Source: Mytilus trossulus (taxonomy: Eukaryota). From it: a DNA stretch of 64,000 nt. Positions 1 to 64,000 of the stretch are shown here, in pieces; the first letter of the stretch is position 1, and each line of letters starts with the position of its first letter. The notes under the pieces were generated by a model, which saw only the letters and a list, made by a program, of their open reading frames with translations, did not search any database and was not told the DNA's origin. The DNA lies in contig NC_086375.1 in the NCBI RefSeq assembly GCF_036588685.1, positions 38,130,001 to 38,194,000 on the forward strand, in the 5' to 3' direction. Both the position numbers and the translations under genes were made by a program.

Positions 1-2224
1 GACGAAAACATAATTCGCAATAAACCATACAACCCCTCAAATGGTTTTTACGTGTAGATAGCTTTGAACTTTCATAGTTCACGAGGGATATGATTTTAAA
101 GGTATCCATTCAGACCTAACGTGGCTGTGTATTTTACCTCCCATAAAGCCAAAATGGAAAGATGCATTTATATGAGTCCTACTGTCGGATGGGAGGAGTC
201 CAGGTAACTATATATCTCCCAATACTCTACTCAACCATTTGATCCCTAAATGTTGATTAGTGATTGATAATTGTTTGCTAAACACAATCGATGGAGAAAT
301 ATGTCATGCATTAAGTACAAGAATACTAGTTTTTTAAAATCTACAAAAATATATAAATATCAAAACAAAGTTGATGGAAGAATTTAGACATATAATGCCA
401 AATTTTACGTATGTGAAGCCTGACAAAACGTATCACGTTTTTATAGTTGTACACTATTTCGTCCATTCATAATCATGGATACATATCTTTTTAAATTTAG
501 GCTTACGTATCTACAAGAGAATACAAAGCATGTATATTAGCGACATAGAAAACCAGAGGAGGTGCAAATGTACTTTATGTATATATACAAAAAGATTTTT
601 TGATAAAAAACCAACATTTGATACCACAGGTTCAGATCTTTTGATTGATTCGCGTTTCTCCGTAATGAGATACAAGGAAATACATATTAAATATCAAAGA
701 ATTTTAATTTTTAATAGTTAGACATTTGCAAAGTTGTTTTAAACTTAGCATTTTCTAGACAAAGTCTCAATACTTTGGAATATAATACGTGATAACTAAA
801 TGTTTACTTGTCATGGGTATCACGACGGCACCAACTGTTGTGCTTACCCTTCCGGAGAACCCAAGCCGTTTTATCATTTTTTTGGCGTAGTTTGCGTTGC
901 TCAGTCGTTAGTGTTCTGTGTAATGTTTTGAAAATTAGTGCCTGTTTCTGTGTCTAGCGTTTTTCTTTTTGTCTTGTCTGTTTTTCTTCGACTAAATACA
1001 GGTTTTGCCTGTGTCTTGATTACTGCTCTACTGTTTGTTTCACACGCACACACATGCACACGCGCACACACAATCTTATCAACGTGCTTAAAATGGCATT
1101 AAACTAAAACGGAATCTAATATTACCCTTTAAAATGCACAATATTAAAGACCACACAAACGATGGGAAAAAATAATTTAAGCAAGAAAAAAACGAAAATA
1201 TGTTTATAAAGCATATCTTTCTGACATTTTATGATTGTTATTGAATCGTGTATGAATAGTTTTTCTGATGTTATGTTCTCTTATATATTTTGTGAGAAAT
1301 CAGATTGATTAGTTTAGAAAGGTCTGAATATTAAGTCTTATTATTTGGTGTAATGGAGCGGACAAATTACAGATTTCTAAGTTATAAATGACATCTTATT
1401 TGATCTACACCTTTGTTTTTATGATGTGTATTGTTGACAATAATACATGTTTGCTCATAAAAACTGTCCTAGGTAAAATATCAAAGTTTTCACCTGTCGT
1501 AGTTTGACGGTTTCATTTTCCTCGATCAACGGAGTTCCCATACATGACACAGAAGACAAAAAAAATCAACATATGATTAATGATTATTGATAGTCTTAAA
1601 TTTGTCATAAAAGATTAATTTAAATAAGAAATCGTGAGCATTACGGAACTAGTTTTTTCTCACCTTTAAGCAATTGTGGGACTGACAAGCTGACTATAAA
1701 CGGACTATATCAGTCGTTGCATTTTCACAAAAAGCAGACAAATACTCTTACGAATTCTATGAACAGCAATTGTGGCTTTGGGCCCTGTTTATTCATAAAT
1801 CAATGGGCGAATCGAAGATCGTTTGTTTTAAGTCAGTTTAGTTGCTAAGCTTTGTAAACCTTAAAAGCATGCGTAATTAAGATGCTTTAAGCCAATCAAT
1901 TTGTCCAGATGTGCATAGAATTCAGTTTTATGATTCAGACATTTGTCATATTATTTCATAACTAGACTTTATATATATAGAGCTAATGTCATTTTGACCT
2001 ACAGACTTGTTGGAACAATATAGAGACGCAATGAAGATTTGCATGATTAATCAATATCGTGTAGAATGAAAATTGTGTTGCTTATTGATAAAGATTTAGA
2101 TTGCTGATGGAAAAGCTCGGCTTGATTTAGATAAATCAAATCGCTATTTGTTTATAAAGCAGTATAATCATTTGTTGTTGGTATAGTTTTGAGTTGATCG
2201 ATTTGCTTGGTTTGTCAATGGTGT

Positions 2225-2730
2225 GGCTTGGTTTGTTGATAGAACATTGTAGTTTTCTGTTAAACTGTTGTTCGGTTTGTTGATTCCGGTTTTTTTTTAT
2301 TGTTTATAGAACATTTGTGTTTGTTGCTCTGTTTGGTGATAAAACATCGTATAGTTTGAATGTACCTTTGTTCGTTTGTTGATAGCACATTGTAGTTTGA
2401 TGGTACCGTTGTTCTTTTGTTAAAAGAACATTGTAGTTTGATGGTACCGTTGTTCTTTTGTTAAAAGAACATTGTAGTTTGATGGTACTGTTGATTGCTT
2501 GTTAAAAGAACATTGTAGTTTGATGGTACTGTTGTTCGTTTGTTGATAGAATATGGTAGTTTGATGGTCCTGTTGTTTGTTTGTTAAAAGAACATTGTAG
2601 TTTGATGGTACTGTTGATTGCTTGTTAAAAGAACATTGTAGTTTGATGGTATCGTTGCATGGTTTGATGATAGAAAATTGTAGTTTGATGGTATCGTTGC
2701 ATGGTTTGATGATAGAACATTGTAGTTTGT
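2225..2730. repeat. 41-bp minisatellite, ~12 copies
   Basis: Unit TTAAAAGAACATTGTAGTTTGATGGTACCGTTGTTCTTTTG at 2420, 2461, 2502 and onward; degenerates toward the left. Confidence 0.9.
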
Positions 2731-5142
2731 CGTTTTCCAGTATTTCTACGAAAATTGATATATGTATATATTCAAAATCTATTTCATTATCAAAGTTATA
2801 ATTACGGTTTGTCATTGTTAAAAAAAATCACATATTTTGAGAAACATTTTTTGTGCTATGATTTTAACGAAAAGTATGATATGCTGTGATCACCGGTGTC
2901 TGAAATTATCATTTGACCACTCTTTTCGACTGTTAGGAGGAGCATACTTGAGGAAAATGACAAAAACATATATAGTCTAGGAAAGAGCCAATTTCTTCTT
3001 TAATTTTCATATTTATTTTTCTTTTTTTTTTGGGGGGGGGAGGGATGCCCCCTACTCTTGTCCTTTCCTATTTTTCAATGCCGCAGAAACTGCTCAGATA
3101 GTTTGAAATCCTCATACACATTATAAGAACAAACACTTTGCTAACCGTATTGATTGCATATGCAAAAGGAGATAAAAAAAAATGACATAACATTAATCAA
3201 ATCAATTATTAGAAATATGAAATAATACAATTACGATTTGATTGAGGTCTATGTACTCTTCATATTTCGTGAATTGCTATAATTTGGGTTTGACGAGAAT
3301 GTATTAATTGTCGAAGAAGATTTAATTATGGAGGAAATCCGTCTTTTGTTGCTGGTTACAATAGAATAACCGATTCTCAAATGACACATGTGATTACAAA
3401 AATTATAAAAATATGTGCGTCATTTAAAATTATTGAACCACTTTGACGTTCTGACAAAGATAAGTCGAAAATATAAATATTAAATACCGCATCGAAAAAT
3501 CAACTTCCCATTGTGGTAGCAATAACTGAGAATACATATCATCGTGGTTGGCCATTGTTTGAAATATAAAACTCTGTCAAAGAGGTAACATGCACTTCTA
3601 AACCACAATCCAGTGACATTTCGGTCAGTTTTGATATAATTACATCACATCGCAAGTCATAATACTTATAACTTTTAAATTTCTATATCCAGATTTTTTT
3701 TCTAACAATCAAATACTTTTTATATTTAATCGAAGTTGATATCAAGAGATATGTCTCAAATTGTTGAGTTTATTTTAGTACGATTGAAGGAACGACTTAT
3801 AAAAGAGATCCAATGGAATTTGTCGTGATACAATAAAATATTGTAAACAATTTCGGAAACCTTGGAGAACATCAATTATTGATACTCGCCAAGATAAGCT
3901 TCAAAGGATAGATATGGACGGACGGACGAATGAATGAACGAAGGATCGCAATCAGATGGACGGACAAAGACTCATGTTTCTCTTAATAAATTTATTCTTA
4001 TTACACTTTAATACCAAGGTATGGTATACCATAAACCACGAATATTAAAAAAAAAACCAGCTTGAAGTTTTTTCTTTAAATTAAGGGGTATCCCCTGTCC
4101 CGCCCCCCCTTTCCTCCCTGAATCTGCCACTGGACCATTTATTATCATTTTCAGTGTTTCTTCATTCGTATGTATTGTTTTATACTTGGGTATACTTGTC
4201 ATCTTAAATTTAAAACAGTAGCTCCGTTGCTACAATCACTTCGGTAAACGAATTGGGTTTTTTTTCACATCCTCAGCGTCATATGAAATTTTGTGGCTTC
4301 TTTTTCAGTAAAATTCCTTCTGTTGGGTGAACACCCAGGGGTTTTTTACGCGTCATACGGATTTCGTTTGGTTACCGGATTTCGTGTGGCTACTTTTCCA
4401 TTAAAAGTTTATGATGTTCATATTTATCATGTCCAGAACAATAATCTACAGTAAACAGATGAGGGATGTGATGACTCAAAAGGAAAAAATAAATCTTGTA
4501 AATGTGTGAACCGCAGTCTAACAGGTGTTATAATTATAACAAGTGAGTCACAGACAGGTAACATCTAACAGTAGGGGGGTGACAACTTATAGCTGGGACT
4601 ATTGTTTGTTTCAAGACTTCAGTGACAGGAAGATATTTAAAAAACGATGTATGGGGTCTTCTTTGCTCGTTTTGTAAGAATAGTTGCAGTTTTTATTGTC
4701 ACCAATATGGTGCTCTACCATTCTTTAAAATTTATTCAATGTGTAAATCAAACTTTTGATCCTTCAATTAAATTATATTTTTTGTAACTTCTTGTTTAAT
4801 TGTTTAAATTGTTATATTTAACCCGATTATTTAGAATAAATGGCCCGATTTAACCTTGTAAATGAAACCCCAGCACCGCCAAATTATTGTAAATACAACG
4901 GAATAAAGTCATAGATATATGGCTAATTTTTTGAAGTACATACATTAACTTATGTATATCCCGGTAACAAATGATTTATTTGTTGATAGACATGTAATGA
5001 GATGCTCCCCTGCTGATTTTATATTTACATGTAATTTCTATAAGTGCATTACAAGTTTTAAATTTATATTATTATGTAACATTTTCCTTGTTTAGACACA
5101 CTAATTACTTTTAAGGTTTCCTTGAAAACTGCACTTACTTAC

Positions 5143-5196
5143 ATGGTAAGACGGGGAACCGGTTGGTGGGGCTAAACAGGGGGGAAATTGTCCCAT
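5143..5196 (-). CDS. Candidate first coding exon (MGQFPPCLAPPTGSPSYH) of a gene running toward the left edge
   Basis: caaaATGG start context and phase-0 donor CAT|gtaagtaag in a locally GC-richer stretch. No downstream exon identified. Confidence 0.25.
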
Positions 5197-8172
5197 TTTG
5201 ATGCGTAAGAGCATCAAAGGGGTCGGGGGACTCTATTGGTGCATGGTGAATACAGAACAAGTGTAAACATGGAGTAAATGCTGTTAAATATGTTAGCCCT
5301 TCACTAAAATCAGTGCAACTAACAGCCAAAAACACTCTTGTCACAGTGGTGGATCATGCAGAGGCATTGAGCAAACTTCTCCTGTTATGTCATTAAATAA
5401 ACGGAGTGTTTATTCGTCCGGCTAGCCGGACGAATAGTTAAAAATCTCTATTTGTCCGGCCATTCCGTCTGCGGATGCGCAAATATACAATATCAATAAA
5501 AGTGTCATGTGACGTGGAAAGTGTCCCGGATGCGGTCCCGGATGCGGATTACACACGCGGTGTCGGATAACACACGCGCGTATGCAATGGACGTTTTGTG
5601 AATTGGAGATCGTGATTTATATTTAAAGATGTTATAGAGAAAAGCAGAGAATTCATACTTAAATAAAAGTATTCCTCCAAGACAAAATCAAGAGTTGTTG
5701 CATGATTGCGAATTGGACACCTATATCCACTAAAGGCAAAAAGTTCAAAGATGAAAATACATTACCATACGGCCTTCGATAAAGCGGAAACCCATACGAT
5801 ATAGACAGCTACAAAAGACCCAGAAAACATAATCTACTAGTAATTATATAGATCTCTGATTTCGTTATACTACGTTATACTCATATGTAATATAGCGTAG
5901 TATAACGAAAATAGAGATTTATATTTTAATTAGACTAAAGACAAGACGACGATGTTTCATTTTGTTAAGAGTTTTTCACATACAATTTATTGACAAGACA
6001 AAAAAAAAATACCATGGACAAGACACAACTTTTAAGCTCACGAGGTCTCCGCCAAGATGTTATGTTTTGTATCAGACTCACACGCTGAGTAATTGTTTTT
6101 ATTAGATAGCTAACAAGGAAATGTTCATATATAGAGAGAGAAACTTAACTATATTCGGACAACCAAGGAGGTTATATAACCACCTCCTTGGAACAACTTA
6201 TTCTGTCTCCGACCTGACAAATACTGATCTCACACCTACTAGTATACATTTTTTTAGTCTTTATGTTTTAACCCAGTCGGGGATCGAACCAACGACCTCC
6301 AGCAGCCGCAGTCGAGACAAGCACCCTTCTACGAGAACAATGAAGCGTTCATCATTACAGACACACACCTTAATAAGATGTACAGTTACTGTTAACTATT
6401 GTAAGAGATGTATTGTTTTTCATGGTCCCGTAAGGACACAAGAGTCAGCGTAGTCCCCACGAAGTTTACATACAGACCTCCAGCGGAGATGTGTAAAACC
6501 CTTCTTGTACTGCTACCTACACAGTGTGAATTTATGATGATTGGGTTTGTAACAGTTAACCCTTTATTTAGGGGTGATTTATACGACAATACAGTATATA
6601 AAACCAAGCCATTTGAATACGAAACTATTTCACAGGTTACCCGGTGATGTGAAATATCTATATATATAGGGGCTACTCGGTACTCTTAGCTTGTGGTGCG
6701 GAAAAGAATATCTCGAACACTGTTTAAAAACAGTTAGAGGTTTTATTAGGCATTTTAGTATATTGAAGATTTTCATTGTAAAATGAGAGTTTTAAAGATA
6801 ACATCAATTTTACCATTTAGTGAAAAATTAATTTAAGGTGCTTTAAAAACATATAAATACTTTTTAAACAGTAATAAAAATTGTTTGCGGCTTCTTATTT
6901 CCAGGTGAATGGGGTACAAAGATATTAGTATTATTATTCACTGTGAAAATTAAACGACCATTTTTATTTAAAAATTACAAAGAGATTAAAGTCGTTTTCA
7001 GTTTGAATTGGATTTATTAAAATATTTTGCATTCGAAATGGTGTGCAACACGGTGGTTTATTAAACCTTTTACGTCATTCAATTTCACAGACTGATTAAA
7101 CCATCTTGCATCGAAATTGGAGAATTTTTTGTTATTGTTCGTTGACATGTTTCGTCTTTGGTGGTACGCAACGAAAGTTATTTCATGAAACTTTCATTCA
7201 AGGTTCACACTATTGACTTTTCAATCAGGATGTAGAAAATAAAGACATGAATTATCAGATGTTGAATGTCGTGTATCTTTTAAATCTTGTACAATTTGGT
7301 TTTCCCAAACTTTGATGATTTGTTTGTGACAAACTGATCTCGTGATCTGTATTGTTCTGATATATTGTTTATTACTGTTTTGTATTTTGTTGATGTTCTA
7401 AGATATTGTTTATTGCTGTTATGTATTTATATAAAAAAAGGTCATTGGTCTTTTTTGTTGCTTTTCGTCAAGTCACATGGTCACAACGTAAATCTATGGT
7501 TGTCCGTCAAGAAGAAAACTGACGCACACAGTGACACTAACAAAAACACGTCAATACTAGACTAAACATACGTTGTTCTTGATTAAAATTTCATCTTGAA
7601 AACTTAAAATTAGTATATTTTATGCCAAATTTAAGGAGTACATTTGACTTAAATGATATAAATATTCCCGTAAAGATCATATAATTTTTACACTCGAAAG
7701 AATTTCTGCTATTTTGTTGATGTTCTGAGATATGGTTTATTGCTGCTATGTATTCATATAAAAAAGGTCATTGTTTTTTTAATTATCTTTGCGTCAATGA
7801 CCTATACTAGTTAGTCATGAAGAATACGCACACAGAAATAAAAATACACCAAAATTAAATTGAGCATACTGAATTTTCCTTCCTTTCATTCAAACGAATT
7901 TCTGGTAATATTTTTCGCGATTTCTTAATTTTTTTTTCATTGTTGAAGGTCATTTCGTAACATATAGTTGCGAACTTCTTTATATAAACGTCATTTTGTA
8001 TTTGGTGGAGAAATGTCTCGGATACTCCGTAACCAATGTAAAAATGCTTGAAGTATCCAGGGTGGGACGTTAGGGAGGGACGCTGACGTGTACTGAGTAG
8101 TAGGAATGTGCCACTAATTTTCGGAAAAATTTACAATTGCGAGAATTTAGATTTAAATATATGATAAGGTTC

Positions 8173-8321
8173 GTGGGCGGATCCAGTCATTTTAAAAAGG
8201 GGGGGTCCCAACGCAGAGTAAAGGGGGGTTCCAACTATATGCTCCCATTCAAATGCATTGATCGTCCAAAAAAGGGGGGGGGGGGTTCCAACCCCCTGAA
8301 CCCTTCCTGGATCCGCCAATG
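8173..8321. mobile_element. Short G-run-rich hAT-like MITE (GGCGGATCC...GGATCCGCC); relatives at ~16648-16781, ~37467-37600 and ~4050-4132
   Basis: Terminal IR GGCGGATCCAG/CTGGATCCGCC with poly-G/C runs inside. Confidence 0.6.
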
Positions 8322-11300
8322 AGGTTGCTAATCATATACTTAGTATCCGAAAATTCTGATTCAGATATGAATCTTTTAAAAGATCTGACTAATCCAGTCA
8401 TCAGATATTTGTTTAATCTATTTATAATTTCTACGAAATAGTGTAATGTAGCTACAGGTCTATTCATGGAAGTAATAATACTTCCATGGTCTATTCAAGT
8501 TTGTTAAAAATGTATCATAGGGTTTCATTTGCAGTTTTAAATATTTTGTAGGAAGGTCTCAGCTGCTCAGTGCACACCTAATACAAAAGGACACCCCTCT
8601 CCCTGTGCATAGTTTTGTGAAAACAGGAGTACTATAATCTCAGGATTTTAAATAGTAACTAAGATGATCAAATCCTTCAAGCTGTAATCCATTTCACTCT
8701 ACTGTGGTTATTAGTGAATTAAGTGATATGAATTGACCTGAACTAATAAGGTTGTTCTAAAGGAGTATCAACGTAATTTTATAATGACCCGAACTAATAA
8801 GGCCAAGTACACCTCTGTAACAGCTCGTGTTAGGAACCGACCCATCCCCATACGATCTTTACCCATTCAGATTAAACATTGTTTATGCAATTAACAAGAG
8901 ATTATACATATGTTTTTGTAAACAACCATGACCTCACACGGTTAAAGACGAACAAAATTAAACGTCTTTTCAAATACTTATATATACTTTCCAGTGGCAG
9001 TCTTTTGTCGGCACATACATTAAATCTCCGAATATGATACAACTTATTTTATGAATGATTTCTATTATATTCACCTGAAGGCATTTTTAAAATATAATAT
9101 TTCCGTTAACCGAATTTTCAAATACATTTTAAATTTTAAAATACACAAGCATATATATAAAGTCACTTGTTTACCAGGTGCTTATATGGAAAAAAAATAT
9201 CTGATGGGAAACTCAGCTGCATATATCAAGAAAAGTATATGTAATAATACAACTGTTATTAAATTTTTGGTCTATGACGTAAGTGCTTGGGATTCATATC
9301 ACATTGTACCATGCATACATAGGTGCATAAATAAACGTACTAACAAGTCCAACCTTCGGGTTGATAGTGAAAAAAGATATGTAACATTCAATATTATAAA
9401 AGCTTATGTGTCGAACCTTAAATTCGACTTACACTCAGCGTTCTAGCTTTCATAAGAGAGAAACTGTACTCTTCAAATCCCGAACAGCGCTAAAGTACCT
9501 TTTCCATGCAGGATCTTCACATTTAAAAAGTCCCTTTGACCAAAGCCAATAATAAATTAAAAAATCATGTATCTTAGACTAAAATATCAATCATTTCGTA
9601 TCCAACATCCTATTGATTTAATTTATGTCCCATTATAATGCATGCTCAGTACTTTCGTCTCTTTCTAATGTCTGATCAGCTCTTATGTTTCCTGTTAAGG
9701 CCCGACCAGCACTGATGTTTCTTTATAATGCCTGATCGGCATTTTTGTCCCCGTATAATGCCTGATCAGCACTTGTCTTATGTCCCTTTCTAATGTCCGT
9801 TACTTAATCAGCAGTGAAGCACCCCTTTCTGACGATTGATCTAATTTTCAGGTAGTTAACTTTCCTTTCGGGAGTACAAATATATGCCAAAAGGGTTGAG
9901 TTTATATCATATACGAAGGAATGCTTACTTAAACGTTTATTTCTATTGTTCAGTGCTTATAAGTGTGTTCTTGTCTGATATATTAATCGGTTACGCTGAC
10001 CACATGTCATATACCGTATCCGAATTTCAAGAGTAATGAGGCCATTAGCTGGCTTTGGAATAATTTGACCCCGATATATCCATGATACATTCAGAATTAA
10101 ATCGGCTTCTGTATTCGAATTTATAGGCTCTGTGCATATCTTCAATAGCAAATATAATATATGAAAATTACAACTAACGCTAAACTCTTTAAACTTGTTG
10201 AAAATGCGTCCTTTTTCAATTTCTCTGGGCTCATAAAGTTTTGAAAGGTGCTATTTTCAGTACACAGTATATGAAAATCGAAATTCCCGATTCGGTTCAC
10301 GATATATAGTTTACAAGCAACAATTTCAATTATTGAATACATAAACAATATAAGCAACTAACATATAATACATGATACATTATACAGCATAATATAATCT
10401 GACAGATATTGCAATATATAAATAAACATATTAATAAGTACAGTTAAGCGATGCAGCCCGGGTTCACATCATAATTAATATCATTAAAGATGTATACTGT
10501 TAAATAACTTATCTTTATATATAAAAGCGTGGTGAGGTTGAGAGTCGGTTGGTATAGGAGACAGTGCATTAGAACCTGTTTGCACTTCTCGTCGTCTCTA
10601 AATTGAAAATGACAAACTTCTTTTCCCCCCCTTTTTATAACATCATTCTTATAGCTGATAAATAGTTGTGCATTTGCAGCGGGAGACACAAAAGGGCGAT
10701 GGTTCTAGGTGCACTGTTGCAGCATAATAATTATACTACACATACTTCAACAGTAATCTTCCTTGTAAACAAAAAAATAACCATTATAATGTATAAAACA
10801 ATATAATTGAATAGTGGAACAAAACGAAATCGTTGCAAACTACAATCTAATTAATAAATTAACGACAGCATTTAAATAATCTAGAGCATTTTAATGACAA
10901 AAATAAGAAGATGTGGTGTGACTGCCAATTGGGCATCTATCCTATAGAGTCAAAAGGAAGAGAATTTAAACAGCTATATATGTAGGTCACCCATAGCCGT
11001 GAGAGACATAAAATATATACATGTATTATATGTCTCTACTCATAATAATATAAAGATTTATTTTATGCAACGTTTTATAATATCTTCTCAACTTGGCCAT
11101 ATTTCAATTTGGCAAACAATATTTGCATTCCTATATGTCATTTCCATACATATAAATGAAAGTTAAAACTACATATATCCTTCACATAGTTTTGACACTA
11201 CTTTTTCCAATAAATGGTACGGAACTATGTTCGCTCTTCTTATATTTCCATACAAAATCATATTTGACTATATGGAATTACACTGGTGTATGAATATCAG

Positions 11301-12657
11301 ACCCCCTATAGTAGCTACGAATGAATGACTATACCTAGGCCTAAGTTCGTCAACTGTATTATTAAATTATAAATGTTATAAATGTTTTCCTATATCCATT
11401 ACCGCTGACATCTGGGCTAATCGATCTTCTAAAAAGCCGTAAAATTGATGTTTACCCAAAATAAAATCAGTTTACATTTGGTGAATAAATATTTGATAAA
11501 TAAGGGAAAAAATAACACAAAAAGCAAGCAGGAACTATTCAATCATTTATCAACATTTTGACGAAATCCAACAACTGATTATTTTTGTTTTGCTTTTAAA
11601 CTGTCCAAACCAATAATTTATGTTAAAAGGAAGTGTTTGCGCGTATATTAGTTTATTGTGTTGTTAACATTAAATAATTTGGAACGAAAAAGGTATGAGA
11701 GGGTCCCGTTTTGCCTACTGGTTAATTGAATTGTTAAAAATAGTGACATTTAAGTCTTAGATACCGGAGTCCGGCTTCATAAGCTGTGACTTTAATACAG
11801 TTTACAATTTTTATCTTAGGAAAAGGGGAGGGTAATACAGTGTACATATTTTTATTAGGAGGGGTAAGGGATGTCGCGCTCCTCATATAGTGACATCAAT
11901 ACCAACATTCTTACAATAGTTGTTAATTTCTGTGTCATTTTGGTCTCTTGTGGAGAGTTGTCTCATTGGCAATCATACCACATCTTCTTCTATTTTATAC
12001 ATAAAAGGAAACGTAAGCTCTGGTATATCATATTATCTACTGGCATGGGAGATAAATAATCCACATTTGCGGGTGCTTATTAAATTTTTCTGTTCAATAT
12101 CGGATGTTGGAAAACATCATGTCACAAAGCTAGCGACCGTCATTTTCAATTTCTAGAGGTAAGTCTAGATATGAGAGGGACTAAACACTCTATAATTATG
12201 TCAAGCTGGATTGGATAGATGCAATACTTTTAAATTGATTTATTATGAGAACATCATCTATATAGCAGAACTAGGATAATTCTAGCTTATTCAAATTCTT
12301 CCAAGATGCTCCTGTATGAAGTCTGTCTTATATATTAAACGCGGGAGTCGAAAAAGAGGGGCGCAGTTGGATCGTCGATTGTTTGTTGAAACACATGATC
12401 TGCAAAAGTTACAATAATCTTGTCTGTTATATTTTTGTGATGCCAGTTCATAGATGTTTTGTTTTCGTTTTAATCAATTGTGCTTTTGAACAAAGTATTC
12501 TGTCCTTTGACTTGAAATTAGATCAATGACGTATTGTTATTTTCATCTTGGTATTGGTTTAAGAAAAGAAAAAAAAAATCTTATAAATCTTCAGATTGTG
12601 AAAACGATGAATACCGATGTTTTGGTTTTTTTTTTTGTGCTTTTTCAGTCTTCAGCC

Positions 12658-13437
12658 TTTTTGTCGAGCCTGCAACTTTTGTTGCAGAAAGCTCGACATA
12701 GAGATAGTGATCCAGCGGCGGTGGCGGTGGCGTTAGCTAACTTATTAAAAGCTATATATTTTAGAAGGTGGAAGACCTGGATGCTTCATACTTTGTATAT
12801 TGATGCCTCATGTTACGAACTTTCCGTCAGTCACATGTCCTTGACCTCATTTTCATGGTTCAGTGACTACTTGAAAAAAGAAGTTAATATTTTTTGTAAT
12901 GTTAAATTCACTCTTATTATAAGTAATTGGATAACTATATTTGGTATGTGTGTACCTTGCAAGGTCCCATGCCTGTCAGACAGTTTTCACTTGACCTCGA
13001 ACTCATTTCATGGATCAGTGAACAAGGTTTAGTTTGAGGTTTTGGTCTATTTTTCGAAAACTATATGCAATAGGTCAACTATATTTGGTGTATGGAAATA
13101 TTTTATTATCTGTATGTCAGTCGTGCAGGTTTTATTTGACCTTGACCTCATTTTCACGGTTTATTGCTAAACTGTTACTGAGTATTTGTGTCTTAGTCTG
13201 TTTTTCTCAATTTATAAGCAATAGGTCAACTATATTTGTTGTATGGAAGAATTGTTAGCTGTACATGTCTGCCTGGCATGGTTCATCTGACCTTGACCTC
13301 ATTTTCATGGTTCGTTGATCAATGTTTAGTTTTCTTGGTTAATGTTGAGTTTATGTGACAGTTTTATAATTAGGACTATCAACATTATATCAATGATTAG
13401 TAAAGGAGGCGAGACATCTCTGCGTGTGCACTTTTGT
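12658..13437 (+). mobile_element. Helentron/HINE-like non-autonomous element with internal ~150-bp tandem repeats
   Basis: 5' hairpin TGTCGAGC-CTGCAAC..GTTGCAG-GCTCGACA followed by a (GCG/GTG)n microsatellite. A TGACCTC-containing core recurs at ~12842, 12992, 13143 and 13294. T-rich insertion context. Confidence 0.7.
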
Positions 13438-15029
13438 TTTATTCTGTTCTGTCTTACAAGAATCTCAGGCCGGATGGACATACAGTCACCCACGAAAAGC
13501 TGCGGTAACATATATGTAATGACATACTGCGCTTATTGTCTGCATGAGAAGATTTGCAAAAAAAAGAACTAAATAGGAAACCCGCATTGATCATTCAAAT
13601 ATTTGAAGATTTTTTTTTTCACAGTAGATATAATATCTATAAATTGTTTGATCTATCAGATTGAACTGATAATTACATTTTATCCACGAGAAACTACTTT
13701 TGTTAAACTATTTTAACATTTTTCAAAACTTTAAGTTCATGACTAATGCAAAATTTAAACCGCACTGATGTTTGTATTCTAAAGGGGGTAGACCACCGCA
13801 GAAAACTGTGCCATGCAGCGTTACTTAATTAAATTGGCTATCATCATGTACATTGTCAAAAATCAATATCAAATTATTAAATTTCTTTTTAATATTTTTT
13901 CTTCACTTGTCAAGTTTTGCACAAAAGGTAAAATTTCTATTGATAAAGAATTTCTGTTAGCTTTTTCCACTTGCAGTTATTAACTTTTAGTCTGTGGTCG
14001 ATTTAATTACAACAATTCTTAATTTAAAATTTTTGAAATTCTGAAATTTAATCACACGTGAAGTTGCTCTCGGATGGAAGAAAAAAACTAAATAGTCCCC
14101 AGGCCAGCAAAAGTGTTAAATTAGTTGTTATCATAAAGAGAAAATCAAAGAAACGAAATTAGTTGCCATGTTTTGAAATATTTGTAATATAAGCATTTGA
14201 GTTGATAGATTTTATTATAAGCCCAAAGCCGTATCAATACATGTACGATCTTTATCAAGATACCATTTTAGAATAAAATGTGATATAAACATCTACAAAG
14301 GTCGGCCGTTTATCAGTTTATTACCGTAAATAGCGCCTCGATCACAGTAATTAAAACAAGTAATGTGAACCCATGGTCAGAACTCAAAGGATACACCGTA
14401 ATAATTTGTATGTGATGTAATTTTCTTATATCATAGCTGATGTTGTCAAATAGCCCTGAAGACATACGTACTAAATATACAGTTTATCTCGCCAGGGAAG
14501 ATTGTGTAGGATATACTAGTGTTAGATTAAGTCAATTGACCGTGCCAAAAAATAAAAAAATGTTACAGACTTTTTCAGATGTGAAAAAATAAGATCTGGT
14601 ATGATTGCAAATGAGACAACTTTCCACAAGAATCATAATGACACAGAAATTAACACTTATAGATCACCATGTGACCTTCAACAATGAGCAAAGCATATAC
14701 CACATAGTTAGCTTTAAAAGGCCACGAAATGCAATAATGTTACAAAAAATGATGCCATGACAGATTCGTAATTCGAAGGACAAGGTAATAATAAAAAAAG
14801 AAACTTTCCTATTTGTCATTTGAGCTCTTGTGGATAGCTATCTCATTGCCATTTTCCTATTTGTCATTTGAGCTCTTGTGGATAGCTATCTCATTGCCAT
14901 TATCATGCCTACCAGATATCCTTATTTTTATATTATTAACTCGGATGTATAGTTGCCAATGATCATCAAAATAAATATTAATATTAGCAAACTGATATAA
15001 AATTATCATTTTTTTACTATTCATTATAC

Positions 15030-15300
15030 TGTTCATTTCAACTTTTCGTTAGCGATTCATTTCAAGCTATATTCATTTCGGCTATTCATTTCAATTATTC
15101 ATTTGGACTTCATTTCAGCTACTAGTATTCATTTTAATTTTCATTTCAGCTATACTCATTTCGGCTATTCATTTCAATTATTCATTTGGACTTCATTTCA
15201 GCTACTACTATTCCTTTCAATTTTCTTTCAGCTATATTCATTTCAGCTATTCATTTCAATTATTCATTTCAGCTATTCATTTCATCTATTAATTCATTGT
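15030..15300. repeat. ~13-bp minisatellite (TATTCATTTCAGC)n
   Basis: Visible TATTCATTTC periodicity with a longer duplicated block. Confidence 0.85.
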
Positions 15301-15829
15301 ATATGAACCATATATCCATAATGCCAATAAGTTTCCGATCCATTTAAGCATCCAAATGTTCATATTTCAGGATTTAAAGTAACATTTTCTGTAAACACCC
15401 GGAAGTAAGAATTTAATCACATATCAGTATGTACCTGAGCACACAAAGGTTTATCTGCCTTTGGTTCTCGAAGAGCAATCGACAGAGGCTTATCAACTTG
15501 GGTATGCTGATATGGGCTGCTTACTTCCGACTGTCATGATAATTTCTGCAAAATATGATATATTTTTTTATACATGTACTTCAGAGACTATGAAAAAAAA
15601 AACAATACATGCATAGCAAAGGACTGACATATATTGTTGTTATGTATACAGAAATTGCAGGAGATTTTTCCCAAAACTTATTTTGATTAAATTGCAATCG
15701 ACTTTCCTGTTTTTGTATGCGACAGTTGAGATTGACCTTTTACAATCAATCCACTTTTCGGCATATTGATAGAATGGTCGACAATAGCTTCTCTAAGTTT
15801 GGTAGGCCATTTGTATTTCTGCTAGTGCT

Positions 15830-16900
15830 ATATGAAGACAGAAAGTTCGACCATAAGCATCTCTGTGGTAGATAACATACTCCTGCTCCATATGGACAGA
15901 CCGTTATAAATTAACTTATCTGTATGCTCTTTACTGATATATATATATGTATATGTAAACAGACAACTGGCTTCTCTGCTGCAAATAGACGATTCACGTT
16001 CCTGCAACATATTGACAGATCGTTAAACAAGAGGTTTCTTTCCTCAGATAGACCACTTTGCTACAAGTGGCATCTCTACTGTATATGTACCACTTATACA
16101 TGGACAGACCGTCCGACTGGCTTCTCTGCTGTAAATATTACATTCACATTCCTGGTACATAGATACAGACAAACCGTCCAACAAATGGGATCTATGCTGT
16201 ATGTGTACCATTTACACATGGACAGACCGTCCGACTACTGGCTTCTCTGCTGTAGATATTACATTCACATTCCTGGTACATAGATACAGACATACCGTCC
16301 AACAAATGGGATCTATGCTGTATGTGTACCATTTACACATGGACAGATCGTCCGACTACTGGCTTCTCTACTGTAAATATTACATTCACATTCCTGGTAC
16401 ATAGATACAGACATACCGTCCAACAAATGGGATCTATGCTGTATGTGTACCATTTACACATGGACAGATCGTCCGACTACTGGCTTCTCTGCTGTAAATA
16501 TTACATTCACATTCCTGGTACATAGATACAGACATACCGTCCAACAAATGGGATCTATGCTGTATGTGTACCATTTACACATGGACAGATCGTCCGACTA
16601 CTGGCTTCTCTGCTGTAGATGCACCATTCACATTCCGGCTACATATTCAGTGGCGGATCCAGAAATTTTGGGGACCCAGTGACTGCTTTAGAGGGAGACC
16701 GCTCTGGTAATGCTTCAGTGATTCCCTATATAACCCACCAATTTTTTTTCCAGAAAGGGGGGGGCTCTAAATCCGCATCTGATATTGAGAGACCATTCAA
16801 CAATTGGCATCTCTAGATCTGCAGTAAATAAACAATTTACCTTTTGACCGACCGTCCGACTACTGGCTTCTATGCTGGGGATGCACCATATACATCCATA
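15830..16900. repeat. 121-bp tandem repeat (~4.5 near-identical copies at 16075-16640 plus degenerate flanks), interrupted by a short MITE
   Basis: Near-identical ORFs start at 16201, 16322 and 16443 (period 121). Confidence 0.9.
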
Positions 16901-17343
16901 AGATGATGTGGTTAGAACGGTACACGGAATTGATCTACTACTATGAATTGACTACTAGTAAGTATTTTAAAAAGATTTGGGGTTCCATTCTAAAAGTAAA
17001 TACTCAATCGATTATTAATGAAAAATTATATATAGTCTTCGTTCTTTAAAACAAATGTTTTTGGTGTTTAAAGAATCATTAGCATTACTGAGTGGACAAC
17101 CGCGATACTTATGTCGGTAATAATACTGAATGATGAATCATTTAAGCTGGGGTCACACATTCCCGATTTTTACTACCGTTCTTGACAGGACCATTCCCGA
17201 TTAAAATTGATTAAAAGTCTGATCAAGATCCTGTGAATCGTGGATGGCAATTCAAACTTAAATTAAAATTTGTAAAAAAAATAATTTGATCACGACAACA
17301 ATCAGATAGTGTTCAGGAAGCGTCGATATTCAACCGTTTCTAA

Positions 17344-19033
17344 TGCCCGCGTCACACTGTCCCGATTTTTATATACGATGGACACCCGAATGCAAAAATT
17401 GTAAGTTCGTACGAAGTTGGTCCCGATCCCGTTAAAATACAAAAAGTGACCGAAGCAAGTACGATGCATAACGAAGTCTATACGATGGTGCCGAAATTAT
17501 ATACGATAGCAAAAGATGGACATACGAAGGTTAACCGAAGACGGGCATTTAAGCTTCATATCTCACCCGAAGCCTATACGATGGATCACGAAGGCTACAC
17601 GATGGAATACGATGATGGCGCGATGGCCATACGATGTCTAAAAGACGTCGTGTACAGCTTACGATGCAGAATAATGAAGAAAAAATTGGTTCCCCTATAT
17701 AAGTTAACCTGCAGTGTTGGCGTTTATGATTTTTATTATGTTACTTGATATGAAAAATTGACAAAAAAATAATATTTTACTTGTAAAAGTAAATCCTGAG
17801 CCCGTAATAGCTGCTCTTCTTGTTCCATTTGAATTAGTAGAAACAACGCTGTCGCCTTTCTTGCTCTCATAGATTCATATGATATGAGCTCCATGTTTTG
17901 AGAACGTTTTTGCGACGTCAAACTGTGACATATCGGGAAAAGATTCATTTTTCGACTGATTTTTATCATTCAAACTGATTTAATTTGAAAACGAGTGCAT
18001 GGACCCCCATTTTTTAAACCGACATTTTCTTTCATTTTGCAGGAAGATTATGTGGACCAAATTTTATAAAACTGTAAATAGTGTATTTTTTTTAATTTTG
18101 ATAAATATACAGCAGAAAATTACGTTTTTTTCTCAATTCATGACCATTTGATAAATATGAGTAATTTCTGAACATAAAATGCATACACTTTTAAAATGCT
18201 TATAAAATACAGAAATTACAAATTATTTAACAAAAACAATTTGTGTTTATCTTTTAAAACAAAAAAGTTATGTCTTTCTTTTGAAAAGGAAAATACGGCC
18301 ACAAATCCGAATTTTGAGCAAATATACAAAATTTCGACCTCATTTAACTTTAAAAGTAGCACATAAAGGTATATTTTTTATTACGTATTTGATTTAATCA
18401 GATAAAAAATAGCCTCTATGCAAATTTTCATCAACTTGTAAATATAGGATCAAAACTGTTTCGTATGCCCTTAACTGTCGTATTAGACTGACCAGTGCAT
18501 ATCGCGCATTGCACTTTAAATGTATTTTAGCGCGAAAATTAACTTACATTTAGCTGGATTTATTGCCGTCGTAGTTCCATCTTGTTGCCTTCGTACTTTT
18601 ATTCGATGGCAACACGACGGGATTACGAGGTCTTCACGAATTCGTGTTGTCATCGTAAGACCTTCAGTTAGCTTCGTGATTCATTCGTGTAGACATCGTT
18701 ATGTCAAAACTGACCGATGGAAACGATGGAAACACGAATGCAATACGATGTTCAAAGATGCTTTTCCGGTGACATTACGATGGTGAGGATGGTGATAGGA
18801 ACTCAATACGAACCCTCAACATCGGATGCACCTTCGGGGATTTTTTAACATGTTAAAAAATTTAGAACCCTTCCCGAAGTTGTCCCCGAAGACTAGAAAA
18901 AGTGGCCGATGGTTCTGCGATGGTTAAAGGTGGCACTACGAATAGCTCGATCTGAAACGATCAGTCCCGATTTTGAAAATTTCCATAATCGTGTTTCCAT
19001 CGGCTTAAAAATCGGGACAGTGTGACGCGAGCA
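17344..19033. mobile_element. PIF/Harbinger-type MITE nested in the host
   Basis: 28-bp TIR TGCCCGCGTCACACTGTCCCGATTTTTA with 1 mismatch. TAA TSD at 17341-17343 and 19034-19036. ACGAT-rich subterminal regions. Confidence 0.88.
17690..18470. mobile_element. One-ended AT-rich MITE fragment inside the Harbinger MITE
   Basis: Abrupt shift to AT-rich sequence ending ...TCGTATGCCC|TTAA (Kolobok-like end). No clear matching left TIR. Confidence 0.4.
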
Positions 19034-19103
19034 TAAGCGAATTAGTCCCGATAATCCCGTTCTGAATCCGCTTCTAATCCGATTTGTATTTTTCGCCAGG
19101 TAA

Positions 19104-22100
19104 GGTAGCACTCCACAGTTAGAAAATAAAATTAAAAATGAGCCCCAAAATGTTTTATCATCTCCTATTTCTGGATTTCTAATACATTAACCCAACTGTT
19201 TGTGTTGTACATGTGCATATGTATGTAATCAGTATCTTCCATAGATTCAATTTTCCAAAGTTAAAAGGGTGAAAATTAATTCCTTTTATGTGTATCCATG
19301 GCAACATTCAGCATTTATTTACCATAAAATATTGCAAAAAGGGGGGTGAACATGTCATATATCCCCCCAAAATTTGGATCAAACTAGAATTTCAATGCCT
19401 TTGAGTGATACCTTTTTAGAAACTGTTTTCTTAAATCTTCCTAATGATCAAATAAAAAATGGGTGTCTTTCGCCTCATTTTTTCGTAAAATCCAATCACA
19501 AAGTTCGTGCGATAAAAAGTTGGAAAAAAACATTACAATAATTGCCGGACCAATGTATGGTATGGACATGCAAATACGGACTGTCATACAGAAAACAGCC
19601 TATATTACATACATTACATAACCTTGATGTTCATATAAACCCAATACAAAGGCTATTTTAATACTCAGCTATCCAAAAATGAATTTTATTGCACACTAGC
19701 TCTCATATTTAAAAAATCCACATGGGCCAAAATGCGAAACTACACACCTAACTGTGGAGTGCTACCTTAAGGTGAAATTTTTCCCCTCCTGTCTCAACTT
19801 TTTTTATGTTTTCTGTGTTCTACTAGTTGTTACGATGAAAATGGTACCTTGGTTTTTAAAATTGGTTCAGTAATAAAGATTTTATGAAGGTTAGCAGTTG
19901 GTGTTGAAACGCGACAAAAAGTGATTTTAAAATAAATGCTGGATCATAGTGAAAAACTTCAAGTCTGTCTCATTTTTGGGTTAAATTTCTAAAACTTTTC
20001 CTTTTTTTTATTTGAAATTATAAAATTACCTTAAAAGAGGACAAATTGTACAAGTTTTAGGTGTTTGAAAGCACTTATAGGTAATTTTTGCTGTAAATAG
20101 CATACCTAACCTTGGTTTAGATGCTCTCAAGCAGGGTATAAATTTATAACAGTACTGGCATCATTAAATTTAATTAATGCCAAATTATGATATAAAATCC
20201 TGCTAAAAATGTTTATTTGACTTATTCGCATTCAAAAATATAAAGCGATACATTCTGAGATTATCATATAAAGCGCAATCTTTGGTTACAAGGGCAAAGC
20301 TAACGGGGTACAAATTTAAGACCGCAACATGTCTAAGTGTCAAAATGTATATTTGGTTGCTAAGGACAGTAAACAATAAAATTAACATAAATTGCATTCC
20401 TAGCAGTTTTTTTACCTTCAGAACTAAAACAAGAACATAAAAGACTAAAGATTTGTGGTCAATTTTAACTTTAAAAGTGCATTTCTGTGCTTTCTGATGT
20501 GCCATAAGGTAGCACTCCACAGTTAGAAAATAAAATTAAAAATGAGCCCCAAAATGTTTTATCATCTCCTATTTCTGGATTTCTAATACATTAACCCAAC
20601 TGTTTGTGTTGTACATGTGCATATGTATGTAATCAGTATCTTCCATAGATTCAATTTTCCAAAGTTAAAAGGGTGAAAATTAATTCCTTTTATGTGTATC
20701 CATGGCAACATTCAGCATTTATTTACCATAAAATATTGCAAAAAGGGGGGTGAACATGTCATATATCCCCCCAAAATTTGGATCAAACTAGAATTTCAAT
20801 GCCTTTGAGTGATACCTTTTTAGAAACTGTTTTCTTAAATCTTCCTAATGATCAAATAAAAAATGGGTGTCTTTCGCCTCATTTTTTCGTAAAATCCAAT
20901 CACAAAGTTCGTGCGATAAAAAGTTGGAAAAAAACATTACAATAATTGCCGGACCAATGTATGGTATGGACATGCAAATACGGACTGTCATACAGAAAAC
21001 AGCCTATATTACATACATTACATAACCTTGATGTTCATATAAACCCAATACAAAGGCTATTTTAATACTCAGCTATCCAAAAATGAATTTTATTGCACAC
21101 TAGCTCTCATATTTAAAAAATCCACATGGGCCAAAATGCGAAACTACACACCTAACTGTGGAGTGCTACCTTAAGGTGAAATTTTTCCCCTCCTGTCTCA
21201 ACTTTTTTTATGTTTTCTGTGTTCTACTAGTTGTTACGATGAAAATGGTACCTTGGTTTTTAAAATTGGTTCAGTAATAAAGATTTTATGAAGGTTAGCA
21301 GTTGGTGTTGAAACGCGACAAAAAGTGATTTTAAAATAAATGCTGGATCATAGTGAAAAACTTCAAGTCTGTCTCATTTTTGGGTTAAATTTCTAAAACT
21401 TTTCCTTTTTTTTATTTGAAATTATAAAATTACCTTAAAAGAGGACAAATTGTACAAGTTTTAGGTGTTTGAAAGCACTTATAGGTAATTTTTGCTGTAA
21501 ATAGCATACCTAACCTTGGTTTAGATGCTCTCAAGCAGGGTATAAATTTATAACAGTACTGGCATCATTAAATTTAATTAATGCCAAATTATGATATAAA
21601 ATCCTGCTAAAAATGTTTATTTGACTTATTCGCATTCAAAAATATAAAGCGATACATTCTGAGATTATCATATAAAGCGCAATCTTTGGTTACAAGGGCA
21701 AAGCTAACGGGGTACAAATTTAAGACCGCAACATGTCTAAGTGTCAAAATGTGTATATTTGGTTGCTAAGGACAGTAAACAATAAAATTAACATAAATTG
21801 CATTCCTAGCAGTTTTTTTACCTTCAGAACTAAAACAAGAACATAAAAGACTAAAGATTTGTGGTCAATTTTAACTTTAAAAGTGCATTTCTGTGCTTTC
21901 TGATGTGCCATAAGGTAGCACTCCACAGTTAGAAAATAAAATTAAAAATGAGCCCCAAAATGTTTTATCATCTCCTATTTCTGGATTTCTAATACATTAA
22001 CCCAACTGTTTGTGTTGTACATGTGCATATGTATGTAATCAGTATCTTCCATAGATTCAATTTTCCAAAGTTAAAAGGGTGAAAATTAATTCCTTTTATG

Positions 22101-22576
22101 TGTATCCATGGCAACATTCAGCATTTATTTACCATAAAATATTGCAAAAAGGGGGGTGAACATGTCATATATCCCCCCAAAATTTGGATCAAACTAGAAT
22201 TTCAATGCCTTTGAGTGATACCTTTTTAGAAACTGTTTTCTTAAATCTTCCTAATGATCAAATAAAAAATGGGTGTCTTTCGCCTCATTTTTTCGTAAAA
22301 TCCAATCACAAAGTTCGTGCGATAAAAAGTTGGAAAAAAACATTACAATAATTGCCGGACCAATGTATGGTATGGACATGCAAATACGGACTGTCATACA
22401 GAAAACAGCCTATATTACATACATTACATAACCTTGATGTTCATATAAACCCAATACAAAGGCTATTTTAATACTCAGCTATCCAAAAATGAATTTTATT
22501 GCACACTAGCTCTCATATTTAAAAAATCCACATGGGCCAAAATGCGAAACTACACACCTAACTGTGGAGTGCTACC
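19104..22576. mobile_element. KolobokP-like non-autonomous element: three 663-bp long direct repeats, each with its own TIRs, separated by two ~741-bp internal segments
   Basis: LDRs at 19104-19766, 20508-21170 and 21914-22576, each bounded by the perfect 19-bp TIR GGTAGCACTCCACAGTTAG. Internal segments 19767-20507 and 21171-21913 differ, as far as I can see, only by a 2-bp insertion near 21751. Internal junctions are LDR|TTAA and ATAA|LDR. The outer flanks share TAA. Confidence 0.8.
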
Positions 22577-22727
22577 TAACATTCGACCGAGTCTGTCACG
22601 ACTGCGTCCCGACTCTACCGAATATAATCCGACTGAGATCAGACAGTGACCAGACAACAAACCGACGCTGACGGAAGTAATCCGTTCGAAAACTGTCGGC
22701 ATATTCGGGATGATCAGGTAGTGCCGG

Positions 22728-24459
22728 TGTCCTATAGCCATTCTTCCCCCATGCCAATTTTTCCGGGGGGGAAAACTGGATCGATCCAATATTTCCCCTC
22801 GGAAAAATTGGCATGATCCAACTTTTCCCCCTCAACGTTATAGGGGGAAAACGAGGATCAGGCCAATTTTTCCCCTTTGCGGCATGATAAGCTATTTTTT
22901 CCCCTTTATAAACTTATAACGTCGGCGACGTCAGTTAGAAATGTTTATCCTGAAAAAAGAATATTATCTTTTTTGATTAGTTTAATGGTACCAAAGCTTC
23001 ATCGTATTAATATAAATTGATATGTATTTATATACACCATGTATACATACACACGAAGCACATTCTGATGCAGCGATCACATCCATTCTCAATCGTGAAC
23101 CCTTGGTATCATTGACCTATTGAATACAACCACTTCTGGTCAGTTTGAAGATTTTGACTTTACATTATAAATCATTTTTGTACCGCAAGGTAAAAGTACC
23201 CATCAAAGGCATGGATAGAGAAAAATACTCATCGCCTTTAAGCTTTCATTCAGGAGAAAAAGTCCGATAAGTGTGAAACTTCATCAAACCTAGGGGAGAT
23301 ATGAACCCACTCTCCAACCAGCATGGGAGACGTGCAGTGGAAACTTGGATTGGAAGTACAGGAACTACCTCTATTATTGTGACTCGCTGTACAAGATCTA
23401 CAAAAATATTCCACCTGCCCTAAAGGTGTATATATAGGGTCGACCACGATCTAGCACTTATGATACAAATATCCACCGGAGTTACACGGACCTATTAGTA
23501 AGTAATAAATGGCCACCGTACGGCCCCCAAAAGAAAAAAACCCATATACAGTCGGCTATAAAATGCTCCGACCATACAAATAAGGGAACAAAACAAACAA
23601 AACTAACAGGCTTATTGATTACAAAATAATTTACAAAAAAACCAAACTCAAACGACATGAACCAACAACAACCACTGTAACCGGTACTACATGTTCCTGG
23701 CTTTCGAATGGGCATTGGTGCATAAACAATGTGATGGCCATAAACTCAACCCTCCCCAATGAACCCAACCTAGGACAGCACACCGCAAGAAAAAAATATC
23801 AGTTGAAATTGGCTTCACTAAAAATGTTGAAACGTTGCACAATAATCACTTACATAAAAACAATAGAAACAAAACACCGAAATAAAAGTACTCGCAGCTA
23901 CTGAAACGTATTTCAAAGCTAGTGAAAATATAGACGGACTAGTGAGCATAGACAGACTGGTGAACATGTGAACAGACGGATGAATATGTAGACAGACTGG
24001 TAAACATTTGAACAGACGGTTGAATATGTAGAAAGACTGGTAAACATGTGAACAGACGGGTGAATATGTAGACAGACTTCTCGACACATAGACAGACATG
24101 CAGTTGAGAATGTATAAAGACTAGGGGACACAAAGAAAGACAGATTAGTTGAAACATAGATAGACTGATAAACCTGCAGACAGACTTTTGTTTATGTAAA
24201 AGAACTAAAAATTTGTATCTATAAACCTATTTCTAACACTGTTCGGGTTAATTTTCAGACGTGTATATATCTACAGTAATATCTATAATATAGGGGGAAA
24301 GATTGGCATGGGGGAAAAGTGACTATATGTATACGTATTGTCAATTTTCCGCGGGGGAAGAATGGCAATGATCCAAACTTTCCACGGGGGAAATATTGGC
24401 TCATGCCAGTCTTTCCCCCGGGGGAAAAACTGGCATGGGGGAAGAATGGCTATATAACA
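22728..24459. mobile_element. Ginger1-like non-autonomous DNA transposon, copy 1
   Basis: Termini TGT...ACA. Imperfect long TIR (TGTCCTATAGCCATTCTTCCCCCATGCCA / TGGCATGGGGGAAGAATGGCTATATAACA). Flanked by CCGG at 22724-22727 and 24460-24463. TGT..ACA ends with CCGG TSDs are characteristic of Ginger1. Confidence 0.78.
23925..24180. repeat. 40-bp (2x20) minisatellite inside Ginger-like copy 1
   Basis: TGAATATGTAGA recurs at 23981, 24021 and 24061. Confidence 0.8.
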
Positions 24460-24463
24460 CCGG

Positions 24464-25722
24464 TGTCCTATAGCCATTCTTCCCCCATGCCAACATTTCC
24501 GGGGGGAAATACTGGATCGATCCAATATTTCCCCCCGGAAAAATTGGCATGATCCAACTTTTCCCCTTCAGCGTTGTAAGGGGAAAACTAGGATCATGCC
24601 AATTTTTCCCCCGTGAGAAGCATGATAAGCTAAATTTTCCGCCTTGTAATATAACGTCGGCGACGTCACGATAAGATTTTTTAAATGATAGTAACTTTTT
24701 TCTCAGTTTATAGTTACCAAAGCTTCATCGTGTGAATATACATTTGATATGTATTTATATGTGTTTTTCTATGTTGTGATGTATAACATTGTTTCAGAAA
24801 AAGGGAGAAGGTTTGGCACCATTAAAACTTTTAACGGCTCTCTGCAAATGTATGCACCTGTTCTAAGTCACGAATCTTATGAACAGTAGTTGTCGTTTGT
24901 TTATGTAATTTTAAAATACGTGTTTCTCGTTTCTCGTTTTTATATAACTTTAATAGACAGTTGTTTTTCCCGTTTGAATGGTTTTACACTAGTAATTTTG
25001 GGGCCCTTTATAGCTTTTTGTTCGGTGTGAGCCAGGGCTCCGTATTGAAGGCCTATTGTGGTTTACTTTTATAAATTGTTATTTGGATGGAGAGTTGTCT
25101 CATTGTCACTCATATCACATTTTCGTATATCTATATATATATTTATTCACACGAAGCACATTTTGATCACATCCATTCTCTTTAGTGGACCCTTGGTATC
25201 ATTGACCAAATAAATACAATTACTAGTACTTTAACCACTTAAAACCAGTCAGTAGTTTTTTCCTTGCATGTGGACATATAGACAGTCATTTAAAAATGTA
25301 AAAAGACTAGAGGTCACATATAAAGACTATTGAATAGAGAGACAGACTTGTTGACTCATAGACAGGCCGTACTGTGACCTATAGTTGTTAATGTTTGTGT
25401 CTTTTTTGTCTTTTGTGGATAGTTGATTCATTGGCTGTAGAAAGATTTGTGTAAATGTAAATGAACAACAAATTTGTATATTTATAAATAAATATAATTC
25501 TAACACTGTTCGGTTTAATTTCCAGACTCTATACACACATAGTGAAATCTATGATGGGGGAAAGATTGGCATGGGGGAAAAGTTACTATATGTATACGTA
25601 TTGTCAACTTTCCGCAGGGGAAGAATCACAACGATCCAAAATTTCCCCGGGGGAAAGATTGGCTCATGCCAGTCTTTCCCCCGGGGGAAAAACTGGCATG
25701 GGGGAAGAATGACTATATAACA
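24464..25722. mobile_element. Ginger1-like non-autonomous DNA transposon, copy 2 (head-to-tail with copy 1)
   Basis: Same termini as copy 1. CCGG at 24460-24463 and 25723-25726. Diverged from copy 1 and carries different internal inserts. Confidence 0.78.
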
Positions 25723-28700
25723 CCGGAACGTAATCCTATCACGGTCCGCTCTATCGCATTGCAAACGGCTTTGTCTGGTCTCAGTCGTCTTGTTTTCTGT
25801 AATTGTCGGGACTCTGACGTGGGTATCATTGACGAATTTCGTATTAATAACGGGACTGTTTCGGAACGGTTTCGGCAAAAAACGGTTCGTAATCGATAAT
25901 ATCTGGATGCAATCTGGACTCAATCGGCAGAAAAACAGCTAAGAAAAATTACTCCGGATCATTCCCGTTCAACAGGACACCGTCCAGAATACACAGGACA
26001 TTGTTCGGTATTTGATCCGATACAGCAGAATCTGTCACGACATAGCCACGATTGTAATCTGACTAGACAAAATCGGCTGAGTTGCCCCGAATGTTACGGG
26101 ACGCACCTAACTGTCGGAATGCTTAGCCGAACTATTCGGACCCTTCCCTACCCGTAGGAATCTGTTACGAACTAAAACGAATGCGTTCAGACAATTATAG
26201 GACATTCCAGATAATTGAGGATACTAATCCGACTTTTTCACTTTTCGTGTCGTATTGCTGTCTGGTCTCAAACGGGAGCAATAATCGGCAATGTGTGAAC
26301 CCCGCATTACCTTTAACTTGTTTGTCATCGGCTATCGATATAATAGTGTAAACTCAGACTGTCAGAGGCATTCCAATGGGGATAAATAGAATAAAGGTGT
26401 AAAGTAGATGCAGCTCATTCCACGAGAAGCAAAAAAGAAAGTGTAAGTAATCAACACACAAGTTTAAGTCATCTGCTAGTTATTCGTATTATTTGATTTA
26501 GGCGTTTAGAGCCTTTGGCGACCCTACAGTAAAAATGTCTATAACACGTCCGATATGACAAGTGATCGTAACAGACGAACGGTCATCTAATCTGACCCAG
26601 TCAATTGATAACATGAGCGCCCCACAATTGGTCTTGTCCACGCTGTTATAAGAATGATTCTATCAAGGAAAGGGTTTTGACGCACACAGTTCGTAATTGT
26701 ATAAATAAGATGTGGAATGATTGACAATGACGGACAATTTTCCACCAGTCTCAAGGAGACCAAAATTATGCAGAAGTTAACAAATTACTATTATAAACGT
26801 AGCTAATAGTTTGTGTTTTGTTTTCCTATTCTTATTATTTTTATGATTTTGTCTACAGATTTTTTTAACATTTCTAAACTTATAGTTATGTAATTTGTTT
26901 TTCTATTTTTCTTATGTCTCACGGAATATTTAACATTTTTTGTTTATCCATCATATTTTATTTCAATGTACTTAATAATCATAAAGTACCCCTAGTATGA
27001 CTAAAAGCAAGCAGTGTCATACACAAAACAAATCATAAATTTGATGACTAAATTCAAAAATTAAAAGTTTGATTGATTGACAAATTAGATATTCAGTCAT
27101 TTTATGGAAAGAATTGAATTTCTAATTATGAATTTATCACGAGACAATCATTTGAGTGTAAATAAAACATATTTGTAATTCCATTCCTAAATGTCTTTTG
27201 AAATTTTTGCGGTATAGAATTTATTTCTTTTCAACATGTAATCCCGAGATTTAGATTAGAATGAATTTCTTTTCAATTTTACATTAAGACATATAAATAC
27301 TTATCATTTCATTAACTCTCAATCTTTTTAAATACAATACAACCATTTACAGATTTTGACCACTTTGACAGAACAAGTGGTTTTCGGTACAAAGTACTGG
27401 ATTATTCTTGTAATATTGGTCATCTGATTAAAATTTGAACTTTTGTTTGGGTTTAATTATGCCATCTGTTCTGATTTTCGATAAGGATTAAATATCCGAA
27501 TTATAGGGATGTAAAACCCAGACATTGGGATTGGACATCATGCAATTTGTTTCGTAATTTCGTGGTTGTTGCTTGCATTGTTTTTTCTTTGAACGAACAA
27601 CTATTTATATGTCTTGTTTTTATTATTGTGAAATAAAAAAAACAATGACAAATTTTGTTTAGTATTCTCTATGTGTGTGACTGTACCAATTTTTTTGTCA
27701 CTATGTCACTTGTTCTGATTTTTAATATAGAATTATAGAGATGTAATACCCAGACCTTGGACATTACGCATTTGTTTTTGATCAGTTCGAGTTGTTTGTT
27801 GTTTCTATTGTTTCTGTTGTCTCTGTGGTTTTTTTTTGTATTTGGTAATTATCTAAATGTATTTTCATAAATTAGTAAAAATACTTATTTTGTCGTGTTG
27901 CCGTCCGTCTTTAGTATTCTCTTGAACCCTGTCACCAACTGATATCACCAAAACTTTCAAAAAACTCTTATGTGTTTATACTTGATCCGAATAATTTCTG
28001 ACTTTTTATCAAGTGACTTGATAATTTTTACACTGTCCTACAAAACTCGACAGAGAGAAAATCCATTAGCTTGTATCTTTTTTTAATAGTGCTTATTTTG
28101 ACATTTTTTGGGGTAGTGGTGTTGGAAGATTTTTTTGGTAATCTTTTGTTTATCATCTCTTTTATGGGCCCATGCGATTAAGAACTTTGAATATTGTCTC
28201 TTATTGAAAACCAAATGGTGACTGCTAGATGTTTTGTTTTTCTTGTTGTTGGGTGTTATCCCATCAGTGACAAATATCTTACACCCCTTTAATGATTTTA
28301 AGTACTATATACAGCTTTTTTTTCTGGTGTAAGTTGTCCCTGTTTATGCTTTACGTGCTGCTCGAAGATTGTTTTGTTTTATTTTTAATAACTTCATGTA
28401 TTGAATGTTATTACATTTAATATAGATGTAGATTTTGTAGGTAAATGCCCTCATTAGTTCCATATATATTGTAATAAGTATAAATGTATTACTTTATACC
28501 TAAAATTGAACTAACATAGCGTGTAGACGTACAAATTACTCAAATAACAGTTGTCTTATGTCAGCTGCTTATAAACAATTATATTTATTTAACTCCGAAC
28601 AAAATATATTCATTACCAACACGCAATTTGAAGCATTGTAACTGGGCAAAATTCCTTTAGTTGTATAGATCATATCTATATGTAATCTTTCAATATATCT

Positions 28701-30000
28701 ATTTTAGATTATTATTTTAAGAAATGTATTCTATTTTTATTATCATCATGTACCTTTCAGCATGGTTTATTTACAGAGGGTTATAAGAATACATAAACAG
28801 TAATAAGAAATTCAGTAAAAATATCAAGAATGTTGATTAAAACAGGATGTTTTGACAAAAAAATAACAATTTAGAAAAAGTAAACAAATAAAGTATCTTT
28901 AATTTTCTGCCGATGGTAGAGTCTTCTTGCACGGATTTATCATCACATCATGTACTTTGGGGTCACCTAGGAATAAACTTGTTTAACCCCTTTTTACCAC
29001 CAAACAACACGAATAAACTGAAGGAAAGATTCATTAATTACTGAGGGATTTGTGCTTGCTTAACGTCCAGTGACAACCAGTTCTGCTTTACAGAACGCTA
29101 CATTAGTCTTACTTCAAATAATGTTATTCAGATTATTGCGATATATGCGTACGTTCGGTTTTTAATAAATATAAATATTCTCAGTTTCGTTAAACAACTT
29201 TCTCAAATATATATAATTATGATCTTCGACCAGACGGGAAAACCCACAAATGTATCCATGTGAATATCCAACATAACAACATGGTTACGCCTTCATTATT
29301 ACGGAGGACTTATTTGAAGTTATTTGATCTGTATATATATAGTTGTGTGCTATTTCAGCGGCTTATTTTTGCAGTTTTTCATATATTTACAGTATTTCTA
29401 TCTTTATAGATTTGCCAATACATGATATTAGACCCCGGGTTTATTTTATTCTTACCAAAACAAATATAAGGACGCCTCCGGGTGCGGGAGTTTCTCGCTG
29501 CATTGAAGACCTGTTGGTGACCTTCTGCTGTTTTCTGTTCCATGCATGGTCGGGTTGTTGTCTTTTTGACACCTTACCAGTATCCATTCTCGATTCGATG
29601 TAATTTGTCATAAGTTTAACCAACATGTGATTTTGCCGATGCAACAAATACCCATAAACAACATAGAACTAGAGAACAGCCACGAGTTGGAAAGTGATAA
29701 GCTAAGCCAAAAACAACTACCAAAAGGATAAAAGATACAAGAGCCGACCTATGAGAGTACATGTAATTTATTTTACAGAATGCGACTGCTAATTCAAATC
29801 CCATTTTCAACTAATGTAAACCAAGCAGACTGACATGTAAATAAATTTCTAGATAGGAAAGATAAGTTACTTCATCAAATCGGCCCAATTGTGTGTCTGT
29901 TACTTAACCTTTTGGTTTAGTTTAAGCTAACCTAGGAAAGCCTCAGTCTTCGCCATGTGCATATTTCACCCCAAGTCTTCGTCAGATACAAAGAAAAAAG

Positions 30001-30184
30001 AAGATATGGTATGATTGCCAATGAGACAACTATCCCCAAAAGACCAACATGACACAGACATTAACAACTATATGTCACCGTACGGCCTTCAACGATGAGC
30101 AAAGCCCATACCGCATAGTCAGCTATAAAAGGCCCCGATAAGACAATGTAAAACAATTCAAACGAGAAAACTAACGGCCTTATT
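30001..30184 (+). repeat. Abundant dispersed repeat (GATGTGGTATGATTGCCAATGAGACAACT family); other copies at ~14590, 26710, 48533, 56299 (+) and ~11915, 25060 (-)
   Basis: Multiple similar copies occur within the window. I recognise this family as typical of Mytilus DNA. Confidence 0.8.
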
Positions 30185-30186
30185 TA

Positions 30187-30629
30187 GAATCATATTCGAA
30201 ACAGTGTGGTCCTGGCCATTGATTGACGATCTAAATTATCCCATTGACTAGGACAGATTAGGTGAACGTTTGTCTGTAACGACCATTGCTCACTTCTGAC
30301 TTATTATAGAATTTAAACTGTGGGGTCACCAAAGGTTCTTAACGCCTCTAATAATGGAAGAATTCGGAAAATTATTCAGGAATAACCTTTATGTTTTGAT
30401 TTATATTATTGATATAAATCTACACATTGTATTATTCCGGATTCGTTTTTCGAATTGCTTTATTTATAGGTGCTGAAAACCTTTGGTGACCCCAAATATT
30501 CAGTGTCTTTAACAAGTACATAGTGAGCAGTGGTTGTTACCGACAAACGTTCACCTAATCTGTCCCAGTCAATGGGATAATTGAGGTCGTCAATCAATGG
30601 CCAGGACCACACTGTTTTGAATATGATTC
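30187..30629. mobile_element. Foldback MITE with TA TSD, inserted in a dispersed repeat
   Basis: The arms GAATCATATTCGAAACAGTGTGGTCCTGGCCATTGATTGACG... are inverted almost to the centre. TA at 30185-30186 and 30630-30631. The host repeat resumes (TATTTA|TGTAAAAA). A decayed relative lies at ~26545-26660. Confidence 0.85.
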
Positions 30630-31981
30630 TATGTAAAAATTCACTTAGTTTGTGAATTCAATCATTATGTACTTATGCATGTTTATTTTAATACTCTTTT
30701 CATGAATTAAGATATAAAACACGAAAAGATATGCAGTTGTACATGTCTTCTTTGTAAAAGGATCTTGCTACAACATTGATGACTGACCTTATCAAGGTTA
30801 GCTTAAACTAAAAATCAAAAGGTTAAGCAACTGACATTCACTTAAAATATTTTAATGGAGTCACTTAAATTGTCATTTCAATATCATTTATGAAATTCAT
30901 ACATCTATTGCCATCACATAAATTAGGTTTACCTTATTCACAGGTGTATCTTAATTGCTTAGTAGTCTTTGATGTTAGACTCATTAATCAAATTTAAGTC
31001 ATGCATAGGTGCATAATTTTTAACAGAACCTGCTTCTAAATAGAATGTTGTATATGTATATAGTCAGTATCGCCCTTGTTCCATCATTGAACAATATTTT
31101 GAATTTGATCGATGTGTGTGTACGTGCATTATATAAGCAGAACGCAGACCATATATCAAAATTGCTAATTATATATTGCTTGATCTCTTTATATTGTTTA
31201 AAAATATGCCAATTAGACTTGCAGATATTTATACATACATTTTTTCATTCATTTAATTGCTTTGATTCTCAAGAGTGTACTTTTGATCTTTTAGATACGC
31301 TTTCGAATTCACTTAAGTAGCCAAAGTCAATTTTAAAGTAGCCGAAGTCCATTTTACAACTAGTATTGCCAAAGTCCATTTTACAACTAGTATTGCCAAA
31401 GTCCATTTTACAATATTGACAATAGCCTAGGTAAACTCAATACGATACGAAGATAATGACAACATTGGCTTTAGAGAAGCAAGCGTATTCTTACCACTTC
31501 AATTCAAATGTTGAACGTTAGGTCTTATTTCATTGGTGAGCACCATGATAACCTAAAAGTGTATGCATGTATAAACCCGTGCATGACGACACGAGTAGGT
31601 ATTCATAGGCAAAAAAGAAAAACAGACTTTGATGTTGGACTCATTAACCAAATTATATCATAATTTCAATATTTTTTTACGTTCTGCTGACATAATGTAA
31701 GTGCATTTGATCGAAATTATATGCCATAATGTAGGTTAATAGGTGTGTCACAGTCAGTGAAAGGCCGATTTTACACATTAATAAAGATCCAATAACCTTT
31801 TTAACTATATTCAATGTTTTAAATATAATTTATACAATTGATTCATATTCAACCTATTCAAATAATATTTCTACAGTCAATCATGAACCATATATAGAGT
31901 AGGAGTTTGAATACATTAACTGGCTGATCAACAAACTGAATGAATTTACAGTAGTATGACCGAATGTGTTTGTCATCCACT

Positions 31982-32100
31982 GTCAGGAATATGACAGTTG
32001 TTTCCAATTCGTTTGATGTGTTTGAGGTTTGGATTTTACCATTTGAATACGGACTTCTGTTTTGAACTTTCCTCGGAGTTCGGTATTTTTCTTTTTTTAC
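31982..32100 (+). repeat. Dispersed repeat (GTCAGGAATATGACAGTTGTT family); also ~62068-62215 and a fragment at ~49990
   Basis: Shared sequence among copies. Confidence 0.7.
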
Positions 32101-33921
32101 TTTTCGAAAAAGAAAGACAGACATGCCCCGTCTACTTTTAGGTCCAGTCTAGGACAGTGTCGGTTATACATCTGTAATAGATGTGTTTGTGTTTGTGTAT
32201 ACTTTACCGACATGGGTGTATTTTGCAAATAAAAATTATTATAATGTGCATTTTTATATCATTTACTGCATGACTCTAGTATAAACAGGCAAAAATCTAA
32301 ATAAAAATGAATTTGAGCTACTGTTTACTGGGACATGTTGGGAATGCTTTGTTGAAGATAACATCTATCAGTACGCATACTGACTGGTATGATCATGGTC
32401 ATTAGTATTGACAAACACCCCTCTCAGATCATTCACCTCTTTCTTTCCATCTTGTTGTTGTTTTTTAACGTACGATGATTACAGTTGCGGTAAAATCTCA
32501 TTATACTATTTTTCAACTTGGATTTTGATCAGTTTAAAGGACTATCATTCATAAATATGGAAATTTGATTTAAAGTATAAAGTTAAATCACGTCATCTAT
32601 AAGTATTTATGGTTATGTACATGTAAATCATAAATCATAATTGACTTATGTCTTTTTCCAAACCTGTTTATCGAAATAATGATGATCTTGTGACGAACAA
32701 TATTTTCTTTGTTGTGGCCACGCTCCCACCGCAAACAACAGTTGGAATATGTATTACCTAAATTGTACAATAACACAGTGAACAACTGTGTGATGAAAAA
32801 AAGGGGGGAAAAAAGGCACATTAAATCCAAAAAAAGCATTTGACACAACCATAAAGGACACACACTTTATTGCTATTCTCCATCTTCAGGAAAAGGAAGA
32901 CCAAAAGACAACCCTATTGCAATGGAAAATTATAAAATGGGGGTCTGGATTGGTTTACAGAAAAGAGAATATTGGACAAAAGGTGCAGAATAAAGAGATC
33001 AGGAGAATATTGGGCAAAAAATGCAGAATAAAGAGACCAGGAAATAAGAATGAAATAGAAAAAAATAGGACTTTAAAAAATATAAAGAATAGAGAATTAT
33101 GACATAAAAAACTAAAAAGTACAGAAAAAGAACCTCGTTTAGACCGTCGAAGTGTGGGCTATTAGTTCATGACACACAATCCCTCAACTCACTTTAAAAA
33201 AAACTCTAACCAAAGAAACGGCGCTTTAGGTATGTTACAGTGTTGTCTTTCGTATTATACAAAAAAATATATATCAATCAAAGACCAAAGTATAAAAATG
33301 CGAACAACTGCGATCACACTACCATTTTTAAGTTGTCCCACCGCAGTAGTTTCTATGGAAACTTATAAACAGGCTGTCAGCGCTATAATATCTGTTCCTG
33401 TTGGAACAAATATCCTAAACCATTAATTTCACCAGGTACACACTATGCCATATTTCTTCCCTTGGAAATAACAATATTTTGAAGGAGGGTATAGGATGAT
33501 AGGCCAGAGTAGGGAATAAAAAGTGCAGGTGGGATAAATTAGAAAATTTACTAGAATAATGAAAAATAAGCATTACAAAAATTATATAGAATAAAGCGGT
33601 GCTGAAATAAAGAGAATAGACAATAACGGTAAAAAATAATTCAAGATAGAGAAAAATGGTAAAATAAGATATAAAATAAAGAAATGAAGACAACATTCCT
33701 GTATACCAGATACTTATAAAGGAAGTTATGTTCCATGACAGACACGGCTTCAACAATATGTTCAAAAGTAAGACAAAATCAGTCTTAGTTTTAAGTTGAC
33801 AACACATTTGCCCATAAAATGGATTTTTTTTCACTCAATGGCAAAAGGGAAATAACCATTTGTGAAAATTCAATGTTTACATTTAATAATGTTATTTATT
33901 TACTTCCGGTAAAAAGAAATC

Positions 33922-36876
33922 ATGAAGAGCACTGGACATAAATTAGAACTTGGACCCCCAGTTGAACCTTTACATGATCTTATCAGTTCAGAGCGGTACA
34001 TAGACTCTTTAGGTATGTTAAAAATTAAGTTTTCACCTTATATTTTCTGAAGAAAACCGTCAAGTCAATGCATGTAATTTGAAGATAACCGTCAAGGTAA
34101 TACATGTAATATTCGCCGCTGTTCGTTAACATCTGACCTATTTCTATTTTCATTTATGATGATTCTGCATGCAAGTCTAAATTGATATTCACTCCCACTT
34201 CATCAATGCTGATTTAAAACCATGTACTGTAGAATAGTATTATTCTCTATTCATGCTTATGTAGTTAGAGGGGTAGAATGATCTCAATTTTCTGTTAGAT
34301 CGTTTATACTGCTGATCAATATTTAAAATTAAAGGATGTGGTATTATTATTCATGAAGAAGATATCACAATTATAGGTCACCGTACAGTCAGTTTATCTG
34401 AAATGATTTATTCATGTCTTTAATTAAGTGATTCAGATACGAGATATTTTAGAGAGGCTCGGGGATTTGGATTGTTATTATTTGATCTATTGTAAAAGCT
34501 TGTTGTTTTCTCAACGTTCAGAAGCAAATTTGTCATGCATTTTGATCTCATGTGCGAATTTGCTGTACTCCGATAAGGTAAACGAGGTTTCTATATATAT
34601 ATATATATGTATACACTAGAAGTGTTATTTTTTTGTATCTTTTTTTTATTCAAAGGTAAGCAAAATCATTTCAGTTTGTGAAAATCGTTCTACTTAGGCT
34701 TCTTCTTCAGTTTTTAGTTTTCTTCATTGTGTTTTGTGTACTCAGGATGTTATTTGTCTTTTGGGATTATTTTTCAAGTAAGTTTTTTTTGCAATGTAAA
34801 GCATTGTCAGTTTCAGTTGAACATCCCTTTGGTATCTTTCGCTTCTTCATTTAGCATCTTGTTATTGACACTGAAACTTAAACTTTATTTTCTTATTCCA
34901 GTCAGTATTCAATTTGAGTTTTACGTTTTTCTCTGAAATAAGTCCTAATCCGAAGTAGGTATTCATGATAGGTCAATGATAGTTGGTGTTTTTGTTGTTG
35001 AAGGAGTGTGAAATATAATATACATTATTGTTGTACTGTATAAACTGTAATACAATTCATCTAGTACATATGTTAATTCAGAATCGAATATCAACAATAA
35101 GTAATAACTGTAATAATTTATACAATTTTATTAACAACTACAAACTAGAACGATATTGATGCATATAACTGCATTGTATAAGTAACAGCTTATCTACATG
35201 TCAACAAGGCCATGTACATAGTTACAACCCTAGATGGAACCAAATAGCATCAATCGACTAATGAAAGCTATGTTTTACATAGACAAGTTTACCAAGATGT
35301 CTAGGGTACTGGGAACAATGAAAGTCGAGTTGTCATAGTGTCACAGAAGCATCGTTTCTAATTTAGAGACAAAAATGTGCTGCCGCCATTATGCATATCC
35401 TATATTCTCGGGTTTTTTAGGACTTCGATTTCTTAGAAAATATGATTTTCAGGTCGACACTTTTTAATTCCTGTATTCTTATTATTCCTATGCGTAGCCT
35501 ATACATGTCCGAATAAAATATGCTGTCTGGTCATGCCCTCTGTTTAACCTCGGGCCCAGTGGTCAATGTATTTGTGTAAAAAATACTTGAGCAGGATCAG
35601 ATAACCCTCTCGTGCACTTTAGATAACCCCTTGTTTTTGTAGGGGTTCGTGTTACTCTATTTTTAGTTTTCTCAGTTATATTCTGTAAACCTTAGTTTGT
35701 GTGTCTTTTGGTAGTATTTCGTTTTTTTCTGTCAAAGCATTGTCCGCTTTCCTCGACCTGTTGGACGTCACTTGGTTAGTGTACGGACGCACAAGCACTT
35801 GTTTCTATCCATAGGAAGGTCGACTATGCATTAAAAAAAACAAGTGCCTGTGTACGCACGCCTCTTTCAAAATAGGTATGATTCCTAATAGTGTTTTTGA
35901 CAGTCTACCATGTTAAGAATGTAGACATATTTGTTCTTGGAAAGTAGCTTATGTCATTTTGATATGTAGCCTTGACCTCTTGTTTTTTTGCTCTCCAGAG
36001 GGATGGAGAAAATGCTTAGGGAAAAATTACACATGGCTGGTCAACAATATGTAGATGGTCACTTATCCTGATTACATAAGTCTTATATTGGTTAACTTTT
36101 CATCAGTACACGTTTTGTATTTTTTTAATAAATTTTGTCAGACAGTCACACGGCATCATGCTTATAGTGTCCTCCATCTCATGTGTCCTGCATGCACAGT
36201 AAATATCGCATATTTTCTTTTATCGTTTTTTATTGTCGTATAGAAGCACACCATCTTACATGATTTCCATTCTATAGCTGGCTTGGTTGGAAATATATTT
36301 ATGAATGTCTGGATTGAGGCGTCTTGACCATTCATGTTTTAAGACCGTTTTGATCTGTATTCTTTATATTTCAGCCCAAAAACAACATTGATAACTTACT
36401 CTATTTTTCACTATCCTCTATTTTTTTTAATTTATTAAGCACTTTTTGTCAATATTCTGTAAACCTCACGTAGACCCTGATCCATGGTCATTTGCAGACT
36501 TTTATACTGGTCAGCACTTTTTTAATCGATTTATTTATTCAGATTCATTTACCATAACATACCAATCCAACATGTTTCTTCATCTGTTTGTTTTTGTTCT
36601 ATAGAGAGACGACTAAACAAAGTTAAAGGAAATCAGGCAAAGGAGCCAACTGCCAAAGAAATGCTTTCAGCCCTTGAAAAAACGAAAGAAGGCCAAATGC
36701 ATCAGTTATTGGATAGTAATACTCAACATTCATCTTCACAAGATCCATGTTTAGATGGTGCAGTTGTTAATAAAACGCATACTGGAAAACAACAAAACTT
36801 AGAAGAAATAGTAGCTCTTATTTATCAAGATGCTTTATCAAAAGACAAAGAAGACACCGAAACAGACAAAGGATGA
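33922..36876 (+). CDS. CCDC32: CCDC32-like coiled-coil protein, 2 coding exons (33922-34012, 36605-36876), about 120 aa; may lack a 5' exon
   Basis: The phase-1 donor TTAG|gtatgt joins acceptor ttctatag|AG to give PLHDLISSERYIDSL-E-RRLNKVKGNQAKEPTAKEMLSALEKTKE...NLEEIVALI. This matches my recollection of the CCDC32 core (PLxDSExYLASLEKKLRRIKG...EVTSKDMLRTL...EEVQYLI). AATAAA at 36996-37001. An ETS-like ACTTCCGG lies just upstream of the ATG. Confidence 0.7.
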
Positions 36877-37337
36877 TACTTTGGCCCTTCGTGTATTTTT
36901 TTCAATGGTTTATTTTAGGATAAATATGATAAATATGATAAATGATTATGTATGAACGTGACAAGGTAGAAATGTGAACTTCATGCCGGAAGGTTAATAA
37001 AATTGTAAAAAAAAGTGTTATTTTTTACTTGACAGTGTCGTTTTCATCATCATTTTATCGGATCCAACAAAGCTTAATAGCTAAAGGAAATATAAAAAGA
37101 ATTTTATTCATACAAATTGTTACACATTTTCATTTATACCCACACTTTTAGTATAAGTAAAGGGTTACCAAGTAAAGATAGGCGTCATATAACCCATCAA
37201 ATAGACTGCATAGTAAATCCCCATCTTTTTTTAAAGCATTCAATAACGCGTTTAAGTCATTTCTGGGTCTGACAGCTACTGAGTCGTAATGCTCAAAACA
37301 TTTGTGTCATTTTCTGTGATTATTTGATCTATTCTCC

Positions 37338-44617
<7,280 letters not shown>

Positions 44618-47497
44618 TATAATCTGTATATTCAATATTTTTCTAGCGTGCTTCAAAATTCACTTAAAAGTATAAATACGGCGGTTTTAAAGTCGAGTTA
44701 GTCAACCATAAACTTAATACGTCTATTATAAAGAACACAATGAATACGACACTGCCTCCAAGTTGTAAAATTTATACACCCTATTATTAGTATAGATTAA
44801 TTCAGTATATGCAGTATCACAAATATGTAAGAGTTGTAAAAATTTGATTAGCATAAGCAAGTACAAGCTGTTTATAGCCCAACTTGATAAGTAATCTAGT
44901 TAACCAGTCAAAAAGTATTAGTTATCTAGTTCAAAAAGTATTTTCAATTTATCAAGTTCTGTTGAGCTCCTGACAAACATGAAAATGGTATATTAATATT
45001 AAACATGCAATTTTGTTATTTTTGTCTCGCATCCTTTACACTGAAGATTTGTTGCTCAAAGTTAAACTTTTTCGGTTTCACTCTACCGTCTAGAGACGAA
45101 AAGAGACCAATCAGTTAATTCGTTGTTAGAATGCTGTACGTATTACAAATTTTTAATAAACATAATAGTGCCAGTAAAATTGGTTTGCCTATTGAGTTCC
45201 TAGTTTCGTGTTAATCTGAATTTGATAAATTTAAATTATTTTTTATACGCTTCACTTAACTTTGTCAACATTGTCTTAAGGGTCTTTAAAATTATACCAG
45301 ATGACATTGCGAGTAGAAGCTAGGTTTTACTGAAATAATTTTATTGAATTTCGCTCTTCGTCATGCGATTTTCTTCTTTCAACAACTCAACTCAGAAGTT
45401 GATGAGCAAGGGGGAATAACAGGTTGCATGTAGATGGATAAAAAGTATTTCGAATAAATAATGCATTTATTAAAGTTATGTTTCTGAGCTTGTTTTGGCT
45501 TTTTTGTTGTTGTTGAAAGTTATAGATTTCCAAATATTGTGTTGTCCATCTTCGTATTTGTCTGACTAACTTAGACAATTTAAATTCTTTTTTACGCTAC
45601 ACAAAACTTTTGCCAACAATGTCTTATGGTTCGCTTGGAAGTTGTCTTACAAATTATAACCGACGGTTCTGTCGTCATGCATTGCGAAGTGTAGACATGT
45701 TTTATTGAAGGAACTTTGTTCAATTTTGCTCCGAAATAAACAACTGTCGTAAGATTCAAAGATTTTTATGCTATAACTATAAATTCATTAATTACTTTCA
45801 CAGTTGGAGATAATCGCCGTTACTGCAAGCTATAGCTAGTCAGTCAAAGCTAATTCCGGCTAATAATTTAACCAGGTTTCCCCAGACTGTCAAAACAGTT
45901 ACGAATCAAACTGTGCTAAGGAGTTTGTAAACATTTATTCATACATTTCATTGCCGTTTATCTTTCTTTGAAAAAAAGAGTGTCCCCTGTATCATTTGTG
46001 TGTTGAGTTCATGCTTATGCAGATAATTATCTTCAAAACCTTGAGCTATTGCTAATACCGAAAATACATGTTGATTGTGAAATTCAAAAATGTACTAAAT
46101 TGTATCATGCTAAGATAAAACAAGAAGTTAGTAGTAATTTGGGTATATTTGTTTTAAAAATCTTGCGTGACAACAGGTTACAAACCTACACATTTGGGAC
46201 TTGAAAAATTGTGAGAAGCAAGAAAGCGTTCTTCGTATATATTTCATACTTCTTTTATGTTCCATTGGCAAAGCAAATACTGCTTTTCGGTAATATCCAC
46301 CAAAACTCTCATTGGTTGAAATGACGGAAGGCAACGCACCACCGATCAGTAAAACGCAAACGTTCCGACATGATATATATATCTAACGTCGAAACGTCAT
46401 AAACCTCTCTAGCAACCTTGTATCAGATTAGAACGTTGTTTATAACAGTGGATTCACGAGCTTTCGACAGTGGTTCTGTCAACTATTTTGTTGTCATAGC
46501 AAACCTAATGATGATTTTGACAATTGAATATAACTATTTTTGTTCTTTATTTATTTGTTTGTATTATTATTCAAATCTATTTTTGTTTATTTTTAGATTT
46601 ATTCAAATAGTTAGTAAGTATTCAAAATTTGAACATCATTATGTGATAATGATGTAGAAGAAAGTATATTTACTGAATGTATAAGTGTAAACGACATCGA
46701 GTACTAGAACATAATTTTTAACGCAGACCAGCGTTTCTTTCTTGGCGTTCAAGTCTCATATACTTTCATAAATGAAAAAAAATTATAAACCGCCTAAAAC
46801 AGGACCGCTTCTGTCAACCGGATGACAAAATGAGGTCAGTTACTACCGGAACCCTTTCTGTTACAATTTCCCACATTCAAGTGGCATAATTGCAGCATTG
46901 ATAATGTAATGTTTGATGCTATTAAACTTGAACAAAAATGCTTCTTTAAAAGAAAGATGAGTGTTACAAAATTGATATTAAAAGTCGTAAACAAACTGAC
47001 AATGCAAGGCAAAAAGCGAAATTTTGACCTAAAACAAACTAAATAGTATACACAGCACAACATGGAAAACTTAAGATTGAGCATCTTGAATCAAACAAAA
47101 AAAATCCGGGATTTTTTATATTTAAGTACTTCTACCGAAAAGAAAGAGAACATGTCCGAATAAGGGAACTTGGTATTGCAATGCCATATGGTTGCAATGA
47201 TAACATCTAAGAAACAGAAAGTTTAGATCGCCGTCTGGGAGCTTTGAGGAAATTCTTTCGCATCTTGATCATCCGGTAGATTTTGGATACATTAGAACTA
47301 TTCCCTTTTCACGGCTTGATTTAAAAAAAAAATTTGAATGAATATGCATAAATACTAATTTATATGGTGTACCATTTGGTTCAAGAGGTCACGGTGAATT
47401 TATCGGTTAACCGATAATTATATACCGGTTTACCGCAATTTTTATCGATTAATCGCTATTTATAAATCGGTTAATCACTACCAATATATATGTTGGT

Positions 47498-47996
47498 TAA
47501 GAAATAATTCCTTCATGTCATGCTCTATGCTCATTTTAACATGGGTAGGCATTATATTTGTCGATTTTTTACACTGAGCGTTAGCGAGGTGTAAAATGTG
47601 GTCAAATATAATGCCTATCCATGTTAAAATGAGAATAGAGCATGACATGAACGAAATATTTCGATTCTAATTGGACAAATACAGCATTTTTATAGGTCGA
47701 AGCGTACGAAATTACCGTAAAAATGTTTGGCTGTTCCCGTTTCGTCCTCGAGGAGTCTGTGCATTGCATTTAATATTTGATTTAGTTTAAAAGCTACGAG
47801 CAGGGTAAATATATGTTGTTTCATAAAAATATATAATAAAAGTTTATGTTAGCTTCTTAAATGTATATATTTTAAAGATCTTTAAAGGATAATGATGGAA
47901 ATAACATTAATATAAACAGTAAGTTCGCGCGCATGTGTCAAACATATTTTGTGTTCAAGCGTAATAAGGACGTCATATTAGAATCGCTATTTCTTA
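47498..47996. mobile_element. Non-autonomous element with a long left hairpin and split inverted repeats
   Basis: Hairpin ~47512-47651 with GAGCGTTAGCGAG at the loop. Terminal IR TAAGAAATA/TATTTCTTA. Internal CGATTCTAAT pairs with subterminal ATTAGAATCG. Confidence 0.65.
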
Positions 47997-50406
47997 TTGT
48001 TTATCACTTCTAATTTATCGTCTATGCAAACAACTAATTATTAGAAATAAGTTTATAAAGTGATTGATGGGTGGGGAAGTATATCGCTAAAACCGAGTTG
48101 AATTGCATACTTCTCCCATGTTAGTCAATTATTCCCATCCAACTTACAGAATTGTTTGACGAATGACCTCATGTATATTTCGAGTTTTGAGCACGTGGCA
48201 ACTATTATAGTACATTTATACACCATATATTGCACATCAGCAATCTTTATTCTGACTATCTATGACAAAACGTATATCTTTGCACGATGGAAATAAACAC
48301 CCTGCTGTGCTCTCCTTTTTTTTTACATTTACGCCGACATAACCACGCGATAGATGTTTTCCTGATGGTACAATTTACCCCGTCATTAATTTATTCATAA
48401 ATATCATAATTCTAGATCAATTTGTGAATTATTATTTGGTTTGTACAATCTTTTTCTAAAACATGGGGGGATAGAATGCACTGTTTTTTGTTGAGTTTTT
48501 TTTGGCATTCTAAGCATTGTAAACGTTTCCAAAAGAGACCAAATGACACAGAAATTAACGTCCGCCCTTCAACAATGAGAAAAGCTCATACTGCATAGTC
48601 AGCTATAAAAGGGTTCGAAACGACAAATGTAAAAAAGTTCAAACGAGAAAACGAACGACCCTATTCATGTACATTAATGAACATAAAACAAAAATGTAAC
48701 ACAGCAACAAACGGCAACCACTGAATAACAGGCTCCTAACTTGGGACAGACAGAAACAGAATGTCACACAGTGTGAGGTTAAACTAGAAAAAAATTGCAG
48801 AATATTTCTAAATAGCTATTTTCTTGAGTTAATATCACTTGTATTTTTAAGAAGCGGTTTTTTGTTTAGATAAATGACATTTTACAATTACACGAAAACC
48901 GCGCGAATCCTTAATGTGATGATATATTAATAAAAACCGAAACAGTTCAAGAACTATATGACTAAAAAGACAACTTAAGAAAGTTTTGTTATAAATCACG
49001 TCAGTGCCGAATAACTGACTACTGAACTAATGTTAGACTCATGATGCCTCGGGCAACTGGGTCCGGTCAACTCGGATAGTATGGACTAAAACGGATGGAA
49101 CTTGAATATAAAACATCAAACATTATGTAAATTTTATACGTCCAAAGTTCTTTTCTGATGATCATGATCTACCTTCACCGGTATTAAAAACAGACATTCA
49201 ATCTATGTTCGTCTTTTAACTGACTCAAAATGCAGGCCGGCTTTGAGTTAAGGTTCATCATAACAAATGAACAAATATGGCCGTATTTTTACCTCAAAAA
49301 CTACTCTGTGTACAGACTTACCTGTGCTGTTTGAAAAGTTGTAATGCCTAGCATCCACTAGTCATATAAAGATTAAATGCATTTTGTGTTTAAGAAAGAT
49401 AAAATCTTTCTTGGTTTTTGCTGGGCATTTTTTTTTCCTTTCTTCAGAAGGTGTAAAAATAAACAAACACCTGCATTACTTTGATACTGTCCACTCACTG
49501 ACTCAGATAAACTCTTTAACTCTTTAAGTCTGTACTCAGAATAATTTTTGGCATGTAAATACAGCCATATTTGTCCGTTTGTTAGTGCGAGTGAAGCATA
49601 AAAAAAGAACAAACTCAAATGTTTATTCATCGGTTTACACTTTTCATATTTGGTTGGAAGGATATAAAACAAATGGACTATACAACGCTGGAAGTTTGAA
49701 AGGGCAGACTTAGAGCAGAATTTTTCACCGGAACTAGATCATATACCAAGTTGGCGGCCTGCCCGCTGATAAACAGCTTAAATACTTCAGTCTTAAGATA
49801 ATTAAATGTCTGTAAACAATTCTATAAGTATATGTATACATAATGATAATGATGATGTATAGGGTGTCCTTGATTTCCACTTCTGTTATCCAACTCCCAC
49901 CCGGGCTCCCTCCGTGCCCTACCCAGTACTACAAATCCGCACGATGAGTCACTCCCCTAATCCTTCTTCTTGCAAGTTACGGGACCGATTCTGCTTTGAA
50001 TTTTCCTTGGATTTCGGTATTTTTGTTATCATGTTATCTAGGATTCCCTACCACCTTACTTCATGATGAAATTTCGTCAAATAAAAAAAACCTATTCAGT
50101 TGAACTACCCTCTTCTCCCAGTTCACTCCCTTCCCTCCCCTCATTCCCATGTCCCCTTATCCCTCATATATACTGCATAGTGATACTGAATTGACGTTTA
50201 CTAAATGATGTGATGTATAACTTTTATATCAAACACAAAGAAGGGGCAGAATGGGGGGAAAACGAAAAGATTGTGTTCCGTATTTATCCAGTCTACGTCC
50301 GTATGATGATGTGACCTTTAGATATTCCTAACCTATTTTCATTGGTTTCTCTCCCTCTTCCTTGTATTCCCCTGCCTCAACAAATCTCGATCATTAACTA
50401 ACCGAA

Positions 50407-53400
50407 ATGATGTACAGGCGATACTGTTTGCACAAATTAACATACTTCTTTAAACATTTTAAACGTTTGAAGTCGTCCGCAACAAAGCCAGGTCTTAAGG
50501 ATGAACCAATGCAAAATATCAGAAATATTGGCATTATGGCACACATCAATGCCGGAAAAACAACAACATCAGAGAGAATGTTATTTTACTCTGGATTCAC
50601 AAGGCATATTGGTAACAATTATCTACACTTTTAATTCTTATGCATTTTGTACGCAAGGTGTTTTCAAAAAAAATGTGACAGAAATTCAAAGTCAAATGGA
50701 ACGACAGATCACAGTGTCCGACTGTCTCAGTGTCTGACATTGAACAAATAGACCACTTTCGAGTTCATCTGTTAGCGGAAAAATTTCGTCAATTATATGC
50801 GCCTTTATGACGTCATTTACCAGATAGAGGGGGGTCGCATGTATCCCTGCACTATTTACGTTCATCAAGCGTCTTAGTGATTGTCATTGTGCAGGATAAA
50901 CTAGAAATAATGTACTTAAAATGCTTAATGACAATTCCCTAATGACAGCTATGCTGATTGCCAATTTTGAGAATTCAATTTGCTGATAATGCGTACAATA
51001 TAGATTTATAGTTTTCCAACCACTCGCTCAACATTGGATTGGAAGTGACGACGCCCCTAAACACACAAATGACGTTCACTTAAGGTAAAGGAACAGTAAA
51101 TGGGCTATGTCGCAAATTTTGCTACAAAATTGCATACAACCTTGGCTCGTTGAACTACAACTGAAAATCGAAAAAATAATACATTTATCTCTTTTATTTG
51201 CTGAAAAGTTGCAGATTGATTTCTCTTAATATGGGTGAACATTTGTATAGAAAGCACATAAAATCGGCGAAAAACCTTCTGAAATTTGTCTTAAAATCGC
51301 CAAATCTCTAATTCTACTCCATAGATTTTTCTTAAAAAACTATATATTGTTGACACATAAATTTCTGTTTTAATGATATAAAATAATCATAGGGTCACCG
51401 ACTTCGTTTTTGATCTAATAATCAATTTGTTACCTTATTGATAGTGAAAAACGTCAAAAATCAACGTTTTACGGCCTGCAACGCGATAACGTTACGATTA
51501 TTTCGACGTTTTGTTGGATTTTTTCACAAAGAACGCAACTTTGAATGATGTATACTGTAAGAACGAAGTCGGTGACCCTATCTTTATTTTACATCATTAG
51601 TATCAACAACATTTAGTTTTTTAAGAAAAATCTATGGAGTAGAATTAGAGTTGGCGATTTTAAGACAAAATTTAGAAGGGTTTTCGCCGATTTTATGTGC
51701 TTTCTATACAAATGTTCACCCATTTTGTAAGAATTCAATCAGTAATATTTCAAATGATTATTGAGATAAATGCATTATTATTTCGATTTTCAGTTGAAGT
51801 TCATCGAGCCAGAGCTGTATGCCAAATTTTAATGAAATCGAAGACATAGCCCATTTACTGTAACTTGACCTTAAACCAGAGTTTTTGACGGAAATACATG
51901 GAACTCGAAAGTTGTCTATTAATTTTTGCTGAAGAAGATAGGTAGATCATAGATGTCAAATTATACAATATACCAATCTCTAGATTACCCTGAGTCATGA
52001 AAAGTAGTGAATAAATTTTTAATACACTCCCAGACTATCAAAGATTTTCCTAACTGCGGAAATAGCTCATAGGTCCTAATGTTATTTTTTGACTATTTGC
52101 GGATCTACATATATGGTCCACAAATAGTCAAAATTAATAACGAAAGAACCTATGAGCTACAGTTCAGCAGCTAAAATCTACCTTCAACATTAAATTATCA
52201 AAAATGTCACAAAACATAATATTTCAGTTCAACCTGGGAGGTAATCCAATTAATTATGGCGTTTTGAAAGGCTATTCTATTTTACTTGTTTTGACCCCTT
52301 ACTTAGTAAGAATCAACAAGGCATCATTTAGCAAAAAAAATAAAAAAGCCATTCAAGACATCATAATTATTTGGACTACATGGGAGACAGGACCTTACAT
52401 GTAGAACTAATACAGTCTGACAGGGGTACTTCTTGTGGGCAGTGGTTTGATTCCGGCAGTGTGCAGTGAAGAAAATTCCAGTTGATGTTTTATCCACCAA
52501 CAAAGATTCACTAGGTTTTTCTATCCTGGTCCAGTGTAAAACATCCACCAGTCATTATAAGGTTTTAAAAAGGTTTTTTTTTGAAGGGGAAATTTATACA
52601 TATAAAAATGTGGTCTAATAGTTTTTAGTGTATTTGAAACTTGCATAGATGATTTATGTAAAAAGTGGAGAGTTTTCAATTCAAGGAAAACTGGAATGTT
52701 CACACTAGTGTTTTTAAACCAGGAATGATTACGCTAGTGATTTTGTACTAGATTAATGATTGCACTAGTCATGCTAGTTATTTTAGACCTGGATTAATTA
52801 CACTTGTGCTTTAGAGCCATACATTGGTGAACAGAGATTAGTACTCATTTTGAACACACGATAACACAATAATGCTTATTAACAAATAAGAGTTAAACAT
52901 TTTTTGTATGCAAATCCATAAAATCATATGCTTTAAAATTGTCACTTATCATGCATGCTAATTGTAATATTTATATTTATTGGAATGCCCAAGTTTTTCT
53001 GTGTATTTGCTTTTCGGTCTACTTGGATATTGAAATCATATCTTCTATGTCAATATTAAAAGATGCTTCTATAATTGAAAATTTATGTAAAAACAAATCT
53101 GCTCTTTGAATTTGCTTCATATCAACATGATCAAGCTCAATGTCCTGATCATTTATCATGTTGATACAGTATTTTGAGTTATACAAAAATCCTCCTCATC
53201 ATCATCAATATTATTTACTAGATTGACTCAGTTTTAAAATATACACCTAATTAGATTATCATAAAATATTTTTGTATCTGCTTTTTGTAGGTAATGTTGA
53301 TGATGGAGATACTGTGATGGACTACATGGAACAGGAGAGAAATCGTGGAATGACAATATCATCAGCAGCAATCACACTTCATTGGAAAAAACACAAAATA

Positions 53401-56400
53401 AACCTTATAGATACACCAGGTCTGGTTATATTTAAATAAACAATGTATATTCAATTGATCTTATGCATAAACAATAATTCCACTGCAACATTCCAAGCAA
53501 AAATGTATTTTGTGACATGTCACCATTTCACCTCAAATTGTTCTTTCCATTTATCTACAGTAATTGATGGAAATTGACTGAAGAGGTCACAGCATAAGAA
53601 GATTCAAACACATATATTGTAACTGTTGTTCTGACATGAACTGAACTGCATAACTTGTATAATGGTTTATAGCAGATATTTATATCAATTTGTAACATTA
53701 AAGTATAAAGATTTACCATACTAAATTAAAAGTTAAAATAAAATTGAGAATGGAAATGGGGAATGTGTAAAAGAGACAACAACCCGACCATAGAAAAAAC
53801 AACAGCAGAAGGTCATCAACAGGTCTTCAATGTAGCGAGAAATTCCCGCACCAGGAGGCGTGCATTTATTGAAATATGTAAATTTAAAGAAGTTAGTGTT
53901 TTATATGAATCAAGATGAAAATGCATATATTATAGTTTTCCTCAGTATTCAGCTAATTAGTTCTCTTACAATATTAAAAGTGTGTCAAGAACAGTGGACT
54001 AAAATATTGTCTTGTTTTGCCTGCATATTTGATCTGCTAAATAAGAGGAAAGAGAATATTCTGAAATACAATTTGGGCAGCAGAAATTAAAAAAATAACC
54101 CAGATGTGTATAATTTCAGGTCACGTAGATTTTACAGTAGAAGTTGAAAGAAGCCTTAGAGTTTTGGATGGAGCTGTGACAATTATTGATGCTTCTGCTG
54201 GTAAGATAAATGTGAAAAGAGGACATGTGGAGTACAAATTAAACCTCAAAAATCTTATAATCTATGCTACTGAAGGAAGAGACAGATTTCATTGAGCCAC
54301 AATGTATAAACACTTTAAGAAACACAAACACTCATTATTTACCAAGTCCTCTAAAAAAAACAAAGTCTGAAATATTTGTGATATGATGTATAGATGCAGT
54401 GTTTTGTATTTCCTAAATTTGTCTTTGAAACAATCTTTTTCCTGAGAAAAAAACCAATTTTTTAGAAAATACCCAAATTTGGATAACCCTTATTGATCTG
54501 TGTGTTATATATACTTTTGTGCACGCTTAACAATGTACTTCCCCACTGGCCACAACTCGGCCCAAAGCAAACTTCCATCACTCAAACACTTTCACTAAAT
54601 ATTACAACTTGAATAACTTTATTAAACTTGGATCACTTTAAACTTATAACAAACTTGGAGAAACATGTTTATAAATAAGATTGTTTTCTTCTTCTCTTAG
54701 TTAATCCTTTCTCGGAGCACCCAGTCAAATAGACAGAACTCACAACACTGGAAAAAAACTACTTAGTCCCACCACTGAAGAAATGGTTTAAATCGTCAGC
54801 GAGTTCTAGATTGTCTTCTTATTCTCTGAGTTATTTCCTCAATTCTTGGAGCACCTGTATCACACAGAGACAGAACTTGACTCACACCTTTCTAAAACAT
54901 AAGAAATATTACAAACTAGCACCTATGAGAAAAGTTTAAATGGTCTGAAAGTTTTAGATTGTCTTCTTCTCTGAGTTATGTATTCTGTTCTAGGAGCACA
55001 TGTGCAACATCAAGACAAGAGCTAGTAATTTGACATTCAAACTCATTGGAAGAAGAACTGACAAACTAGTAAAAATAATCAACATAATGCGTTAGTGCAT
55101 AAAAACAAATCCAAGCTGTGTATCATCATAATCATTTCAATTAGTCTTCAAGCTGCCCTTGCGCATTTTTTTTTCTAGTTTAATTAATATAAGCAATCCT
55201 ACCACATCTTTTTATTTTTATATCGATTAGTTTCCTCTTCTAATCAGCTTATTGGGATTGTTGGTTAACAGCTCCTAATTGTGTTCTGCAAAAGGTTCTA
55301 AGAGACATGAGTTCATAATGAAATCTATTATGAGTCAGTTTTTACCAAATTTATAGGGGGTTGGGGGACAAACTGTCATATAAGATTTAGATCCTATAAT
55401 TGAAAAGTATGAAGGATAGAAAAATACCAATTATTTCTTTCTGTGTTTTTTTTGGACAGGAGTTGAAGCTCAAACTTTAACAGTATGGAGTCAAGCTAAC
55501 AGGTACAAAGTACCTAGCATTGTCTTCTTGAATAAAATGGACAAACCAAAAGCTGATGTTGAGAAATGTTTAAAATCAATTCAAGACAAACTGAAAATAA
55601 AACCTCTACTTGTCAACTTTCCTATAGTTGATGGTAACAGAGTTACAGACATTATTGATATTATAAAAATGCAAAAAATTACATATGACTTTGAAAGGAG
55701 TTCTGAAGGTCAAATGTTCTGTATAGAAGATTTGGATTCTAAATCTGATCCAGAACTTTGGGAAATAGCATCAAAATTTAGAAACAATTTAATTGGAAGT
55801 TTATCAGATTACTGTGAAAATATAGCAGATCGTGTTATAACAGACAGTGCCATTACAGCCGAGGACATCGATTTAGCTTTGAGAAATGCCACCATCGGCA
55901 GACATATTGTTCCCGTACTATGTGGTTCATCACTAAAAAATGCTGGAGTGCAGCCATTGATAGATGCTGTTACTCATTATTTACCTAGTCCTCTAGAAAA
56001 AACAATGGATTTGGTTCAGTTCTATGAGACAGACTTATGTGCCTATGCATTTAAAATCATACATGATAAACACAGGGGACCACTAACATTTCTTAGATTG
56101 TATTCTGGTGTAATGAACTTAGGTGAGATCTATAATGTGAATAAGAATATTAGAGAGAAACCATCAAGGCTGATTCAAGTATACTCTAATGAATATCATG
56201 ATGTCAACACAGCCACTGCTGGAAACATCATCTGTGTAGCAGGACTCAAGAAGGTATATTTATATTTAGGCCTAGAATATATTTGTTATATAAAAAAGAA
56301 GATGTGGTATGATGGCCAATGAGACAACTGTCCACAACATGCACAAGAGACCAAAATGACACAGACATTGAAAACTATAGGACACAGTAGGGCCTTCAAC

Positions 56401-59400
56401 ATTGAGCAAAGCCCACACCACATAGTCAGCTATAAAAGACCCTAATATGACAATGTAAAACAAGAAAACTAACGGCCTTATTTAAAAAAAAAATGTTAAT
56501 TTAGGTACCAAATCCTATAAAAATTTTACACTAATAAACTACTTATAACCAGTAAGGACATTATTATTACGGGTATGGAGCAGAAGTGAAAACTGTAAAA
56601 TATCCTAGCCACTCTATGACTTTTTAATCACCTAAATTATGACTTATCATAATCTGCCACAAATGTTGAAAAATTTCAGACCTTGTACTTAATTGAAATC
56701 TTACAATTTGCCAATATGTTAAAAAAATAAAAAGATTTGAAGTTATTGAAAGGGACCAATCATCACTAGGTTTTGTCATGTTTTTATAAAAAAACCAGTA
56801 TATTTTTAGACCCAGACTGGTGACACTCTTACAGCAAGCAAGGCTACAGCAGAGATGGCAGCTAAAAACCTCCATCATCATCGTAAACTACAAGGATTGA
56901 CAGAACATGATCCTGATGAGATTCCAGTCCTTGGTGGTATCAATATACACCCTCCAGTGTTCCTGTGTTCTGTTGAATCAGAATCTCCTTCAGTACAGAG
57001 AAAGTTAGATTTAGCTTTGGAATGTCTTAAGAGAGAGGACCCCAGTCTCATGGTAGAGTATCTCTATAGTTATTTTGTATACTATATATATCACTCAAAT
57101 ATACAGGTATTGCTAATTAAGAAGTGATTTGAGAGGTTCTTATTATTGGAGATATTGTGATGGGATAAGTATTAGCTAGTTAAAAACTATAATCACAATA
57201 TTTGTATGCCATATTTACTGAAATTTTATCAATTAATCTTGCACTTTTTGTAAGTTGATCAACAGTTGCTATGGATAATTCCTTAATTTATCTGACTGAT
57301 TTAAAAATGGAGACAACAGAGTTTGCATTGTAATATAATAAACCAAACAAAAGTTGTCACTTAAGGGGGCTCGCAGGTATAAATCAATTTTTTTTTCTAA
57401 TATAAGATTTCGCTATATTTTTCTATAAATGAATGTTATCATATACTTAATAGATAATTGAAATAAAAAAATGGGGTCACCGTTCATTTAAGCTCACAAG
57501 CTGCCTTCGAAAGAAGCATACATTTTTGTTATTGTCCTTTTTTTCTGTTGAACTAATAGGAGAAAAAGAGGTAATACATTGTAATATCGAAATAAAAAAA
57601 GAACTAAATTACAGAAATCGCTTAAATTTTACAATTACTTAATTTATGTACAGCTTTTTTGAAAACAATAATAAAAAATATAGGTCACCGATGAGTTTAA
57701 AAGATATTTCAGTTTTAATGCCAAAAAAAGGCATTTTTGCAACAAAGGGAGATAATTGGGAGCGCTTTCAATGATATTAACATTTAAAAAGTCATCTGAG
57801 GCCAAACCTAATCGATTTTTTGGGTTTATTTTTGTACCATATCTTAAAGTAATAACTTATAGTGTGATAAATAAAATTTGTAATGATAAACAAATGTTTA
57901 TTTTTTTGCTAAAATTTTTGTACCCGCGAGCCTCCTTAAAGCCACTAAAATCTTCATTTACATACTCTACAGACACATCAAAAAAATTAATTTGCAACCA
58001 ATAAATTGCCAATTGGTAATTAAAAAATCTTCATATATTATTATCTCCCTTTTTTAAACTATCTAGTTAACTAAAAAAATTATCTTTTAGGTACAAGTAG
58101 ATGAAGAAACAGGTCAGACCATATTAGGAGGCATGGGAGAGCTACACCTAGACATTATAAGACAGAGACTTTTAACAGAGTACAAGTTAGATGTGTATAT
58201 GGGTCCATTACAAGTCGCTTACAGAGAAACTTGTGAAGGAGAATCATCGTGGGAAGAAACAATGGATACAGTGATCAATAATGTTAAACAACATGTGGTC
58301 TTGGGGATGTCTATTCATTTTAGTCTGCAGGAGAAGGAATTCAAACATGTCAAGCTTGTTCAGTCTCGTGAAAATACTCTTGAAAAATTACATAGAAACC
58401 AATTGAAGGCAATTGAAATAGGAATCAAATCTGCATTCAGTTCTGGTATAGTATATTATTTATGGAACAAATGATAAAAATCAATTTTAAAGTTATGATT
58501 GATATTTCTTTAGATTGTTAGGTGTATATTTTACTACACTGTTTCTACACCTTTATCTCTTTTAGAGCTTCTAACCCTATTTTTTTTTATCTTTGTGTTG
58601 TTGGATTTCTGTCACATTTAATACCAAATATTCTTTTTTTTTCATATATATTTATTTTAAAAATGGTTTTCTTACAATGTATTCTATCAATGAAAATTTG
58701 ATATTTCAAATTTTGCACATTTTTGACATGAAAAATAATCATGACAATGAGTATGTGTCTAAACCTACATAGATACTAATTAATTTGAATTGTTATTGCA
58801 AGTAAGGCAGTGATTTAATATGAAAAAAGCTGGTTCTTTGATACAATAATACTTTGATATTTCATTTCAGGTCCAATTTTAAACTTTCCTGTGATAGATG
58901 TTGAAGTCAGTTTGTATAAAGCAGAGATAGGAAGATCTACCACAGAAGCCATGATCACAGCTTGTGCTTCACAATGTGTACACAAAGCATTGAAGGAGGC
59001 CAAAGCTGTTTTGTTAGAACCTATGATGAAAATGGAGGTATGAATTTGTAACCATTTTATTATTGAAATTCAGAAAATGAGTAAAATCAGTTTGCTCAGC
59101 AAATTAAAATTACATTGATAATTACCTCAAGCATTTTTTACTAGTAAATAGATTATGATTATCAAAATAGGAGCCCCATATTTTTTATTGCCCATGATTT
59201 TCTAGCCTTTATATTTAAGCATCCCATTATTCTCTATTCTTTTTTTTCTGCTTTTTATTTTGTAAACTCGAACCAGACCATCCATTATAAATGCATTAAT
59301 CATGTTCATTTATTTGAATTTATATGATAAAAATATAATTGCAGTAAAATATATTGTTACTTCATGTATTACCAGAAATATGGCATGTAAAAAGTGCAAA

Positions 59401-59922
59401 AAATATTGAATTCCCTTTCTTCAAAAGATTGCTTTCAAAGTTAACCATTTTATTGTATCTGCATTGGTTTTTGGTTGCTTTACGTCCAGCGGCAAATATG
59501 TCATGCATATTCAGGACGTTTTCTATCTTCATATTGATCTTGAACAAATTAAAAAAAAAGGTGCTATAAAATAATTTTCTAATAACAATGATGGCAATAA
59601 AAGTACAATTTGAATACATTTATCATGCATTTAAGAAATAACTTCATTGTTTTCTTTTCAGGTAACTGTAGATGAGGACAATTTACATGCAGTGATGGCT
59701 GATTTAGGAAAAAGAAGAAGCCATATAGAGAATGTTGATAGTGAAGAAGATATCAAATTGGTACATGCTATCACACCTCTGTCAGAAACATTGGGTTTTT
59801 CTACTGTTTTAAGAAGCAATACCCATGGAATGGCAAACTTTACAATGGAGTTCTCACATTATGAAAAAATGTCAGAAATAGAACAACAAAAAGCAGTTGA
59901 TAAAGCTCTTGGAATTTTTTAA
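50407..59922 (+). CDS. GFM2: Ribosome-releasing factor 2, mitochondrial (EF-G2mt), 8 coding exons, 744 aa
   Basis: Exons 50407-50611, 53291-53419, 54120-54200, 55460-56253, 56810-57052, 58091-58445, 58871-59037, 59662-59922. All introns are GT-AG with consistent phases; total 2235 nt. Motifs: [111 protein letters not shown]. The basic, acid-free N-terminus fits a mitochondrial presequence. Domain IV resembles EF-G2mt rather than EF-G1. AATAAA overlaps the stop (59921-59926). Confidence 0.95.
50748..51919. mobile_element. MITE in GFM2 intron 1 hosting a nested foldback element
   Basis: TIR ATAGACCACTTTCGAGTTC / GAACTCGAAAGTTGTCTAT (1 mismatch). Confidence 0.7.
51084..51870. mobile_element. 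Kolobok-like foldback MITE, TTAA TSD
   Basis: TTAA|GGT...ACC|TTAA. Inverted arms >300 bp (ACAGTAAATGGGCTATGTC, TTCTACTCCATAGATTTT, GGGTCACCGACTTCGTT). Confidence 0.85.
53737..53840 (+). repeat. Dispersed repeat (AAAATTGAGAATGGAAATGGGGAATGTGT family); also ~61081-61235 (+) and ~29470-29600 (-)
   Basis: Three similar copies in the window. Confidence 0.75.
57365..57935. mobile_element. Kolobok-like MITE, TTAA TSD, GFM2 intron 5
   Basis: TTAA|GGGGGCTCGCAGGTATAAA ... TTTGTACCCGCGAGCCTCC|TTAA. Internal GGTCACCG motifs are shared with the 51084 element. Confidence 0.8.
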
Positions 59923-60009
59923 TAAATATTTTTTATTTAATGGAGTCTGTTTGAATGGCATTTTTTATGAAGGAGAGAAGTGTCCATTCTGTCACTTTTA
60001 ATTTGATGA

Positions 60010-60250
60010 TGATGATTGTTGATTTTAATGCAGCTTTCATTGCACTGTGCTAGATCTTAGTGGATTGTTTTTATAGTGGAGAATTTGAGAGAACCAGGAC
60101 CTTCCACAGGAAAACTTGCTATCCTAGTCGATTAAGATTGGGTTCAAATGCACCTGGTTGTAGACGGGCCCGAACTAACAACCCCAGTGATGACAGGCTA
60201 GCAATCACTGTAGAAAATAGATGAACTACTCAGACAACATGGACACTATG
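60010..60250 (-). mobile_element. Decayed tRNA-derived SINE-like element; another at ~6050-6310
   Basis: Short-repeat tail (GAT)n and a B-box-like reverse complement (CCGAACT / GGATCGAACC). Degenerate. Confidence 0.4.
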
Positions 60251-62456
60251 CTAATAAGAAAGCTAGTCTTTATATCAATACATTATTTACATTATTCTTT
60301 TTTGCAAGGTTGTTTTTCATTAAATCTTCCAATTTTAGTGACTAGTAGTTTATAACTATTGACCTGTTCTTTTATAGCACCTATAGAAGAAACTCAATTG
60401 AAAAAAATAGTTTTCTTTGAGAAAATGAAAATGAGGTCTAGGAATCTTGGTCAATTGACCTACATTAAACATGAAATTCTCATAGTGAAACCAGATTCTG
60501 ATATTGTTGACCTGTCATTAACTGATATGCCAATTATACATATCCAGAAAATCTTTCCTATAAATCACAGAAGCATAAAAATCTTATTGAGAAAGTATTT
60601 GAGTTTGAATTCTTCTTATTGAAAAAATATTCAATTTGAACCCATTACAACACATTGGGCGTCACATGTAAAGCAGGAACTCAGTCTTTAGTTTTTGTGT
60701 AATTTGTAAGTTTGTAAAGTGCTCAGTCCTTACATCCTTTTTATTTTTGACCATGGTATTGTCTGTTTTCATTGGACTTGTGATTTTTTAATGCCCCTTG
60801 ATATCTTCTTTTTTTCTTTCTTTACAAACATTTTCAAAACTTCATGTAGGGGAGATAATCATACTTTAATCCATCATTTAGCTGGACATTTTTAATTAAG
60901 GCAGATCAGTAGAGGTCCTTAGAACATTGCAAAAGTTTCACATTCACTACCTCAAAAGGAGATTTGCATATTGGGTTTCAATTGTAGATCTCAAGAACAT
61001 TTATTTTCAGTTCCTTCTTCAATCTTGTTAAACTGAGTCCCCACTGTAAGTAATACTTGTTGGCCATAAAACACAAAAGTAAAATTGAGAATGGAAACGG
61101 GGAATGTGTCGAAGAGACAACAACCTGACCAAAGAGCAGAAAACAGCCGAAGTCCACCAAAGGGTTTTCAACACAGTGTAAAAAAAAATAATCTGGAGGC
61201 AGTCTTCAGTTGGCCCCCTAAACAAAAGTGTTTACTAAATGGACACCTCACTAATCTCCGAAACACACAATTAAACCAAAATTTAAATGAAAATATAAAA
61301 CTAAAACCAGAGGTTCCCAACTTTGGGGACACATGGGTAGACAGTTTTGGGAGATCCCATCCTTCCATATACTTCTAGCCAATGTACTATCACATGGACA
61401 GTATTTTACAAGGAAATCTTCTTTTTCCTCTGGTTTCAATTGATTAGTTCAGAAGAAGATGATCTTTCTGCAAGTTTACCAGAGTCTAATGTAACACTAT
61501 ATCTATGCTAGTATTTTATCACAAATTTCAACATAGCTTATAAGTTTAAATAAGCTTAAGGTTAAATTCTTTTCCCCCGAAAATCTATAACATTTAGACC
61601 TGAGAATTTGAGATACTTCTAGATCTACTAATGATATCATACAAAAATCACTTTACTTTTTGGTTTCATAAAATCTCCTCTTGTGATTTCAAAATTTACA
61701 GGGAACAACTGTCATACCCAGTTATGACAGAAAAGTAGCAATAAAGTGTATTATACCAGGGGTACTTCATGTCCAAAGCAATTCTACCTTCTAAAATCCA
61801 ATGGAATAAAAATTTGAAATCAACAGATAACCTAAGGCAAGTGGTAGGAAACAGTTTTATCTACATTTTGAACATTTTCCATTTTATCTATTTTTAAGAT
61901 CATGGATATGACATCATACTGTAAAATATAAGCTATGACATCCTGTATCAGTGCAACATTGAACAACATCACTTTATCAATGATTAGCATTAGACATCAA
62001 TCATACAACCAAACAACTTTTCCAACTTTTTGTTGTTGACTTATAAAGCAGGCTTACCATCTACATGAAAATGCCTGTACCAAGTCAGGAATATGACAGT
62101 TGTTATCCATTGGTTTGATGTGTCTAAGCTTTTGATTTTGTCATTGGATTTATATAGACTCTCCTTTTTGAATTTTCCTCAGAGTTCAGTATTTTTGGTG
62201 ATTTTACTTGATATTTTTGCTTATAAGGTTGGTATCATAAACACAAAATTATCATTATACAATATGAATTATTGTAAAGAAAAAGGCAATCTTCTCAATA
62301 TTAATATAAACTTTTAATATTCTTTTATTATTCTATATAAATAGGTTCATGAATATGGCATGATACAATGGGGGAAAAAATTTGGGTACAAATTGGCATT
62401 ATCATGATTAAAAACATAAAAAAAATAAATAAAGATCTACAATATCATCTGTACAA

Positions 62457-63532
62457 TTATGTTGACTTTCCAAATGGTGGTCTTGTTTTCACATAATTAA
62501 GTCTATGATGTTCGCTGTTTTGTGTGAATTTAACACCATTTCCAAGCTTTATAGATTGGAAGAGATCAAAGCCATAAGATTCAATACGTTTAAGTTCACT
62601 GAAGTAAGTTCTGATTGTTCCCACCGGCAGACTCTTTGATATTCTGTGGAGATTGATGTCGATAATTAGCTGATGAAATCCCTGAAAAAAAGAAACATTT
62701 ATAAAACAGTACAGTCATAAATCTTTTTGTGGTTTAGTTTCATGAACTGGATAAATCAACCCCATTTTTTGGTTTTTGCAATTACAGTGGTTTCTAGTGA
62801 TTAGCTAAAATATTCAAAGTTCAGACATTGCCTTGCTTCAAGAAATTTATGTCAAAATTTTATGACAACATCTAGAGCTTTTGATTTTTTTCTGTATGCA
62901 GAATGAATATTGTCTTTCCTCCTGAATTCCCTAAAAGTAGCCCGACTATAATGATATTATTGCATTTTACTTTAAACTTATTAAAGTACTTCAGTATCTA
63001 TAAACTAACAAACATTTTTACCAAAATTTAATGGACAACATTTTTTCCATAATTCTCTCTTGATTATTTCATAGTAAAGGCCTTAACTCTGGAATTACAA
63101 ATGTGAAATACTTCTATTGAGAAGTCCAATTTTACCTCTGTTTAATGATCAAAGGTAATATTTTGAACAATTTATTTGTTTTATATTGTAAGGCTTACAT
63201 CACCTTGTAAAACCTCAAATCATCCTGTATTCTACAAAATCAAGGAGGATAACTGGGGAATGACTTAACTGTAATATGACCAAGGGGAACTTCAAAACAT
63301 TCTAAACTTCAATTAAGAATGACTAACTGCACTTTACTTAAGTTTCAACCCTATTCCTTTATTCCCCAATGTATAACTTACCTTTAGGACTCCAGAATTT
63401 AGCAATGGTGTAATGATGTCCCAAAACATGTCTGGCATGTTCAGATACAAAATGTTCTTGTTGTCGTACAATGTGTATTTGTCCAGTGCTTCTAACACTG
63501 TTGATCGTCCATGGGTAGACTGTTGTATGGTT
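62457..63532 (-). CDS. Last two coding exons (63532-63382, 62681-62457) of a divergent METTL24-like / FkbM-type methyltransferase-fold protein; 5' part not seen
   Basis: Acceptor cattgcag|, donor AAG|gtaagt and acceptor tttttttcag| are phase-consistent. Translation: ...ILYLNMPDMFWDIITPLLNSGVLK-GFHQLIIDINLH...YFSELKRIESYGFDLF...KST*. This resembles the METTL24 C-terminal pattern (ILKxDIExxEWxxLxxxLxSGxLxxVxQLxxExH...LxxLxxxGFxxF). Family assignment is by pattern recall. Confidence 0.6.
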
Positions 63533-64000
63533 CTGCAATGAAATGTGAAATGACAGATGTGAAAGGTAAAAGTCATTTCCTACACACTACTGTAAATTCA
63601 GAAATTAATTCGAGGTTTTTATTATTGCGAAAAATGCGACTGAGTTGTAAATGCAATAATTTAAATTCGCATATTGAAATATGAAAAATGAATTTAAGAG
63701 GATTATATACAAATATATCATGCTTACAAGGGGTATTTGCCAAAAATACCGGTTGAGAGGTACAAAGGAGTATGTTCGATAAGGTCCTAAAATGGCCCCC
63801 TTTTTTAGCGCAAATTTCAAATTCCGATTTATCGTCCAATATCAAAATAAATTATAGCTAATACATTGACTAGCTAGGATATAAACCATTTCGTTGAAAA
63901 ATTTACGTTTCTGCGTTTCGTTATGACGTCACAAGTTGTACTCATGTTGATTTTTCACGAAAAAATCAATGAAAATGGGTAAATTTCCATAGATAATTGA

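What the first reader, a model, noticed from the sequence alone, without database searches (positions are those of the whole stretch)
19101..22579. LTR-like DNA transposon array: LDR-internal-LDR-internal-LDR, each LDR with its own TIRs
Seen: three apparently identical 663-bp repeats, each a self-contained MITE with perfect 19-bp TIRs, alternate with two near-identical ~741-bp non-coding segments. The host sequence resumes after a TAA duplication, so the array sits at one target site. Recalled: this architecture was described for KolobokP DNA transposons with long direct repeats. Inference: a very young non-autonomous multimer made by a circular or rolling intermediate or by unequal exchange between LDRs. 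The outer flanks (GTAA/TAAC) fit a 3-bp TAA duplication rather than the expected TTAA, which is unusual.
Basis: partly seen in the sequence, partly recalled or inferred. Interest (0 to 1): 0.7.

Follow-up and report, generated by a model that had tools for sequence, protein, structure and literature searches.

The report
KolobokP dimer; end repeats stay matched
This is a two-unit copy of a gene-less jumping-DNA element of the already described KolobokP kind; the new point is that the two long end repeats of nearly every single-unit copy examined in this genome match each other far better than any other copy, which likely means both ends are rebuilt from one template when the element moves.

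Summary
Observation confirmed: three identical 663-bp LTDRs with perfect 19-bp TIRs, two internal segments (741/743 bp) and a TAA duplication. It is a (LTDR-INT)2-LTDR dimer of a non-autonomous KolobokP family (Kojima and Bao 2022). It is a sister of KolobokP-N1_MyEd (LTDR 77% identical) whose TIR I did not find in that paper's supplements. The 3-bp TSD is not unusual: 59 of 67 sampled insertions have one, and Table S1 lists TSD 3 for many ~660-bp families. Solos, monomers, multimers up to about 40 units and autonomous relatives (transposase plus His-Me nuclease) occur in the genome. This scan met KolobokP multimers in other genomes before.

New: in 37 monomers the left and right LTDR are each other's closest relatives (37/37 FastTree, 36/37 IQ-TREE; 3.7 differences within a pair, about 23 between elements), and no left/right asymmetry is inherited. 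Shared mutations are distributed like transmitted ones, not like post-insertion ones. This favours an LTR-like reset at each jump, through a one-LTDR circle, over in-place conversion, which is not excluded. Older arrays show stepwise growth in place. The unit number at this locus is not checked with long reads.

The parts
19101..19103 (.). left target-site duplication TAA
19104..19766 (+). LTDR 1 (663 bp; TIRs 19104-19122 and 19748-19766)
   Evidence: homologous end to end with the LTDR of autonomous element L258 (z about 15; 61% identity)
19767..20507 (+). INT 1 (741 bp, non-coding; starts TTAAGG, ends CCATAA; lacks one TG that the other copies have)
   Evidence: 68% identical to the sister family's INT over positions 43-695
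20508..21170 (+). LTDR 2, shared by both units
21171..21913 (+). INT 2 (743 bp)
21914..22576 (+). LTDR 3
22577..22579 (.). right target-site duplication TAA
19034..19103 (.). left part of the multi-copy host repeat that was the target (it continues from 22580; its far end was not determined)
   Evidence: loose ends before 19034-19035; 261 reads continue into the right flank

Best explanation
This is one insertion, two units long and flanked by a 3-bp TAA duplication, of a gene-less KolobokP DNA transposon family that is likely moved in trans by the transposase of a related autonomous family, and whose end repeats are likely both copied from one template at each jump. Steps: (1) SHOWN: the structure, TSD, solos, monomers and multimers, and autonomous relatives with a homologous LTDR, 17/19 identical TIR and the same INT ends. 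(2) SHOWN: in monomers the two LTDRs evolve as a coupled pair. (3) INFERRED: recombination between the LTDRs releases a circle of one LTDR plus INT and leaves a solo LTDR. The circle re-enters a T(A/T)A site in a way that duplicates its single LTDR, either by copy-in cointegration as IS26 does or by being cut out of a rolling-circle concatemer, so each new copy starts with identical LTDRs, like an LTR retrotransposon. (4) INFERRED for this locus, SHOWN in pattern for older arrays: further units are added in place by unequal exchange between LTDRs. Here the second unit was added very recently or arrived with the insertion. Confidence in the identity is about 0.95; the figure given is for the mechanism as a whole.
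For: Family and TSD: (231 exact LTDR/INT junctions, control 0). Autonomous relatives: L258 and L259 carry a PF20700 transposase and an antisense PF05551 nuclease, with INT ends TTAA..CCATAA; a decayed autonomous copy, L278, has this family's exact 5' TIR. Coupling, in 37 monomers: pair difference mean 3.7, median 1, 12 pairs identical, against 22.4 (L-L), 23.1 (R-R) and 22.7 (L-R) between elements; 72 private substitutions are shared by both LTDRs in 28 monomers. Pairs are sister tips in 37/37 (FastTree) and 36/37 (IQ-TREE, support 91 or more). Alleles found in 3 or more monomers sit in both LTDRs 239 times, left only 7, right only 7; recurrent one-sided alleles fall on the same side at 5 and on opposite sides at 8 of 13 sites. 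Timing: private shared changes lie 54:18 in the 5':3' halves, like alleles passed on to several copies (43:23, p=0.26) and unlike private one-sided changes (37:37, p=0.002); 21 elements lean 5' and 3 lean 3'. Neutral polar conversion alone predicts 109 one-sided changes in the 3' half; 37 were seen. Sister family: 3 of 4 pairs are coupled. In-place growth: nested variants in arrays L307, L308, L272. The window's three LTDRs share a private allele at position 620, and both INTs share two private alleles.
Against: No circle or intermediate was observed. In multimers the shared private changes are not 5'-biased (13:22; differs from monomers, p=0.0002). Shared changes were not depleted at sites conserved across families (17 of 56, expected share 0.365; 30 monomers), and the 3' half is not better conserved against the sister family (261 vs 250 identities), so the selection reading of the 5' bias is only partly supported; the split into halves was chosen after seeing the data. 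In-place exchange does occur and could homogenise donors before they jump. One sister pair of four is not coupled (34 differences, nearest other 28-29). No intact autonomous element with this exact LTDR was found (these searches score only their best candidates). The sample leans to intact, young copies.
Confidence: 0.55

Rival explanations
1. Ordinary cut-and-paste of the whole unit. The LTDR pairs are kept alike by frequent gene conversion and unequal exchange in place (monomer to dimer to monomer), with new monomers often cut from homogenised multimers, as Kojima and Bao proposed.
For: Arrays L307, L308, L272 and L060 show in-place spread of variants. Shared private changes in multimers are evenly spread. 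The repeats are only 1.4 kb apart. Conversion between the LTRs of retrotransposons is known (recalled; two searches gave listings only).
Against: One-sided differences (136) outnumber shared private ones (72), and old pairs differ at up to 31 sites, so in-place conversion is slow against residence time, yet no asymmetry is passed to other copies. Shared changes are distributed like transmitted ones. Shared and one-sided sites do not form significant tracts (56 switches vs 61.4 expected, p=0.12). Dispersed monomers mostly carry haplotypes of their own.
Confidence: 0.35
2. The second unit at this locus is an assembly duplication of a monomer.
For: The two units are identical except for a 2-bp TG that could be a read error. 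No long reads of this individual were available.
Against: Dimers with all-identical units and their own TSD occur elsewhere (L064, L298), as does a 3-unit array (L063), and multimers with internal variation cannot be simple duplications. INT-to-LTDR junctions are abundant in another individual's raw reads (433 reads).
Confidence: 0.07
3. It is a retro-element of the TRIM type, or a PIF/Harbinger MITE array, since a T(A/T)A TSD and matched direct repeats fit those too.
For: 3-bp TTA/TAA TSD; LTR-like pair identity.
Against: The LTDR is homologous over its full length to the ends of elements that encode a Kolobok-type (PF20700) transposase and a His-Me nuclease, with no reverse-transcriptase match; the ends are GG..CC with 19-bp TIRs; the sister family is a published KolobokP.
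Confidence: 0.03

Closest known systems
KolobokP-N1_MyEd (Kojima and Bao 2022, PMC9587614; Table S1: 2070 bp, LTDR 663, TSD 3, TIR 21, 642 LTDR and 276 INT copies)
   Same: Non-autonomous, 663-bp LTDR, about 744-bp INT, 3-bp TSD, same INT 3' end, multimers. Its published LTDR start matches the sister family found here.
   Different: A different family: LTDR 77% and INT 68% identical, with a different TIR. Two 15-mers of this TIR had 0 hits in the four supplement files (file 4 was cut when stored). Repbase could not be searched.
KolobokP-3_MyEd (autonomous, 4996 bp, LTDR 687)
   Same: L258 has these lengths (687+3622+687) and the published LTDR start; TIR 17/19 identical to this family; INT ends TTAAGG..CCATAA; 3-bp TAA TSD at L258 (Table S1 lists 4).
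   Different: It encodes a 669-aa transposase and a 127-aa His-Me nuclease; its LTDR is only about 61% identical and its INT is not alignable apart from the ends. It is a candidate helper, not a proven one.
IS26/IS6 pseudo-compound transposons and translocatable units (PMC7885326, passages)
   Same: Copy-in cointegration duplicates the element and the target site, giving two directly oriented identical copies around a passenger, which is the product seen here.
   Different: Bacterial; the transposase lies inside the repeat; 8-bp TSD; shown by experiment. Here the route is only inferred. Kojima and Bao already named IS26 units as an analogy, but did not test LTDR identity.
LTR retrotransposons and TRIM tandem arrays
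   Same: Paired terminal direct repeats that are each other's closest relatives, solo repeats, tandem arrays that share repeats.
   Different: No reverse-transcriptase match in the autonomous relatives; each repeat has its own TIRs; a DDE DNA transposase.

Membership tests
KolobokP (Kolobok superfamily) | LTDR-INT-LTDR architecture, LTDR about 450 or 660 bp | tested here: met
   663 bp; 37 monomers elsewhere
KolobokP (Kolobok superfamily) | Each LTDR has its own short TIR, ends 5'-RR..YY-3' | tested here: met
   19-bp perfect TIR, GG..CC; Table S1 lists TIRs of this length
KolobokP (Kolobok superfamily) | TSD of 3-5 bp depending on family | tested here: met
   3 bp in 59 of 67 sampled insertions; empty site confirmed
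KolobokP (Kolobok superfamily) | Solo LTDRs, (LTDR-INT)n-LTDR multimers, INT-INT junctions that lose 3-4 bp | tested here: met
   (one 4-mer, ATAA or TTAA, remains at INT-INT junctions)
KolobokP (Kolobok superfamily) | DDD/E transposase plus antisense His-Me nuclease in the INT (autonomous members) | tested here: not met
   Absent in this element, as in the paper's non-autonomous families; present in relatives with a homologous LTDR
KolobokP (Kolobok superfamily) | An autonomous partner of the same family supplies the transposase | tested here: inconclusive
   Intact relatives have a 17/19 TIR; only a decayed copy has the exact 5' TIR; the searches score only their best candidates
KolobokP-N1_MyEd (exact family) | Sequence identity with the published consensus | tested here: not met
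   The published LTDR start matches the sister family by eye; this family is 77% identical to that sister
IS26-like copy-in elements (works-like only) | Element duplicated during cointegrate formation | not testable with these tools
   Only the end product (matched repeats plus TSD) was examined
LTR retrotransposon / TRIM | RT-encoding partner; TG..CA ends | tested here: not met
   Relatives encode a DDE transposase with no RT match; ends are GG..CC

The most novel reading that the evidence does not exclude
KolobokP is a eukaryotic DDE DNA transposon that rebuilds both long terminal repeats from one template at every jump, by IS26-like copy-in integration of a one-LTDR circle or by excision from a rolling-circle concatemer. 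LTDR-pair divergence would then date insertions as LTR pairs do. A bolder, weaker add-on (about 0.15): its His-Me nuclease cuts the LTDR/INT junctions, which match the I-PpoI site at 11 of 15 bases with the 4-base core at the cut; that would explain why INT-INT junctions keep exactly one ATAA or TTAA.
Probability: 0.4. Interest if true: 0.7.

Novelty: new member of a known kind. Interest (0 to 1): 0.4.

Why it matters
The array itself is ordinary for KolobokP. The comparison across copies bears on the question that Kojima and Bao left open, namely how the composite structure is kept intact and whether a circle is involved. Plain cut-and-paste of the whole unit predicts separate left and right LTDR lineages, and the data reject that. 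If the reset happens at transposition, it would be a replicative or circle-based route in a eukaryotic DDE transposon, testable with one donor carrying marked LTDRs, and it would give an insertion clock for a DNA transposon.

Tried and rejected
Autonomous partner: the top PF20700 loci and 40 further regions gave 450-bp-class KolobokP and other Kolobok elements; L131 was only an LTDR copy near an unrelated transposase. Widely spaced junctions at C6:80.16 Mb were three monomers in a satellite, not a long INT. As a natural test of conversion they are uninformative, because the copies may have exchanged with each other; they were left out of the 37.

Mosaicism between LTDR halves and INT: four-gamete conflicts were similar within and between regions (0.10-0.16), so there is no support. 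Mutation spectra of shared, one-sided and INT changes looked alike by eye.

Presence of this exact insertion in other individuals: none of the 32 listed pieces (of about 800 laid) from four runs bridged the junction; this proves nothing.

I-PpoI likeness: the outer junctions also match 10 and 9 of 15, most of the match is the TIR start itself, and the nuclease matches I-PpoI only weakly by sequence (E 0.02); it is kept as a lead only.

No structure or complex prediction was run, since it would not bear on the claim.

Full report
Observation. The array is as described: three identical 663-bp repeats (19104-19766, 20508-21170, 21914-22576), each with a perfect 19-bp TIR, and two internal segments of 741 and 743 bp that differ by one TG. 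TAA flanks both ends. The target is a multi-copy host repeat: 261 raw reads of run X22, and contigs of three other runs, pass from the left flank into the right flank with one TAA, so the duplication is 3 bp. Nothing in the array codes for the transposase or nuclease of related elements.

Family. The genome (1.3 Gb) holds 231 exact LTDR-end/INT-start junctions (control 0). An LTDR search scored 40 of 2579 candidates, all 99% or more identical. Fetched loci include solos, monomers, dimers, arrays of up to about 40 units and INT-INT tandems. Of 67 sampled stretches that begin and end with a full LTDR, 59 have a 3-bp TSD (TTA 28, TAA 22, TCA 4, five others); some misses are arrays cut by the edge of the fetched stretch.

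What it is. Kojima and Bao (PMC9587614; I read main-text parts 1-5 of 6, Table S1 part 1 of 2, and passages of supplement 3) describe exactly this: LTDRs of about 450 or 660 bp with their own TIRs, TSDs of 3-4 or 4-5 bp, solos, multimers, INT-INT junctions, and the circle and unequal-crossover models. Table S1 lists TSD 3 for many ~660-bp families. The genome holds a sister family, 77% identical in the LTDR and 68% in the INT, whose start matches the published KolobokP-N1_MyEd. This family's own TIR had no hit in the supplements (file 4 was cut when stored, and Repbase was not searchable). Autonomous relatives L258 and L259 have 687/688-bp LTDRs homologous end to end (z about 15; 61-63% identity), TIRs 17/19 (L258) like this one, INT ends of the same form, a PF20700 transposase and an antisense PF05551 nuclease. 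L258 matches KolobokP-3_MyEd in lengths and LTDR start. A decayed autonomous copy (L278) has this family's exact 5' TIR. No intact partner with this LTDR was found.

New result. I aligned 181 full LTDRs and 120 INTs and took 37 monomers with both LTDRs complete (35 with an intact TSD). Left out were L051 (a duplicate of L050), the satellite-borne duplicates L290 and L291, and truncated copies. The sample came from best BLAST hits and exact junction patterns, so it leans to young, intact copies and to contigs C1-C5. Pairs differ by 3.7 substitutions on average (median 1, 12 identical), against 22.4, 23.1 and 22.7 for left-left, right-right and left-right between elements; 72 private substitutions are shared by both LTDRs in 28 monomers. 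In a tree of the 74 monomer LTDRs plus the window's three, pairs are sister tips in 37 of 37 (FastTree) and 36 of 37 (IQ-TREE, support 91 or more); measured against all 181 LTDRs, the partner is strictly the nearest in 28 of 37 and tied in 3. Alleles present in three or more monomers sit in both LTDRs 239 times and on one side 14 times. In the sister family 3 of 4 pairs behave the same. Cut-and-paste of an unchanged composite predicts separate left and right lineages, and this is rejected. I found no such test in the paper (word search), in the one passage of the 2026 review PMC13565253, or in the listings of searches; subscription papers and bioRxiv supplements were not visible.

When are the pairs matched? 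Private shared changes lie 54:18 in the 5' and 3' halves, like alleles passed to several copies (43:23; family-wide divergence per site 0.044 vs 0.023), whereas private one-sided changes are even (37:37, p=0.002). I read this as follows (inference): shared changes passed through transposing lineages, and one-sided ones arose after the last jump, so each jump delivers matched LTDRs. IS26 copy-in cointegration yields just this product (PMC7885326, passages); cutting units from a rolling-circle concatemer would too. Against this reading: multimers show no 5' bias (13:22); shared changes are not depleted at cross-family conserved sites (17 of 56); the 3' half is not more conserved against the sister family; the split into halves was post hoc; and arrays L307, L308 and L272 show variants spreading in place, so in-place homogenisation of donors remains a real rival. 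Polishing of the assembly could in principle homogenise near repeats, but pairs differing at up to 31 sites persist.

This locus. All three LTDRs share one private allele and both INTs share two; the nearest other LTDR is 2 substitutions away and the nearest INT 6. The doubling is therefore younger than the split from the nearest sampled copy. Arrival as a dimer and doubling soon after insertion look the same. The unit number needs long reads; four short-read assemblies were uninformative.

A lead. Both LTDR/INT junctions match the I-PpoI site (PMC2602781, passages) at 11 of 15 bases, and INT-INT junctions keep a single ATAA or TTAA, as a cut with 4-base overhangs would leave. But the outer junctions match 10 and 9 of 15, and the nuclease resembles I-PpoI only weakly.

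Verdict. A real, young dimer of an apparently unlisted family of a known kind; the TSD is ordinary. The added value is the coupling of LTDR pairs, which narrows the open question of mechanism and can be tested directly. Earlier scan notes on KolobokP multimers in other genomes were read after this reading was reached and were not checked; look-ups by sequence and by the coupling idea returned nothing.

Noticed in passing
L011, L020, L031, L145 (one orientation); L049, L054, L038 (the other): Seven sampled insertions, from different subfamilies and chromosomes, sit at the same base of one abundant host repeat; an eighth (L304) is 7 bases away. An 18-mer over the site has 5,669 exact copies, far too few among roughly 1e8 T(A/T)A sites (my estimate) to explain this by chance. 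A target hot spot.
   Followed up: partly
G000:C6:76.912-76.968 Mb; C3:74.125-74.176 Mb; C3:32.58 Mb; C5:87.92 Mb: Arrays of this family of about 40, about 35 (with two orientation switches), 9 and 5 units, each with matching 3-bp ends.
   Followed up: partly
G000:C1:46.987-47.008 Mb (L032, L152, L270): One LTDR followed by about 30 INTs head to tail, each junction keeping one ATAA; other INT-INT junctions keep TTAA.
   Followed up: partly
G000:C6:91.389-91.445 Mb: The sister family (KolobokP-N1_MyEd) forms a 1405-bp satellite that runs to the end of the contig; it has 750 exact INT/LTDR junctions genome-wide, and most of the first 100 listed lie in arrays. The unit length of about 1.4 kb is kept in both families despite 23-32% divergence.
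   Followed up: partly
window 20499-20513 and 19761-19775; L192, L194, L258, L259, L264: The INT 3' end RCCWTAA is conserved across these otherwise unalignable ~660-bp-class INTs. Both LTDR/INT junctions of this element match the I-PpoI site at 11 of 15 bases. Many published LTDRs begin GGTAGC or GGTGGC (30 word-start hits among 222 records; the 20 shown are all LTDR starts).
   Followed up: partly
G000:C12:6.631-6.644 Mb (L260, L261): An autonomous element arranged LTDR-(INT)3-LTDR, with two of three transposase frames open.
   Followed up: no
G000:C8:72.90-73.12 Mb; C1:22.31-22.38 Mb; C10:3.62 Mb: Long tandem arrays of transposase or His-Me nuclease matches spaced 3.6-4.4 kb apart, apparently multimers of autonomous 450-bp-class families.
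   Followed up: no
L146:5866-5874: A doubled TTAA at one LTDR/INT junction inside the C6 array.
   Followed up: no
window 17340-19037 and 22724-24668: Other repeats flank the array: 32-bp inverted arms at 17340 and 19006, whose right part has many copies, and palindrome-rich repeats at 22724-22933 and 24290-24670.
   Followed up: no
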